Source: Myxococcota bacterium (GTDB taxonomy: Bacteria > Myxococcota_A > UBA9160 > UBA6930). From it: DNA of 64,000 nucleotides. The stretch lies in assembly GCA_965223415.1 (NCBI GenBank), contig OZ245002.1, forward strand, positions 5,056,001-5,120,000. Reading direction: 5' to 3'. The number at the start of each line of letters is the position of its first letter. Position 1 is the first letter of the stretch. Position numbers and translations under genes: made by a program. The notes under the pieces are model-generated. The model had not been told where the DNA came from. It ran no database searches and worked only from the letters and a program-made list of their open reading frames with translations. Shown here piece after piece: positions 1 through 64,000 of this stretch.

Positions 1-574
1 CCTTCGGAATGCGCCCGCCGAGCCGGGTGAACTTCTTGGGATCGCGCAGGAAGGCGATGATCTCCTCGAGCTCGACCTTCGACTCCTCGACCCCGGCCAC
101 GTCCTCGAAGGTGACCCGCTGCTGGTTCTCCGTGAGCAGGCGCGCCCGGCTCTTGCCGAAGCTCATGGCCTTGCCCCCGCCGGATTGCATCTGGCGGACG
201 AAGAAGACCCAGAGGCCGATCAGGATCAGGAACGGCACCCACCAGATCAGCATCTGCTGCCAGACCGAGGACTCCCGCTTTGGCTGGCTCGTGATCGCCA
301 GCTCCGGGTGCTGGGCGAGCTGGTCGCGCAGGGCGTCGTAGTGGATCTCGTGGACGTAGCTGGCGTAGTCCCCGCCGCCCTGGAGCGTGCCGGTGATGTG
401 GCCCTCTTCGAGGGTCACGCTCTCGATGTCGCCGGCCTCGAGCTTGGCGAGGAACTCGGTGTAGCCGATGTCCTTCGGCGTCTGCTGACCCTGCCGCAAT
501 ACCGTCACGAGCAGGATCATCATCAGCAGCAGGACCACCCAGAGGGCCATGTTCTTGTAGAACTGCTGGTTCAC
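1..574 (-). CDS. ftsH: ATP-dependent zinc metalloprotease FtsH, 5' part (runs off the window)
   Basis: Manual translation from GTG at 574: [17 protein letters not shown]...[21 protein letters not shown]...[38 protein letters not shown]; lies downstream of tilS as is typical. Confidence 0.97.
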
Positions 575-793
575 GTTCGCTCCCGGCGACTCGGATGCCG
601 TTGATTCAGATGCCGTAGGTGGTGCCGTTGGGTCGGACGCGCAAGACCGATCTGAGCTGTGTGGAAGAAGCCCCAAACGCAAGATCGATAGTGGTTCCCG
701 CAGCTTAGCATCCGCCCCCTGCCGTGCCCGATCGCTCCCCACGTCGTTTCGGCAGGAGTCTCGTCCCGCCTGAGGGCGCGCGGCCTCGCTTGG

Positions 794-1843
794 TCACGAA
801 GGGCTAGGACGCTCGTCGGGGTCGCTTCGTTCTGCGGATGTCGCGCAAGCGAGCCGGAAGCCCTGGGCGTCCCGTTGCAGGCGGAGGCCGCCGGGAAGCT
901 CCAGCACCGCACCGGGTGCCGCGGCGACCACGAACTCCAGCGCGCGGTCGAGGTGACGACGGCTCACATCGCGGCCGCCGCCGAGCCCGTGCCACGCACG
1001 GCGCAGCAGACGACGGGCCAGGGCCGGCGGCAGCGTCTCCCAGCCGTCGCCGGCGAGGCGAACGACCTCTTCGTTGCCTCCGAGCCAGCGCGGCGCGGCT
1101 TCGTCGACCAGGGTCTCCATCCAGGCGTTCTCGTCCCGCTGGGCCGCGGCGAGATCCGCCAGGGCCCGCCGCCAGCCCGGGTTGAGGGCGACTGCCAGCT
1201 CCTGGAGCCCCAGGCGCAGGCGCGCCCGGGCGAAGCGCGGCTCGCGGTTCGACGGGTCCTCGCGCCAGCGAAGCCCGCGCTCGGCGGCCCAGGCCTCGAT
1301 CTCGTCGCGTCCCAGGCCGAGCAGCGGCCGCACGACCCGCCCGTCCGGAGACACGGGAGGAATTCCGGCGAGCCCGTCCGGGCCCGTGCCCCGGAACAGC
1401 CGGAGCAGGATCGTCTCCGCCTGGTCATCGCGCTGGTGGGCCGTGGCGAGGTGGGAGGCGCCGAGCTCCGCGGCCATGGCGTGCAGGGCGTCGTAGCGCA
1501 GTCGGCGGGCCGCCTCCTGGAGGCTCGGCCGGGCCCGACTCGGCCCCTCGTCCCGCAGGCGCTCCGGATCCACCTTCGCCAGGCGAAACGGGAGCCCCAG
1601 CCGCGCTGCCGCCCCCTCCACCAGGGCCACGTCCGCGTCGGCGTCAGCGCCGCGCAGGCCGTGATGGACGTGTCCCACCGAGAGCCCCAGCCCGAGCTCC
1701 TCGCGGAGCTCGGCCAGCGCGTGCAGCAAGACGATCGAGTCGACCCCGCCCGAAACGGCGACGAGCAGATGCCGTCCGCCGAGCCCGAGCGCCTGGACCG
1801 CCCGCGCCACCTCCGCGGACGCCTGGGCGAGGGGTCGGCCCAC
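794..1843 (-). CDS. tilS: tRNA(Ile)-lysidine synthetase
   Basis: PP-loop AVSGGVDS, HVHHGLRG, ATAHQRDDQAETILLRLFRG, WREDPSN; tilS-ftsH synteny. Confidence 0.95.
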   Translation of the reverse strand: MGRPLAQASAEVARAVQALGLGGRHLLVAVSGGVDSIVLLHALAELREELGLGLSVGHVHHGLRGADADADVALVEGAAARLGLPFRLAKVDPERLRDEGPSRARPSLQEAARRLRYDALHAMAAELGASHLATAHQRDDQAETILLRLFRGTGPDGLAGIPPVSPDGRVVRPLLGLGRDEIEAWAAERGLRWREDPSNREPRFARARLRLGLQELAVALNPGWRRALADLAAAQRDENAWMETLVDEAAPRWLGGNEEVVRLAGDGWETLPPALARRLLRRAWHGLGGGRDVSRRHLDRALEFVVAAAPGAVLELPGGLRLQRDAQGFRLACATSAERSDPDERPSPS

Positions 1844-1847
1844 GGGT

Positions 1848-2708
1848 CTAGCGGAGCGCGCTGGCGTCGCCGATCAGGACGCGGGTGCCGTCGTCCTTCT
1901 CGACCCAGACGTCGCATGCGACCCGGGTGCGCGTCCCCTCCGGCCACTCCTCGCGCACCCGGCCGTAGGCGGTGACGCGCTCGTCCACCCACAGCACGTT
2001 GGTGAGCTTCAGCGACATCTTGCCGCCCTGCAGGAAGCCCATGCCGAAGTGGTCGAGCATCACCTGAGCCGCGAAGCAGGTGGTCATCATCCCCTGCACC
2101 ACGATGTTCGGAAAGCCGATCTTCTGGGCCTCTGCCGCATCGGTGTGGTAGTTGCGTCCGGGACCGCTGAACATCCAGCAACGCCGGGCATCGATCCGCT
2201 TGCTCGTCGGCGCGAGATCTTCGCCCGTGGCCGTGGGAAACGGCGGACGCGGCGTCTTCTTCTTCGCCGTCGACTCGTCCACGACGTAGCCTTCGTCGCC
2301 CTCCCGCTCCTTCGGCGGAAGGAAGGACTGGTGCGTGCGTCCGCGCACGAGCAGCTGGCCGCTCTCGGCGTCCACCACGTCGGTCTCGTTCACGACGTAG
2401 TCGCGCCCGCGCTTGGCGTAGCGGCCGACGATCGTCGAGCGGGTGCGCACCCGGCTTCCGACGCGGATCGGTGCGAACAGCTCCCAGTCCTGCTGGCCGT
2501 GGAGGTTCCCGAACAAGTTCTTCAGGTACCACTCGCCGACGAACTGGTAGCACTCGGAGTGAAAGAGCAGCGGCGGTGCCACCTCTTCGTAGAGCGGATT
2601 GGGATCGTCCAGGGCGTCGGCGTAGAACGTGACCACCTCCGGAGTGACGTCGTAGGTATGGCTTCCGCAGTGACGGCCGACGAAGGCCGGCTGACCGAGC
2701 AGGTTCAC
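1848..2708 (-). CDS. MaoC-like double hot-dog dehydratase
   Basis: YADALDDPNPLY...APP...LHGQQDWE in the N-half and NYHTDAAEAQKIGFPNIVVQG in the C-half. Confidence 0.8.
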   Translation of the reverse strand: MNLLGQPAFVGRHCGSHTYDVTPEVVTFYADALDDPNPLYEEVAPPLLFHSECYQFVGEWYLKNLFGNLHGQQDWELFAPIRVGSRVRTRSTIVGRYAKRGRDYVVNETDVVDAESGQLLVRGRTHQSFLPPKEREGDEGYVVDESTAKKKTPRPPFPTATGEDLAPTSKRIDARRCWMFSGPGRNYHTDAAEAQKIGFPNIVVQGMMTTCFAAQVMLDHFGMGFLQGGKMSLKLTNVLWVDERVTAYGRVREEWPEGTRTRVACDVWVEKDDGTRVLIGDASALR

Positions 2709-2779
2709 GGGGCTCCTCCCGGGAGCCGTGGCGGCTCCCTCCGCGGCAATGATCGCATACTTCCGGTATCACACCCGCC

Positions 2780-4312
2780 GTGCCGAGCCCGCTCGACAAC
2801 GTGAGCCTCTGGATCCGCGAGCGCGCGCGCCTCGCACCGGAGCGCACGGCGGTCATCGACGCGGAGCGCAGCCTCGACTTCGCTGCCCTCGAGGAGCGGG
2901 TGGCCCGCGCCGCCGGTCTCCTGGCGGGGCATGGGATCGGGCACGGCGATCGGGTGGGCCTGCTGCTCGGCAACCGCAGCGCCTACCTGGAGCTGGTGTT
3001 CGCGGCCGCGCGCCTCGGCGCCATCGCCATGCCGATCAACACCCGCCTCGCCCCACCGGAGGTAGCGGAGCTGCTCGACGACGCGCGGCCCGGCCTGCTC
3101 TTCCACGAAGCGGCGCTCGAACCCCTGGCCCGGGCCAGCCTGGAGCGCGCCCGCCTCGCCTCGCCGGCGCCCCGCGCCGTGGGGGGCTCAGCCGATCCCT
3201 ACGAAGCCGCCCTCGCCGCCCAAGCGCCCCACGACACCATCGCCCCGGTCGCACCGGAGGATCCGATGATCCTCATGTACACGTCCGGCACCACCGGCGT
3301 TCCCAAGGGCGCGCTGCTCCCGCACCGCAAGACGCTCTACAACAGCCTCAACGCCCAGCTGTTCTTCGGCTGCACCCAGGACGATCGGGTGCTCGTGGTG
3401 GTGCCGCTCTTCCACTCCTTCGGGCTCAAGATCCTGGCGATCCCGGCCCTCTACTGCGGCGCCACGGTCTTGCTCCAGGACGCTTTCGAGCCCCACGCCC
3501 TGTGGCGCGCGGTGGAGGAGCACCGCATCACCTACTTCGGCGGGGTGCCCACGCTCTTCGGACCGCTTCAGGAGGCCCTCGACACCGATCGCCCCGACCT
3601 GTCCTCCCTCCGCTTCGTGTTCACCGCCGGCTCCGCGATCCCGGTGGAGCGCATCCATGCCTTCGAGGAGCGGGGGCTGCGCCTCAAGCAGGGCTTCGGC
3701 CAGACCGAGACCTCGATCCTCTGCTGCCTCGACGCCGCGGACGCGGTGCGCAAGGCCGGGAGCGTCGGGCGCCCGGTCTTCCACGGGGAGGTGCGTATCG
3801 TCCGCGAGCGCTCGCTCGCGGCGCCTCCCGCCCGGTGGGAGGATTGCGAGGTGGGCGAATCCGGCGAGATCGTCGTGCGCGGCCCCATCACCATGCTGGG
3901 TTACTGGGAGCGCCCGGACGCCAACGCCGAGACCCTGCGCGACGACTGGCTCCGCACCGGCGACCTGGGCGCCTTCGACGCCGAGGGCTTCGTCACCCTG
4001 ACCGGCCGCGCCCGCGACATGTACATCTCCGGCGGCGAGAACGTGTACCCGCGGCAGGTCGAGGCGGTCTACGAGGCCCACCCGGACGTGCACGAGCTCG
4101 CCGTCATCGGCGTGCCGGACGAGCGCTGGGGCGAGACCGGCCACGCCTACGTGGTGCTCGAGCCTGGCGCCCGCCTCGACGCGGAGGCGCTGCGAGCCTG
4201 GGGGCGCGAGCGGCTGGCCACCTTCAAGGTGCCGACGACTTTCGAAGCGGTGGGCGCGCTGCCGAAGACCGTTACCGGGAAGGTGCAGAGGTTCCGGCTG
4301 GCCGGACGCTAG
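2780..4312 (+). CDS. Acyl-CoA synthetase (AMP-binding, FadD/MenE-like)
   Basis: YTSGTTGVPKG, GFGQTE, WLRTGDLG, ISGGENVYP, LPKTVTGKV. Confidence 0.9.
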   Translation: MPSPLDNVSLWIRERARLAPERTAVIDAERSLDFAALEERVARAAGLLAGHGIGHGDRVGLLLGNRSAYLELVFAAARLGAIAMPINTRLAPPEVAELLDDARPGLLFHEAALEPLARASLERARLASPAPRAVGGSADPYEAALAAQAPHDTIAPVAPEDPMILMYTSGTTGVPKGALLPHRKTLYNSLNAQLFFGCTQDDRVLVVVPLFHSFGLKILAIPALYCGATVLLQDAFEPHALWRAVEEHRITYFGGVPTLFGPLQEALDTDRPDLSSLRFVFTAGSAIPVERIHAFEERGLRLKQGFGQTETSILCCLDAADAVRKAGSVGRPVFHGEVRIVRERSLAAPPARWEDCEVGESGEIVVRGPITMLGYWERPDANAETLRDDWLRTGDLGAFDAEGFVTLTGRARDMYISGGENVYPRQVEAVYEAHPDVHELAVIGVPDERWGETGHAYVVLEPGARLDAEALRAWGRERLATFKVPTTFEAVGALPKTVTGKVQRFRLAGR

Positions 4313-4331
4313 CCCGAGAGGGGAGCCGCGT

Positions 4332-4408
4332 TGGTGGCGATGGCTGGACTCGAACCAGCGACCCCCGGCTTATGAAACCAGTGCTCTAACCGACTGAGCT
4401 ACATCGCC
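4332..4408 (-). tRNA. tRNA-Met (CAT), probably elongator
   Basis: GGCGATGTAGCTCAGTCGGTTAGAGCACTGGTTTCATAAGCCGGGGGTCGCTGGTTCGAGTCCAGCCATCGCCACCA folds as a cloverleaf with CAT anticodon, GTTCGA T-loop and encoded CCA; -10-like TAGCTT upstream (4421-4426). Confidence 0.95.
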
Positions 4409-4470
4409 ACGCGACGGGGCAAGCTAGCGAATCCGGCCCCTTCTGCTCTCTGCGGCCGGCGGGAGCGCTC

Positions 4471-5085
4471 TCAGCGGCCGCCCGCGCGGGCGGCCTGATC
4501 TCCGGCTGCGCTCCCGCTCGAGAAGACCTGCTTCTCGAGCGCTTCGACCCGGCTGCGCAGCGCTTCGAGCTCGCCGCGGGCTGCCGCCGGGTCGCTGGCG
4601 GACACCTTGGGGAGCCTGCCGAGCCCACCGGTGACGTGGTGGGCCACGCGCTTCACCAGGTTGTCGAGGCGAGGGATGATCTCGCCCAGGGTTCCCGATT
4701 GCACGAACACCGAGCGGGGGTCGCCGGCGTCCTCGCCCTGGACCTGCACGCAGCGGACGTCCAGGCTGGCGCCCTCTCCGAAGCGGGTGAAGGAACCGTA
4801 GAGCACCCAGCGGGCGCCGGCGGCGCGGCCGGCGCCCTGGGCGGCCTCGAGGTCGGTCGTGGCCTGCTCCGGATCGTCGACCTTGATGACCGCGACGCCC
4901 TTCTCCTGGCCCAGCCGGGAGGCGAGCATCTCCGCGAGGCCGGATCGCAGGTAGTCCCGATCCTCCGTGGCATGCACGACGATCGGGAGGATCGCCACGC
5001 GGGCGCGCGAATCGGCGGCGGCAGCGGTGCCCGCCAGCACGAGGAGCAGGACGGCCGCGGCAGCGATGGCGGACTCTCGTTTCAC
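4471..5085 (-). CDS. Exported protein with TolB-N/CsgG-like alpha/beta domain and C-terminal coiled coil
   Basis: GTG start after GGGGAG; signal peptide; VAILPIVVH...GLAEMLASRL...WVLYGSFTRFGEGASLD pattern. Confidence 0.65.
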   Translation of the reverse strand: MKRESAIAAAAVLLLVLAGTAAAADSRARVAILPIVVHATEDRDYLRSGLAEMLASRLGQEKGVAVIKVDDPEQATTDLEAAQGAGRAAGARWVLYGSFTRFGEGASLDVRCVQVQGEDAGDPRSVFVQSGTLGEIIPRLDNLVKRVAHHVTGGLGRLPKVSASDPAAARGELEALRSRVEALEKQVFSSGSAAGDQAARAGGR

Positions 5086-5192
5086 GTCGGGCACTCCCCT
5101 GGGCAACGGCCCCTGCGTCGATCCGCACCGACGCGGGGTTCCCCCCGCGGAGACGGAGACGCGAGTCGTTCTATCAGGTGGGGAGGGGAGGG

Positions 5193-6851
5193 TCAACCAG
5201 ACGCGCCGAGAGGCAGCCGGACGCGGAAGCAGGCGCCCTCGCCGGGCCGGCTGGTGACCTCGATCAGACCGTCGTGCTCGGTCACGATCCGGTGGCAGAT
5301 CATCAGCCCGAGGCCCGTGCCGTGGTCCGGCCCCTTGGTGGTGAAGAAGGGATCGAAGATGCGCTCGAGGTCGTCCTCGCCGATGCCCTCTCCCGCATCG
5401 ACCACCTCGATGGTCGCGCCGTCCCCCAGAGCCGGCCCACCGGGCTCGATGCGGATGCGAACGGCCTCGCCCTCGGGGCTGGCGTGGATCGCGTTGAGGG
5501 TGAGGTTGAGGAGCAGCTGGTGGATCTGTTCGCGGGAGGCCATGAGCTTCGGCGAGGCGGGATCCGCGGTGATCTCGAGGCCCACCCGACTGCGCTCGGC
5601 CTCGGGAGCGACCAGCGTCACGACCTCGCTGGCAATGGCCCCGAGATCGCACGCCGAGCGCTTCGCCGCGCCGCTGTCCTCCCGGCCCAGACGGCTCATC
5701 GTCGCCACCAGCCCGCGAATGCGCTCCACCTCCGAGCAGGCGAGGCGGTGGTAGCTGCCCCAGAACTCCTCGTCGGCCTCGGTGCGTTTCGCCGGCGCGA
5801 GGCTCAAGAAGGTGTGGATCGAAGTGAGCGGGTTGTTGATCTCGTGGGCCAGCCCGGCCGCCAGCGTGCCCAGGGTGCCGAGGCGGTCAGCGCGCAGCAC
5901 CTGCTGCCGGCTCGACCGCAGGTCCTCCACCAGGCGGGCGTTCTGCAGCGCGATCGCCGCCTGGTGCGCCACCGCGGCGAGCAGCGTGCAATCGCGCGGC
6001 TCGAAGGGCGCCCCACCGCTGCGGTTGTCGACGGCCAGCGCCCCGAGCAGGCCGGCCTTGCCGACGAGTGGAACCACCAGCACGTCGCCCGCGATCTCAG
6101 TGAGCCAATCGCGCATGGGCGCCGGGTAGTCGAGGCAGTGATCGAGGGTGAGCAGGCGCGGCTCGCCGCGGGCCAGCGCATCCAGCAGCTCCGCCGCGTG
6201 CTCGCGGGTGAGCTGATGGCTCTCGAGGAAGGCCGCGGTGGGCACGTCGCTCGGAACGCGCCGATCGAAGACCAGACTCTCGCGGGTGGGGTCGTAGAGC
6301 AGCAGCGCCGCCCCGTCGTAGTGGAGCGTATCGGTCAGGGACGCCACCAGGAGCTCGGTGAGCTTATCGACCGCAAGCTCGCGCGTGATCGTCGCCGCGA
6401 GCTCTCCCACGGTTCGCAGCTCCCGCACCAGCGCCTCGCGCTCGCGGTCCAGCGCGTAGTGCTCGATCGCCCGCTTCAGGGCAACACGCATGTCCTCTGG
6501 CTGCCACGGCTTGGCGATATAGCGGTAGACGGAGCCGTCGTTGATCGCGTGGCTCAGAGTATCCACCGAGCCGTAGGCGGTGACCAGCATGCGCATGGTC
6601 TCCGGCGCCATCTCGCGCACCCGCGAGAGGAACTCGACGCCGGTCATGCCCGGCATCTTCTGATCCGAGAGCACGACGGCGAAGCGCTCGTTCATCAGCC
6701 GCTCGAGCCCCTCCTCGCCGGACGCCGCCGTCACGATGCGGAACTCGCGGCGGAAGGTCAGCTCGAAGACCCGGAGGTTCTCCGACTCGTCGTCCACGTA
6801 GAGGAGCGGGAAGGCACGTAGATCGACCGGGTGCGGTTGGCTATCCGGCAT
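5193..6851 (-). CDS. Hybrid histidine kinase (REC-GAF-HisKA-HATPase)
   Basis: LYVDDE...SDQKMPG...KPW receiver; GAF; AHEINNPL; FDPFFTTK...GTGLGL. Confidence 0.92.
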   Translation of the reverse strand: MPDSQPHPVDLRAFPLLYVDDESENLRVFELTFRREFRIVTAASGEEGLERLMNERFAVVLSDQKMPGMTGVEFLSRVREMAPETMRMLVTAYGSVDTLSHAINDGSVYRYIAKPWQPEDMRVALKRAIEHYALDREREALVRELRTVGELAATITRELAVDKLTELLVASLTDTLHYDGAALLLYDPTRESLVFDRRVPSDVPTAAFLESHQLTREHAAELLDALARGEPRLLTLDHCLDYPAPMRDWLTEIAGDVLVVPLVGKAGLLGALAVDNRSGGAPFEPRDCTLLAAVAHQAAIALQNARLVEDLRSSRQQVLRADRLGTLGTLAAGLAHEINNPLTSIHTFLSLAPAKRTEADEEFWGSYHRLACSEVERIRGLVATMSRLGREDSGAAKRSACDLGAIASEVVTLVAPEAERSRVGLEITADPASPKLMASREQIHQLLLNLTLNAIHASPEGEAVRIRIEPGGPALGDGATIEVVDAGEGIGEDDLERIFDPFFTTKGPDHGTGLGLMICHRIVTEHDGLIEVTSRPGEGACFRVRLPLGASG

Positions 6852-9657
6852 CCGCGCCCTCGGCGTCGACCGGGAGCACCACGGTCACGCGGGTGCCCTC
6901 TCCCGGCGTCGAAGCGAGCTCGATCCGGCCACCGTGCTCGCGCACGATGCGATCGGACATGGCCAGGCCGAGCCCGGTGCCCTGCCCCGCCTGCTTCGTG
7001 GTGAAGAACGGCTCGAACAGGCGGGACTGAACGTCCGCTTCGATGCCCGAACCGGTATCCGCCACCCGCACCTCCAGCTCCCCGTCGACGCGCTTTGCCT
7101 GGACGGAGATGGTCCCTTCTTCTCCTTCGAACGCCTCGATGGCGTTCTTGAGCAGGTTGAGGAACACCTGGTTCAGGCCGCCTGGGTCGCCGAAAACCGC
7201 CGGGAGATCCGCCGCGATCTCCACCTCCGTGGCGATGCCCGCCTCGCGCAGCTGATGCCCAAGGAGCTGCAGGGTCGAGCGCAGGCCGGCGCCCACGTCC
7301 ACGATGGCGTGGCCGCTTCGCCCCGGAGCTGCGAAGTCCCGCAGGTCCGCCACGAGCCGCGCCGTCCGGTCGAGGCCTTCGGTGACGATGCCCACCAGCT
7401 CGGCCAGCTCCGAGGCCATGTCCTCGAAGCCCATCTCCCGCTTCTTCCGCTCCAGCTGCAGCAGCTGCACCCGGAGCGTCTGGGGATCGTCCGCATCGAG
7501 CTCGCCGACCCAGGAGACCAGGCCCTGGATATCGTCCGCGTAGGCCCGGAGCGCCGCCAGGGAGTTGCGCGCGAAGTTGAGCGGGTTGTTCACCTCGTGG
7601 GCCACGCCCGCCGAGAGCTCGCCGACGGCCGCCAACCGCTCCGCCTGGACGAGCTGGACCTCCGCCTCCTTCAGCTCCTCGAGGGCCTGGGCGAGCTCCG
7701 CGTTCGACGATTCGAGCGCCGCGTTCTGCTCGCGGAGCTCGAGCTGGAGGGAGCGGATCCGCACCAGCGAGCGCGCCCGGGCCAGGAGCTCGCGGGGGTG
7801 GAAGGGCTTCGTCACGTAGTCGTCCGCTCCGAGCTCCAGCCCCTCGATCTTCATCTCGCGCTCGGCCTTGGAGGTCACCAGCATCACCGGCACCCCGCGC
7901 AGCGCCCCGTCCTGCTTGATCGCGCGACACAGCTCGGTGCCCGACATCTCGGGCATCATTACATCGGTCACGACCAGCTCGGGGGCCTGCTCGCGGACCG
8001 CCTCGAGAGCCTCCAGGCCGTTGCGCGTCGGCCGCACCCGGAACTCGCGACCGAGCAGGAAAGCCAGCAGCCGGCGCATCTCGGCATTGTCCTCGGCGAT
8101 CACGATCTCCGGCGTACCCTCGGCATGCTCCGGAAGCTCGAACACCCACTCGTCGCCGTGCCGGGTCGCCTCCCAGCGGCTCACCGTGTGCTCCACCGCC
8201 GCGAAGCGCCCCTCTCCGGCGTGCTCGAGGTCCATCGAGGTCTCGCTGGCCAGCGCCTCAAAGGACTTGGCTGCGGAGAGAGCGCGATTTCCCCCGGCCT
8301 CGAGCAGTACCTCCTCCTCGGGATCGTCGTCCGCCTCTCCGAGAGGCAGCAGCACGTGCATCTGCGACCCGTGCCCATCGCCCTCGCTCGTCGCCCAGAC
8401 CCGCCCGCCATGCAGCGCGACCAGCTCCTGCACGAGACTGAGCCCGATCCCCGTCCCCTCGTGCTTTCGGGTCGCCGACCCGTCCACCTGGGCAAAGCGA
8501 TCGAACACCCGCGCGAGCTGATGCTCCGGAATGCCGACGCCCGTGTCCTCGACCACGATGTGGACCCCCTCCGCATCGAGGCCCCGCCCGTCGCCGGCGG
8601 CAGCCGGCGCTCCGCGCACCGTGATCCCCCCGGAATCCGTGAACTTGAGCGCGTTCCCGATCAGGTTCACCAGCACCTTCTCGAGCGCATCCGGGTCGAC
8701 ATTCGCCGTGGGCAAGCCGTCGAATCCCTCGGCCCGCAGGTGAAGCCCCTTCCGCTCCGCCATCGGCAAGGCGCCGTCCACGATATCTGCGACCAGCCGC
8801 CTGAGCTCGATTGGCACCCGCCGCACCGACAGCTGCTCACTCTCGATCTTCGCAAGATCCAGCAGGCCATTGATGAGCTTCAGGAGGCGCAGCCCGTTGG
8901 ACTGCATCGTCCGCAACGTCCGGTCGAGCCCGCTGGGAATGTCGCCCATGTCCCCGGATCGCATGGCTTCGATGGGGGCGAGCATGAGGGTGAGCGGCGT
9001 GCGGAGCTCGTGGTGGATGTTGGCGGTGAAGCGGGACTTTGCGCGATCCAGGTCTTCGAGTCGGTCGCGCGCGCATTCGAGTTCGCGCCGCTTCGAGAAG
9101 TCCGAGTAGCGGATCTTCTCAAGGTTCACCGAACTCGCGACAGCGAGTATGAACGCCGAGGACAGAACCAAGCCGTGGAAGACCACCGTCGTGGATCCGG
9201 TCCCGTCGGAGCCCACCGCGACCATCAGGAAGAAGCACAGGCTTGTCGCGCCGCAGACGAGGACGGTCTGCCGGATTGTAACCGGGATGATCACCGGGAA
9301 GGCGCCGAAGAGCAGGACGAGTCCAGAGTAGTAGGGACTTGTGCCCGCGCCCGTGAAGGCGGAGATCGCCACGAGCATCATGCCGATGGATAGCCCCATT
9401 CCGATGCTGGCCACCTCAGGGGCCCTGGATCGGAACGCCCAGTAGAGGCCACCCATCACACCGGCTGTCGCAACACGGATTGGGGCGAAGACGCGCCACA
9501 TCTGGGGCTCGGCGATGGCGTCCAGCGGTATGAACCCCAGCACGATCGCGAGGCCGCAGGGGACGGCGATTCGAAGCGCGGGGGGCATTAACTCCCGGCG
9601 CACGAACTCCCGGTAGTCCGCGAAAGACTCGGCGGTCCTGGGCGGCACGGTCTCCAC
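6841..9657 (-). CDS. Membrane hybrid sensor kinase (multi-TM sensor, HisKA-HATPase, REC, second HisKA-HATPase)
   Basis: About 5-6 hydrophobic helices; HHELRTPL; NLIGNALKFT; VVTDVMMP; AHEVNNPL; two GTG(I/L)GL boxes. Confidence 0.92.
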   Translation of the reverse strand: METVPPRTAESFADYREFVRRELMPPALRIAVPCGLAIVLGFIPLDAIAEPQMWRVFAPIRVATAGVMGGLYWAFRSRAPEVASIGMGLSIGMMLVAISAFTGAGTSPYYSGLVLLFGAFPVIIPVTIRQTVLVCGATSLCFFLMVAVGSDGTGSTTVVFHGLVLSSAFILAVASSVNLEKIRYSDFSKRRELECARDRLEDLDRAKSRFTANIHHELRTPLTLMLAPIEAMRSGDMGDIPSGLDRTLRTMQSNGLRLLKLINGLLDLAKIESEQLSVRRVPIELRRLVADIVDGALPMAERKGLHLRAEGFDGLPTANVDPDALEKVLVNLIGNALKFTDSGGITVRGAPAAAGDGRGLDAEGVHIVVEDTGVGIPEHQLARVFDRFAQVDGSATRKHEGTGIGLSLVQELVALHGGRVWATSEGDGHGSQMHVLLPLGEADDDPEEEVLLEAGGNRALSAAKSFEALASETSMDLEHAGEGRFAAVEHTVSRWEATRHGDEWVFELPEHAEGTPEIVIAEDNAEMRRLLAFLLGREFRVRPTRNGLEALEAVREQAPELVVTDVMMPEMSGTELCRAIKQDGALRGVPVMLVTSKAEREMKIEGLELGADDYVTKPFHPRELLARARSLVRIRSLQLELREQNAALESSNAELAQALEELKEAEVQLVQAERLAAVGELSAGVAHEVNNPLNFARNSLAALRAYADDIQGLVSWVGELDADDPQTLRVQLLQLERKKREMGFEDMASELAELVGIVTEGLDRTARLVADLRDFAAPGRSGHAIVDVGAGLRSTLQLLGHQLREAGIATEVEIAADLPAVFGDPGGLNQVFLNLLKNAIEAFEGEEGTISVQAKRVDGELEVRVADTGSGIEADVQSRLFEPFFTTKQAGQGTGLGLAMSDRIVREHGGRIELASTPGEGTRVTVVLPVDAEGADAG

Positions 9658-9664
9658 GGAAGCT

Positions 9665-9692
9665 GTATCGGCCCCCGTGGGGGGCTCCTTGA
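9665..9692 (-). promoter_or_regulatory. Candidate sigma28 (FliA-type) promoter
   Basis: TCAA-N16-GCCGATAC ending 7 nt before the GTG of the sensor kinase. Confidence 0.5.
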
Positions 9693-9696
9693 TGCG

Positions 9697-11955
9697 CTAC
9701 TCCGAGGCCCCTTCCCGTGGCGCTGAAACCACCAATAAGGCCGGCAAGAGGAGGAGATCCGCGAGAAGGCAGACCCCCATGATCGCCGCTGTAACCAAGC
9801 CAAGGTTCCGAACGAGGTTGAAGCCCGAGAGCCCCAGCACTCCAAACCCCACCGCGATGACCACCGTAGTTCCCAACACTGGCGGGAGAGTCCGCCGCAG
9901 AGCGCCGGCGACCGCCTCCGCCGCTGGAAGCGTGCTTCTGTGTCGCCGATACTCCACAACCACGTGAATCGTGTCGTCAATTGCGATTCCAAGGGCAAGG
10001 GTGCCCAAGAGGACGGTGCCCGCGTCGAGAGGGATGTCGAGTAGGCCCATCAGCCCGAATGCGAACACCACTGGCGTCGCGTTCGGAATGAGTGAGACGA
10101 CCGTCATTCGAACGGACCGCAGAAGGATGCCTAGGACGATCCCAACCGCGACGAACGCGAACACCAGGCCGCGCAGCTGGCCCCTCTCGATCTCCCGCTC
10201 AGAACGCGCGTACTCGTGCATGATGCCAGTGACCTGTGCATCGAAGTCCGCCGGGCCGAAATCCTCCCACCACCCCTCCGACGCACGAGCGACCCGAAGG
10301 AGATCGTTAGAACCGTTGTTATCCACACGCAGCAGCAAGTTCGCCTGCCGTCGATCCGCAGTGACGACGTCTCCCATGTAGTCAACCGACTCGAGCAGCA
10401 GCAGGTACTGCTCGATTCCGTTCTCATCGACGGGTAGAGGGTATTGGGAGTCGCCGAGGAACCCACCGTGGAGTTGTCGTAGGGGGTCCGCTAGGGAAAC
10501 TGCCTTGCCCACTTCGGGCAGTTGACCGAGAAAGTGCTGGAGCCCATCTATAGAGCGCAACACGTCCGGATCTGTGACTCGCCGGTCCCCCTCCGAGGAG
10601 ATCACAACGTTCATGGGGCTAATTCCCGAGAGACGGGTCCGAATCTCGCGGTAGTCCTTTCGAGGAGTGCTGTCCTCCTGGAAGTAGAGAATCACGTCGG
10701 TTTCGATGTCGAGCCGCGAGATGCCAACTCCGACTACGAGGAGGATTGCAGCCCAACCGGCCAGGATGGCTACCGGACGCGTCAAGAGCGAGCGAAGGTG
10801 GCCCACGATCGCGTCGCGGGCCCGAACGACGAGGACCGACCGGACCTCGGCCACTGGGAATAGAGCCAGAAGCGCGGGCGCTAGCGAAATCGCAGCTGCG
10901 AGCACGAACAGACATCCCAACGCTCCGAATGCACCGATCCAGCGGATTACATCAATTCGCACCAAGGTCATCGCCACGAAACCGATCGCCGTCGTGACGC
11001 CCGAGACCACGATTGGGGCAACCACTCGCACGAGCTCCACCTCAATCCGACCCGGGGCCCCCTGGGCGGCCGCGATTGCCGAGACCACATGAAGTGAATA
11101 TGCACAGCCCAGCGCGAGCAGCACCGATGGAAGAACAACTGTGCTGATTGTGAGAGGAACCCCCAGCGCACCCATTGTGCCCAGCGTCAGGAGGCTCCCC
11201 ACTGATCCGACGGCAAGAACGACGATTGGTACCCGAGCGCCCCTCAATGGAAGCATGAGTAGAAGGCCGATGATCAAGCCGGTGACCGGGAAGAAGATCG
11301 CCAGCTCACTTCGCATCAAGCGATTGGTCTCAGTGCGGAAGACGGGCCCCCCTGAGATCCAGGCTGAGCCGAGTCGCTTAGATGATTCCCGAACGGCTTC
11401 GACGACGCGTTGATCGTTCTCGGCGCCGATGTCGTCCATTCGAACGACCACGGCGAAGGTCCGTCCATCCTCTGAGACCACTGCCTTGGGAAGGACCCGG
11501 TCTTTCTCGATCTTTGCGACGGCGCCAGCAACCTCTCCATCCGAGGCGCCTGGTTCGATCGCGGGATCCAGCTCGAGTGTTCCGTCAGGCCCCGCGTGGA
11601 CGAGAGGCATGGTGCTGATGCTGTCGACGCGGCGAACACCGGCAACCTCCTCGAGATCTGCCGAGATAGAGGCGATAGTGCGAACCACTTCCGGGTCGAA
11701 GGCGTGCTGCGCCTCGGCCGCAAGCACGACGATCTCGTCGCCACCGAAGGTGTTGGTGGAGGACTCGTAGAACCTCCACGATGGGCTCTCGCGACTCAGC
11801 ACGCTGTCCGTCGAGGTTTCGATGTTCAATCGCGCGAGCCCTGCCAGGGAGGCCACTGCGAGGATGGCCCATACCAAGAGAGCTGTGCGTGGGTGCCGGA
11901 GGGATCCAACCGCCGTTCGCTCAAGCGGCCGGGACGTGAGGTCACGAAGCTGCAG
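9697..11955 (-). CDS. MMPL/RND-family lipid exporter
   Basis: Two repeats of TM + periplasmic domain + TM bundle; GVTTAIGF, GIAIDDTIH, GFGVLGLSGF. Start uncertain: TTG at 11877, or CTG at 11955 which restores the RHP + TM1 N-terminus. Confidence 0.85.
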   Translation of the reverse strand: MQLRDLTSRPLERTAVGSLRHPRTALLVWAILAVASLAGLARLNIETSTDSVLSRESPSWRFYESSTNTFGGDEIVVLAAEAQHAFDPEVVRTIASISADLEEVAGVRRVDSISTMPLVHAGPDGTLELDPAIEPGASDGEVAGAVAKIEKDRVLPKAVVSEDGRTFAVVVRMDDIGAENDQRVVEAVRESSKRLGSAWISGGPVFRTETNRLMRSELAIFFPVTGLIIGLLLMLPLRGARVPIVVLAVGSVGSLLTLGTMGALGVPLTISTVVLPSVLLALGCAYSLHVVSAIAAAQGAPGRIEVELVRVVAPIVVSGVTTAIGFVAMTLVRIDVIRWIGAFGALGCLFVLAAAISLAPALLALFPVAEVRSVLVVRARDAIVGHLRSLLTRPVAILAGWAAILLVVGVGISRLDIETDVILYFQEDSTPRKDYREIRTRLSGISPMNVVISSEGDRRVTDPDVLRSIDGLQHFLGQLPEVGKAVSLADPLRQLHGGFLGDSQYPLPVDENGIEQYLLLLESVDYMGDVVTADRRQANLLLRVDNNGSNDLLRVARASEGWWEDFGPADFDAQVTGIMHEYARSEREIERGQLRGLVFAFVAVGIVLGILLRSVRMTVVSLIPNATPVVFAFGLMGLLDIPLDAGTVLLGTLALGIAIDDTIHVVVEYRRHRSTLPAAEAVAGALRRTLPPVLGTTVVIAVGFGVLGLSGFNLVRNLGLVTAAIMGVCLLADLLLLPALLVVSAPREGASE

Positions 11956-11958
11956 GGG

Positions 11959-14409
11959 CTACGCCCTCGTCGCTGAAGCCACGATTGCCTGCTGCGGCGA
12001 GCCCAGGCAGGGAAAGACCGACTCGACTCGCAGGCCGGCGCTCTCGATCAGCTTTCGGAAAGCGATCTCGCTCCAGAACTGAAACGCGCCGGCTTCCTCC
12101 AGATCCATCAACTTCGCACCGTCGTTGAGGAACGCCCGAGCCGCTTGCATGATCTGCGCGCGGGATGCGCCGGGAAAGAAGGAATCGAACTGGCCATCTT
12201 CGACGCCAGCGAGAGCGCGCGTGTAGATCTGCGAGATGTCCGCATCGGGCCTCATTGTTGAGAGAACCAACCTCCCTTGCGGGCGCAGAACTCGCGCGAT
12301 CTCGGTCAGGACAGACTTCGCATCCGGTACATAGCTGAGCAGGAGAGATGCGAGCACTCGATCGCAGGAACCGCTGGCAAGGGGAAGGACCGAACGCTTG
12401 AGGTCGGCCTGGACGAACTCCACACTCAAGCTCGCATCTCGGCGAATCTGGGTCTTCACGTGTTGGAGGGCACCCATCACGAGGTCGCACTCAACGAGCT
12501 GCAGGGCGGGCTGGGATCCAGCCCGACGCAGGTAGCTCGGAAACGCGCCCGTTCCCGAGCCGAGATCGAGAACGCGATTGCCTGGGGTCAGCTGGAGATC
12601 CGCGACCTGGCGCTGCATAAACTCCTGGTAGTCGTGTGTCGCGTTCAGAAGCGCGATCCCCATACCAGAGGATCTTCCAAGCAAGTAGTCCGCCCAGAAG
12701 TCGGCGACATTCGGCTCGGCCTGCCCGAGGCGAGACCGCTCGGCCGCACTCCGCTTCGCAAGATCCCGAATGCTGGGCGCCCGTCCGCTGATGCGGCGCT
12801 CCAACGCAGCCTGGCTCACCTCTTCAGCGATGAGCTGGAAGACGTCGAGCGCCTCTTGGCTAGAGCGAAGCTGGTGACCCGTAGGCACCTCTAGGAGCTT
12901 GCGGTTGCCAGCACTCCCGCAGGCGAGGACCTCCCGCACGCGATCGAGCTCCATCCACGCGTCGAACCTCCCGTGGAGCCACGTGATGGGCACGAAGATC
13001 TGGGAGAAATCCCGACGCGAATCGGAAAGGAAGGAGAGCCCTTGTTGCGTTGCATCCACCCCCGCATAGTCGATATCGACGGTGACCCCGAGGATCTCCT
13101 GGCGGCCAAACGACAACCCCTTTTCGATGCCGCCCATGTAGTCGACGCCACCAGATATGACGCGCATCATCGACTGAATATCGGCCGTACCTACCACGCA
13201 GATCCACGCATCGACGGTCTCGCCGCGATCCGAAGCCAAATACGCTCTACCTTCGATCGAGGACGCGCTAAACGTGACCAGCGCCAGCTTCTCGCAGCCG
13301 CGTTCACGGCGCAGGAAGTTGGCTGCAGCACGGATGTCCTTGACCCCCTGGGAAAAGGTGAACCGGTCGTGCTCCCGACCTGGCTGCAAGCAATCGGGGT
13401 CCCTGTAGGACTCGCCGCGCTTTCGTACACCGTCGAATCGAAGGATAGAAACGGGCTGGCTCGCCGCCCGAAACGTCGCCAGGAGAGTCCTGGCGAGCGG
13501 CATTAGGGTCTCCTTTGTTCGGCCCCATGCCGGCGGGATCACCACACCGAGGCGTCCCTCCCCCCTCCCCCACTCGTCCGCGATGCCTCGAATGGGCTCG
13601 CGGTCCTCGGTCTCGAACTCCACAAGATGGATCTTTGTGTCACGAGTTCCGAGCCCCGCTCGGCGCAGCAGCTGCTCAGTTGCACTCGCGGTTGCTCCCG
13701 ATGCCACAGCCAACTTCCGCAATAGCCGCTGGCTTGAAGAGCGCTCAACGATCGCGTCCTTTCGATCCACACCGACCGCCGGAGCGTAGGGTACGGGCGA
13801 TGTCTTGAGGTGTATCCGCGACCAGCCGTTCGCATCCCGAGTTACGCCCGCGACCCTGGCGAAGCGGTGGCTGTGGCGGGATGCACTCGTGTCGAACTCG
13901 AGTTCGAAGGAGGCTCCCGATTGCGGGGCACTCGTCGCTTCCGCGCGAATCGCCAACCCCGCTTCCGAGGAGTCAAGGATCTCGCCTCGGAACGCTTTTC
14001 CTTCGCCTCGCAAGACGACGCGTTCCCCGGACAGGTCCCCCGACCGCAGCCGCTCACGCCGCTCGTTCTGAAACACGACATCGGGAACCCGCACGATCAA
14101 CGGCGATTCGGATTCAGGCGACAGCGGATCAGCCGAGAAGAAGTACCGGTTGCCGTTCAGTTCGAAGCGCAGGAAGATCTGCTCCCGTCCGGTCGCGGCG
14201 AAGTTCTCCGTCGCCAGCACCAGCTCTCCGCCCCGGATCTCCTCGATCGTCGCGGACTCGGGGCGTACCGCCCTGTTCATCCCGCGATAGAGGGTCGCTC
14301 GCTCGCTGGCAGCCTGCTCCAACAGGGCGCGAACGCCCGACACATCCCGCATGCCCTCAGGATGAAGCCGAGCAAGATCGTCCACACCGATCAACTGCGA
14401 AACCGCCAC
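11959..14409 (-). CDS. Fusion of YcgR-like PilZ, LuxD-like acyl hydrolase/transferase and class I SAM methyltransferase
   Basis: RRERLR and DSSEAG (PilZ motifs); LRFDG..RGES, TFSAS, RFDAW, TGHQL (LuxD-like triad pattern); VLDLGSGTG and EIARVLRPQG (methyltransferase). Confidence 0.8.
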   Translation of the reverse strand: MAVSQLIGVDDLARLHPEGMRDVSGVRALLEQAASERATLYRGMNRAVRPESATIEEIRGGELVLATENFAATGREQIFLRFELNGNRYFFSADPLSPESESPLIVRVPDVVFQNERRERLRSGDLSGERVVLRGEGKAFRGEILDSSEAGLAIRAEATSAPQSGASFELEFDTSASRHSHRFARVAGVTRDANGWSRIHLKTSPVPYAPAVGVDRKDAIVERSSSQRLLRKLAVASGATASATEQLLRRAGLGTRDTKIHLVEFETEDREPIRGIADEWGRGEGRLGVVIPPAWGRTKETLMPLARTLLATFRAASQPVSILRFDGVRKRGESYRDPDCLQPGREHDRFTFSQGVKDIRAAANFLRRERGCEKLALVTFSASSIEGRAYLASDRGETVDAWICVVGTADIQSMMRVISGGVDYMGGIEKGLSFGRQEILGVTVDIDYAGVDATQQGLSFLSDSRRDFSQIFVPITWLHGRFDAWMELDRVREVLACGSAGNRKLLEVPTGHQLRSSQEALDVFQLIAEEVSQAALERRISGRAPSIRDLAKRSAAERSRLGQAEPNVADFWADYLLGRSSGMGIALLNATHDYQEFMQRQVADLQLTPGNRVLDLGSGTGAFPSYLRRAGSQPALQLVECDLVMGALQHVKTQIRRDASLSVEFVQADLKRSVLPLASGSCDRVLASLLLSYVPDAKSVLTEIARVLRPQGRLVLSTMRPDADISQIYTRALAGVEDGQFDSFFPGASRAQIMQAARAFLNDGAKLMDLEEAGAFQFWSEIAFRKLIESAGLRVESVFPCLGSPQQAIVASATRA

Positions 14410-14446
14410 GCCGCCGCCTCTTCTCTTGCCGTTCGCCAGCCCCGAG

Positions 14447-15352
14447 TCACGCGAAACGAGGAGTGAGTCCTATAGCTCTCCACAACGGCAGGGTTCTACG
14501 AGACACCATCTGAAGCTGCACGAGGAACGGGAGAATCCGCGACGTGCAGTCCCGGAAGAACTCGCGGCGGTGTACCGAGCGGCGCGAAGAACGCCACAAG
14601 CGCCACGCTTCACTACTGTCGGAGGCTAGGCCGGATCGGACGTAGACCTGCGGTGGGTTCATGGCTTCAAAGACAAGAAGCAGGACGGCAGGTGCGGCCA
14701 GGTCGATTGCTGCTCGTCGAACCGCACCAGAACTCTCATAGGCATCGTGGAGGTTCATTCTGGCATAGTCCATGTGCCGCGCCTCCTCCATGCGATGAAT
14801 CATGCCAACGTCCCGAAGGGTCGGATGCTTGGCGCCGAGCTCGAGAGCGCGGGCAATGAACGTGTCCGTGATGTCCTCAACCGCGAGCATCCCTAGGAAG
14901 TAGAGCGCGTTCCCTTTGGCAACGGCCCACTCCCCTACCCGTTCGACCGCACCATGGAAACCGGCAGGTGGGTACGGACCTACGCCGATCTCGCTCACGA
15001 GCCGAGAAAACATGCGGCTGTGGCGAGCCTCTTCCTCGATGACCTTCAGCCGGTATCGGGTCACGTCCGCAACCGGGTCGGAGTTCCGAACCAAGCGGGC
15101 CAAGGCCTGATTCAGGACGCCCTCGAAGCGGATGAATGACGAGAACATCGCGGCCGTCTCATGGAGTGCGAGCTCGGCCTTCTGGGCCTCGGAGAGGCGA
15201 TCGAACTCGGGCGTCCCAAACAGGCTCAGCGCCTCGTCAGGGAGGAGGGGGGGCGCGCCGCGGAACGGGACGCCCCACTCAACAGCCTCGTCCGGATCGA
15301 TGAAGTTCCTGACCGAGGCGCTCTCGAGCTTCTTGAGCCGACTGACATCCAT
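14447..15352 (-). CDS. AurF-family (ferritin-like) diiron oxygenase
   Basis: Paired ExxH motifs: FE...EEEARHSRMF...VED...HRMEEARH; LSLFGTPEFDRLSEAQK N-terminal pattern. Confidence 0.85.
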   Translation of the reverse strand: MDVSRLKKLESASVRNFIDPDEAVEWGVPFRGAPPLLPDEALSLFGTPEFDRLSEAQKAELALHETAAMFSSFIRFEGVLNQALARLVRNSDPVADVTRYRLKVIEEEARHSRMFSRLVSEIGVGPYPPAGFHGAVERVGEWAVAKGNALYFLGMLAVEDITDTFIARALELGAKHPTLRDVGMIHRMEEARHMDYARMNLHDAYESSGAVRRAAIDLAAPAVLLLVFEAMNPPQVYVRSGLASDSSEAWRLWRSSRRSVHRREFFRDCTSRILPFLVQLQMVSRRTLPLWRAIGLTPRFA

Positions 15353-15591
15353 GTGTGGTCGGGAATCCTGGGCTAGGGCGATCCTGAAGAGCTCAAGAGT
15401 AACGGCAAAACGCGGTTTTAGACCAAAGAACTGCCGATTCGTGAGATGGGGCGAATCGACTACAGGCGCTGGCGAGATTAACCCGTTTAGGGTGCCATAC
15501 TACACCCACATATTGCCCCGTGGGAAGCGTAAGCGCGCCCGTGCGAGCGATTCTGGGCACAAGTGGACGCTCCCGGACAGGCCAGAAGGCC

Positions 15592-16596
15592 CTAAGGCGA
15601 GCCCGATATCTGTCTCGCCTTGACCCCCGCTTCACGAAGGAGCCGGACCGAAACGTCTCCGAGCGGATAGGCGATATCGAAAACCACCTCCGCGATCCCC
15701 GAATTGATGATCATCTTGGTGCAGAGCAGACACGGGCAGAAGGTCGAGTAGAGTGTCGCCCCCCGGACCTGGACCCCGTGATACGCGCTCTGGGTAATCG
15801 CGTTCTCCTCGGCGTGGGAGCAGACGCATTCGCCGAGGTCTTTGCCCCCCGGCCCGAAGTCGTTGCAGCGGGGACAGCCACCTTCGTTGCAGTTCGTGGT
15901 GCCGCGAGGAGTCCCGTTGTAGCCGGTGGCGATGATGCGGCGGTCGATCGTGAGGACGGCGGCCACCTTGCGTTTCACGCAGTTGCTACGAGTGGCCACG
16001 ACGCGGGCGATGCTCATAAAGTACTCGTCCCAGTCGGGTCGCCGAAAGAACTGGTTGCCCCGAAGAAGGCTCTGGATCGCGGCGTGAAGCTCAGCGAGAT
16101 CCCCATCGTTTCTGAGGGTGTGGTCGGCAAGGTCGCGGACGCCAAGGAGCTGCTGGCTCGCTGGATCGGGACTGGCCAGCTCAGATCCCTCCAGGCGACG
16201 CAGCTCTTCCAGGGTGTGAGGATCACCGGAGCGGCCCCGCGTTCTCAGTCGTTCGAAACGGATGGATTCATCAGCGTCCACCCAGATAAGGCGGAAATCC
16301 GACGCTAGCTCACGGAGAGCATCCACTTCCGCGGGATGACGGATCGAGTCGACCACGTAGTTGTGATGCGGCTCGAGGTAGGTCATCAGGCGACGCGCTA
16401 GGGCGCCTTCACCCTCCGCTTCGCGCAGAGCCCGCCCCGTTTGGATCATGCGCTCCCGGGTCTCATCCAGCCCCTTGCGAGCAAGTTCCTTGCGGATGAC
16501 GTCGGAGAGTGACCAGGCCGAGAAGCTCCGACCCTCCAGGAAGGACACGACCTCGCCCTTGCCCGCTGCGTAGAGGCCGGACACCCCGATGATCAT
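15592..16596 (-). CDS. P-loop nucleotide kinase-like domain fused to dCMP deaminase
   Basis: IIGVSGLYAAGKG P-loop, DSIRHPAE; RPDWDEYFM...RSNC...TGYNG...HAEENAI...PCLLC zinc motifs; GGGGAG RBS before ATG at 16596. Confidence 0.9.
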   Translation of the reverse strand: MIIGVSGLYAAGKGEVVSFLEGRSFSAWSLSDVIRKELARKGLDETRERMIQTGRALREAEGEGALARRLMTYLEPHHNYVVDSIRHPAEVDALRELASDFRLIWVDADESIRFERLRTRGRSGDPHTLEELRRLEGSELASPDPASQQLLGVRDLADHTLRNDGDLAELHAAIQSLLRGNQFFRRPDWDEYFMSIARVVATRSNCVKRKVAAVLTIDRRIIATGYNGTPRGTTNCNEGGCPRCNDFGPGGKDLGECVCSHAEENAITQSAYHGVQVRGATLYSTFCPCLLCTKMIINSGIAEVVFDIAYPLGDVSVRLLREAGVKARQISGSP

Positions 16597-16694
16597 AGAA
16601 TTGGCTCCCCTGGTCTGATTCGCGATCGGTGCCTGATCTTTGCACCTACGCGGCGCCAAGCCAACACGGTCGTTTCGCCGAAGGCGGCCCCTTA

Positions 16695-19673
16695 CTAGCC
16701 GGCAACACGCCGCCGAATGTCGGCAACGGAAGTTCCGAGCGCAGCCATTCCGAGGCCAGCTGCGGTCTCTTCAGCCTCCCCAAGCTCCTTCAGCGCCTGG
16801 TCGACCTGTGCCCGCCCGCCTAGCGCCAAGCGAACCCGGGCTGAATCGACCAAGGTGTGCGCCCGCCAGACCGGGCATTGCGCCTGGCTTTCCGCTTCAG
16901 CCGCCGACTCCAGCCTGGCAATCGCAGCTTCGAGGTCACCCTCAGCCGCCAGCAGTTTCCCAACGATTCGCTCAACGGTTCCCCACGTCATGACCCCGTA
17001 CCCCGCCATCGGGCGCTGGGACGAGAACGGAGCCAGTGCTTCGCGAAAGCGCGGTGTGTCTTCGGTGACCGAGAACGCAAGGCACACTTCTGCCAGGACA
17101 GTCAGCGTCAGGAGCCAGACGTTGTCGAGCGACAGAAAGGAGATTCCTCCGGCGAGCCCGCGGTAGTCGTTGCGAGCAAGCTGGTCCATCCCCGCTTGCT
17201 CCGCGTACCGGCACCTCACAGCCCTCCACACGACGAAGCCTGGGAATTGATCAACGATTTCTGTGATCGAGGGGACGGCTTCGTTGAAGCGACCCTGGTG
17301 GTACGCGGTTACAACGAACATCGCGCCACTACTGTGAATGAGGTTCGCGTCTCCATAGGGCCCACCAACGCGTGCCATTTCCGCCGAGTGGCGCTCGACA
17401 GCTCCCCAGTCGCCCTCATCGAGCGCAATGCTCGCCCGGTAGAGGACTGGATACCATCGGCTCTCGGGAGTCCCCGGCCTCTTGACGACTGCCTCGAGAC
17501 GCGAGATCTCTCTCTCCCGCTCTACCCGCCTACCAAGCTCTGCGAGAGTAGACGCACGAAAGATCCGCGCGACGATCTCCACCTGACGCTCTGAGGCGTC
17601 GGCGGCCGCGGCGGCCAGTCGTGTGGCAGCGTTTAGGCGCTCGACCACGTCACCCGGCTGCCAGAGGGCCGCGATTCGAAAGGCCTCCACGAAGAGCTTC
17701 GAGCTTCGCTCTCCTGAGGCCGCGGCGGCCCGCGACGCATCTTGAAGCAAGCGCCGCCGCTCCTCGGATGAGCCCGGTTCCCAGTACAGCGCCATGGCGA
17801 GCCGGGCCAGTAGGCGTGCGCGTTCCTCCTTCGCGGATAGAGGCACCTGCGCGAGCGCACGGCGGGTGACCGACAACGCCACCTCATCGACTCGTCCCGC
17901 CTCGAGCGACGTAACGCCGGGAGCCACTGTCAAGGCGGCCTGGCATGCAACCCCCCAATTGCCGCTCTGCTCAGCGATGTCCATGGCCCTGAGCACGGTC
18001 CGCCTCGCGTCCCCTCGATTTCCCGCAGACATCTGTGCGGCTGCAAGGTTGCCCAGCGTGGCGGCTTGCAGCTCGGCCCCTATCGAGTGTTCGCGCATCA
18101 GGGCGAGAGCACGCTGACAGTGCGCGACAGCTTCTGAGAATGCACCGCGCGCGAAGGCCTCGAGTCCGGCCTCGGCGGAGTACCTCATCGCCGGCTCGGG
18201 GCCGCAGGCTGGAATGGCCTCTGAAAAGTGATGTGCAAGCGCGGAAGCGATCTCGGATCGGTCGGATCGTTCCAAGGCCGATGCGACGGCAGAGTGGTGC
18301 TGGACCCGATGGCGCTGCTCGATCGCGGAATAGATCGCATCCCTCACGAGGAGATGCGCGAAGCTCGTGATCCGCCCATGCGGCCCCGGTGATCGGAGGA
18401 GGTCAGCATCGACCGCTGGTTCAAGGTCTCGAGACAAGCTTGCCAGATCGCACCCTAGGACTTCGGCCAGCAGATCGAGATCGACCTCCTGCCCGAGCAC
18501 GGCAGCAACATCCAGGGCGCGCCTCGACTGCGGGGGTAGGCGATCGACGCGATCGATCGCAGCGCCCAGCGCGTTCGACGGCAGGTTGGTTGTATCTTGT
18601 GAGATCGGCCCAGCCAGAAGCTGCGAAAGAAAGAGCGGATTGCCCCCCGAGAGCCGAAACAGCCTCTCGACGTGGTCTCGTGCAGTTCCAACGCCGATCT
18701 GAGTCGCGAACTCCCGCGTCGAGTCGATATCGAGGGGCCCTAGATCGAGTACCGCACAACGGCTCTCGAGGCTCCTCAGAGGCGGAACCAGGTCCGCCGT
18801 CCACTCCGTCTCTGCCCCTCGATAGGCGGCGAGCATTCGAAGCGCACAGGGGCGCATCTCGAAGCACACGAACATCGCCTGCCGAAACGAAGCGCCATCG
18901 GAGCGATGGAGATCGTCGATGACAAGGACCGGCGAGAGTCGATCAGCGGCTTCCCTCCAGAGCTCCGCTGTCTCGTCCAGCGCGGCGAAGTGCGTCGCCG
19001 CGGCCAATCCAGCTCCATCGGAGGCGGACCGGCCCGGACGAGCTAGCCAACCATCGGCCTTCTCGACCAAGGGCGTTTCGCCGGAACTCGAGGCGAAATC
19101 GCGGAGCTCGCGCGCAAGCTGAATCCACGGCCAGAGCGGAGGCGCCCCCGGAGTCTCGGCACAGCGGCCGACGAAGATCGGGGAACCTGATGCGCGGGCT
19201 CGCCTCGCGAACTCGGACCAGAGGCGCGTCTTTCCCACGCCCGGCTCTCCGCGAAGGAGAACCAGCCGAGTCTGCTCGCCCGGTGCGTCCAGCAGCTGCG
19301 CCTCGAGCTGCGCAAGCTCTGCGGACCGGCCGATGAGGGGAGGCCCTGCTTCATTCGGGCCCGAGACGATTTCGACGTCTGTGGCGAAGCGGATCCCTCT
19401 CCCTCGAACTGTTTCGATGAGCCGTGAGTTCTTGGCGTCATCACCGAGTACACGCCGCGCCGAATAGATCGCCTGAGAGACGACGTGGTCCGAGACGTGT
19501 ACCCCTTTCCAAACCTCCGCGAGCAGCTCAGACCGAGTGACGATCCGACCCCGAGACCGGGCTAGGTAGAGAACTACGTCGAGGACTCGTCGCTCGACGG
19601 GAACTAGCTTGGATTCGCGGCGAAGCTGGCCAGCGAAGTCGTCGATCTCGAAATCAAGGAAGCGATACAGCAT
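16695..19673 (-). CDS. Winged-helix (OmpR/CadC-type) + AAA/STAND ATPase + TPR-like regulator
   Basis: N-terminal ...IETVRGRGIRF wHTH; Walker A GEPGVGKT; Walker B VIDDLH; SGGNPLFL; helical C-terminus. Confidence 0.85.
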   Translation of the reverse strand: MLYRFLDFEIDDFAGQLRRESKLVPVERRVLDVVLYLARSRGRIVTRSELLAEVWKGVHVSDHVVSQAIYSARRVLGDDAKNSRLIETVRGRGIRFATDVEIVSGPNEAGPPLIGRSAELAQLEAQLLDAPGEQTRLVLLRGEPGVGKTRLWSEFARRARASGSPIFVGRCAETPGAPPLWPWIQLARELRDFASSSGETPLVEKADGWLARPGRSASDGAGLAAATHFAALDETAELWREAADRLSPVLVIDDLHRSDGASFRQAMFVCFEMRPCALRMLAAYRGAETEWTADLVPPLRSLESRCAVLDLGPLDIDSTREFATQIGVGTARDHVERLFRLSGGNPLFLSQLLAGPISQDTTNLPSNALGAAIDRVDRLPPQSRRALDVAAVLGQEVDLDLLAEVLGCDLASLSRDLEPAVDADLLRSPGPHGRITSFAHLLVRDAIYSAIEQRHRVQHHSAVASALERSDRSEIASALAHHFSEAIPACGPEPAMRYSAEAGLEAFARGAFSEAVAHCQRALALMREHSIGAELQAATLGNLAAAQMSAGNRGDARRTVLRAMDIAEQSGNWGVACQAALTVAPGVTSLEAGRVDEVALSVTRRALAQVPLSAKEERARLLARLAMALYWEPGSSEERRRLLQDASRAAAASGERSSKLFVEAFRIAALWQPGDVVERLNAATRLAAAAADASERQVEIVARIFRASTLAELGRRVEREREISRLEAVVKRPGTPESRWYPVLYRASIALDEGDWGAVERHSAEMARVGGPYGDANLIHSSGAMFVVTAYHQGRFNEAVPSITEIVDQFPGFVVWRAVRCRYAEQAGMDQLARNDYRGLAGGISFLSLDNVWLLTLTVLAEVCLAFSVTEDTPRFREALAPFSSQRPMAGYGVMTWGTVERIVGKLLAAEGDLEAAIARLESAAEAESQAQCPVWRAHTLVDSARVRLALGGRAQVDQALKELGEAEETAAGLGMAALGTSVADIRRRVAG

Positions 19674-19697
19674 GGATGAGCCGGCAGAGAGAGTGCA

Positions 19698-19724
19698 GCA
19701 TCGGCCAATCGCGAGGAAACCAAT
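19698..19724 (-). promoter_or_regulatory. Candidate sigma28-type promoter
   Basis: ATTGGTTT-N11-GCCGATGC upstream of the STAND regulator (consensus TAAAGTTT-N11-GCCGATAA). Confidence 0.35.
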
Positions 19725-19787
19725 GCAGGCCTCAATCTAACGACTCGATGCCGAGGCGCGGCTGGACGGTTTCGGCGGGGGTGTGCC

Positions 19788-20309
19788 TCAGAAGTCCACG
19801 AGGATGCAGAGGCCGCTGCTCGGCCCCAAGGAGCGGCCCAGGCGATCGCGGGGGTCGACGGGGTAGCCGGTGCCGGCCTGACCGCGGAATTTCGCGGGCA
19901 GCTCGAGGATGGCGATCACGGGGCTGCCGCCGGCGCAGTTCTCGAGCTGGCCCAAGGTGAGGCCGGACGGCTCGGCGGGGCCATAGGCGAGGACCGGGGC
20001 GGGTGCCTGGCGAACGGGATAGGCGCCCAGAACTCGTGGCCGCGGTTCGTCGGCGGGCAGCACCACGCGGGCGGGTACAGCTCGCCCCTCCGCGTCGAGG
20101 CCGAGCGCGATACGAAGGGGTCCGTCCGCCTGCTCCGCGGCGAGCCAGGGGTCGCCGTAGGCGGGGTCCATGCGCGGGGTGATCAGGACGGCCGCGGCGG
20201 CTGCTGCGAAGCACGCACCCACCACCAGGGCGTGTCGGAGGGGGATTCGACCCACCGGGACGAGCCCGCAGCTGGGATGGGAACGGCGGTGCTGGGCATT
20301 GGCGTCCAT
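19788..20309 (-). CDS. Hypothetical protein with one TM/signal segment
   Basis: 173-aa ORF with ATG start filling the gap; hydrophobic ALVVGACFAAAAAAVLI. Confidence 0.5.
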   Translation of the reverse strand: MDANAQHRRSHPSCGLVPVGRIPLRHALVVGACFAAAAAAVLITPRMDPAYGDPWLAAEQADGPLRIALGLDAEGRAVPARVVLPADEPRPRVLGAYPVRQAPAPVLAYGPAEPSGLTLGQLENCAGGSPVIAILELPAKFRGQAGTGYPVDPRDRLGRSLGPSSGLCILVDF

Positions 20310-20441
20310 CGCGTGGAACGTGCCAGACGACCCGGAGCGGAAACCTCAGGATTCGCTAAAGGATCCTCCCCTCGGGGACAGCCAGGCGCCAACGCTCGTC
20401 CGCCTGGTTCGCTGCGTCCCCATCTGTCAGGTTCCGCCGCC

Positions 20442-21371
20442 ATGCACATCCTCGTCACAGGTGCCGCAGGCCTCGTCGGCCGCCAGCTGCTGCCTCGCCT
20501 CGAAAGGGAGGGCCACGACGCAATGGGCTGCGACGTCGCCGGCTCCGGCTGCGAGCACGAAGTGGACGTGGCCAACCCGGTGGCTTTCGGAGCCCTGGTC
20601 GACGCGCTGCGGCCCGAGGCGATCGTGCATCTTGCGGCGATCTCGGCCACCCGGACTCCGGAGGACGATCCCGCCCAGGTCTTCCGCGTCAACTTCGGCG
20701 GCGTGCAGTCGGTCCTCGCTGCGGTGCGAGAGAGGGTTCCGGCGGCGCGCCTCTTGCTGGTGAGCTCGGGGCTGATCTACGGATGCGACCTCGCGGAAGG
20801 CGAGGCCTTCGACGAGACGGCGCCGTTTCGCCCGCGCGGGGCCTACGGGTGGAGCAAGGCGGCGGGGGATCGGCTGGCTTCGCTTCACGCGGAGCAGCAC
20901 GGGCTCGACGTCGTGCGTGTCCGGCCCTTCAACCACACGGGGCCGGGTCGCCGAGACGACTTCGTCGAGGCCAGGCTGGCGAGGCAGATCGCCGCCGTCG
21001 AGCTGGGCATCCAGCCGCCCTTCGTCGACGCCCTCAACGTCGAGGGTACGCGCGATTTCCTCGCGGTGGAGGACGTGATCGACGCCTACGCCAAGCTGCT
21101 CGCCCCGTCGGTGCCAGCCGGCACCTACAACATCGCGAGTGGCCAGGGCGTTCGCATTCGCGAGGTCTTCGATCGTCTGCTCGCCGGGAGCACCGCGGAG
21201 GCGGAGCTGCGGGTGGCCCCGGAGCAGCAGGACCCTTCTGACCGCAGCGTTGGCAACGCGCAGCGGCTGCGCGATGCGACCGGCTGGGCGCCTCACCGCG
21301 ACCTGGACGAAACGCTGGGCCGCCTGCTCGAAAGCTGGCGCCGCACGCTGAGAGACGGGGCCGTCGCCTAG
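20442..21371 (+). CDS. NAD-dependent epimerase/dehydratase (GDP-4-keto-6-deoxy-mannose reductase, Rmd-like)
   Basis: ILVTGAAGLVG, HLAAIS, YGWSK, RPFNHTGPG, RDFLAVEDV. Confidence 0.85.
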   Translation: MHILVTGAAGLVGRQLLPRLEREGHDAMGCDVAGSGCEHEVDVANPVAFGALVDALRPEAIVHLAAISATRTPEDDPAQVFRVNFGGVQSVLAAVRERVPAARLLLVSSGLIYGCDLAEGEAFDETAPFRPRGAYGWSKAAGDRLASLHAEQHGLDVVRVRPFNHTGPGRRDDFVEARLARQIAAVELGIQPPFVDALNVEGTRDFLAVEDVIDAYAKLLAPSVPAGTYNIASGQGVRIREVFDRLLAGSTAEAELRVAPEQQDPSDRSVGNAQRLRDATGWAPHRDLDETLGRLLESWRRTLRDGAVA

Positions 21372-22126
21372 ACGAGGCCCCCGAGCAGCTCGACGAGATC
21401 AGCGCGGATCGGCATGAAGTAGAGCGATGCTTGCCGCTCCTCCGCCCAGGCCAGGGCCGCGGCCGCATACCTGCGGTTCCATGCGAGGCTGGGCTCGAAG
21501 TCACGGGGCAGGAAGGCGCGGTTGCGCCTCTCCCAGTAGCGCCGCGTCGAAGCGGCGAGTACCGGCGACACGCCCCAGTAGACGCGCTCTTCGTCCAGCA
21601 GATCGGCCCACACATCCTGGTAGCGGAGGTCGAAAAACGGCTGGGTGAAGAAGCCGTCGGCTCCGGCGGCGCGCTTCTCGGCGGCATAGGCGCACTCGCG
21701 TTGCGGGCTCGAGCGATAGGGGTCCAGGGCCGCGTAGATCGTCAGCTCGGGGAGGCTCTCCCGGAGGGCCCGGATCAGCGCGACGCTCGAGGTCACACCC
21801 TCCGGCGTGTCGCCGTCCGGCGTGTCGCCCTGGACGACGATCACCTCGTGGAGGCGAGCGGCCGAGAGATGCTGCTTCAGCACATCGAGGGCGAGGCCGC
21901 CGCCATGCGCTCCGAGCAGGTCGACGTCCGCGGCCCGCAGGTGCGGGATCGCGCGTCCCACGAAGCGGCGCGCGAGCCGGCAGGCCACCCAGCTGCGCAG
22001 CTCGAAGCGCGTGAGGTCCGGGATGTTGACCGTGTCGAAGCCCGGGAAGCGCTTCGCGATCTGGCGCAGCTCGCGCTGGAGGGTGGCTTCGTCTCGGGGG
22101 ACGAGCTCGATCGAGTGAGGCGTCAA
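21368..22126 (-). CDS. metF: Methylenetetrahydrofolate reductase family protein (short MetF-like)
   Basis: SIELVPR, VNIPD, IPHLRA, VVQGD, EKRAAGADGFFTQPFFD. Confidence 0.75.
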   Translation of the reverse strand: MTPHSIELVPRDEATLQRELRQIAKRFPGFDTVNIPDLTRFELRSWVACRLARRFVGRAIPHLRAADVDLLGAHGGGLALDVLKQHLSAARLHEVIVVQGDTPDGDTPEGVTSSVALIRALRESLPELTIYAALDPYRSSPQRECAYAAEKRAAGADGFFTQPFFDLRYQDVWADLLDEERVYWGVSPVLAASTRRYWERRNRAFLPRDFEPSLAWNRRYAAAALAWAEERQASLYFMPIRADLVELLGGLV

Positions 22127-22159
22127 TCCAGATATATTACTGTATCCGGATATATTGAT

Positions 22160-23020
22160 TCAAGCTCTCCACATTGCTGCGAGCCAGTGGTCGCCCAGCC
22201 CATCCCGATCCCGCCGGGTCCGCTCGGGCACCAGCCCCAGCCGGGCCCGGGCCTCCTTGAGCAGCCCCTCCTCCTCCTTCAGCAGGCCCGAGAGGATCAC
22301 CCGGGCACCCGGCGCACACCGGGCCCGGATCTCATCCAGCAAAGGGAACAGCTCCGCCCGGATCAGGTTGGCCAGGACGAGGGAGAAGGGTTGGGGGGAG
22401 AGCGCCGCCAGGGGGCCCGTCCACACCCGGAGGCCCGCCTCGAGGCGGTTGCGCGCGGCGTTGTCGCGGGTGGCCTTGCAGGCCAGGGGGTCCAGGTCCA
22501 GGGCCACCACCTCCCGGGCGCCGAGGGCGAGGGCCGCCAGCCCGAGGACACCGGTTCCGCAGCCCACGTCGAGCACCCGCGCTTCCTCCAGTGCGGGGGA
22601 CGGCAGGGCCGCCAGGAGCTCCAGGGCGAGGCGGGTCGAGGCGTGGCCCCCGGTGCCGAAGGCCTGGCCCGGGTCGATCACCAGGGCGGTCTGGCCGGGT
22701 GCCGGCTCGAAGGGCACGAAGGAGGGGGTGACGGCGAGGCGCGGGCTCACGACGACCGGCTCGAGCCCCTCCTTCCAGGCCTCGCTCCACGCCACGTCGG
22801 CGACGGGCTCGGGCGGGCCGATCTCCAGCTCGCCCCCCACCGCCGCCCGGAGCGCGGCCTGGACGGCTCCCCCCCGGGCCTCGAGGGCGAAGACGATCAG
22901 CCGGGCGGGATCGTCGCGCTCCTCTCCGCCCTCCGCGCCGGCCCCGACGGCCGCCACCAGCGCCCGCTCCCGCGCGTCGGGGGTGCCGCCCTGCAGCGTC
23001 AGGCTCACGTAGGCGCTCAA
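22160..23020 (-). CDS. prmA: Ribosomal protein L11 methyltransferase
   Basis: WSEAWK, IDPGQAFGTGGHASTRL, VLDVGCGTGVL, ANLI, ILSGLL; start taken as TTG at 23020 (uncertain). Confidence 0.9.
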   Translation of the reverse strand: MSAYVSLTLQGGTPDARERALVAAVGAGAEGGEERDDPARLIVFALEARGGAVQAALRAAVGGELEIGPPEPVADVAWSEAWKEGLEPVVVSPRLAVTPSFVPFEPAPGQTALVIDPGQAFGTGGHASTRLALELLAALPSPALEEARVLDVGCGTGVLGLAALALGAREVVALDLDPLACKATRDNAARNRLEAGLRVWTGPLAALSPQPFSLVLANLIRAELFPLLDEIRARCAPGARVILSGLLKEEEGLLKEARARLGLVPERTRRDRDGLGDHWLAAMWRA

Positions 23021-23057
23021 ACCTGCCGAAGTTAGCGGAGAACCCGCGAGGCCTCCG

Positions 23058-24041
23058 TTGCACGACGCCGAACCTTCGCCCCTGGATGCCCCTACGGCCG
23101 CCGAGCTGGCTGCGAAGCTGCGTGCGAGCTGCGAGCACGCGCTGCGCGGTAAGCCACGCGTCGTCGAGCGCGCCATCGAAACCTTGATCGCCGGCGGTCA
23201 CCTCCTGCTGGAGGACGTGCCCGGGGTCGGCAAGACGACCCTCGCCGCGGCCCTCGCCCGCAGCGTCGCCGGAAGCTTCCGCCGCATCCAGTTCACGAGC
23301 GACCTGCTGCCGAGCGACGTGATCGGCGCGGCCCTTCCGGAGCTGGCGAACGGCCACCCCACCGGCGGCTTCGTCTTCCATCCGGGGCCGCTCTTCGCCC
23401 ACGTGGTGCTGGCGGACGAGATCAACCGCGCCAGCCCGAAGACCCAGTCGGCGTTGCTGGAGGCGATGGCCGAGGGCCACGTCACGGTGGACGGGGAGCT
23501 GCACCCCCTGCCCCAGCCCTTCTTCGTCGTCGCGACCCAGAACCCGATCGAGCACGCGGGCACCCACGTCCTGCCCGAGTCCCAGCTCGATCGCTTCCAC
23601 GTACGGATCTCGATCGGCTACCCCTCGGCGGAGGACGAGGCTGCGGTGCTCCGAGACGATCCAGCGACGACCGCCCTGCCCCAGCTCGAGGCGGTGGTCA
23701 CGCCGGGCCAGGTGATGGCCCTGCGCGCGTGCGCCCGGCGCGTGAAGTTCGACGACACGCTGATCGCCTACCTGCTGGCGATCGTCGCCGAGACCCGCGA
23801 GCACGAGGCCGTCCAGGTCGGCGCGTCCACCCGCGCCGCCCTCGCGTTGCGGCACGCCGCCCAGGCCCACGCATTGCTCGAGGGGCGCGACTTCGCCATT
23901 CCCGAAGACGTGCAGGATCTCGCGTCGGACGTGCTCGCCCATCGGCTCGTGGTCGACGGCCATGCCCGCGGGCACGCGTCCGCCGATGAGGCGCGCTGGA
24001 TCCTGCGGGAGATCGTCGAGCGGGTGCCGGTTCCGTTGTGA
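23058..24041 (+). CDS. moxR: MoxR-family AAA+ ATPase
   Basis: GHLLLEDVPGVGKT, RIQFTSDLLPSD, LADEINRASPKTQSALLEAM, ATQNPIE. Confidence 0.93.
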   Translation: MHDAEPSPLDAPTAAELAAKLRASCEHALRGKPRVVERAIETLIAGGHLLLEDVPGVGKTTLAAALARSVAGSFRRIQFTSDLLPSDVIGAALPELANGHPTGGFVFHPGPLFAHVVLADEINRASPKTQSALLEAMAEGHVTVDGELHPLPQPFFVVATQNPIEHAGTHVLPESQLDRFHVRISIGYPSAEDEAAVLRDDPATTALPQLEAVVTPGQVMALRACARRVKFDDTLIAYLLAIVAETREHEAVQVGASTRAALALRHAAQAHALLEGRDFAIPEDVQDLASDVLAHRLVVDGHARGHASADEARWILREIVERVPVPL

Positions 24042-25045
24042 GCGGCGACCCGCGCGGCCGCTGGGGACGGCGCCTGCGCCGCAGCCTCCGGCCCCCGCGT
24101 TCGCTCAAGCCCACCCGCGCCGGCTGGTGCTTCTTCGCCCTCACCCTCGGCGTGGGCTTCGCCTCGCTGAACACCGGCAACAACCTCCTCTACATGGTCC
24201 TGTCGGTGCTGTTGGCGTTCCTCGTGCTGTCCGGCGTCTTCTCCGAGGCCGCCCTACGACACGTCCGGGTGCGCCGGCGCCTGCCGCGGGAGGTGTTCGC
24301 GGGCACGCCGGCCTCGATCGTCTACGAGGTGCGCAACCACAAGCGCCGGGTGCCGAGCTACGCGATTGTCGTGGAAGACCTGGCCGGCGCGCATCTCTTC
24401 CAGACCGAGCCGGCCGCACGGGCGTTCTTCTTCCTCGTCCCCGCCGGCGAGACGGTCACCCGGGCCGCGCGCTGGACGCCGGACGCCCGGGGCGAGACCC
24501 ACTTCGCCGGCTTCCGCATCTGGACGCGCTTCCCCTTCGGGCTGTTCGTGAAGGCGACGGTGGTCGAGCAGGCCCAGAGCATCGTGGTCTATCCGGAGCC
24601 TCTCGCCCACCTGCCCGTCGCCAAGGGCAACCGCTGCAGCGATCCCGGTGAGCGCGCCGCCGGCCAGGGCGGCGAGAGCGCCGAAGCCGCAGGGGTGAGA
24701 GAGTACGCGCCGGGCGACAGCTTCCGGCGCGTGCACTGGCGCCACAGCCTGCGGCGGCGCGAGCTGCTCGTGCGGGATCGGGAGCAGGACACCCGCCCCG
24801 AGCTCGTCGTCACCCTGGCCACGCGAGGCGTGGCCCCCGGGCCGGGCTTCGAGGCCGAGGTCAGCCGCGCCACCGGCCAGCTCGTCCGCCATCTGGCGGA
24901 GGGCTGGCGGGTCGGATTGCGCACCGAGCACCACTTCCTGCCCCCGCGTCTGGGCGGGGCGGCGCGGCGTGAGATGCTGGCGTTCCTGGCGACGGTGCAG
25001 CCGGCCGAAGCCGACGCGAGCGGCGGCGCGGAGAACGCCGCGTGA
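24038..25045 (+). CDS. DUF58 domain protein
   Basis: NTGNNLLY, FPFGLF, VREYAPGDSFRRVHWR; follows moxR. Confidence 0.9.
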   Translation: MSGDPRGRWGRRLRRSLRPPRSLKPTRAGWCFFALTLGVGFASLNTGNNLLYMVLSVLLAFLVLSGVFSEAALRHVRVRRRLPREVFAGTPASIVYEVRNHKRRVPSYAIVVEDLAGAHLFQTEPAARAFFFLVPAGETVTRAARWTPDARGETHFAGFRIWTRFPFGLFVKATVVEQAQSIVVYPEPLAHLPVAKGNRCSDPGERAAGQGGESAEAAGVREYAPGDSFRRVHWRHSLRRRELLVRDREQDTRPELVVTLATRGVAPGPGFEAEVSRATGQLVRHLAEGWRVGLRTEHHFLPPRLGGAARREMLAFLATVQPAEADASGGAENAA

Positions 25046-27123
25046 GCCGCCAGGAGTTCCGGGAGCCCACCCAGTCGCCCCGCCCGCGCTCGGCGGTGGT
25101 GATGGTGGCGGTGGCGACCCTGATCCTCGCGATCACCGAGCAGGTGTCGCCCGCGGCCCTCGCCGTCACGGCGGCGTGCATCGCCTTCACCGCCTGGCAG
25201 CGCGATCGGCGCTATGCGTGGCAGCGGAACCGGCTGCTGCTGAACGCCGGCTTGCTCGCCTGCCTCGGGGTCGCGGCCATGGTCCTCGTCGAGCGCCTCG
25301 CCGTCGTGGCCCTCGCCCACTTCGCCGTGCTCGCCCAGGGCCTCCAGCTCCTCGACGCCCGTGCCCGCCGCTCGGAGTTCCTGCTCGTCGCCCTCTCGGT
25401 CCTGCAGGTCGTCCTGGCGGCGAACCTCACCGACCACCTGGCGTTCCCGCCGCTGCTGATCGTCTTCACCGTCGCCACGGTGTGGACCCTCACGGTGCAC
25501 ACGCTCCGGGCCGAGGCCCTCGAGATGGGCGAGCCGGAGGCGGCGCGCCGGGCACTCTCGAGCGGGCTGCTCCGCACGACCCTGGGGGCGAGCCTCGCCT
25601 CGGTGCTGCTCGCCGTCTTCCTCTTTCCCATGTTGCCGCGGGTTCGATCGGGCTCGTTCATCTCCCACGGCATCGGCTCCCCCCTCGCGATGTCGGGCTT
25701 CTCCGAGAACGTCGAGCTGGGCGATCTCGGGCGCATCCGCCTGGACCCGGCCGTGGTGCTGCGGGTCGAGCCCCTCGAAGAGGCCCTCCCTGCCCCCGAG
25801 CATCGGTACTGGCGCGGCCTGGCCTTCGATCGCTTCGACGGGCGCCGTTGGGCGGTGACGCCCTCGGAACGCACCTCGGTGAAGGGAGACGCGGAGATCG
25901 GCATCGACTTCGGCCAGCGCCGCGTCGGCAGCAAGCTCCGCCAGCGCATCACGCGCGAGAAGCTCGAGACCGGTGTGATCTTCTCTCCCGGCCTCGCGAT
26001 GGTCGTGCGCGGCGACGTGGGGCGCCTGCAGCAGGACGCCGGCGGCTCGCTCTACGGCCTGCGGACGGCGGGTGACCGCGTCGACTACCAGGTGGCCGGG
26101 GACGTGCGCACACCAGCGCTTCCGGATCTGCAGCGCGACGTCGCCGCGGCGCCTCGCGACGGGGGCGAGCGCTACCTCCAGCTCCCGGAGCTCGATCCCG
26201 CCGTCGCGCGCCTGGCCGAAGAGGTCGTCGCCGGCCAGGCCACGGACGCGGGCCGGGCGGCAGCCTTGGAGCGGCACCTCCAGCAGGTCGGCCGCTACAC
26301 GAACGATCCGCCGGATCACGGGGCCGAAGACCGCTCGCCCGTGGAGTCGTTCCTCCTGGAACACACGGCCGGCCATTGCGAGTACTTCGCCAGCGGGATG
26401 GTAGTGCTCGCTCGCAGCGTCGGGCTGCCGGCGCGGCTGGTGAACGGCTTCGCCGGCGGCGCCGTCAACGAGATCGGCGACTTCCTCGAGGTGACCCAGT
26501 CCGACGCCCACACCTGGGTCGAGATCCACTACCAACGCGCCGGCTGGATCCGCTACGACCCGACGCCCGCCGATCTGCGCCTCGCCGGCGCCGCCGAGCT
26601 GCGCGGCGAGCGCTGGTGGGCGAGCCTGCGCAGCGCCGCGGACCTGTGGTGGTTCCGGATCGTCGATTTCGACCGCAGCAGCCAGGGCCGCGTGCTGCGC
26701 AAGGCCTGGCTGGCGTGGCACCGCTGGCGCGGCGAGCGGCGCGCGGCCGCGGCCCAGGAGACGAGCCCGACCCGCGACTCGGGGCGCCTACCGGTGCTTC
26801 CGGGCTGGGCCTGGATCGGCGGCGCGGCGGTGCTTCTCGGTGCCCTGGTCCTCGCGGACCGCCGGCGCCGCGCCCGTAGCGCCCAGTTGCCCGGCTTCTA
26901 CGCCCGGGCCCTGCGTCTCCTCGCGCGCCGCGGCCTCACCCGCGAGCCCAGCACGACGGCCCGCGAGTTCGCGGCCCGTGTCGCCCGGGAGGTTCCGCCC
27001 GCCGCCGCCGCCGCATTCGCGCGAATCACCGAAGCCTATCTTCGCGAGCGCTTCGCCTCGGACCCGCCCGGAGACTGCGCCCAGAGCCTGCGCCGTCTCC
27101 AGGAGGGTCTGCGCGGCGCCTAG
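25042..27123 (+). CDS. DUF3488/transglutaminase (TgpA-like) membrane protein
   Basis: TM N-terminus, YWRGLAFDRFDG, triad motifs GHCEYFAS / HTWVE / YDPTP. Confidence 0.9.
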   Translation: MSRQEFREPTQSPRPRSAVVMVAVATLILAITEQVSPAALAVTAACIAFTAWQRDRRYAWQRNRLLLNAGLLACLGVAAMVLVERLAVVALAHFAVLAQGLQLLDARARRSEFLLVALSVLQVVLAANLTDHLAFPPLLIVFTVATVWTLTVHTLRAEALEMGEPEAARRALSSGLLRTTLGASLASVLLAVFLFPMLPRVRSGSFISHGIGSPLAMSGFSENVELGDLGRIRLDPAVVLRVEPLEEALPAPEHRYWRGLAFDRFDGRRWAVTPSERTSVKGDAEIGIDFGQRRVGSKLRQRITREKLETGVIFSPGLAMVVRGDVGRLQQDAGGSLYGLRTAGDRVDYQVAGDVRTPALPDLQRDVAAAPRDGGERYLQLPELDPAVARLAEEVVAGQATDAGRAAALERHLQQVGRYTNDPPDHGAEDRSPVESFLLEHTAGHCEYFASGMVVLARSVGLPARLVNGFAGGAVNEIGDFLEVTQSDAHTWVEIHYQRAGWIRYDPTPADLRLAGAAELRGERWWASLRSAADLWWFRIVDFDRSSQGRVLRKAWLAWHRWRGERRAAAAQETSPTRDSGRLPVLPGWAWIGGAAVLLGALVLADRRRRARSAQLPGFYARALRLLARRGLTREPSTTAREFAARVAREVPPAAAAAFARITEAYLRERFASDPPGDCAQSLRRLQEGLRGA

Positions 27124-28445
27124 TTCGCTACCTGCTCCGCCATCACCCGGGCCATCTTCCTGCCGAACAGGCGGGTTCCATCGGCGTTCCAGTGGCTGTC
27201 GGTCCGCGAGTTGATCGAGGCGAGGATGTCCTCCCCTTCCTCGAAATCGAGCGGATGGACGAGGGCATCGGGCTCGAGCCGCTGCCGGAGATACGCGTTC
27301 AGCGCGGCGTTGAACCGGTAGGTGAACAGCACGAACGGAACGCCCGCCTCGCGGGTCGTGCGCGCGATCTCGCGGAGCGCGGCGGTCTGCTCGCGGGCGA
27401 AGGCGTAGCGACGCTCCACCGCCGCGGCGGTGGCCGCCGGATCGGCGAGATCGAGGGGCTGGCCCTTGGCGGCGGGTGCAGGCGGGGCGACCCTGCCCCG
27501 GCGATCGCGCACCAGCTTCGCCGCCGTGGTCGCGATGAAGGAGCGCTTGATGCCGTAGTTGACGAGGCCGAGGAACGCGCCGCTCGGCCCCGAGCGCGGC
27601 TGCTGGAGGGCCTCTCGTTCGACGGCGGTCGCCTCCAGGGTGGTGAGCAGGCCCGCATCCACCCCGTCGAGGCCGCGCAGGTAGCCCACTTGGTCCACGT
27701 AGGCGGGCCGGTCGGTGAAGTCGTTGTCCACCGCGACGGCGAGCACCAGATGGGGTCGATAGGCGAGCCCCTGGCTACGGAGGACGATCAGCTCGTCGAT
27801 GCTGTTGAACGAGCAGTTGCCGGTGTTGATCACCTCGATCCGGTCGTAGCGGGAGGCCACGGCCTCGTCGGCGCCGAGGGCCCGCTCGATCTCGGCCGTG
27901 ACGGTGCTCGCCTGATCCACGCCCCAGCTGAACACGACCGAATCGCCCAGCGCCAGGACGCGGAGCGCTCCCTCGGCGGGCTCGCGCGGGTGATCGACGG
28001 CGCGCCACCCTTCGGCGTTGGTCTCGATCAGGCCCCAGGGAAAGCGGAGCTCCGCGTCCGGCGGGTGCGCGTGGGACAGGGGCGTGCCCTGCCAGCGCTG
28101 CCACTGGAAGTAGCGCTCGGACTCGGCGTAGTAGTGATAGCCGCGGGGGTTGAACGCGTTCGCGTAGGTCTCCACGCAGGCGACCGGGAGCAGGCCCCCC
28201 ACCACGAGGAGGGCGAGCGCCGACGCCGGGAGCAGCCGGTAGAGGCGCCGGCGAAGCAGCAGGAACAGCAGGGTGCCCGCGAGCAGGGCCCCGAGCACGA
28301 GGTTCAAGACGCCGTAGGAGGCGCCCACACGGCCGGAGCCGCGCAGGAAGCCGAAGGCGAGCAGCACCAGGAGGAGCAGCAGGGCCAGGCTGGCCGCCGC
28401 TGCGAGCACCCGATCGCAGAAGGCCTCGGCCTGCGGGCTCGGCAC
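27120..28445 (-). CDS. SGNH/GDSL hydrolase family membrane protein
   Basis: LALGDS, INTGN, DND, DSHWNADG blocks; N-terminal TMs. Confidence 0.8.
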   Translation of the reverse strand: MPSPQAEAFCDRVLAAAASLALLLLLVLLAFGFLRGSGRVGASYGVLNLVLGALLAGTLLFLLLRRRLYRLLPASALALLVVGGLLPVACVETYANAFNPRGYHYYAESERYFQWQRWQGTPLSHAHPPDAELRFPWGLIETNAEGWRAVDHPREPAEGALRVLALGDSVVFSWGVDQASTVTAEIERALGADEAVASRYDRIEVINTGNCSFNSIDELIVLRSQGLAYRPHLVLAVAVDNDFTDRPAYVDQVGYLRGLDGVDAGLLTTLEATAVEREALQQPRSGPSGAFLGLVNYGIKRSFIATTAAKLVRDRRGRVAPPAPAAKGQPLDLADPAATAAAVERRYAFAREQTAALREIARTTREAGVPFVLFTYRFNAALNAYLRQRLEPDALVHPLDFEEGEDILASINSRTDSHWNADGTRLFGRKMARVMAEQVAN

Positions 28446-28446
28446 G

Positions 28447-29727
28447 TCAGAGCCCCGGCGCGTGGAAGTCGGGCTTCTCGTCCCGGTGCCCGAGCACCCA
28501 CTCGTACACGTCGGCGATGTGCCGCGCCTTCGCTTCCCAGGAGTGGCGCGCCTTCACGTAGGCCTGGGCCGCGTGGCCCAGGCGGGCGCGGCGTTCGGGG
28601 TCCGCGGCCAGCTCTTCCAGGGCGCCGCGAAAGGCTTCGGTCACCTCGGGCTTGGTGGTGAGCGGCACCTTCACGCCCCGATCGGCGTCCACGTAGCGGC
28701 CCGGCCCGCCGTAGTCGACGACCACGCAGGCCATGGCCTGGCCCATGGCCTCGATCACCACGCCGGCGCCGAGCTCGCGGATCGACGGGAAGGCGAAGAC
28801 GTCCGCCTCGGCCATGTGCTTGGCGGTCTCGTCGTGGGGAAGCCAGCCGGTGAACTCCACGCAGTCCCGCAGGCCCTGGGCGTCCACGCTCGCCTCGAGC
28901 CGCTCCCGATCGGGCCCGTCGCCGACCATCACCAGCCGGTGCTTCCGGAGCGCCGGACTGGCGGCGAAGGCGTCGACCACCACGTCGGGGCACTTGTAGG
29001 GGACGAGCCGGCCCACGAAGAGGACCGTCATGCGCTCGCCGGGCGGGCGCTCCGGCGGCGTGGGGCTCGCCGCATCGTCGTAGCCCACGTCCGGGCAGTC
29101 GAAGGTGCGCGGCCGCGCGCTGGCCGGCAGGTCGGCGATGGTGTGGTCGAAGCCGGCCAGGATCGCCGCCGCGTCCCGGTAGGTCGAGCGGTAGTAGGGC
29201 ATGAGCGTATGGGCGCCGCGCAGGCTGCGCATCCACTCGCGTTCGCGCCGCAGCTCCCCGAAGAAGGCGCGGGGCCACTTGAGGCCGCCGTTCACCGGGC
29301 CGAGCACGAACGGGGCCGGGCTCCAGCTCGCCAGCGGGCTCGGCAGGGTCGGCGAGAGCGGCGTCACCCGGTGCACGACGTCGAAGGCGCCGCGCCGGAT
29401 CTCGTCGCCGAAGCGCTTCCAGACCCCGCGCTCGAAGGCGAGGTAGCTGGCGTAGTTGAGGGCGACGTTCAGGGTGAGGGCCTTGTTCGGCCCACCGCGA
29501 AGCCAGCGCGACAGCTTGAACAGGGGGCGCGCAATGTACTCGGTGTCGATGAACGCCACCTTCTCGACGCCCATCGTCTCCGCGTCGACCGCCCCGTGGT
29601 TGCGCACCTGGGTGGCCACGACGGCCTGCTCCACCTGCCGCGCGACCGCCTTGCAGATCTGGTAGCCGAAGTACGGCGTCGAGGCCATCGACGGATTGCA
29701 GCTGTCGGCCACGAGCAGGATGCGCAT
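28447..29727 (-). CDS. Glycosyltransferase family 4
   Basis: LFVGRLVPYK, VGDGP, FPSIRELGAGVVIEAM. Confidence 0.9.
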   Translation of the reverse strand: MRILLVADSCNPSMASTPYFGYQICKAVARQVEQAVVATQVRNHGAVDAETMGVEKVAFIDTEYIARPLFKLSRWLRGGPNKALTLNVALNYASYLAFERGVWKRFGDEIRRGAFDVVHRVTPLSPTLPSPLASWSPAPFVLGPVNGGLKWPRAFFGELRREREWMRSLRGAHTLMPYYRSTYRDAAAILAGFDHTIADLPASARPRTFDCPDVGYDDAASPTPPERPPGERMTVLFVGRLVPYKCPDVVVDAFAASPALRKHRLVMVGDGPDRERLEASVDAQGLRDCVEFTGWLPHDETAKHMAEADVFAFPSIRELGAGVVIEAMGQAMACVVVDYGGPGRYVDADRGVKVPLTTKPEVTEAFRGALEELAADPERRARLGHAAQAYVKARHSWEAKARHIADVYEWVLGHRDEKPDFHAPGL

Positions 29728-29786
29728 TCGCCCTTCTACCTCGGCCGAACATAGGCTCGAGTTGACGGGGGTGGTAGCCTGGCGCG

Positions 29787-30296
29787 GTGAAGCGGTTCGT
29801 CTTCCTGGACCGGGACGGCACGCTGGTCCGCGATCCCGGTTACGTCCATCGGCTCGAGGACTACGAGCTTCTGCCGGGCGTGGTGGAGGGCCTTCGCCGC
29901 CTGCGCGCCGCGGGCTTCGAGCTCGCCATCGTCACCAACCAGAGCGGCATCGGCCGCGGGCTGTTCGACGAGGCCGACTTCCAGCGCTTCCAGGAACACC
30001 TCCTCGCCGATCTCGCCCAGCAGGGCGTCCCGATCGCCGGCACCTTCCACTGTCCCCACCGGCCGGAGGAGCACTGCCCCTGCCGGAAGCCCCTGCCCGG
30101 TCTGCTGGAACGGGCCCGCGACGAGCTCGGGGCCGACCTCGAGACCTCGTGGATGATCGGCGACTCGGAGCGGGACGTGGATGCGGCGGCGGCGGCGGGG
30201 CTGCAGGGAGCCGTCCAGATCGAGGAGCCGGGAGCGGATTTCCGCGACGCGGTCGACCTGCTGCTCGAGGGCGCGGCCGCCCGCGAGCCCGCTTGA
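29787..30296 (+). CDS. gmhB: D-glycero-manno-heptose 1,7-bisphosphate phosphatase (HAD-IIIA)
   Basis: FLDRDGTL, VTNQSGIGRG, CPH...CPCRKP, MIGDS. Confidence 0.88.
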   Translation: MKRFVFLDRDGTLVRDPGYVHRLEDYELLPGVVEGLRRLRAAGFELAIVTNQSGIGRGLFDEADFQRFQEHLLADLAQQGVPIAGTFHCPHRPEEHCPCRKPLPGLLERARDELGADLETSWMIGDSERDVDAAAAAGLQGAVQIEEPGADFRDAVDLLLEGAAAREPA

Positions 30297-30297
30297 T

Positions 30298-31908
30298 CTA
30301 CCGGCAGAGCCCGCCGCCCAGGATCGCGTAGGGCTCGCAGTCGTAGATCAGGCGGCCCGCCTCGCCGTGCTGCCAGTCGAGGGCCGGCAGCGCGTAGCCC
30401 GGCGGCATGCCGGGAGCCGGCTCGTCCTGCAGGTCGGCCACGGGCACCGGGTAGCTCGCCCAGTCCTTCGGCGCCCGCCAGCCCGGCGGAGGCACCAGCT
30501 CGTGGCGCGTCCCGGAGACCGGGTAGAGCATGCGCCATTGGTGGATCGCCTCGCCGATCTCCTCCACCACCTCCGGGTGGAGGGCGGCCAGGTTGTTGTG
30601 CTCGTTCGGATCTTCCTCGATCCGGAAGAGGTGGGTCGTCACGCTGGCGCCGAGCAGGCCCTGGTCGATCTCCTGGACGAGCTTCCACTCGTCGTTGAAG
30701 CCGGTGATGTTGAAGTGGCCGCGGATCGGCGTCTCGGAGGCGAAGAAGAGCCAATCCCGCCGCGGCTCCTTGCGCCCCTCCCGGATCCCGGGCCAGAGGT
30801 TGCGCCCGTCCAGCTCGAAGGGCGACTGGATCTTCACGTCCGCCGCCGCGGACAGGGTGGGGAACACGTCCATGGCGGACATGATGCTCGTGTTCTTCGT
30901 GCCCGCCGGCAGCGCGGCCGGCCAACGCAGGACCGAGACGACGCGAATGCCGCCCTCGAAGGTGTCGCCCTTGCCGCCGCGCAGCGGCACGTTGTCGGCG
31001 CCGCCGGTGGCGTAGGCAGCGCCGCCGTTGTCGCTGAAGAAGAGGACGATGGTGTTCTCCGCCACGCCCTCGTCGTCGAGGGCGTCGAGCACCATGCCGA
31101 TGGCCTGGTCCATGCCGTCGACCACCGCCGCGTACATCGGCCGGGCGCTCGGCCGGAGCATCAGCTTGCGCAGGCGGCGCGAATCGTCGGTCTGGGCGCT
31201 GCGGGCCGGCTCCCGGTCGTCCTCCATGTCCTCGTACTTGGCCTTCAGGTCCTCCGGCGCGTCGAGCGGAGTGTGGGGCGCGATGAAGGGCATGTAGAGG
31301 AAGAAGGGCTTCGCTTCGTCGCGCTCGCGGATCCAGCGCGCGCCTTCGCGGCCGAGCAGGAACGATTCGTAGCCCTCGTCGTCCAGGCTCTCGCCGTTGC
31401 GCTGGAAGTCCTTGCCGCGCTGGCTCGCAAACGGCGGAAAGAAGCCGACCTCCGTGTGGAGGTGGCCGTAGAAGTGCTCGAAGCCGCGCTGGTTGGGATG
31501 ATAGGTCTCCTGGGCGTGGCCCAGGTGCCACTTGCCGACCATCGCGGTCTGGTACCCCGCGTCCCGGAAGCTCTCGGGCATGAAGCGCTCGTCCGGATGG
31601 ATGCCGTTGGTCATCCAGGGCATGATCACGCCGTAGGCCACCCCCAGGCGCATGGGATCGCGACCGGTCATGAGTGCAGCGCGGGTCGGGGAGCAGATCG
31701 GCGTGGAGTAGAAGCGGTCGAGCTGCACGCCCTCCCGGGCCAGCCGGTCGAGGGAGGGCGTCTCGATCACCTCCTCCCCGTGGAAGCCCACGTCGGCCCA
31801 GCCCAGGTCGTCGGCCAGGAAGATGACGACGTTCGGCCGCTCAGCGTGGGCCGCGGGGGAGACGAGCGAGCCGAGGGCGGCGACGATGAGAACGAGCGAT
31901 CGCTGCAT
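30298..31908 (-). CDS. Arylsulfatase (Cys-type, exported)
   Basis: Signal peptide; ADDLG, CSPTR, GKWHLG, SDNGG. Confidence 0.92.
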   Translation of the reverse strand: MQRSLVLIVAALGSLVSPAAHAERPNVVIFLADDLGWADVGFHGEEVIETPSLDRLAREGVQLDRFYSTPICSPTRAALMTGRDPMRLGVAYGVIMPWMTNGIHPDERFMPESFRDAGYQTAMVGKWHLGHAQETYHPNQRGFEHFYGHLHTEVGFFPPFASQRGKDFQRNGESLDDEGYESFLLGREGARWIRERDEAKPFFLYMPFIAPHTPLDAPEDLKAKYEDMEDDREPARSAQTDDSRRLRKLMLRPSARPMYAAVVDGMDQAIGMVLDALDDEGVAENTIVLFFSDNGGAAYATGGADNVPLRGGKGDTFEGGIRVVSVLRWPAALPAGTKNTSIMSAMDVFPTLSAAADVKIQSPFELDGRNLWPGIREGRKEPRRDWLFFASETPIRGHFNITGFNDEWKLVQEIDQGLLGASVTTHLFRIEEDPNEHNNLAALHPEVVEEIGEAIHQWRMLYPVSGTRHELVPPPGWRAPKDWASYPVPVADLQDEPAPGMPPGYALPALDWQHGEAGRLIYDCEPYAILGGGLCR

Positions 31909-31928
31909 GGGATCTCCTCACGGCCAGT

Positions 31929-32705
31929 CTACGCCACCCCCACGAGCGGGTGCGTCTGGGGAATGACCCGCACGTCGCGCAGGCGTCGCCCGGCCGCCCG
32001 CGCCAGGCCCTGCATGCGCTCGCCGCTCGGCCGCTCGGTCACCGGGCCGTGGGGCGTCACCGGCTGGAGGACGACGCAGGCACCGGGATGGACCTCGGCC
32101 ACGGTCGCCAGCGCCTCCTCGACCTCCGCGTCCCCACTGGCGGGGGTGATCACCAGCTTCACCACCACCGCCGGCGCGGCGCGCGCCACCTCGAGGAAGC
32201 GGCGATGCTCCGGGTGGAAGGGCGCCGGCTCGCCGCGCTTGGGGTCGCTCTCCCGCCGCACGTCGCTGGCGAGCTTCCAGTCCATCGACACAAGGTCGAC
32301 GCGCCCGATCACGCGGGCGAGAGCGTCGGCGTGGAGGCCGTGGGTCTCGAGGAAGAGCCCCGGCCCGCGCCCCGCCAGGCGCTCAGCGGCCGCGGCCAGC
32401 GCCTCGGGCTGGAGCAGGGGCTCGCCGCCGGTGAAGCTCACCCAGCGGTGGGCCGCCAGGTCGAGAGCCTCCGCCGCGGCCAGCAGCCGCTCCGGTGCGA
32501 CCGGGTTCGGCTCCTCGTACCACTGGCCGCTGCCCGGTGCCGTCTCGAAACGCGCGCGGTGGGCCGCCAGCCAGGTCCCGGGCGAATCGCACCAGCGGCA
32601 GCGCAGGTCACAGCGCCCGAAGCGCACGAAGAGCGTCCGGGTGCCGACCTCCGGTCCCTCGCCCTGGACCGAGGAGAAGACCTCGACCAGGTTCGCCGAC
32701 GTCAC
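31929..32705 (-). CDS. queE: 7-carboxy-7-deazaguanine synthase (radical SAM)
   Basis: EVFSSVQGEG, CDLRCRWCD, FTGGEPLLQ, LQPVT, IPQTH. Confidence 0.9.
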   Translation of the reverse strand: MTSANLVEVFSSVQGEGPEVGTRTLFVRFGRCDLRCRWCDSPGTWLAAHRARFETAPGSGQWYEEPNPVAPERLLAAAEALDLAAHRWVSFTGGEPLLQPEALAAAAERLAGRGPGLFLETHGLHADALARVIGRVDLVSMDWKLASDVRRESDPKRGEPAPFHPEHRRFLEVARAAPAVVVKLVITPASGDAEVEEALATVAEVHPGACVVLQPVTPHGPVTERPSGERMQGLARAAGRRLRDVRVIPQTHPLVGVA

Positions 32706-32713
32706 CGGGCCGC

Positions 32714-35584
32714 TCAGCCCTCGAGCACCGAGCGGCCCATGCCGATCTCCGCGACCAGATCGTCCAGGCGCTCGGGCTTCGCTGCCAGGTCCTTCACCCG
32801 GAAGCGCGCCACGTGATCCGCGTCGGACCCGGCCTCGACCCAGGCGAACTTCTCCACCAGGTGTTCGAGCATCGAAGCCAGGTCGACCGCCCTCTTGCCC
32901 GTGACGTCGTCGGCGCCCAGCACGAGCAGGTCCTCGCCCTCGGTCAGCGCCAGGGACAGCCCCGCGCCGTAGCGCTCGCGGGCCATGCGCATGGTCAAGT
33001 GTAGGTCCAGATGGGCAGGAACCGAGGCCACCACCATGCCGAGGCCTGCGAAGTGCACGAGCCGGAAGTCCCGCTCCTGCACGTAGGCGAGCTCCGGGGG
33101 CAGCGGCGGCTCCTCGGCGCGGGATGCCTCCTTCGCCAGGTCCGAGGGGCGGCCCGCCAGCAGCATCTCCAGGTTGGAGCGGCGATCTCCCGGGTTGGCC
33201 ACGATCTCTCCGAGCCTCCACCACCACACCCGCCCCCAGCGCTGGAAGTCGTGGTGGCTGAAGCGCCCCGTCACCAGGTCGACGAGCTTCTCGGAGAAGC
33301 GGCTGCGACGGGTGCACTCCGGGATCACCAGGGGAAGCGAGCTGCCGGCGCCCGGCGCGACCCGCGTGTAGCCGGCGCCGATCGCATCGCGCATGGCACC
33401 CAGGTCTTCCGGCGGCCAGTCGTGGTGGTCGAACCAGACGATGCGCCCCCGGTAGAGGGAGGCCGCCTGGATCGCGTCCCGTGCCGGCTTGGCCGCGAAG
33501 CCCACCACGTAGATCGGCGTCTTGTCGCGGAGGTCCGTCGCCACGCCCCGGAAGAAGGTCATGAGCTCTTCCTGGGGGTAGACCCAGATCCCCTCGATCT
33601 GGCGCAGGTCCCGGGCGAGCAGCACCGCCGCCGCGATGGACTGGCGATCCGCGTGGGCCAGGATCGCGGCCCGCCCCCGCGGCAGCCCCGCGGTCTCCTC
33701 CGGCGAATCGACGGCCCGCTCTCCCGACGGTGTCGGCGGCGCCAGGGCCGCGTGCCGGGCGCGGCGACGCTTCTCGCGCTCGAGCCGGACCCGTTCGAGC
33801 TCCGTCATGGGCTCGTCGTCGTCGTCGTCGTAGCTCACCTCGTCCCGGGTCTCGTCGGGATCCGGCGCGTCCGGGGAGAGACCGAGCTCCTCGTCGTCGA
33901 CGACGTCCTCGTCGTCGACTGCGGCTCCCGAGGCGGCTGGTGCGCTGTCGAGATCGGCCGGCGACGACTCTCCGGCCTCGCCTTCGGCGCGGCTGCCTTC
34001 CTCCGCCGGCCGGCGGCCGCCGCGTCCGCGACGGCCCCGTCCTCGGCGGCGGCGCCGGGCTCCGCCGTTGCGGTCGTCGCTTCCATCCTCGTCGAGATCG
34101 AAGAGCGAGAGCTCGTCGAAGCCCACCTCGGCCGGCTCCTCCGGCTCGTCGCCTTGGGGCGACGCGCCGTCGCTACCGGCGGGCCCTCGCGAGCCGCCGT
34201 CGGCCGCGCCTCGCGCGCCGCCATCGGCCGGGTCGCCCCCGTTGCCCGCCCCCGCAGCTCGCTCACCACCGCCGCGACGCCGTCGGCCGCCGCGCCGGCG
34301 ACGCCGGGCGCCGCCCTCGCGAGCCTCGCTGCCTTCGCCGTCCTCGCTCTCCGGCTGCGGCTCTCCGCGGCCTTCCCCGCCCTCCCGAGCCGGCGCATTG
34401 CGGGCCGCGGGAAGGGGTGCCGGCGCAGTCACCGCCGCGTCGAGCTCTGCCTTCACCCGAAGTCCGCCGTCACTGCCCGCACCCTCGTAGCAGGTGACCG
34501 GCAGCCCGAGGTGGCCGAGCACCGCCTGGGTCGCCCCGTCGTACTCCGCTGCCGCCAGGGCCAGACGCGGCCGTTCGAAGCGGAGCGGCGCACCGGCCTC
34601 GGCGAGGGCCACCGGGAGCCACGGCTCGGCGGCGAGGGTAGCGTCGAGCACCTCGCCCAGCGCCTCGAGGCCGAGGCGCTGTCGGGCCGCGCCCACCACC
34701 GGCGCGCCGTCGCCGGTCACGCCGATCACGTCGATCGCACCGGCGGCGGAGCCGAAGGGCCAGCGACGCGCGAAGCGCAGCCCCGCCTGGGCCTCCAGGG
34801 CCGGGAGCCAGCGCGCGCGCACGCCGTCCTCGCCGGACTGGACCCGGCGGTCGTTGAGGCGCTTGCGAATGGAGCCCTCCAGGCGATCCATGGCTTCGGA
34901 GACGCTGCCCTCGGTCAGGGGATGGACGCTCCGGCTCGGCTCGAGGAGCTCGAGCACGATGCGCGCGCCGTCCGCCCGCAGGCTGGCGACGGTGCGCGCC
35001 AGGATCACGAGCTCGACGCCGCCTCCCGCGGCGCGCATGGCGCCCGCGTGCTTCGCCGCGAGACCGCGGAAGGCCTCGAGGGCGCGCTGGCAGAGCGCCC
35101 TCCCCTCCGGCGTACTCACCTGGGCGACGACCGTGTCCGGCGCCGCCCAGACGGCGTCGCCGGCGCGCTCGGCCACGACCGGTTCGGGCTCGGCGCCGTC
35201 GCCGGGCACGAGCAGCGCCCGGGGCGTCGGCTCGAACGCCGCCAGCGCCCCGAGCCGGCGGCGACTGGCCGGATCCCACCTCGGCGCGAAGGCCGCGACG
35301 ACCGTTCCCTCGCCCTCCTCGCGGGCCGCGGCCACGATCCCCGCCAGCAGCGCGTCGCCGCCGGAGTGGGGGCTCACCGCCACCACCCAGCGCTCGTCCT
35401 CGCGCTGGGCGCGAGCGATCAGGGCGTAGTGGTCCGGCACGTCCTCGGGCTGGGCCGCCTCCAGCTCGGCACCGGCCAGCTGGGGCGTCTCGCGCACCCG
35501 CTCGAGCCAGCGTGCCTCAATCGGGGTCGATCGCCCCTCGTCTGCGCGGCGTCGCCGCCGCGGGAATCGTCGCCGCATCACCAT
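32714..35584 (-). CDS. Large hypothetical protein: nuclease-like region, Arg/acidic low-complexity linker, DHH-like C-terminal domain
   Basis: 956-aa ORF; RRRRRGGRRRR and DDEDVVDDEE tracts; C-terminal IVWFDHHDW. Confidence 0.7.
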   Translation of the reverse strand: MVMRRRFPRRRRRADEGRSTPIEARWLERVRETPQLAGAELEAAQPEDVPDHYALIARAQREDERWVVAVSPHSGGDALLAGIVAAAREEGEGTVVAAFAPRWDPASRRRLGALAAFEPTPRALLVPGDGAEPEPVVAERAGDAVWAAPDTVVAQVSTPEGRALCQRALEAFRGLAAKHAGAMRAAGGGVELVILARTVASLRADGARIVLELLEPSRSVHPLTEGSVSEAMDRLEGSIRKRLNDRRVQSGEDGVRARWLPALEAQAGLRFARRWPFGSAAGAIDVIGVTGDGAPVVGAARQRLGLEALGEVLDATLAAEPWLPVALAEAGAPLRFERPRLALAAAEYDGATQAVLGHLGLPVTCYEGAGSDGGLRVKAELDAAVTAPAPLPAARNAPAREGGEGRGEPQPESEDGEGSEAREGGARRRRRGGRRRRGGGERAAGAGNGGDPADGGARGAADGGSRGPAGSDGASPQGDEPEEPAEVGFDELSLFDLDEDGSDDRNGGARRRRRGRGRRGRGGRRPAEEGSRAEGEAGESSPADLDSAPAASGAAVDDEDVVDDEELGLSPDAPDPDETRDEVSYDDDDDEPMTELERVRLEREKRRRARHAALAPPTPSGERAVDSPEETAGLPRGRAAILAHADRQSIAAAVLLARDLRQIEGIWVYPQEELMTFFRGVATDLRDKTPIYVVGFAAKPARDAIQAASLYRGRIVWFDHHDWPPEDLGAMRDAIGAGYTRVAPGAGSSLPLVIPECTRRSRFSEKLVDLVTGRFSHHDFQRWGRVWWWRLGEIVANPGDRRSNLEMLLAGRPSDLAKEASRAEEPPLPPELAYVQERDFRLVHFAGLGMVVASVPAHLDLHLTMRMARERYGAGLSLALTEGEDLLVLGADDVTGKRAVDLASMLEHLVEKFAWVEAGSDADHVARFRVKDLAAKPERLDDLVAEIGMGRSVLEG

Positions 35585-35634
35585 GGGTCCGTCATCTCCA
35601 ACGTCGCGGCCTCAGCGAGGCCGGGCTGCCGCCT

Positions 35635-35982
35635 TCACTCGTCTTCGGGAGGCGGCGCGAGGCCGAGCCGCTCTCCCTGGACGAGGCTCACGGTGGCGTC
35701 GACCAGCACCTTCTCGAGCTCCAGGTAGAGCCCGTCGTGCCCGATCGCCGCCGCCAGGCGGTCCTTGTGTTTCGCGAAATCCAGGAGGATGCCGCCCAGC
35801 AGCTTGCGATCGGCCCGGGCGTACTTCACGACCCGGTTCCAATCGGCCAGCGGCACGTCGATCCGCAGGTCACGGACCTCCTCCAGCTCCGGCGCCAGAT
35901 CGTCGCGCAGGATCGTGAGCGTCACGCTCTTCGCACCCTTGCGTACCTGGGCGCGCCAGAATCGTCCCTGGGAGAGGATCAC
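35635..35982 (-). CDS. Hypothetical protein
   Basis: 115-aa ORF with globular composition and GAGG RBS, inside a co-oriented run. Confidence 0.7.
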   Translation of the reverse strand: MILSQGRFWRAQVRKGAKSVTLTILRDDLAPELEEVRDLRIDVPLADWNRVVKYARADRKLLGGILLDFAKHKDRLAAAIGHDGLYLELEKVLVDATVSLVQGERLGLAPPPEDE

Positions 35983-36013
35983 GGCCTCAGCCCCTCCGGC
36001 TCGTCGGGGAGCG

Positions 36014-37219
36014 TCACGGCGTCACGATCAGCGACTCGCCGTCGCCCTCGTCGTCGACGCCGGCCTCGCCAGGGGCTTCGTCTTCGAGACCGAGCCCGGC
36101 GATGGCCGGACCCAGGGGAATCCACAGCATCGCGCGGGCCAGCGGGTTGTCCCGGGGCTCGCGCTCTTCGAAGGCCGCCGCCGCCGCGAGACAGGCGCGG
36201 GCCGCGTCCTCGTCGCCTCGGCGCCAGAGCAGGAAGGCGGTCTCGCGGAAGCGATGAGCGGTCGTCCCGCCTCGCTCGCCGGAATAGATGGCGTCGGCGC
36301 CGTCGGCCAGCACCCCGTCGAGCTGCTCGCGCTTGGCGGTGCCGGACACGATCAGCGGGCTGTCCATGGCGGTCTGGATCGTGGCGAGGAGCTCGCTCAG
36401 CAGCTCGCGGGGCGGCGGCCAGGGGCCCACGCGACCCTGCTCCACCATCTCGGTGGCGCGCTCGAGCAGCGCGCCCTCGTCGTCGAGCTCCAGCGCTTCG
36501 CGGGCCTGCTCGCCCGGGAGCTTCGCGTCGGCCGGTGCCTCGACGAGCCGGCTGCGGCACTCGCCGAAGCCCCGCGGCAGCCCGCGGTCCTTGGGATGCG
36601 CCTCGAGGGCCCGCGCCACCACGGCCTGGAGCGCCGCCTCCTCGACTGGGATGGCCGGGTGGCCGTCGCGCTCGGTGAGCTGCTTCAGAAACCGGCGCAC
36701 CTTGCCACGGCTCGCCGAATAGCGTTCGAAGGAGAGGATCCCGCGCTCGTCATCCAGGATCACTTCGAGCAGTCGCGTGCCCGAGGTCGGGTGCGGCTCG
36801 ACGAGGACGGCCATGCGCGCACCGGAGGGATCCAGCGGTGTGAGCCAGCTTCCCTCGAGGCTCTCCTCCGACGGGGCGAGGGCGGCCACCTTGGGAGCCG
36901 GCGCCTCCTCCCGGACGGCGACGCCCCGAGAACGCAGCCGGTGCTTCAGGCGCCGCAGCGCCTTGCCTCCGGCCTTGCTCAGGTCGGCTTCGGGCAGCTC
37001 CGCGACCAGCTCGGCGCCGCGGGGCTCCGCCTCCCAGGCTTCGGCCAGCTCGATGGCATCCTCGGGATGGTGATCGAGGAGCCAGCCCAGGACGCGGGCC
37101 GCGGCCTCGGGCGCCAGCTCCTCCAGCAGGCGATGGGCATCTCCGTTGGCGGGCCGGATCGCGTCCGCATCGCTGGGCAACGCACCCGCCGCCGCCTCCA
37201 GGGCCTCGGCCAGGCTCAC
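36014..37219 (-). CDS. Hypothetical protein
   Basis: 401-aa ORF overlapping the cutA stop by 4 nt; host-like codon usage. Confidence 0.75.
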   Translation of the reverse strand: MSLAEALEAAAGALPSDADAIRPANGDAHRLLEELAPEAAARVLGWLLDHHPEDAIELAEAWEAEPRGAELVAELPEADLSKAGGKALRRLKHRLRSRGVAVREEAPAPKVAALAPSEESLEGSWLTPLDPSGARMAVLVEPHPTSGTRLLEVILDDERGILSFERYSASRGKVRRFLKQLTERDGHPAIPVEEAALQAVVARALEAHPKDRGLPRGFGECRSRLVEAPADAKLPGEQAREALELDDEGALLERATEMVEQGRVGPWPPPRELLSELLATIQTAMDSPLIVSGTAKREQLDGVLADGADAIYSGERGGTTAHRFRETAFLLWRRGDEDAARACLAAAAAFEEREPRDNPLARAMLWIPLGPAIAGLGLEDEAPGEAGVDDEGDGESLIVTP

Positions 37220-37563
37220 GCCGAGGCCTCGGCACGCACCCAGTCGAGATAGTCGGCGCTCCCGCCGTCCACCGCCAGGACGAGCACCTCCGGCACGTCG
37301 TAGGGATGGAGCTCCCGAACCCGGGTGGTGAGGTTCTCGAGACGGTCCGCTCGGGTCTTCACCAAGAGCAGTACCTCCGCGTCATCCTGGATCTCCCCCT
37401 CCCACCGGTAGATCGAGCGCAGGCCGGGCACGACGTTGACGCAGGCAGCCAGGCGCTCGTCGACGAGGGCGCGGCCCAGGCGGGCGCCGGCCTCCGCGTC
37501 CGGGGCGGTCACCAGCACCAGCCGCAAGGCGTCTCCGCCGTCTCGTCCCCCCTCCAGGGTCAT
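37216..37563 (-). CDS. cutA: Divalent-cation tolerance protein CutA
   Basis: LVDERLAACVN, SIYRWEG, HPYDVPE, YLDWV. Confidence 0.95.
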   Translation of the reverse strand: MTLEGGRDGGDALRLVLVTAPDAEAGARLGRALVDERLAACVNVVPGLRSIYRWEGEIQDDAEVLLLVKTRADRLENLTTRVRELHPYDVPEVLVLAVDGGSADYLDWVRAEASA

Positions 37564-38711
37564 CGGGAATCCAGCAGTTTCTCGTGTTCCGCGAGCGCGA
37601 ACCGGTCGGTCATGCCCGCGATGTAGTCGGCAATCGCGCGAGCTTCGCCTTCCTCGGGGAATCGCGCCACTACGTGTGCCGGAAGCCGCCCGGGATCCCG
37701 CCGGTAGGCCTCGAAGAGGCCCCCGATCACCTCCTCCGCGACCCGGCTGCGGCCCACGACGTCGGGATGGTGGTACATGTGAACCGAAAGGAACTCCTTG
37801 AGGTTCGCCTTAAGCTCCCGGATCTCGGACGAAAAACCGATCAGCCGTTGCGAGGTACGAACCTCGTCCGCCGAGCCCGGGGCTCGCTCCGCCAGCCCTG
37901 CGGCCGAGGCCTCCAGCAGGTCCGTCACGAGCCGGTTGATGAGCGCGACGATCACCTGGGCGCCCTGCACGGGCGGCGCCAGGGTGCCGTGCTGCACCTC
38001 CACGTGGCGCCTGCACTCGGCCCAGAGCGGCACCGCGTCGAGCTGGCCCGGCTGCAGCAGGCCCGAGCGCAGCCCGTCGTCGAGATCGTGGTTCAGGTAG
38101 GCGATTTCGTCGGACTGGTCGGCGACCTGCGCTTCCAGGCTCGGGCTCCGGGCGAGCTCCGGCAGGGGCGCCGGATGCTCCCAGTCGCTGCCGTGCTTCA
38201 GGATCCCCTCCCGGGTCTCGTGGGTGAGGTTCAGGCCGCGGAAGCCCGGGTAGCGATCCTCCAGCCAGTCGACGATGCGGAGGGTCTGGCGATTGTGGTC
38301 GAAGCCGCCTGCTTCCTTCATCCACTCGTCGAGTACGCGCTCACCGGCGTGACCGAAGGGCGTGTGGCCCAGATCGTGGGCCAGGGCGACGGCCTCCGCC
38401 AGCTCCTCGTGGAGGCGCAGGCCGCGGGCCAGGGTGCGCGCGATCTGGCTGCCCTCGAGGGTGTGGGTGAGGCGATTGCGCTCGTGGTCTCCCTCGTGGA
38501 AGACGAACACCTGGGTCTTGTACTCGAGCCGGCGAAAGGCACGACTGTGGACGACCCGGTCGCGATCCCGGGCGAAGGCCGTGCGGTGGCGGTGCTCCGG
38601 CTCCGGGTGGACCCGTCCGCGGGAGTCGCCGCTCTTCTGGGCGAAGGGCGCGAGGCGCGCGCGTTCCTCCGCCTCGCGATCCTCGCGGGTCGCGATCAGC
38701 GATCGGCTCAC
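37560..38711 (-). CDS. dgt: Deoxyguanosinetriphosphate triphosphohydrolase (HD family)
   Basis: FARDRDRVVHSRAFRRLEYKTQV, RLTHTLE, HDLGHTPFGHAGE, DYIAGMTDRFA. Confidence 0.95.
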   Translation of the reverse strand: MSRSLIATREDREAEERARLAPFAQKSGDSRGRVHPEPEHRHRTAFARDRDRVVHSRAFRRLEYKTQVFVFHEGDHERNRLTHTLEGSQIARTLARGLRLHEELAEAVALAHDLGHTPFGHAGERVLDEWMKEAGGFDHNRQTLRIVDWLEDRYPGFRGLNLTHETREGILKHGSDWEHPAPLPELARSPSLEAQVADQSDEIAYLNHDLDDGLRSGLLQPGQLDAVPLWAECRRHVEVQHGTLAPPVQGAQVIVALINRLVTDLLEASAAGLAERAPGSADEVRTSQRLIGFSSEIRELKANLKEFLSVHMYHHPDVVGRSRVAEEVIGGLFEAYRRDPGRLPAHVVARFPEEGEARAIADYIAGMTDRFALAEHEKLLDSR

Positions 38712-38890
38712 GGCGCCTCCTCCCGTGAATCGCGAAGCACCCGCTCCAGCTCCGCGCGGGAGGGCTCGTCGATGGGCTCGTGAGGCGGCGTCGCCTGCGA
38801 ACCGTCGCTGCGCACGTCCATCGTGACCAACGCCCAGGCTGCCAGCGCGGCCAGGGCGAGGGCCACCCATGCCATAGGCCCGCGCGTCAC
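38708..38890 (-). CDS. Small single-TM hypothetical protein (about 60 aa)
   Basis: AGGAGG RBS + GTG; WVALALAALAAWALV helix; stop overlaps the dgt start. Confidence 0.6.
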   Translation of the reverse strand: MTRGPMAWVALALAALAAWALVTMDVRSDGSQATPPHEPIDEPSRAELERVLRDSREEAP

Positions 38891-39042
38891 GAGAACACCT
38901 CCTGGGACCGACGTGGAGAGCGTGGGTCGGGGTGAGGGGCGGGGGACCGGGGGAGATGAAGAGCGTAGCCCCGGCGACCGGCCCCGGCACGGCGCCCCGG
39001 ACCGGACCGAGAGAGGCGCCGGATCACGGCTAGCATTCCGCC

Positions 39043-40158
39043 ATGGACGCCCCGCCCGATCGCCTGCTCCTCGGCCCCGGCCCGTCGAACGCCCACCCGC
39101 GCGTGCTCGAAGCCATGTCCCGCCCACTCCTCGGTCATCTCGACCCGGCCTTCCTGGCCCTGATGGACGAGGCCCAGGAGCGGCTGCGTCGCCTGTTCGG
39201 CACCGAGAACCCGCTCACCCTCCCCCTCTCCGCCACCGGGAGCGCGGGGATGGAGGCGTGCCTGAGCAACCTGCTCGAGCCCGGCGACGATGTAGTGGTC
39301 GGCGTGGCGGGCGTGTTCGGCGAGCGCATGAGCGAGGTGGCGAGCCGCATCGGCGCACGGGTCACCCGGGTGGAGGCCGAGTGGGGGACCGCCCTCGACC
39401 CGGCGGCGATGGAGGCCGCGGTGACGCGGGTCGCCCCGAAGGTGGTGGCCTTCGTGCACGCGGAGACGTCCACCGGCGTGCTTCAGCCCGTGCCGCCGAT
39501 CGCCGGGCCGGCTCGCGAGGCCGGCGCCTTCGTGGTACTCGACTGCGTCACCTCTCTCGCGGGGCTGTCGCTGGAGCTCGATGCCTGGGGGATCGACGCG
39601 GCCTACAGCGGCACCCAGAAGTGTCTCTCGATCCCGCCGGGTCTCTCGCCGGCCTCGTTCAGCGAGCGCGCGGTGGAGCGGGTGCGCGGGCGCCGGAAGA
39701 AGGTGCAGAGCTGGTACTTCGACGTCTCCCTGCTCGCCGGCTACTACGGCGGCGAGCGCGCCTATCATCACACGGCGCCCATCTCGGCGATCTACGGACT
39801 GGTCGAGGGCCTGCGCGTGGTCGAAGAAGAAGGCCTGCCCGCCCGGGAAGCCCGCCATCGCGAGGCCCAGCGCGTCCTCCTCCAACGCCTGGCCACCCTG
39901 GGCTTCGAGCCCCTGGTCGACGAGGCCGTGCGGCTGCCGCCGCTCACGACCCTGCGCCTGCCGCCCGCGGTCCAGAACGCGGGCGAGGCCGCCGTGCGGC
40001 GCCGGCTTCTGGACGAGCACGGCATCGAGGTCGGCGGCGGCCTGGGCAAGCTCGCGGGCGGCGTGTGGCGAGTCGGCCTCATGGGCGAGAACGCCCGGCC
40101 CGAAAGCGTGGCGCGGCTCGAGAACGCCCTACATGCCGTGCTCGGGGATGCTGCTTGA
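39043..40158 (+). CDS. Alanine-glyoxylate/serine-pyruvate aminotransferase (class V PLP)
   Basis: RLLLGPGPS, VHAETSTGV, DCVTSL, SGTQKCL, YHHTAP. Confidence 0.92.
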   Translation: MDAPPDRLLLGPGPSNAHPRVLEAMSRPLLGHLDPAFLALMDEAQERLRRLFGTENPLTLPLSATGSAGMEACLSNLLEPGDDVVVGVAGVFGERMSEVASRIGARVTRVEAEWGTALDPAAMEAAVTRVAPKVVAFVHAETSTGVLQPVPPIAGPAREAGAFVVLDCVTSLAGLSLELDAWGIDAAYSGTQKCLSIPPGLSPASFSERAVERVRGRRKKVQSWYFDVSLLAGYYGGERAYHHTAPISAIYGLVEGLRVVEEEGLPAREARHREAQRVLLQRLATLGFEPLVDEAVRLPPLTTLRLPPAVQNAGEAAVRRRLLDEHGIEVGGGLGKLAGGVWRVGLMGENARPESVARLENALHAVLGDAA

Positions 40159-40184
40159 CCGCGCCGCGCGGCGGCTGCTAACCC
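40155..40184 (+). promoter_or_regulatory. Candidate sigma70 promoter for the riboswitch leader
   Basis: TTGACC-N18-TAACCC with extended -10 TG. Confidence 0.4.
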
Positions 40185-40200
40185 TGCGCCAACAGAAACG

Positions 40201-40449
40201 CCCGGGCGCCCCGCAAGGCCCGAGCCGAACGAGCGTTCGGCTCGGTGGGAAGGTCGTGAGAATCGACCGCGGTCGCGCCACTGTGATAGGGGAGCTTCGC
40301 ACGCCAGAGCCACTGGGCCGACCTCGCCGATCCCGACGGGATCCGGACGCGGCCGGCCTGGGAAGGAAGCCGCGGAGCGCCAGCGGCCCCCCGATACCCG
40401 AGGACCAGGGGGACCCGCCGACACCCTTCAGCCAGGACACCTGCCCGGG
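40201..40449 (+). promoter_or_regulatory. Cobalamin (AdoCbl) riboswitch
   Basis: GGGAA-GGTCG-TGAGAAT-CGACC...GCCACTGTGA...AGCCACTGG...CTGGGAAGG...AGCCAGGACACCTGCC; ends pair (CCCGGGC/GCCCGGG); upstream of a TonB-dependent receptor. Confidence 0.92.
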
Positions 40450-40578
40450 ACGAAAGACGCAGCGGCTCTCCGCGAAAGGGAGCGACGCGGCGAGGTGCCC
40501 AGTGATCCGCTGAAGGAGACGGGCTCCTCCTCCTTCGCTCGCCCGCCATGAACGGAGAGCGGCGGCAGGAGGCCCGAC

Positions 40579-42747
40579 ATGGCCCAGGCACGACGAGACC
40601 GGCGCGTCCACCGGCTCCCGCTCCGCAGCTTCTTCCTCTCCCTCCCGATCGCCCTGCTGACCGGCGGCGCCTGGGCCGAAGAGCCGGACGTACTGGCGCC
40701 CAGCCCGCCGCCGGAGCCCCCGGTGATCGACGTCCGCGAGGTGACGATCACCACCGGGCGCAGCGAGCAGGATCTCCTCGACGTGCCCGCCCACGTGACC
40801 GTGATCGATCGCGAGACGATCGAGCAGAGCGGCGTGCGGACGGTTCCGGACATCCTGCGGCGCGAGGCCGGGGTCTACGTCCAGAACACCACCACGAATC
40901 CCGAGGGCTTCACGGTGGAGACGCGCGGCTTCAACAACGGCGCGGGCAACGGCGGGCGCACCCTGGTGCTGCTCGACGATCGGCCTCTGAACGAGCCCGG
41001 CTCCGGCAGCGTGGACTGGTCCTTCGTGTCCCTCGACAACATCGAGCGCATCGAAGTCGTGCGCGGGCCGGTGAGTGCCGCCTGGGGAGATCACGCCATC
41101 GGCGGCGTCGTGCACATCATCACTCGCCACCCCACGGAGGACGGGGTCCGCGCGACCTTGCGCGGGCAGTCTGGCACCTACGACCTGGATGCCGGCAGCG
41201 TCTTCCTCGAGGGCAAGGCGGGCGCGGTCTCCGCGACGGCCTTCTTCGACGACTACAAGACGAAGGGCTTCCGCGAACGCGCCGACTTCCGGAACAAGAA
41301 GGGCGAGCTCGACCTTCGCTTCCAGCTCGGAGATCGGGGACAGCTCCGCGTGAAGGGGGGCTACTCGACCTCCCATCGCAAGCGACCCGGCGCCCTGGAG
41401 CAGTTCGAGATCGACGAAGACCGTCGCCAGGCGGAGCCGGGCACCCTCGACGACTTCAACTCCGGGCGTGAGCGCTACGTCGAAGCCGAGCTCGACCTGC
41501 GGCTGACGGACTACCTCACGGTCAACCTCCATCCCTGGCATCGGCGCCTGACGGACCGGGCGGCGCTCTCGAGCTTCTCCAGCTCGGCGTTCTTCGGAAC
41601 GGTCTTCGACACCACGAGCTCCTTCGAGACCGACGGCGAGGGCGACGAGCTCGGCCTCTCGGGCCAGCTCCAGTTCGACTTCGAGCTGCTGGGGCGCCCC
41701 AACCGCCTGCTGATCGGGGGCGACGTCCTCCAGGAGGACGTGGACAACGACAGCCTGTTCCTCTCGACCACCACCTCCACGCCGTCGTTCGGACCGCCCT
41801 CGGTCTTCGAGTCCCGCACGTCGAACCGCGCCCGTCGGAAGACCTGGGGAGCCTTTCTCCAGAACGACCTCGAGATCCACGACCGGGTGTCGCTCTCCTT
41901 CGGCGTGAGGCGAGACCGCATCCGGGTGGCGGGGAGGAACCGCCTGGCCATGGTCGGGATGCAGGCGTTCGAGGCCCGGCAGACCGCCTGGGGGCCCCGA
42001 GCCGGCATCACCGTGCGCCTGACCGAGCCCCTCTCGGTCTACGTGTCCTACACCCGGGGCTATCGCTTCCCCAACCTGAACGAGCTGTTCCGCTTCTTCG
42101 GCACCAACGATCCCCTCCGGCCCGAGAAATCGGACAGCTACGAGGTCGGCTTCAAGCTCCACACGGAACGGGTCACGCTCGACGCCGCCGTCTACTCGAT
42201 GAATGTCCAGGACGAGATCTTCTTCGACCCGTTCGCGGGAACTTTCGGCCAGGACGTCAACCTGCAGCGCGTGCGCCACCGCGGCATCGAGCTGTCGGGA
42301 AGCGTGCGGCCGTGCGGGTGGCTCGAGCTCTACGGGAGTTACACCTACGACGGCACCAAGATCGCGCGGGACAACCTCACCTTCCTCGAGGGCAACCGCA
42401 TCCCCATCACCCCGCGTCACCGCGGCACTGCCGGCGTGCGGCTCCTGCTTCCGTGGGGCTTCGAGGCCGGGCTGAACGGAAACTTCGTCGGAGCCCGCTT
42501 CGCGGCCAATGACCTGCGGGAAGCCGCCCCGAAGCTCGGCAAGTTCGCGAGCTACGACGCGCGCCTGGCCTGGAAAGGCGAGCTCACCGAATGGCTCGAG
42601 GTCGGGGCCGACTTCACGGTGCACAACCTCACGAACCGTCGCTACGTCGAGAACGGTGGCTTCAGCACGTTCTTCGGGACGGTCGGCTTCTTCCCCTCTC
42701 CGGACCGGCACTACGCAGCCGGCATCCGCATCACCCTGAGGCGCTGA
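40579..42747 (+). CDS. btuB: TonB-dependent receptor, probably cobalamin (BtuB-like)
   Basis: Plug VTVIDRETIE...IERIEVVRGPVSAAWG...GGVVHIIT; beta-barrel C-terminus; preceded by the B12 riboswitch. Confidence 0.85.
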   Translation: MAQARRDRRVHRLPLRSFFLSLPIALLTGGAWAEEPDVLAPSPPPEPPVIDVREVTITTGRSEQDLLDVPAHVTVIDRETIEQSGVRTVPDILRREAGVYVQNTTTNPEGFTVETRGFNNGAGNGGRTLVLLDDRPLNEPGSGSVDWSFVSLDNIERIEVVRGPVSAAWGDHAIGGVVHIITRHPTEDGVRATLRGQSGTYDLDAGSVFLEGKAGAVSATAFFDDYKTKGFRERADFRNKKGELDLRFQLGDRGQLRVKGGYSTSHRKRPGALEQFEIDEDRRQAEPGTLDDFNSGRERYVEAELDLRLTDYLTVNLHPWHRRLTDRAALSSFSSSAFFGTVFDTTSSFETDGEGDELGLSGQLQFDFELLGRPNRLLIGGDVLQEDVDNDSLFLSTTTSTPSFGPPSVFESRTSNRARRKTWGAFLQNDLEIHDRVSLSFGVRRDRIRVAGRNRLAMVGMQAFEARQTAWGPRAGITVRLTEPLSVYVSYTRGYRFPNLNELFRFFGTNDPLRPEKSDSYEVGFKLHTERVTLDAAVYSMNVQDEIFFDPFAGTFGQDVNLQRVRHRGIELSGSVRPCGWLELYGSYTYDGTKIARDNLTFLEGNRIPITPRHRGTAGVRLLLPWGFEAGLNGNFVGARFAANDLREAAPKLGKFASYDARLAWKGELTEWLEVGADFTVHNLTNRRYVENGGFSTFFGTVGFFPSPDRHYAAGIRITLRR

Positions 42748-42749
42748 TC

Positions 42750-43166
42750 ATGGGACACGGGCTCGCACTGCTCTCGATCGGAATCGCGCTCCTCGCCGCC
42801 GCGATCAGCTACGCCGAGGCCGCCTCGACCTCCCGGCCGCTGGTGAAGCCGGAGCACGTCGACGCCATGCCCTCAGGCCCGAGCGCCCTGGCCCGCATCG
42901 AGGAGATCCGGCGCCGGGTGCAGGAGGCGGTCGTCTACCCGAAGGAGGCACGGCGGCGCGGCATCGAAGGCACGGCCCGCATCCAGTTCCTGGTGGGGGC
43001 GGACGGTCGGGCCACGGAGGTCTCGACGGTCGAGAGCTCCGGGAGCGCGCTCCTCGATGCGGCGGCCGAGCGCGGCGCCCGGGAGGCGGCCCCCCTGCCC
43101 TACGTGTTCGGTCGCTTGCGGATCCCGGTGGTCTTCCAGGTCACGAGCGTCGGACCGTCTCGCTAG
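42750..43166 (+). CDS. TonB C-terminal domain protein
   Basis: YPKEARRRGIEG, SSGSALLDAAA. Confidence 0.85.
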   Translation: MGHGLALLSIGIALLAAAISYAEAASTSRPLVKPEHVDAMPSGPSALARIEEIRRRVQEAVVYPKEARRRGIEGTARIQFLVGADGRATEVSTVESSGSALLDAAAERGAREAAPLPYVFGRLRIPVVFQVTSVGPSR

Positions 43167-45115
43167 GAGGGCGAGCCCGAGCGCAGCGCCTTCTCGACCT
43201 TCTCGATCAGCGTCTTCATGGGGGCAGGCTTGCGGAGGACCCCGGCCAGCCCCGCGCCGCGGAAACGTGCCATCAGCTCCTCTTCCGCGAAGCCGCTGTT
43301 CAGGATGACCCGAACGTCGCTGCGAATCTCCTGGAGCTGCGCGAAGGCCTCTTCCCCGCCGAGCTTCGGCATGTTGAGATCGAGCAGGACGCAATCGAAG
43401 CCGTCCGGATCGCTTCGGAAGGCGTCGACGGCCTGCTGGCCGTCTTCGACCTCCACGACGCGGTAGCCCGCCGTCTCGAGCATCGCTACGAGGACGACCC
43501 GCACGGCCTTCTCGTCCTCGGCCACGAGGATCCGCCTGGCCTTCGGTGCCCCGGCAGACGACGCCGCGCTCGCCGGGTCTCGTGGGTCCAGCGGCGTGAT
43601 CGGTAGCCAGACGGTGAAGGTCGTGCCGCTCCCCAGCTGGCTCTCGACCGAAATCGCGCCCTTGTGGGATTTCACGATTCCCAGGACCGCCGCCAGGCCG
43701 AGGCCATGGCCGGTGCGCTTCGTGGTGAAGAAGGGATCGAAGATCTTCGCGATCGTCTCCGGGCCCATGCCCTCGCCGGAGTCGCCCACCTGAACGCGGA
43801 TGTAGTCGCCCGGGCTCAACCGCGGGAAGGAGCCGATCTCCTGGACCTCTTCCGGGCCCAGCCGGACCGCCCGGGTGCCGACCACGATCTGCCCGGCCTC
43901 GTCCCCGATCGCGTCCGAGGCGTTCGTCATCAGGTTCATGAAGACCTGGCGGAGATGACTCTGGTCACCGAATACCCCGATCGGCGCGTCATGCATCTCG
44001 AAGGACATCGACACCTTCTTCGAGAGCGCGGCCATCATGAGGTCGCCGAGCTCCTTCACCAGGAGGCTGCAGTCGAGCACCTCCTTCGAGCTGGAGCCCC
44101 GACCCGCGTAGGCCAATATCTGCTTGCACAGATCGGACGCCGCCTCGCAGGTGGACACGATCGTGTCGAGGTTCGAGCGGGCCGGCGAATCCTCCGGGAG
44201 GGTGAACGATGCAAGCTCCGCGTTGCCCATCACCGCGGCCATCAGGTTGTTGAAGTCGTGGGCGACGCCGCCGGCGAGCACGCCGATCGCCTCGGCCTTG
44301 GTCGCCTCACGGAGCTGCTCTGCCATCCGGTCGTGCTCGATCGCCAGGCCGACCATGCGTGCCGCGATCTCCAGCAGCTCCATGTCGAAGGGCCCGGGCG
44401 CTGCAGGCTCGTCCTTGTAGAGTGCCATCGCGCCGAGGACCTCATCCCCGGTGGCGCCGGTGACCGGGACGGACCAGCACGCCGACACGCCGGCGATCTT
44501 CGCGGCTTCGCGCAGATCCTTCCACAGCGGGTCCTCGTAGATGTTCTCCACGACGACTGGCACGTTCCAGTACGCGGCGGTGCCGCAAGAGCCGACGGTG
44601 GGCCCGATCCGGAGCCCCTGGACCGCCCGGTTGTACTCCGGCGGCATGCTGGGGCCTGCACCCACGGACACGTGCTCGCCGTCCGACTCGACCAACAGGA
44701 TCGACGATCGGCATCCGTCCACCTTCGACTCGACGATGCGGACCATCGTTTCGAGGGTCTCGGTGAGCGAGCTCTTCGACCGGGACGGGGCCTCCGACAG
44801 ATCGACCGAGGCCTGGTGGGTGCGATGGGACTGGGCCAGGGCGACGACCCGGCCGTCGTCGGTGCGTACGCGCCAACGCAGCGTCCTCCACTCGCGGTCC
44901 CGCGTCTGGTGCCGCGCGAGGAGCTCACCTTCTCCGCTCTCGAGGGCTCGTCGTAGCGCGGCTCGATCGTCGGGATGCACCCACTCGATCAGCGGCCTGG
45001 CGACGAGGTCCTCGACCCGGAGCCCGTACTCGGCCGTGAACGACGGGTTGATGCGCGGGGCTTCGCCCGGCTCGGTAGATCGGAGCAGCATGGGCTGTCG
45101 GGAGACGGATGCCAT
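43163..45115 (-). CDS. PAS-GAF hybrid histidine kinase with C-terminal receiver
   Basis: VHPDD; GSCGTAAY; AHDFNNL; FDPFFTTK..GHGLGL; LLDLNMP. Confidence 0.92.
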   Translation of the reverse strand: MASVSRQPMLLRSTEPGEAPRINPSFTAEYGLRVEDLVARPLIEWVHPDDRAALRRALESGEGELLARHQTRDREWRTLRWRVRTDDGRVVALAQSHRTHQASVDLSEAPSRSKSSLTETLETMVRIVESKVDGCRSSILLVESDGEHVSVGAGPSMPPEYNRAVQGLRIGPTVGSCGTAAYWNVPVVVENIYEDPLWKDLREAAKIAGVSACWSVPVTGATGDEVLGAMALYKDEPAAPGPFDMELLEIAARMVGLAIEHDRMAEQLREATKAEAIGVLAGGVAHDFNNLMAAVMGNAELASFTLPEDSPARSNLDTIVSTCEAASDLCKQILAYAGRGSSSKEVLDCSLLVKELGDLMMAALSKKVSMSFEMHDAPIGVFGDQSHLRQVFMNLMTNASDAIGDEAGQIVVGTRAVRLGPEEVQEIGSFPRLSPGDYIRVQVGDSGEGMGPETIAKIFDPFFTTKRTGHGLGLAAVLGIVKSHKGAISVESQLGSGTTFTVWLPITPLDPRDPASAASSAGAPKARRILVAEDEKAVRVVLVAMLETAGYRVVEVEDGQQAVDAFRSDPDGFDCVLLDLNMPKLGGEEAFAQLQEIRSDVRVILNSGFAEEELMARFRGAGLAGVLRKPAPMKTLIEKVEKALRSGSPS

Positions 45116-45123
45116 GCCGGAGT

Positions 45124-45150
45124 GTATCGGCCCCCCGTCGGAATCGCTGA
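45124..45150 (-). promoter_or_regulatory. Candidate sigma28 (FliA-type) promoter
   Basis: TCAG-N15-GCCGATAC ending 8 nt before the ATG. Confidence 0.5.
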
Positions 45151-45203
45151 CGGAGTTCTCGGCACCAGTGCGTGCTCTTCGGAGTGCGCGTAGGGTAAAC
45201 GCT

Positions 45204-46244
45204 CTAGAGATCCCGCCGGGTCGAGACCCCACTGGTGGCCCCGCGGGCCTTCGAGGCCAGGAGCGCCGCGAGGAGCAGGAGCGCCACCCCGGGCTCGGGC
45301 AGGACGAGACGCAGGGCGAAGGCCGTTGCGGGTGCGTTCCCGCCGCCGTCGCTCACCAGCACCAGGCTGAGGTCGCCGCCCGAGAGCGTGGGCCCCAGGC
45401 CGACGCCCTCGACGTTGAGGCTTCCCGTGATCCGGCTCCACAGCAGCGTCTTGCCGACGCCCTGGAAGCTGGCTCCTGCCAGGCCCGCGAGCCCGCTCAC
45501 GTCGGTCGCACCCGTGAAGTCCGCGAGGAACAGACGCGCCTCGAAGCCCCCGGGCCCGATGCCCCGCTCCAGGACGAGGAGCTCGCCGGTGGGCAAGGCC
45601 ACGAGATCGACCACGCCGGCCACGAAGCCCCGCGGCTCGGTCTGGTAGGCCCACTGTCCCGTCGGGTTGCCGAGGCCGTCGAAGCGCTGGATCCGTACCC
45701 AGGTGCCGGTGGTGAAGTCCGCATCCGGGCCGTCGCCGAGGAGCGAGGCCTCGTTGGCGGTCCAGAAGGCGGAGCCGTCGGGAGCCAGGGTGAGGGACTC
45801 GAGGCCGAGGTTGGTGCGCACCTGGCCATAGACCGAAGGCAGCAGGATCGAGCCGGTCTGGGCGCCGGTGAGCGGATCATGCTCGCGGATCGCCGGACCG
45901 ACTTCGTCGGAGACCCAGACCCGTCCGCTGCCCGCGTGCCAGGCCACACCCTCCAGGTCGACCCCGTTCTGCAGCACCACCGGCGTCGCCGCCGTGGCAC
46001 TGGTGACGAAGCCGGTCGCCGGATCGATGGCGACGGTCAAGGGGTGAAGGGTGGCGCCGGAATCGGCGACGGCGAGGAACTGGCCGCCTCCGGTGTGGGC
46101 GATCCCCGAGAGCTCCGCGTTGCCCGCCCCGGTGACGGTGACCGGCGTCTGACCCGGATCGATCACGCTGAGGGCGTGCACCGCCGCAGGAGAGAGCAGG
46201 ACCCACAGGAGGAGAAAGGCCAGCGGGCTGCGGAGAGAAGGCAT
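45204..46244 (-). CDS. Exported phytase-like/SdiA-regulated beta-propeller protein with PEP-CTERM-like tail
   Basis: Signal peptide; ELSGIA, DLEGVA, NLGLESL, NVEGV; C-terminal LPEPGVALLLLAALLASKAR. Confidence 0.75.
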   Translation of the reverse strand: MPSLRSPLAFLLLWVLLSPAAVHALSVIDPGQTPVTVTGAGNAELSGIAHTGGGQFLAVADSGATLHPLTVAIDPATGFVTSATAATPVVLQNGVDLEGVAWHAGSGRVWVSDEVGPAIREHDPLTGAQTGSILLPSVYGQVRTNLGLESLTLAPDGSAFWTANEASLLGDGPDADFTTGTWVRIQRFDGLGNPTGQWAYQTEPRGFVAGVVDLVALPTGELLVLERGIGPGGFEARLFLADFTGATDVSGLAGLAGASFQGVGKTLLWSRITGSLNVEGVGLGPTLSGGDLSLVLVSDGGGNAPATAFALRLVLPEPGVALLLLAALLASKARGATSGVSTRRDL

Positions 46245-46271
46245 CCTACCTGGAGGTGGCCCTCGGCGCGG

Positions 46272-47144
46272 CTAGGTGGCAACCGAGACACGCTCGAGGT
46301 GGACCTCCAGGGCTTCCTGCCAGGCCTCGGGGCTCTCGTTCTGGGGCTGGTGGGCGGCCCCGGGCAGGGTCACGAGCACGGCGCCCGGGATCTCCGCCGC
46401 CAGGACCTCGCTCGGGCCGAGGAAGGGATCGTCCTCGGCGCCAACCATCACGAGGGTGGGACAGCCGATCTCGCCGAGGCGGGCCTCCAGGCAAGGCGCC
46501 TCCGCCATCGCCCGCCCGAGGGCGGCGTAGGCCTCCGGGTCCATCGCTTCGATGCGCTCGCTTCGCCAGCGCCAGAAGCGGTCGGCGCCCCACTCGGCCT
46601 CGACACGCCGGTCGGCATCGCTGCGGTCCCGGTCGTCGCGGGCGCGGGCGCGCAGGATCTGGGCGAGGCTCGCCATCCCGGCCTCGCGGCCCACCCGCGC
46701 GGCGGTCTCCAGCAGCTCGAGCTGGATCCACGAGAGCGGGCGGGCGGCGGTGTCCATCAGCACGAGAGAGGCCACCCGGTCCGGGTGAGCGAGCGCGATC
46801 CGCAGGGCCAGCATGCCGCCCATCGAGTGGCCCAGCAGGTCGCACGGCGCGGCGTCTACCGCGACGAGCCAATCGGCGAGCAGGCCGGCCAGGCGGTCGA
46901 GGCCGTACTCGGCCGGCGCCAGCCGCGCCGACACGCCATGGCCTGGGAGATCCGGCACGAGCACCCGCCGCTGCCGGGCGAGGGCGGGGATCCTGCCCTC
47001 GAAGTCTTTCCAATGGCCGGTGTAGCCGTGGACGAGGACGAGGGGCCGGCCGCGTGGACCGGAGTTTCGCCCCCCGACGTCCAGGTGGGTGATCTCGACT
47101 CCGTCGACCGCGGTCTGGCGGAAGGCGTCGGTCCCCGGCCGCAT
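46272..47144 (-). CDS. Alpha/beta hydrolase
   Basis: LVHGYTG, DLPGHG, GHSMGG, GAEDD, AAHQP. Confidence 0.9.
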   Translation of the reverse strand: MRPGTDAFRQTAVDGVEITHLDVGGRNSGPRGRPLVLVHGYTGHWKDFEGRIPALARQRRVLVPDLPGHGVSARLAPAEYGLDRLAGLLADWLVAVDAAPCDLLGHSMGGMLALRIALAHPDRVASLVLMDTAARPLSWIQLELLETAARVGREAGMASLAQILRARARDDRDRSDADRRVEAEWGADRFWRWRSERIEAMDPEAYAALGRAMAEAPCLEARLGEIGCPTLVMVGAEDDPFLGPSEVLAAEIPGAVLVTLPGAAHQPQNESPEAWQEALEVHLERVSVAT

Positions 47145-47148
47145 GGCG

Positions 47149-47733
47149 CTACCAGGCCGCGCTGTGCAGGCGGGGCTCGCCCGGGGCTTCGGCGAGCACG
47201 GCGGCCTCGTGAGCGGTCACCTCTTCGAGCCGTGCCGCCACCTCGCCGGGCGGGGCGAGCCGGCAGGCCAGATCGACGTACACACCATGGTGGCGTGCCT
47301 CGGCGTTTCGCAGGCCGCGGTAGAAGCGGCCGAGGGGCGTCTCGCCGAGGGCCTCGGCCAGGAGCCCCAAACGCTCGCAGCTGCGCGCCTCGATCACCGC
47401 CGAGCACAGGAGCGTGTCGAGCAGGCGGTCGGGCTCGGCGTCCCGCACGATCCGCCGCAAGCGCCCGGCGTAGGCACTGGGCCGCTGGCGCCGGTAGGTC
47501 AGGCCGTGCCGGCCGAGCCAGCCCAGCACCTCCTCGAAGTGCGCGAGCTCCTCCCGCGCCAGGGCCGCCAGCGGCTCCATCAGGAAGGGGTGCTCGGGAT
47601 ACTGGAAGATCAGCCGCAGGGCCACGCCCGCAGCCTTCTTCTCGCAATGGGCGTGGTCGAGGAGCACCCCGGGCAGATCCCGGAGCATCGCCTCGCCCCA
47701 GGCGGGATCGGTCACGGAGGCGAGCTTCAGCAT
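47149..47733 (-). CDS. miaE: tRNA ms2i6A37 hydroxylase
   Basis: LLDHAHCEKKAA, REELAHFE, IEARSCER, EARHH, PRLHS. Confidence 0.93.
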   Translation of the reverse strand: MLKLASVTDPAWGEAMLRDLPGVLLDHAHCEKKAAGVALRLIFQYPEHPFLMEPLAALAREELAHFEEVLGWLGRHGLTYRRQRPSAYAGRLRRIVRDAEPDRLLDTLLCSAVIEARSCERLGLLAEALGETPLGRFYRGLRNAEARHHGVYVDLACRLAPPGEVAARLEEVTAHEAAVLAEAPGEPRLHSAAW

Positions 47734-47741
47734 CCCGGCCC

Positions 47742-47835
47742 GATCGTCCTGGTGGCCGGCTTCGGCGTCCGGTCGAGGATCGTCATGGTGGCCGGCTTCG
47801 GCGTCCGGTCGAGGATCGTCATGGTGGCCGGCTTC
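47742..47835. repeat. 36-bp tandem repeat, about 2.6 copies
   Basis: GATCGTC(C/A)TGGTGGCCGGCTTCGGCGTCCGGTCGAG at 47742, 47778 and partially at 47814; no spacers. Confidence 0.95.
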
Positions 47836-47886
47836 TGCACGCGAGCGGAATATAATGGTGGTCCCGTCTCACGCGAAGGGAGCCCG

Positions 47887-49428
47887 ATGTACCCCGCCGT
47901 CCACGCCGAGAAGACCCCCGACAAGCCCGCCTTCATCATGGCCGGGAGCGGCCGGGTCGTGACCTACCGGGAGCTGAACGACCGCTCCAACCAGGGCGCC
48001 CAGCTCTTCCACGCCCTGGGGCTGCGCCGCGGCGACCACATCGCCTTCTGCATGGAGAACAACGAGGAGTTCTTCCCGCTGGCGTGGGCCGCCCAGCGCA
48101 GCGGGCTCTACTTCACGGCGATCAGCTCGCGGCTCACGGCGCCGGAGGTCGAGTACATCATCGACGACTGCCAGGCGAAGGTCTTCGTCACCTCCGAGGC
48201 GAAGGCCGAGATCGGCGCGGGGCTGGCGGGGGCGTGCCCGAACCTCGTCGGCCGGTACATGGTGGGAGCCCCGGTCTCCGGTTTCGACTCCTGGGAGGAG
48301 GCGCTCGCGGGCCAGCCCGCCACGGCCTTGGCCGAGGAGTGGGAGGGCGCCGCGATGCTCTACTCCTCGGGCACCACCGGCCGGCCCAAGGGAGTGAAGC
48401 ATCCGCTGCCCGACGCGCCGGCCGGGACGGCGCCGGCGTTGGCCGCCGGGGTGATGGCGCTGTACGGCGGCTCCGAAGGGGCGATCTACCTCTCGCCGGC
48501 CCCGCTCTATCACGCGGCGCCTCTCGGCTTCACCATGGCGTTCCTGCGCCTCGGCGCCACGGTGATCGTGATGGAGCAGTTCGACGCGCTCGAGTCGCTC
48601 CGGCTGATCGAGGAGCACCGCGCCACGCACAGTCAGTGGGTGCCGACGATGTTCGTGCGCATGCTGAAGCTCCCCGAAGAGGATCGCGCCCGCTACGACG
48701 TCTCCAGCCTGCAGTACGCGATCCACGCCGCTGCGCCCTGCCCCATCCCCGTGAAGGAGCAGATGATCGAGTGGTGGGGCCCGGTCATCCACGAGTACTA
48801 CGCCGGCACCGAGGGGAACGGCTTCTGCATCATCAACTCGGAGGATTGGCTCACACACAAGGGCTCCGTCGGCCGTCCCACCAACGCGGTGGTGCACATC
48901 CTCGACGAGGACTTCAAGGACCTCCCGCCCGGCGAGGAAGGCGGCATCTACTTCGAGAGCGACGTCGAGTTCGAGTACCACAACGCTCCGGAGAAGACGG
49001 CGGACTCGCGCAGCCCCCAGGGCTACACGACCCTCGGCGACGTCGGCTACGTCGACGAGGACGGCTGGCTCTACCTGACGGACCGCAAGGCCCACATGAT
49101 CATCTCTGGCGGCGTCAACATCTACCCGCAGGAGACCGAGAACGCGCTCATCACCCACCCGAAGGTCGCCGACGTCGCGGTGATCGGGGTACCGAACGAG
49201 GACTTCGGCGAAGAGGTGAAGGCCGTCGTCCAGCTCGTCGACATGGATGACGCCGAGCCGGCGCTAGCCCAGGAGCTGATGGAGTGGTGCCGCGAGCGCA
49301 TCTCCCACGTGAAGTGCCCGCGCTCGGTGGACTTCGAGGCCGAGCTGCCTCGCCACCCGACGGGCAAGCTCTACAAGCGGCTGCTCAAGGACCGCTACTG
49401 GGGCAAGAAGGACAGCCGGATCGTCTGA
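47887..49428 (+). CDS. Acyl-CoA synthetase (FadD4-like)
   Basis: MLYSSGTTGRPKG, YYAGTEG, TLGDVG, ISGGVNIYP, PTGKLYKR; TATAAT at 47851 and GGGAG RBS. Confidence 0.92.
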   Translation: MYPAVHAEKTPDKPAFIMAGSGRVVTYRELNDRSNQGAQLFHALGLRRGDHIAFCMENNEEFFPLAWAAQRSGLYFTAISSRLTAPEVEYIIDDCQAKVFVTSEAKAEIGAGLAGACPNLVGRYMVGAPVSGFDSWEEALAGQPATALAEEWEGAAMLYSSGTTGRPKGVKHPLPDAPAGTAPALAAGVMALYGGSEGAIYLSPAPLYHAAPLGFTMAFLRLGATVIVMEQFDALESLRLIEEHRATHSQWVPTMFVRMLKLPEEDRARYDVSSLQYAIHAAAPCPIPVKEQMIEWWGPVIHEYYAGTEGNGFCIINSEDWLTHKGSVGRPTNAVVHILDEDFKDLPPGEEGGIYFESDVEFEYHNAPEKTADSRSPQGYTTLGDVGYVDEDGWLYLTDRKAHMIISGGVNIYPQETENALITHPKVADVAVIGVPNEDFGEEVKAVVQLVDMDDAEPALAQELMEWCRERISHVKCPRSVDFEAELPRHPTGKLYKRLLKDRYWGKKDSRIV

Positions 49429-50627
49429 TGGCGCGCATCGGACGCTACGACAACCCCTACGAGGTGGCCGAGTGGCACCGCGCGCCACCGCCCGGAACGG
49501 GTTGCGAGCCGGTCAAGCTCGTCACCGACGACCGGGCGATCGCCCACGGCTGGCTCTACGCCCGCGGCGGCGAGGAGACCGTCGTCTGCCTGATGCACCC
49601 GCGGGCCAACTTCTCGCGACACTACGTCGTGCCGGGCCTGGTCGCAGCGGGCTTCGCGGTCTTCTGCGAGAACAGCCGCTGGCTGAACAATGACGCAACC
49701 CTCGTGCACGAGCGGGTGCTGCTCGACGTGGCGGCGGGCGTGCGCCACGTGCGCGAGCGCTTCGATCGCGTGATCCTGCTCGGCAACTCCGGCGGCGGCT
49801 CCCTCTTCACCTTCTACCTGAGCCAAGCCCTCGCGCCGGAGGGCGGTCGCCTCACCGAGACCGCCTTCGGCGAGCCCCTCGACCTGAACGCCCACGAAAT
49901 GCCCGCTGCCGACGCCATGGCCTATGTCGCCGCCCATCCCGGCGAGGGCCACTACCTGCTCCACGCGATCGACCCCTCGGTCGCCGAGGAAGGCGACCCG
50001 GTCTCCTGCGATCCGTCCCTCGATCTCTACGATCCGGCCAACGGCTTCGCGCCACCGCCGCGGGGGAGCCGCTACGACGAGGCCTTCCTCGCGCGCTACC
50101 GCGCCGGGCAGCAGGCGCGGATCGAGCGTCTCGACGCCATCGCCCGAGAGCGGCTGGCCCGCAAGCGGGCCGCCCAGGAGCGTGGCGATGCCCGGGCCGC
50201 CATGGCCACGGACTTCATGCTCGTCTACCGCACCGATGCGGACCCACGCTACATCGATCTCTCCCTGGATCCCTCGGAGCGGGACTACGGCTCGCTCTGG
50301 GGGCGCCGGCCGGACCTGATCAACTACGGGCCGGTGGGCTTCAGCCGGGTGGTCTCCCCGGAGGCGTGGCTCTCGACCTGGTCCGGAACGAGCTCCCAGG
50401 CGGAGATCGCCACCACCGGCGCGCGCATGACCCTGCCGGCCCTCGTGGTCGACTACCGCGGGGACAATGCGATCTTCCCCTCCGACACCGAGCTCATCGC
50501 GTCCTCCCTCGCCAGCCCCGAGGTCGTGCGCCGCAGCCTGCCCGGCGATCACTACGGCTTCCCGGCCGAGAAGGGGCGCGACGGCGCGGTGGAAGAGGTG
50601 GTCGCCTGGCTGCGAGGTCTGTCGTGA
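49428..50627 (+). CDS. Alpha/beta hydrolase fold protein
   Basis: GNSGGGS nucleophile elbow, GDNAIF, GDHYG; TGATG coupling to the upstream gene. Confidence 0.8.
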   Translation: MARIGRYDNPYEVAEWHRAPPPGTGCEPVKLVTDDRAIAHGWLYARGGEETVVCLMHPRANFSRHYVVPGLVAAGFAVFCENSRWLNNDATLVHERVLLDVAAGVRHVRERFDRVILLGNSGGGSLFTFYLSQALAPEGGRLTETAFGEPLDLNAHEMPAADAMAYVAAHPGEGHYLLHAIDPSVAEEGDPVSCDPSLDLYDPANGFAPPPRGSRYDEAFLARYRAGQQARIERLDAIARERLARKRAAQERGDARAAMATDFMLVYRTDADPRYIDLSLDPSERDYGSLWGRRPDLINYGPVGFSRVVSPEAWLSTWSGTSSQAEIATTGARMTLPALVVDYRGDNAIFPSDTELIASSLASPEVVRRSLPGDHYGFPAEKGRDGAVEEVVAWLRGLS

Positions 50628-51421
50628 GCGAGGCCCTCACCCTCGCCGCCAGCTACGAGCGCACCGTCGCCGCCTCCCTCGAGCGGGTGTGGGAGAACGT
50701 GCACGACTGGGAGCACCTGCCCTGGCTGCACGACACGGCGTTCTGTGGGATCGCCCTGGAGGAAGCCGGGCCCTGGGGCTGGCGAGCCCGAGTGAAGGCG
50801 CCGCCGCAGGAGGCGCCCCAGGAGCTCGTCATCGAGCTGCGTCGCGAGGACGACGCCGAGCGCTACCACGCCCGCACCCTCGAGGGAGCGGGGGCGGGAG
50901 CCGACACGATCACCACGCTCACGCCTCAGGGACCGCACGCCACCCACGTCCACGTCGAGTTCTGGGTGCCCGTCGCCGAGCCGGCCCAGGCCGAGGCCAT
51001 CGGCCGCGGCATGGTCGCCCTCTACACGCGCCTGTGGGACGAGGACGAGGCCATGATGGTGCACCGCCAGGCCGTGCTCGACGGACGCGCGCCCGGTGTG
51101 GCGCGCCCGGGCCCCCGCGCGTCGGTGGACCTGGGCCCCGTCTCCGAGCTCGATCTCCCGGCCGTCGTCGACGTCCACGGCGAGCCCTTCCGCGTGCTTG
51201 TGGTGGACGGCGCGCTCCGCGCCCACTCCACGGTGTGTCCCCACCTGGGCGGGCCCCTGGACGACGCGACGGTCGAGCGCGACCACCTCGTCTGCCCGTG
51301 GCACGGCTACCGTTTCTCGCTTGCGGACGGCGGGAGCCCTGAGCACCCGCGCTGCGTCCTACGCGTCCGGCCCCGGATCGAGGTGGACGGCCAGGACCGG
51401 GCCCGCCTCGTCTTCCCGTGA
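50624..51421 (+). CDS. SRPBCC catalytic-like domain + C-terminal Rieske [2Fe-2S] domain
   Basis: ENVHDWEHLPWLH...WDEDEAMM, then CPHLGG...CPWHG. Confidence 0.85.
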   Translation: MSEALTLAASYERTVAASLERVWENVHDWEHLPWLHDTAFCGIALEEAGPWGWRARVKAPPQEAPQELVIELRREDDAERYHARTLEGAGAGADTITTLTPQGPHATHVHVEFWVPVAEPAQAEAIGRGMVALYTRLWDEDEAMMVHRQAVLDGRAPGVARPGPRASVDLGPVSELDLPAVVDVHGEPFRVLVVDGALRAHSTVCPHLGGPLDDATVERDHLVCPWHGYRFSLADGGSPEHPRCVLRVRPRIEVDGQDRARLVFP

Positions 51422-51465
51422 GCAACGGATCGCGACCGTCCTCCGGCCTGGGCTAGCTTCGCGCG

Positions 51466-52368
51466 ATGGCAGAGAACGCTCCGGCGACCGCCTACCGCAC
51501 CTTCGTCAGCTACATCGACCGCACACGCGAGTTCTACGCGGCCCAGGGCTACGACCGGCCCTACCAGTGGGCCCATCACGACGAGGTGCCCTTCGCCCCC
51601 TTGCCGAAGCTTCTTGCGGAGTGCCGCGTCGCCCTGGTGACGACGGCGAACCCTGCCCTCGAGGCACCGCGGAAGAAGGGCTCCCTGCGCGGCGAGCAGC
51701 CGGTCTGGTCCGCGTCGGTCGAGCCCGCACCGGAGCGGCTCTCGACCCAGCATCTCTCGTGGGACAAGGAGACGACCCATACCGACGACGTGGAATCCTT
51801 CCTGCCCCTCGCCGCGCTCGCGGGCTTCGCGGCGGAAGGCCGGATCGGCGGCGTGGCCCCCCGCTTCCACGGCATCCCCACCGACTACAGCCAACGCAGC
51901 ACGGTCGAGAAGGACGCTCCGGAGCTGCTGCGCCGCTGCCACGAAGACGACGTCGACGTGGCGCTGCTCGTGCCCCTGTGACCGGTCTGCCACCAGACCG
52001 TGAGTCTGGCCGCACGTCACCTGGAGGCGAACGGCATCCCCACCGTCGTCATCGGCTCGGCCCGCGACATCGTGGAGGAGTGCGGCGTGGCGCGCTTCCT
52101 GTTCAGCGACTTCCCCCTCGGCAATCCCTGCGGCGTGCCCTGGGACCGGGACATGCAGCGCGCGATCGCGGGTCACGCCCTCGACCTGCTCGAGAGCACC
52201 ACCCTGCCCCGAACCACCGTGCAGACCCCGTTCCGCTGGAGCGGAGACGCCTCCTGGAAGGAACGCTACGCCCGGGTGGACCCGGAGCAGGCCCTCGCCC
52301 TGCGGCGGGCGGGCGAGGCCCGACGTACCGCCCAGGCGAAGGCCAAGGCGAAGGGCGGCTCCGCATGA
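51466..52368 (+). CDS. Selenoprotein, glycine/betaine/proline reductase B (GrdB/PrdB-like) family; Sec at TGA 51979-51981
   Basis: The 171-aa and 122-aa ORFs share a frame and join as VDVALLVPL-U-PVCHQTVSLAARHLEANGIPTV (UxxC); VALVTTA and FPLGNPCG family patterns. Confidence 0.88.
51988..52014 (+). promoter_or_regulatory. Candidate bacterial SECIS element
   Basis: TGC-CA-CCAGAC-[CGTGA]-GTCTGG-CC-GCA hairpin; G-containing loop begins 17 nt after the UGA. Confidence 0.6.
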
Positions 52369-52730
52369 CCCGGCCGCGGCGCTTCCAGGCGAAGCGCGGC
52401 CAGAAGCTTTCCCCGGGACAGAAGCAGGTCGGTCGCAACACGCGCTGGGGCAACCCGTTCCCGGTCGAGGGCATGATCGATCCCGCCAAGCCACCGCGAC
52501 TCGTCCAGCGCCATGCGGACCGATGGAGCGAGAGCGTCGATTCGTTGATGTGCGCGACGGACGAGGAAGCGGTGGAGCGCTACCGGAAGGCCCTCCTGGC
52601 CGGACGCCTCAACTACGACGCGGAGACCGTCCGAAGCGCGCTGGCGGGGTACGACCTCGGGTGTCCCTGTGGCCTCCCGGCCTGCCACGCGGACGTGCTG
52701 CTCGAGATCGCCAACGAGCGGACTCGCTGA
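52365..52730 (+). CDS. DUF4326 domain protein
   Basis: VGRNTRWGNPF...LAGYDLGCPC...CHADVLLEIAN. Confidence 0.85.
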   Translation: MTRPRRFQAKRGQKLSPGQKQVGRNTRWGNPFPVEGMIDPAKPPRLVQRHADRWSESVDSLMCATDEEAVERYRKALLAGRLNYDAETVRSALAGYDLGCPCGLPACHADVLLEIANERTR

Positions 52731-52761
52731 GGCCTTCCGGCGGCGCGCTATCGTCCGGCGC

Positions 52762-53607
52762 ATGAAGCACGGCCTCACCTTCTTCCCCACGGATACCTCG
52801 ATCGATCCCGCCGCGATGGCCCGCGCGGCGGAGGAGCGAGGCTTCGAGTCCGTGTGGTTCGCCGAGCACTCGCACATTCCGGTCTCACCCGCGACGCCCG
52901 GGCCGCCGGAGCCCGGCGCGCCGGGCCTGCCCCGGGAGTACTACGCGGTGGGGGATCCCTTCGTCGCTCTCGGCATGGCGGCTGCCGCTACGGAGCGGCT
53001 CAAGCTCGCGACGGGTATCTGTCTCGTGCCCCAGCGCGACGTGTTCCAGACCGCCAAGCAGGTGGCCAGCCTCGACCACTTCTCCGCCGGCCGCTTCCTG
53101 TTCGGGGTCGGCGCCGGCTGGAACCAGCCCGAGATCGAGAACCATGGAACCGCCTTCGACCAGCGCTTCGCCGTGATGCGCGAGCGCATCGCCGCGATGA
53201 AGGAGCTCTGGCGCGAGGAGAAGGCGGAGTACCACGGCACCCACGTCGACTTCGGGCCCTCCTACGCGTGGCCGAAGCCCGCCCAGCAGCCGCACCCGCC
53301 GATCCACATGGGCGGCGCGGGAGAGACGGCGATCCGGCGCGCCGTCGCCTACTGCGACGGCTGGGTCCCGCTGGCGGCCGGTGACCACGATCCGATCCTG
53401 CTGATGCCGACCCTCCGCGAGCGCCTCGCCGCCGCCGGGCGCGATGCCGGCGCCTTCGAGGTGAGCCTCTACTTCTGCCCGCCCGAGGCGGACTTCGTGC
53501 AGCGTGCGGCGGACGCGGGCATAGCGCGCGTGCTCTTCCCTCTGCCCCCGCTCCCCGCCGGCCCGGCCCTCGGCGTGCTGGACACCTACGCGAAGCTCCT
53601 CGGCTGA
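52762..53607 (+). CDS. LLM-class (F420-dependent-type) oxidoreductase
   Basis: AEERGFESVWFAEHSHIP, LATGICLVPQRD, GVGAGWN, PKPAQQPHPP. Confidence 0.9.
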   Translation: MKHGLTFFPTDTSIDPAAMARAAEERGFESVWFAEHSHIPVSPATPGPPEPGAPGLPREYYAVGDPFVALGMAAAATERLKLATGICLVPQRDVFQTAKQVASLDHFSAGRFLFGVGAGWNQPEIENHGTAFDQRFAVMRERIAAMKELWREEKAEYHGTHVDFGPSYAWPKPAQQPHPPIHMGGAGETAIRRAVAYCDGWVPLAAGDHDPILLMPTLRERLAAAGRDAGAFEVSLYFCPPEADFVQRAADAGIARVLFPLPPLPAGPALGVLDTYAKLLG

Positions 53608-53610
53608 GCC

Positions 53611-54042
53611 TTGCTCGACCGCGGTCTCACCCACATCGCGCTGCCGGTCAGCGACCTCGAGGCGAGCCTCGACTTCTACGCGCGCTTCGCCGCCATGAAG
53701 CCGGTCCACCGGCGCACCGACGAGACGACGGGCGGGCGGGTCGCCTGGATCAGCGACGGCACGCGGCCCTTCGTCGTCGTCCTGATCGAGACCGGCAAGG
53801 TCGAGCATCCCCTGGTGCCGATTGCCCACCTCGGTGTGGGCTGCGCCTCGCGGGAGGAGGTGGACCGGCTGGTCGGTGAGGCGCATGCCGAGCAGCGCCC
53901 GGTGTGGGGGCCCACCGATTCGGGCCACCCGGTCGGCTACTGGGCCTTGATCGGGGACCCGGATCACCACACCCTGGAGATCGCCCACGGCCAGGAGGTG
54001 GCCCTCACCGTCGAGGGCGCGTTCGCGGAGGAGAGCTCGTGA
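53611..54042 (+). CDS. VOC/glyoxalase family protein
   Basis: LTHIALPVSDLEASLDFY, AHLGV, DPDHHTLE. Confidence 0.88.
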   Translation: MLDRGLTHIALPVSDLEASLDFYARFAAMKPVHRRTDETTGGRVAWISDGTRPFVVVLIETGKVEHPLVPIAHLGVGCASREEVDRLVGEAHAEQRPVWGPTDSGHPVGYWALIGDPDHHTLEIAHGQEVALTVEGAFAEESS

Positions 54043-54917
54043 AGATCGGCCTGTTCGTGCCCCTCGCGAGCCCGGTGGCCACGCCGGCCTTCGTGCGGCG
54101 CCTGGGCGATCAGGCGGAGGCCCTGCACTTCGACTCGATCTGGGCGGCCGAGCACGTCGTGCTCTTCGACGACTACGCCTCCCGCTACCCCTACGCGGAG
54201 GACGGACGCATTCCGGCGGCGAGCGAGAGCGGCTTCCTCGATCCGTGGAACGTCCTCGCCTACCTGGCCGCCTCCACCGAACGGATCCGCCTCGGCACGG
54301 GCATCTGCCTCGTGCCCCAGCGCAACCCGGTCTACACCGCCAAGGAAGCAGCCACCGTCGACTGGCTCTCGGGCGGCCGACTCGATTTGGGCATCGGCGT
54401 GGGCTGGCTGGCCGAGGAGTTCGCGGCGGTGGACGTCCCCTTCGAGGCTCGCGGCCGCCGCTGCCGGGCCTACCTCGAGGTGATGCGCAGCCTGTGGTGC
54501 GACCCGGTCTCGTCCTACGAGGGGGAGTTCTACCGCCTGGCGCCCTGTCGCCAGTATCCGAAGCCTGTGCAGCAGCCTCACCCTCCTCTCGTGTTCGGCG
54601 GCGAGAGCGACGCGGCCCTCCGCCGGGTCGCCGACCTGGGGCAGGGCTGGTACGGCTTCAACCTGGACCCGGCCGGCTTCGCCGAACGCATGAAACGGCT
54701 CGGCGAGCTGCTCGACGCGAATGGCCGGCGGCCCGAGGAGCTCACCATCAGCGTGTCGCCCTACCTTCGGGGATGCGACCGGGTGGCGCTCGAGGCCTAC
54801 CACGAAGCCGGGGCCGACCAGGTGATCCTCACCCTCCTCGCTCGCGGCGAGGACCACCTGAGCGACCTCCTGGACCAGGCGGCGGAGGAGCTCGTCGTGC
54901 CGGGCCACGCCCTTTGA
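54039..54917 (+). CDS. LLM-class (F420-dependent-type) oxidoreductase
   Basis: FDSIWAAEHVV, RLGTGICLVPQRNP, GIGVGWLAEEF, PKPVQQPHPP. Confidence 0.9.
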   Translation: MKIGLFVPLASPVATPAFVRRLGDQAEALHFDSIWAAEHVVLFDDYASRYPYAEDGRIPAASESGFLDPWNVLAYLAASTERIRLGTGICLVPQRNPVYTAKEAATVDWLSGGRLDLGIGVGWLAEEFAAVDVPFEARGRRCRAYLEVMRSLWCDPVSSYEGEFYRLAPCRQYPKPVQQPHPPLVFGGESDAALRRVADLGQGWYGFNLDPAGFAERMKRLGELLDANGRRPEELTISVSPYLRGCDRVALEAYHEAGADQVILTLLARGEDHLSDLLDQAAEELVVPGHAL

Positions 54918-54927
54918 GGAGAACGCG

Positions 54928-55752
54928 ATGACCCATCGTGCCATCGACCCGTGGGTGAACGTCACCATGGGCGAGCAGAAGCCGCCCAAGTACCTGATCC
55001 GCGTGAAGGAGGACTACTTCAAGGGCGGAGACGAGTTCTTCAAGAACATCGAGGTCGAGGAGCTCGTCGCCGATATGAACCAGAAAGGCGTCGAGAAGGC
55101 CGTCCTGTCGGTGGGGACCGCGCGTCCGTCCGAGCACGCCCTGCGCTTCGCCGAGAAGCACCCGGACCGCTTCTTCTACGCGGTGAACCTCCAGCCCACG
55201 GGCAAGATGAAAGAAGTCTGGGAGCTGAAGGCGCTCCTCGACGCCCATCCGGTGGTGATGGCACGGGTCGTCCCCTTCGGCACGGGCCTGCCCCCGACGG
55301 ACACGGCCTACTACCCCCTCTACACGAAGTGCGTGGAGTGGGACCTGCCCGTCTCCATCAACACGGGCATCCCGGGCCCGCCGATGCCGGGCGAGTGCCA
55401 GCACCCGATGTACCTGGACAAGGTGTGCTTGCAGTTCCCGGAGCTGCGCATCTGCATGGCCCACGGCGCCGACCCGTGGTGGGGCGTCGCGATCCGGCTG
55501 ATGATCAAGTACCGCCACCTCCACCTGATGACCTCGGCCTACTCGCCGAAGTACCTGCCGCCGGAGCTGATCCACTACATGAACACGCGGGGGCAGGACA
55601 AGATCCTGTTCGCGTCGGACCACCCGGTGCTGACCTTCGGGCGTTGCCTCGAGGAAGCCCAGCAGCTCGACCTGCGAGAGGGGGTACTCGAGAAGTACCT
55701 CCACGAGAACGCGGAGCGGCTCTTCTTCGCCGAGCGGAAGCCCAGGGTGTAG
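54928..55752 (+). CDS. Amidohydrolase family 2 protein
   Basis: YYPLYTKC, FPELRICMAHG, ILFASDHP. Confidence 0.88.
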   Translation: MTHRAIDPWVNVTMGEQKPPKYLIRVKEDYFKGGDEFFKNIEVEELVADMNQKGVEKAVLSVGTARPSEHALRFAEKHPDRFFYAVNLQPTGKMKEVWELKALLDAHPVVMARVVPFGTGLPPTDTAYYPLYTKCVEWDLPVSINTGIPGPPMPGECQHPMYLDKVCLQFPELRICMAHGADPWWGVAIRLMIKYRHLHLMTSAYSPKYLPPELIHYMNTRGQDKILFASDHPVLTFGRCLEEAQQLDLREGVLEKYLHENAERLFFAERKPRV

Positions 55753-55754
55753 CG

Positions 55755-56747
55755 ATGGCGGCACGCGAGAAGGCCACGACCAAGAAGAAGGCGGCGCGCA
55801 AGAAGCTCACCGTGCGCAAGGAGAAGCGCGGCCTCGAGGCAGCCGAGGTCGTGCTCGGCGCCGACGAGCCGGACCTCGCTCCCCTGGCCGGAGAGGTCGA
55901 GGCGGCGGGGGGCGCGGTGATCGGCGCCTACCGGGAGCCCTTCTCGGGAAGGCCGCTGCTGCTCGCGTCTCTGCCCCTCCCGGCGATCGAGCCCACCCCG
56001 TTCCAGCGCGACCTCTCCCCCACCCACACCAAGCGGCTGGCCCAGAAGATCGAGGAGAGCGGCTCGTTCCTCGATCCGCTGATCGTCGTGCGCGGCGCCG
56101 AGGGCGGCTTCTGGACCCCGAACGGGCGCCACCGCCTGGCAGCGGCCAAGGTGCTGGGCCTACGGCAGATCACCGCGCTGATCTCGCCGGACGAGGGCCT
56201 GGCCTTTCGCATCCTCGCCCTCAACACCGAGAAGGCCCACAACCTGAAGGACCGCAGCCTCGAGGTGATCCGCATGGCGCGCACCCTCGCCGAGCGGCAT
56301 CCGCGCGCGAAGGAAGCGGACTTCGCCGCCGAGTTCGAGGCGCCGGAGCTCCTCACCCTGGGCCTCGTCTACCTGGAGAACGGCCGCTTCGCCGGCGGCG
56401 CCTACAGCCCCTTCCTGAAGAAGGTCGATCGCTTCTCCACGGGAACGCTGCGCAAGAGCCTCCAGGCCCGGGAGGGCTACGCGGCGCGGCTGCTCGCCAT
56501 CGACGCGCGGGTGAAGGAGATCGTCGAGGGGCTGAAGCAGCGCGGCTTCAACACGCCCTACGTGCGCAACTACGTCGTCGCCCGGATCAACCCGGTGCGC
56601 TTCCACCGGGCGAAGAAGGGGGAGACGAAGCCCCCGATGGAGCTGGCGGCCGCCCTCACCCGGATGGCGGCGGCGGCCCGCAGGTTCGACCTCGGCTCGG
56701 TACGCGAGCGCGACCTGGCGCTGGTCGCGGCCGCCTCGAGCGACTGA
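55755..56747 (+). CDS. ParB/Srx N-terminal domain protein
   Basis: IEPTPFQRD...FLDPLIVVR...TPNGRHRLAA...ALNTE. Confidence 0.8.
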   Translation: MAAREKATTKKKAARKKLTVRKEKRGLEAAEVVLGADEPDLAPLAGEVEAAGGAVIGAYREPFSGRPLLLASLPLPAIEPTPFQRDLSPTHTKRLAQKIEESGSFLDPLIVVRGAEGGFWTPNGRHRLAAAKVLGLRQITALISPDEGLAFRILALNTEKAHNLKDRSLEVIRMARTLAERHPRAKEADFAAEFEAPELLTLGLVYLENGRFAGGAYSPFLKKVDRFSTGTLRKSLQAREGYAARLLAIDARVKEIVEGLKQRGFNTPYVRNYVVARINPVRFHRAKKGETKPPMELAAALTRMAAAARRFDLGSVRERDLALVAAASSD

Positions 56748-56762
56748 CCGCAAGGAGTCCCC

Positions 56763-57947
56763 ATGCCCGGCCCCCTCGACGGCATCCGCGTGATCGATAC
56801 CACCACCATGATCTCCGGACCGATCTGCACGCGGATCCTGGCCGATCAAGGCGCCGACGTGATCAAGGTGGAGGCGCCCGGGGTGGGCGACCTCGTGCGG
56901 GTGATGGGTGCGCGACGCGACGGTCTCTCCGCCACCTTCGTCACCTCGAACCGCAACAAGCGCTCCGTCGTGATCGACCTCAAGCAGGAGGAGGGCCTGG
57001 ACGTCCTGCGCCGGCTCGTCGCCAGCGCCGACGTCTTCGTCCAGAACTTCCGACCCGGCGCCGCCGAGCGCATGGGTCTCGGCGAGGCGGCCCTTCGCGC
57101 GGAGAAGCCCGACCTCGTCTACTGCTCGATCAGCGGCTTCGGGGAGAAGGGCCCCTACGCTCACAAGAAGGTCTACGACCCGGTGGTCCAGGCGCTCTCG
57201 GGGCTGGCCGCGATCCAGGCGGATCGCGACACGGGCCGCCCGCGCATGGTCCGGCTGATCGTGCCCGACAAGCTCACCGCCGTGACCGCGGCCCAGGCGA
57301 TCACCGCCGCCCTCTTCCACCGGGAGCGCTCCGGCGAAGGCCAGCACCTGCGCCTCGCGATGCTCGACGCCATGGTCGCCTTTGCCTGGCCGGAAGGCAT
57401 GGCGGGCCACACCTTCATCGGCGAGGGACAGCGCGACCGCGGCGCCCGCTATGCCCAGGACCTGATCTTCGAGACGGCGGACGGCTTTCTGACGGCGGGT
57501 GCGGTCTCGGACAGCGAGTGGCAGGGGCTCTGCCGAGCGATCGGCCGGGAGGACTGGCTCGAGGACGAGCGCTTCCAGACCGCCGCCGGCCGGATCCTCC
57601 ACGCGGGCGAGCGACTGACGATGACCGCCGAGGTCTTCCTCTCCCGCACCACCCGCGAGTGGATGGAACGGCTCGAGGCCGAAGACGTTCCGTCGGCGCC
57701 GGTGCTGCGACGCGAGGACCTGCTCACCCATCCGCAGCTCCTGGCCAACGAGCTGATCGTCGAGAGCGAGCACCCGGTGGCGGGCGCGATGCGCCAGCCG
57801 CGTCCCCCGGAGCGCTTCAGCGCCACGCCGTCGAGTGTGCGACGGCCAGCGCCCGCCCTCGGTGAGCACACGGACGAGGTGCTCGACGAGATCGGCTGCG
57901 CGCCGCCCGAGCGCGCCGCGCTGCGCGAGCGCCGGGTGGTGACGTAA
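56763..57947 (+). CDS. CaiB/BaiF family III CoA transferase
   Basis: GPLDGIRVID, GADVIKVE, NRNKRS, NFRPG, YDPVVQALSG, APALGEHT. Confidence 0.93.
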   Translation: MPGPLDGIRVIDTTTMISGPICTRILADQGADVIKVEAPGVGDLVRVMGARRDGLSATFVTSNRNKRSVVIDLKQEEGLDVLRRLVASADVFVQNFRPGAAERMGLGEAALRAEKPDLVYCSISGFGEKGPYAHKKVYDPVVQALSGLAAIQADRDTGRPRMVRLIVPDKLTAVTAAQAITAALFHRERSGEGQHLRLAMLDAMVAFAWPEGMAGHTFIGEGQRDRGARYAQDLIFETADGFLTAGAVSDSEWQGLCRAIGREDWLEDERFQTAAGRILHAGERLTMTAEVFLSRTTREWMERLEAEDVPSAPVLRREDLLTHPQLLANELIVESEHPVAGAMRQPRPPERFSATPSSVRRPAPALGEHTDEVLDEIGCAPPERAALRERRVVT

Positions 57948-57949
57948 CC

Positions 57950-58315
57950 GTGGGCTGGATCGCGACGGCGTCGCTCTTCGGTGCCAGCGGCGTACTGCTA
58001 GGCGCCTTCGGCGCTCACGGACTGAAGGAGCGCCTCTCGCCGGAGAGCCTCGCCGCATGGAACACCGCAGTGGAGTACCACCTGCTCCACGCCGTCGTCC
58101 TCTTCGTGCTGGCCTGGGTGGCCGCCGGCGGCGGGCCGGAGGCGACCTGGGCCCAGCGCCTGTTCACGGCGGGGATCCTGCTGTTCTCCGGTTCGATCTA
58201 TCTGCTCGCCCTCGGAGGGCCGCGGTGGCTGGGTCCGGTGACCCCCATTGGGGGAATCTGCCTCATCCTCGGATGGCTGGCCCTCCTGGTCGCTGGGATC
58301 CGTTCCGCGAGCTGA
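57950..58315 (+). CDS. DUF423 membrane protein
   Basis: LGAFGAHGL, YHLLHA, LFSGSIY, GPVTPIGG. Confidence 0.92.
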   Translation: MGWIATASLFGASGVLLGAFGAHGLKERLSPESLAAWNTAVEYHLLHAVVLFVLAWVAAGGGPEATWAQRLFTAGILLFSGSIYLLALGGPRWLGPVTPIGGICLILGWLALLVAGIRSAS

Positions 58316-58477
58316 ACCGTGCCCGTGTGACAGTCGTCACTGCATCGTGCCACCCCATCTGGGTAGGTTCGTGACGGGACGCCTGCCTCGGCCTGGCGAG
58401 GGAGCGCCCCGGGAGCCCACCAGCGGGGAAGCGACACGACCGGAGGGACGGTCCGGTCGTTCGCAGGGGGGAGCTGG

Positions 58478-58636
58478 ATGACGACGACGAGCCCTTCGGC
58501 CACCAGCTTGGCCCGGAACCGTGAGCTGCGACGCAGCCTGGATCCGGCGCGAGGCATCCTCGTCTCCCTTGCCCTGGGCGCAGCGGCCTGGTCGTTGATC
58601 GCGGCCCTCGCGCTCGGGCTGAGCCAGCTCCTCTAG
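58478..58636 (+). CDS. Small single-TM protein (52 aa), absent from the ORF track
   Basis: GGGGGAG RBS + ATG; MTTTSPSATSLARNRELRRSLDPARGILVSLALGAAAWSLIAALALGLSQLL*. Confidence 0.55.
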   Translation: MTTTSPSATSLARNRELRRSLDPARGILVSLALGAAAWSLIAALALGLSQLL

Positions 58637-58703
58637 AGCCCATCTCACACGAGTCCTCCCGTCGCCAGGCCCTGGCTCGGTTCGGTCTTGTGAGACGGGC
58701 TCT
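58635..58703. repeat. 69-bp element with 15-bp terminal inverted repeats
   Basis: AGAGCCCATCTCACA ... TGTGAGACGGGCTCT (one mismatch). Confidence 0.7.
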
Positions 58704-58751
58704 CGCCCCTCCGCGCTTGCCGCCCGCTGCGGCGGGGGCGAACGTCTCGCG

Positions 58752-60001
58752 GTGGAAGAGCGCCGCGCCTGGCTCGCCTTCAGCGTCGTCACCGCCGTGG
58801 TCTTCGCGACCATCCCCCTGGCGCGACGGATCCAGTACGCGGTGGAGGCGACGACGGGGCGCGAGCTCTTCCTCGTCGTCGTGGCGGCCGGGATCGTCGC
58901 GGCCGCCTGGGCGGCGGCCCGCCGTTCGCGGCGCGGCGCCCACGGCGGCCGGCGCTCGCTCGGGGTCCTCGCCCTGCTCTCGCTCGCCTACCTGGCAGGA
59001 GCCTTCGTCCTACGCCGCAACCCAGAAGAGGCGATCCACCTGCTGGAGTACGGAGCGCTCGGCGTGCTGGGTGCACGGGCACTCGCCTTCCGCATTCCCG
59101 GTGCGTGGGTCTACCCGTCCGCGGCACTGCTGGGCGCGGCCGTCGGCATGATCGACGAAGCGCTCCAGTGGATCACGCCGTCGCGGCACTGGGACCTGCG
59201 CGACCTGGCGATCAATGGCCTGGCGGCGAGCGGCGTGCAGCTGGGCCTCGCCGCCGGCGCCTTCGGCCCGCCGGCCCGGGGCGACAGCGCACGCGGTCGG
59301 CGCGGCTTCTGCGCCGTCGCCGCTCTCGCCTGGGTCCTCCTCGGCGCCAGCCTGCTGAACACGCCCTCGCGCATCGCCGCCTACGCCGGCGCCATGCCGG
59401 GCCTGGGCTTCCTGCTCGAGAACGACGGCGTGATGCTCGAGTACGGTCACCTTCACGAGCTCCCGGACCTGGCCCGCTTCCGTTCGCGCTTCAGCCGCGA
59501 GGCCCTGGCGCGCGCCGATCAGGCGCGAGCCGAGGAGGCGGGAGCCGTGCTGCGACGGCTTGGGAACGACGCCGACTACGCGGCCTTCCTCGCCACTCAC
59601 AACCCGGTCACGGATCCCTTCCTCCACGAGCTGCGGGTCCATCTCTTCCGCCGGGATCGCTACCGGGAGAACGCGGCCCGACACGCCGGTGACCCGCCCC
59701 GGGCCCGCCGCGACCTCACCGTCGCCCACCGGGAGAATGAGATCCTCGAGGCCGCCTTCCCGAAGAGCCTGGCCGCGTCGGGGCACGCCTGGCCCGAGGC
59801 CGAACGGCGCCGCATCGGCCGCGCCCAGGCGGCAGGCCGCCCCTACGAGAGCCCGGTCAGCCGGGGGCTGGTCACGAGCGTGAGGGAGACGACCGTCGCC
59901 GCGGTGTGGCTCGCGGGCTTCGCCGGACTCGCGGCCCTGGCCCTCTCGGCGCGTGGCGTCGGGCGGCGCCTTTCGTCGCCTCCTGGCGCCGGGCAACGTG
60001 G

Positions 60002-60005
<4 letters not shown>
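58752..60005 (+). CDS. VanZ-like membrane protein with soluble C-terminal domain
   Basis: EAIHLLEYGALG...IDEALQWITPSRHWDLRDLAIN; multiple TMs. Confidence 0.75.
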
Positions 60006-61951
<1,946 letters not shown>

Positions 61952-62148
61952 GCGGGGGCGCCGACCCTTGGGGTCCTCCCCCGCCTGGCGTTAGGATTCC
62001 TCCCAAACAGCGCCGGGAGGAAGACCCGACACCAGGAGCGTTTATTCTGCGACACCCATCTGGGGTAGATCCGCTCCACCCCCGCTGGGAGACACTGGCG
62101 TGCTGCCCGCATGGACGCGGGAGCTTCGCTGTAGGAAAGGACTCTTCC

Positions 62149-64000
62149 GTGGCGCGTCGCACCCCCCTCGACCTGCTCGACTCCTTCGTCACCACCACCG
62201 CCGGAGCCGGTCTCGTCCACCGCTCGGCCGAGGACGCCATCCTGACCGGTCGCACGATCCGCGTGGGCGGCCGCGACCTGCTGCAGTTCGGATCGTGCAG
62301 CTACCTGGGCCTCGAGCTCGACGAGCGCCTGACACGCGCCGCGTGCCGGGCCGCGGAGCAGTACGGCACCCAGTTCTCCTCGTCACGCAGCTACGTCTCC
62401 GCACCCCTGTACGAGGAGCTCGAAGCGCGCCTGGAAGAGATGCTCGGTGGAGCGACCCTGGTGACGCCGTCCACCACCCTGGGACACCTGGCCGCCCTTC
62501 CTGCCCTCGTCCACGAGCACGACGCGCTCCTCCTCGACCACCAGGTGCACCACAGCGTGCAGATGGCGGTCCAGGTGGCGCGCGGCGAGGGCTGCCACGT
62601 CGAGCTGATCCCCCATGACGATCTCGCCACGCTCGAAGAGAGGGCTCGCGAGCTCGCGCCGCGGCACCGGCGGGTCTGGATCCTCGCCGACGGCGTCTAC
62701 AGCATGTTCGGCGATCTCGCGCCGGTGGCGGCCCTGTGGGCCCTGGCCGAGAAGGTCCCGAACCTCTGGCTCTACGTGGACGACGCCCACGGTCTGGGTT
62801 GGTCCGGAGAGCGGGGCTGCGGCACGGTGCTCTCCCGTGCGCCGCTCCACGAGCGGGTCATCGTCGCAACCAGCCTCAACAAATCCTTCGCCGCCGCGGG
62901 TGGATGCCTGGTGTTCGGCGATCCCGAGCAGTGCCGCCGGGTGCGCACCGTCGGAGGGCCGATGATCTTCTCGGGACCGGTCCAGCCGCCCATGCTCGGC
63001 GTCGGGATCGCGTCGGCAGAGCTCCACCTCTCGCCGGAGCTCCCGGGGCTGCAGGCCGAGCTGCGGACGCGCATCGAGGAATCGACCCGCCTGCTCCAGG
63101 AACTCGGCCTTCCCCTCGTCTCGAGCGACCGCACGCCGATCCGTTTCGTGGGGGTGGGCCTGCCCCGGGTCGCCCGCAACCTGGCGGCCCGGCTCATGGC
63201 GGACGGCTTCTACACGAACATCTCCCACTTCCCGGCAGTGCCGATGAAGCAGGCGGGGATCCGCTTCACCCTCACGCGACACCAGCGGCCCGACGACCTC
63301 GCCGCCCTCGCCGACGCCTTCGCCCGCCACTTCCACGCCGCCTTCCGCGAGGAGGGCCAGGATCCCGGCAAGGTCTGGAGCGCCTTCCGGCTGACCGAGC
63401 GACGGCCCAGCCGCCCGCGGGCGATGTTCCCGTCGGAGGTGGAGGAACTCGACTCCATCGAGAACATCGAACCCGCGATCTGGGATGCCTGCCTCGGGGA
63501 TCGCGGGAGCTTCTCCTGGGCCGGCCTGCGCTTCCTCGAACGCCTGTTCCGGTGCCCGGGCCGCCCCGAGGACGAGTGGCGCTTCCGCTACTACCTGATC
63601 CGCGGCCCCGACGGAGCGCCGGTGGTGACCACCTTCTTCACCCGGGCCCTCTGGAAGCTGGACATGCTCGAGGCCGCGCCCGTGTCCGAGGTCGTGGAGG
63701 GACTGCGCCAGAAGCACCCCTATGCCCTGACGGCCCAGGTATTCTCGATGGGATCGCTGCTGACGGAGGGGAACCACCTCTTCGTCGACGAGGCGCGGAT
63801 GCCCGCGGGCTCCCCCATGTGGGAGAAGCAGCTCTCGGCCCTGCTCACCCATGTGCGGGAGCGTGCGGAGCTGGAGCAAGCACCGTTCGTCGCGCTTCGT
63901 GACCTGCCGGCCGACGACGATCGCCTCGATGACCTGCTGGTGGCTCACGGATTCGTGCGCCAGGACGCCGCCGAGCGCTTCGTCCTCGAGCTGGAGTCCG
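62149..64000 (+). CDS. Alpha-oxoamine synthase (BioF/SPT/CqsA family PLP enzyme) fused to a GNAT/FemAB-like domain; runs off the window
   Basis: Manual translation from GTG after AGGAAAGGA: FGSCSYLGL, GTQFSSSR, DGVYSMFGD, DDAHG, SLNKSF (PLP lysine), then IEPAIWDACLG...WRFRYYLIR; absent from the ORF track. Confidence 0.88.
   Translation, partial: MARRTPLDLLDSFVTTTAGAGLVHRSAEDAILTGRTIRVGGRDLLQFGSCSYLGLELDERLTRAACRAAEQYGTQFSSSRSYVSAPLYEELEARLEEMLGGATLVTPSTTLGHLAALPALVHEHDALLLDHQVHHSVQMAVQVARGEGCHVELIPHDDLATLEERARELAPRHRRVWILADGVYSMFGDLAPVAALWALAEKVPNLWLYVDDAHGLGWSGERGCGTVLSRAPLHERVIVATSLNKSFAAAGGCLVFGDPEQCRRVRTVGGPMIFSGPVQPPMLGVGIASAELHLSPELPGLQAELRTRIEESTRLLQELGLPLVSSDRTPIRFVGVGLPRVARNLAARLMADGFYTNISHFPAVPMKQAGIRFTLTRHQRPDDLAALADAFARHFHAAFREEGQDPGKVWSAFRLTERRPSRPRAMFPSEVEELDSIENIEPAIWDACLGDRGSFSWAGLRFLERLFRCPGRPEDEWRFRYYLIRGPDGAPVVTTFFTRALWKLDMLEAAPVSEVVEGLRQKHPYALTAQVFSMGSLLTEGNHLFVDEARMPAGSPMWEKQLSALLTHVRERAELEQAPFVALRDLPADDDRLDDLLVAHGFVRQDAAERFVLELES

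Follow-up and report, generated by a model that had tools for sequence, protein, structure and literature searches.

A PilZ–LuxD-like hydrolase–methyltransferase fusion beside a PhcS-type sensor kinase forms a candidate lipid-ester signalling locus in Myxococcota

The stretch of DNA analysed here (64,000 nucleotides, hereafter the window) belongs to a genome assembled as one 5.83-Mb contig and harbours five minus-strand ORFs separated by gaps of 37, 81 and 39 nt, followed by an 11-nt overlap. An earlier note, made from the sequence alone, had described them as tightly spaced genes for an AurF-like oxygenase, a PilZ/hydrolase/methyltransferase fusion, an MMPL protein, a hybrid kinase and a REC-GAF kinase, and both the arrangement and the identities were borne out, i.e. 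Pfam assigns AurF (PF11583, 157 bits; a di-metal oxygenase) to 14447..15352, PilZ and Methyltransf_11 to 11959..14409, an MMPL/RND transporter (PF03176, 111 bits) to 9697..11877, a HisKA/HATPase/REC kinase to 6841..9657, and a REC-GAF-HisKA-HATPase kinase to 5193..6851. On the same strand, Pfam places a gene combining a kinase-like AAA with a dCMP deaminase domain at 15592..16659 and a wHTH-AAA-TPR transcription regulator at 16695..19673. A promoter and terminator scan stayed at chance level, and a search for repeats gave none that were meaningful.

The block from 9700 to 19700 is low in GC (0.634; when the genome is compared in 10-kb windows, just 4 of 583 lie at or below 0.645), and a genome-wide GC3 percentile was dropped, as the ORF set contained shadow ORFs. 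The block ends at the MMPL/kinase junction, with GC3 values of 0.70–0.75 compared to a near-typical 0.84 in the sensor. Therefore, the present synthase and sensor may not have arrived together.

The 816-aa fusion, composed of a PilZN/PilZ region, a LuxD-like thioesterase and a SAM methyltransferase, is the predicted signal synthase. Its PilZ match scores 21.4 bits for the whole protein and 24 bits for the domain alone (cut-off 22.5), with PF07238 (PilZ) matching 39 of 53 family members, and the middle domain has no Pfam match of its own. An AF2 model (pLDDT 89) shows two N-terminal beta domains followed by an alpha/beta hydrolase and a class I methyltransferase. We found 224 homologues, of which the 120 listed are 38–48 % identical over nearly the full length. 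Among these 120, R118, R122, D/N146 and G151 of the PilZ motifs RxxxR and [D/N]xSxxG are always present (S148 in 112), and the hydrolase triad S381/D483/H512 as well as the SAM motif D615/G617/G619/D642 are invariant. In plasmids, we found generic methyltransferase matches alone, none of the 84 records covering 80 % of the protein, and no relative of the long type was found in viral contigs.

For the hydrolase domain, the myristoyl-ACP thioesterase LuxD (1THT) headed the 20 PDB matches of the profile (E 4.7e-5), with Ser, Asp and His aligned, and ranked first in Foldseek, and its family PF02273 was the top Atlas cluster in a language-model search; a single-sequence PDB search with the domain gave no match. 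The PF02273 model does not match the window domain, while 16 of 65 family members match it at E values up to 1 (best 4.3e-6) and 50 of 65 match Hydrolase_4. Although the two enzymes share the fold and the aligned catalytic residues, the one described here is only about 15 % identical to LuxD, is fused to PilZ and methyltransferase domains, and has no lux genes among its recurrent neighbours.

The methyltransferase domain gave only NCBIfam-type matches below cut-off, among them BioC (E 2.5e-14) and Mtf2, and the phospholipid N-methyltransferase 8YS9 is among its fold matches. Since it resembles PhcB in the generic SAM core alone, and since its best structural matches (Foldseek) are sugar O- and N-methyltransferases, carboxyl methylation is only what we infer. 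One could also imagine a BioH-like methyl-ester esterase in the middle of the protein, so that the fusion would both write and erase the ester, or methylation would serve as transient protection, and c-di-GMP would decide which way the reaction goes. The weak BioC match fits this, as do the arylesterases and feruloyl esterases that follow LuxD among the hydrolase matches, the JGI name ‘UbiE/pimeloyl-ACP methyl ester carboxylesterase’ on many homologues of the fusion, and the PhcB-type enzymes without a hydrolase that replace it at other loci (see below). Against it, profile, fold and language-model searches all place an acyl-ACP thioesterase first, and we consider an esterase distinctly unlikely.

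The hybrid kinase (6841..9657) consists of a PhcS-type 6TM sensor (aa 10–195), a first kinase module HK1 (H216), a receiver domain (REC, D565) and a second kinase module HK2 (H687), and the phospho motifs were found; in Pfam, it matches MASE8 weakly, besides HisKA, two HATPase domains and REC. It is the predicted receptor. As modelled, the sensor folds into six helices, similar to the modules of ImcA (Z 16.4) and of adenylyl-cyclase anchors (AC5 16.0, AC9-type 14.9), while Foldseek gave no match to the sensor domain at E 0.001 and a PDB search with the sensor profile plus HisKA returned HisKA matches alone. In PMC4821796, such cyclase anchors are related to CqsS, whose ligand is lipophilic; in contrast to CqsS/LqsS systems, no CqsA-type synthase is present at our locus. 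Directly following the hybrid kinase, the REC-GAF kinase (5193..6851; phospho-site D63, histidine H336) is likely a downstream relay, resembling PhcR/PhcQ and LvrB. Such a pair of HK-REC-HK and REC-HK proteins in one operon is known from LvrA/LvrB of Leptospira (PMC5863495), but the sensor of LvrA is a PAS domain in the cytoplasm, as opposed to the 6TM domain and the GAF insert found here, and the NCBIfam LvrA/LvrB-type models score 283.5 bits against a cut-off of 1200 and 103.7 against 500.

Among 151 genomes of the class, 52 harbour the fusion, with a single match in all but one. The loci of 51 relatives contain the kinase with its sensor in 44 cases, the MMPL gene in 36, the REC-GAF kinase in 19, the wHTH-AAA-TPR regulator in 19 and the AurF gene in 3, and each of the seven loci that lack a kinase breaks off within 2.6 kb downstream; for the 35 fully flanked loci, the numbers are 35, 25, 18, 17 and 2, respectively, all of them counts that do not stand for independent events, since the genomes are kin. 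The fusion and the kinase are thus a conserved core, co-located in 35 of 35 full loci and far beyond chance. The earlier note had expected the five genes to be conserved together, and this expectation failed: the complete set occurs in two of the 35 full loci, which rules out five-gene co-conservation, the AurF gene is found in 5 of the 151 genomes and the MMPL gene is often missing (10 of 35). The wHTH-AAA-TPR homologue lies up- or downstream in either orientation, and it also accompanies four loci with a stand-alone PhcB-type enzyme; it is a probable member of the system outside the five genes, i.e. a candidate output or local regulator. The kinase-like AAA and dCMP deaminase gene is a syntenic neighbour in 17 of the 51 class loci and in none of 24 more distant loci, and is probably not part of the system.

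Each of the five AurF orthologues lies beside cluster genes. In all five, E77, E108, H111, E159, H186, E190 and H193 are invariant, which we take to be the seven metal ligands of AurF; a comparison with PDB sequences gave no useful match. The upstream position is a tailoring slot, filled in 14 of the 51 loci (based on 48 neighbour ORFs selected out of 581) by AurF, a fatty acid desaturase, a P450 or a radical SAM gene (three loci each), or by a cyclopropane synthase or a B12 radical SAM gene (one each). This gene context points to acyl-chain chemistry rather than arylamine N-oxygenation, and AurF-related CylC enzymes offer a precedent for AurF-type action on an acyl chain (PMC8406957). The AurF gene is an accessory, one of several swappable fatty-acyl tailoring genes, and its product likely acts on the acyl chain. 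If it instead N-oxidized an arylamine or another amine, as the family name would have it, the fusion might acylate and N-, O- or C-methylate the product, giving a nitrogen-containing secondary metabolite with a linked regulator. LuxD-type enzymes can indeed transfer acyl groups, and the specificity of the methyltransferase is fixed neither by models nor by fold matches, but with the context pointing to acyl chains, we give this scenario very little weight. In the acyl-chain reading that we prefer, the MMPL/RND transporter likely moves the lipid product, whether outward or inward.

The sensor provides a link to Phc. Its profile matches 64 of the 151 class genomes (61 strongly), and 50 of the 52 fusion-positive genomes carry it. 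Eleven sensor genomes show no match to the fusion: four, all of one genus, have a stand-alone 330-aa methyltransferase and a divergent desaturase before the MMPL gene and the kinase, one has a PilZ-methyltransferase with a cyclopropane synthase, one holds the end of the fusion at a contig edge, four end before the synthase slot and one has a different kinase. Two fusion-positive genomes also have a PilZ-methyltransferase and a cyclopropane synthase at a sensor locus. A PhcB-type methyltransferase thus occupies the synthase slot beside the same sensor at seven loci, in three of them with a PilZ domain as well, corresponding to about two or three replacement events rather than seven, as the four stand-alone loci represent one genus and one clade.

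Two of these seven substitutes were compared with the PhcB of Paraburkholderia graminis (E 7e-24 and 1e-33), and 10 of 55 homologues of one substitute bear the JGI name ‘3-hydroxypalmitic acid methyl ester biosynthesis protein’. The best plasmid match of the substitute is the methyltransferase (468 aa) of a P. graminis operon with the order methyltransferase, kinase, receiver, receiver. Fig. S1 of PMC6989110 includes its last protein, WP_114158450.1, among the PhcQ homologues, and the length of the methyltransferase is that of RSSC PhcB (464–468 aa, PMC8578825). The enzyme also carries, as residue 22, the Arg that is exchanged in PhcB R22C. Aligned by hhalign with the PhcS-like WP_114158448.1, i.e. 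the kinase of this Paraburkholderia phc operon and not the Ralstonia protein, our sensor profile reached 98.2 % (E 4.3e-14, 197 columns; 80 bits in hmmsearch), compared to 0.9 % for a chloride channel, a membrane protein of the same locus used as control. The REC-GAF kinase is 39 % identical to WP_114158450.1 over 156 aa, a similarity between generic receiver domains.

The fusion profile, in contrast, aligns with the PhcB-like protein of P. graminis in the SAM core alone (119 columns), leaving the N-terminal domains unaligned and ruling out that the fusion is a PhcB orthologue; the KPxGYxGDY motif of PhcB-type proteins is absent from it. The locus is therefore not a phc operon, as its synthase falls outside the PhcB family. 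Rather, two unrelated methyltransferase synthases, one of them the known ester synthase, alternate beside one receptor family. The likeness to phcBSR with a different enzyme set, as proposed in the earlier note, accordingly holds for the PhcS-homologous sensor and for the PhcB-type enzymes that take the place of the fusion, but not for the five genes as the unit. Homology to PhcS does not fix the ligand, since the 6TM family is also present on a GGDEF protein and in synthase-free genomes.

Outside the class, 401 genomes were searched, and 24 of them, from other Myxococcota classes, carry a longer fusion subfamily with more PilZ domains. The kinase directly follows the fusion at 22 of these 24 distant loci, lies upstream at one and was not seen at one, whereas MMPL is present at one and absent from 23. 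Ketoacyl synthase genes adjoin several of them, and at 15 of 24 the gene after the kinase encodes a GGDEF-EAL, REC-EAL or HD-GYP protein; no c-di-GMP enzyme was found at any of the 51 class loci. The source genome has 22 GGDEF matches, and the sensor profile has two matches alone in its 5.8 Mb; one GGDEF match is on a protein with the same 6TM sensor family, which would make it a candidate feedback enzyme.

Sensor and synthase also appear to vary together. Compared to G017, a genome of the same genus, the window kinase is 86 % identical in HK1, 88 % in REC and 74 % in HK2 but only 31 % in the sensor. For the fusion domains, identity is 32 %, 54 % and 38 %, which does not exceed that between families, and in G017 the place of AurF is taken by a radical SAM gene. 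By analogy, this contrast of a retained kinase core with a diverged sensor and synthase resembles pherotype cassettes. Over 45 pairs, sensor identity correlates with synthase identity at 0.79 and with that of the cytoplasmic part of the kinase at 0.58, and after thinning to 30 rows, its Spearman coefficients are 0.52 with the hydrolase, 0.42 with the methyltransferase and 0.22 with its own HK1, all of these correlations being inflated by kinship and sequence saturation. Of the 29 rows in which the nearest neighbours of synthase and cytoplasmic part differ, 11 have the sensor going with the synthase, 2 with the cytoplasmic part and 16 with neither.

Taken as a whole, we consider it moderately probable that the cluster is a quorum-sensing system of the Phc-like kind, using a fatty acid methyl ester made by a synthase other than PhcB that is likely gated by c-di-GMP; product, ligand binding and export are what we infer. 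In such a system, the AurF-like enzyme would oxidize the acyl chain and give the signal a strain-specific form, the middle domain of the fusion, with its LuxD fold and intact triad, would hydrolyse acyl-ACP or acyl-CoA, and the SAM domain would methylate the free carboxyl group, as PhcB does. Binding of c-di-GMP to the PilZ domain, where the motifs are conserved, may turn the synthase on or off, and MMPL may help a less diffusible product across the envelope. The 6TM domain, homologous to that of PhcS, would bind the ester and drive the relay from HK-REC-HK to REC-GAF-HK, which may feed back on c-di-GMP through the linked GGDEF/EAL/HD-GYP gene in the distant relatives and through unlinked enzymes here. 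This reading draws on the PhcS-related sensor, the adjacency of fusion and kinase, the PhcB-type replacement, the fatty-acyl neighbours, the co-divergence of sensor and synthase, and the distant c-di-GMP enzymes; the methyltransferase that is PhcB-like only in its SAM core, the presence of the sensor family on other proteins, the class loci devoid of c-di-GMP enzymes and the low-GC block that stops short of the sensor speak against it.

The methylated lipid could also remain in the envelope of the producing cell, the kinase monitoring a private homeostatic or developmental cue and no signal passing between cells. Envelope lipid-trafficking genes are indeed found nearby, i.e. MMPL, LolA-like genes (4 of 51 loci) and DUF1302, membrane lipids are the usual substrates of cyclopropane synthases and desaturases, and the fold matches include the phospholipid N-methyltransferase 8YS9. 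Yet PhcS homology and the PhcB-type replacement count against a private cue, as does the lack of MMPL at almost all distant loci, and a private cue would leave unexplained why sensor and synthase diverge jointly among members of one genus; we regard it as unlikely.

Returning to the signalling reading, phcBSRQ of Ralstonia, Cupriavidus and Paraburkholderia (3-OH MAME/3-OH PAME) shares with our locus a homologous TM sensor, the synthase–sensor–receiver gene order, a PhcQ-like receiver protein, co-operonic receiver proteins without a DNA-binding domain (PhcR and PhcQ, matched here by REC-GAF-HK) and a PhcB-type enzyme interchangeable with the fusion of the present family. It differs in that our synthase is a PilZ-LuxD-methyltransferase fusion, related to PhcB in nothing but the SAM core, that the receptor is HK-REC-HK instead of a simple HK and its partner carries GAF, that MMPL and swappable tailoring genes are present, and that the Phc output is the LysR regulator PhcA, while the recurrent neighbour here is the wHTH-AAA-TPR regulator. 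The DSF systems RpfF/RpfC/RpfG and RpfR of Xanthomonas and Burkholderia, according to PMC13220807, share the idea of a fatty-acid signal, a membrane hybrid kinase and coupling to c-di-GMP. However, the crotonase-fold synthase RpfF is not among our five proteins, and here the synthase itself carries the predicted c-di-GMP receptor and a fused methyltransferase. By analogy, the system may work like PhcBSRQ with Rpf-like c-di-GMP wiring and an LvrAB-like relay.

In agreement with the earlier note, which knew of no described system with this gene combination, we found no description of this system, nor of a combination of PilZ, LuxD and methyltransferase, in the literature searched, subscription journals being outside its scope. 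Phc ester signalling has been described from few betaproteobacteria. If our reading is true, a phylum of social predators has Phc-type signalling as well, with a synthase of another origin, and uncultured relatives of myxobacteria use a system of communication between cells that has not been described. It would also be the first case, none having been found in the same literature, in which c-di-GMP directly gates a signal synthase. The loci would further offer natural synthase–tailoring–receptor triples for finding new signals and for working out the ligand specificity of PhcS-type 6TM receptors.

It is tempting to speculate further that Myxococcota carry widespread ester quorum sensing with a c-di-GMP-receptor synthase, closed into a loop from signal to kinase to c-di-GMP to synthase, with dialects arising by swapping of the tailoring gene, the synthase and the 6TM domain as in agr or comQXP pherotypes, and that Phc is one branch of a larger lipid-ester signalling family, although we hold this wider picture to be possible rather than probable. 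A clean swap is not what the window itself suggests, as its low-GC block ends before the near-typical sensor. The window's sensor has no close relative (36 % identity at best), while the window keeps AurF, and its synthase clusters, in the tree of these enzymes, with those from the AurF loci of a different family (support 96).

Part of the cluster lies in a block of the window (positions 9700-19700) with a lower GC content than the genome (0.634 vs 0.71), which contains the genes for the MMPL protein, the fusion protein predicted to be the synthase, AurF, a dCMP deaminase and a wHTH-AAA-TPR regulator. These genes are nevertheless syntenic in relatives, and the block looks like an allelic replacement from a donor of lower GC content. 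The dCMP deaminase (15592-16659, minus strand) is fused to a kinase-like AAA domain and matches the anti-phage dCTP deaminase model weakly (126 bits, cut-off 400). Since this AAA-deaminase protein is 62-72 % identical in most relatives, it is more likely encoded by a housekeeping gene.

Immediately downstream of the cluster, a tRNA with a CAT anticodon (4332-4408) is located on the minus strand, and no flanking repeat was found when looked for. The minus-strand gene at 4471-5085, encoding a secreted-looking protein of around 200 aa without a Pfam match, is probably a conserved chromosomal neighbour; a homologue follows the REC-GAF kinase gene in 18 loci.

The window's own genome also encodes, outside the window (G000:C1:3015685-3016890, minus strand), a protein of around 400 aa combining a 6TM sensor of the same family as that of the cluster's kinase (57 bits) with the top-scoring GGDEF domain of that genome. 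This protein might couple c-di-GMP to a related lipid. Weak sensor-family matches of similar size occur in three genomes that lack the predicted synthase.

Some genomes carry at least two sensor loci, i.e. L198 and L079 in G140, apparently disrupted by stops or frameshifts, L196 in G070, L197 in G137, and L157, which harbours a row of several additional sensor-domain genes. In the kinase variant at L155:9642-12356, an HD-GYP domain replaces the second HK, which would place c-di-GMP hydrolysis on the predicted receptor itself.

The phc-like operon of Paraburkholderia graminis (L204:5967-12397) is carried by a conjugative plasmid. It is preceded by a gene for a cyclopropane synthase, and its phcR position is taken by a 134-aa gene that encodes a receiver domain only. 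A cyclopropane synthase gene also adjoins the PhcB-type methyltransferase genes of loci L187, L196 and L201, whose products carry a fused PilZ domain and would represent a second, independent type of PilZ-gated synthase with the same predicted receptor.
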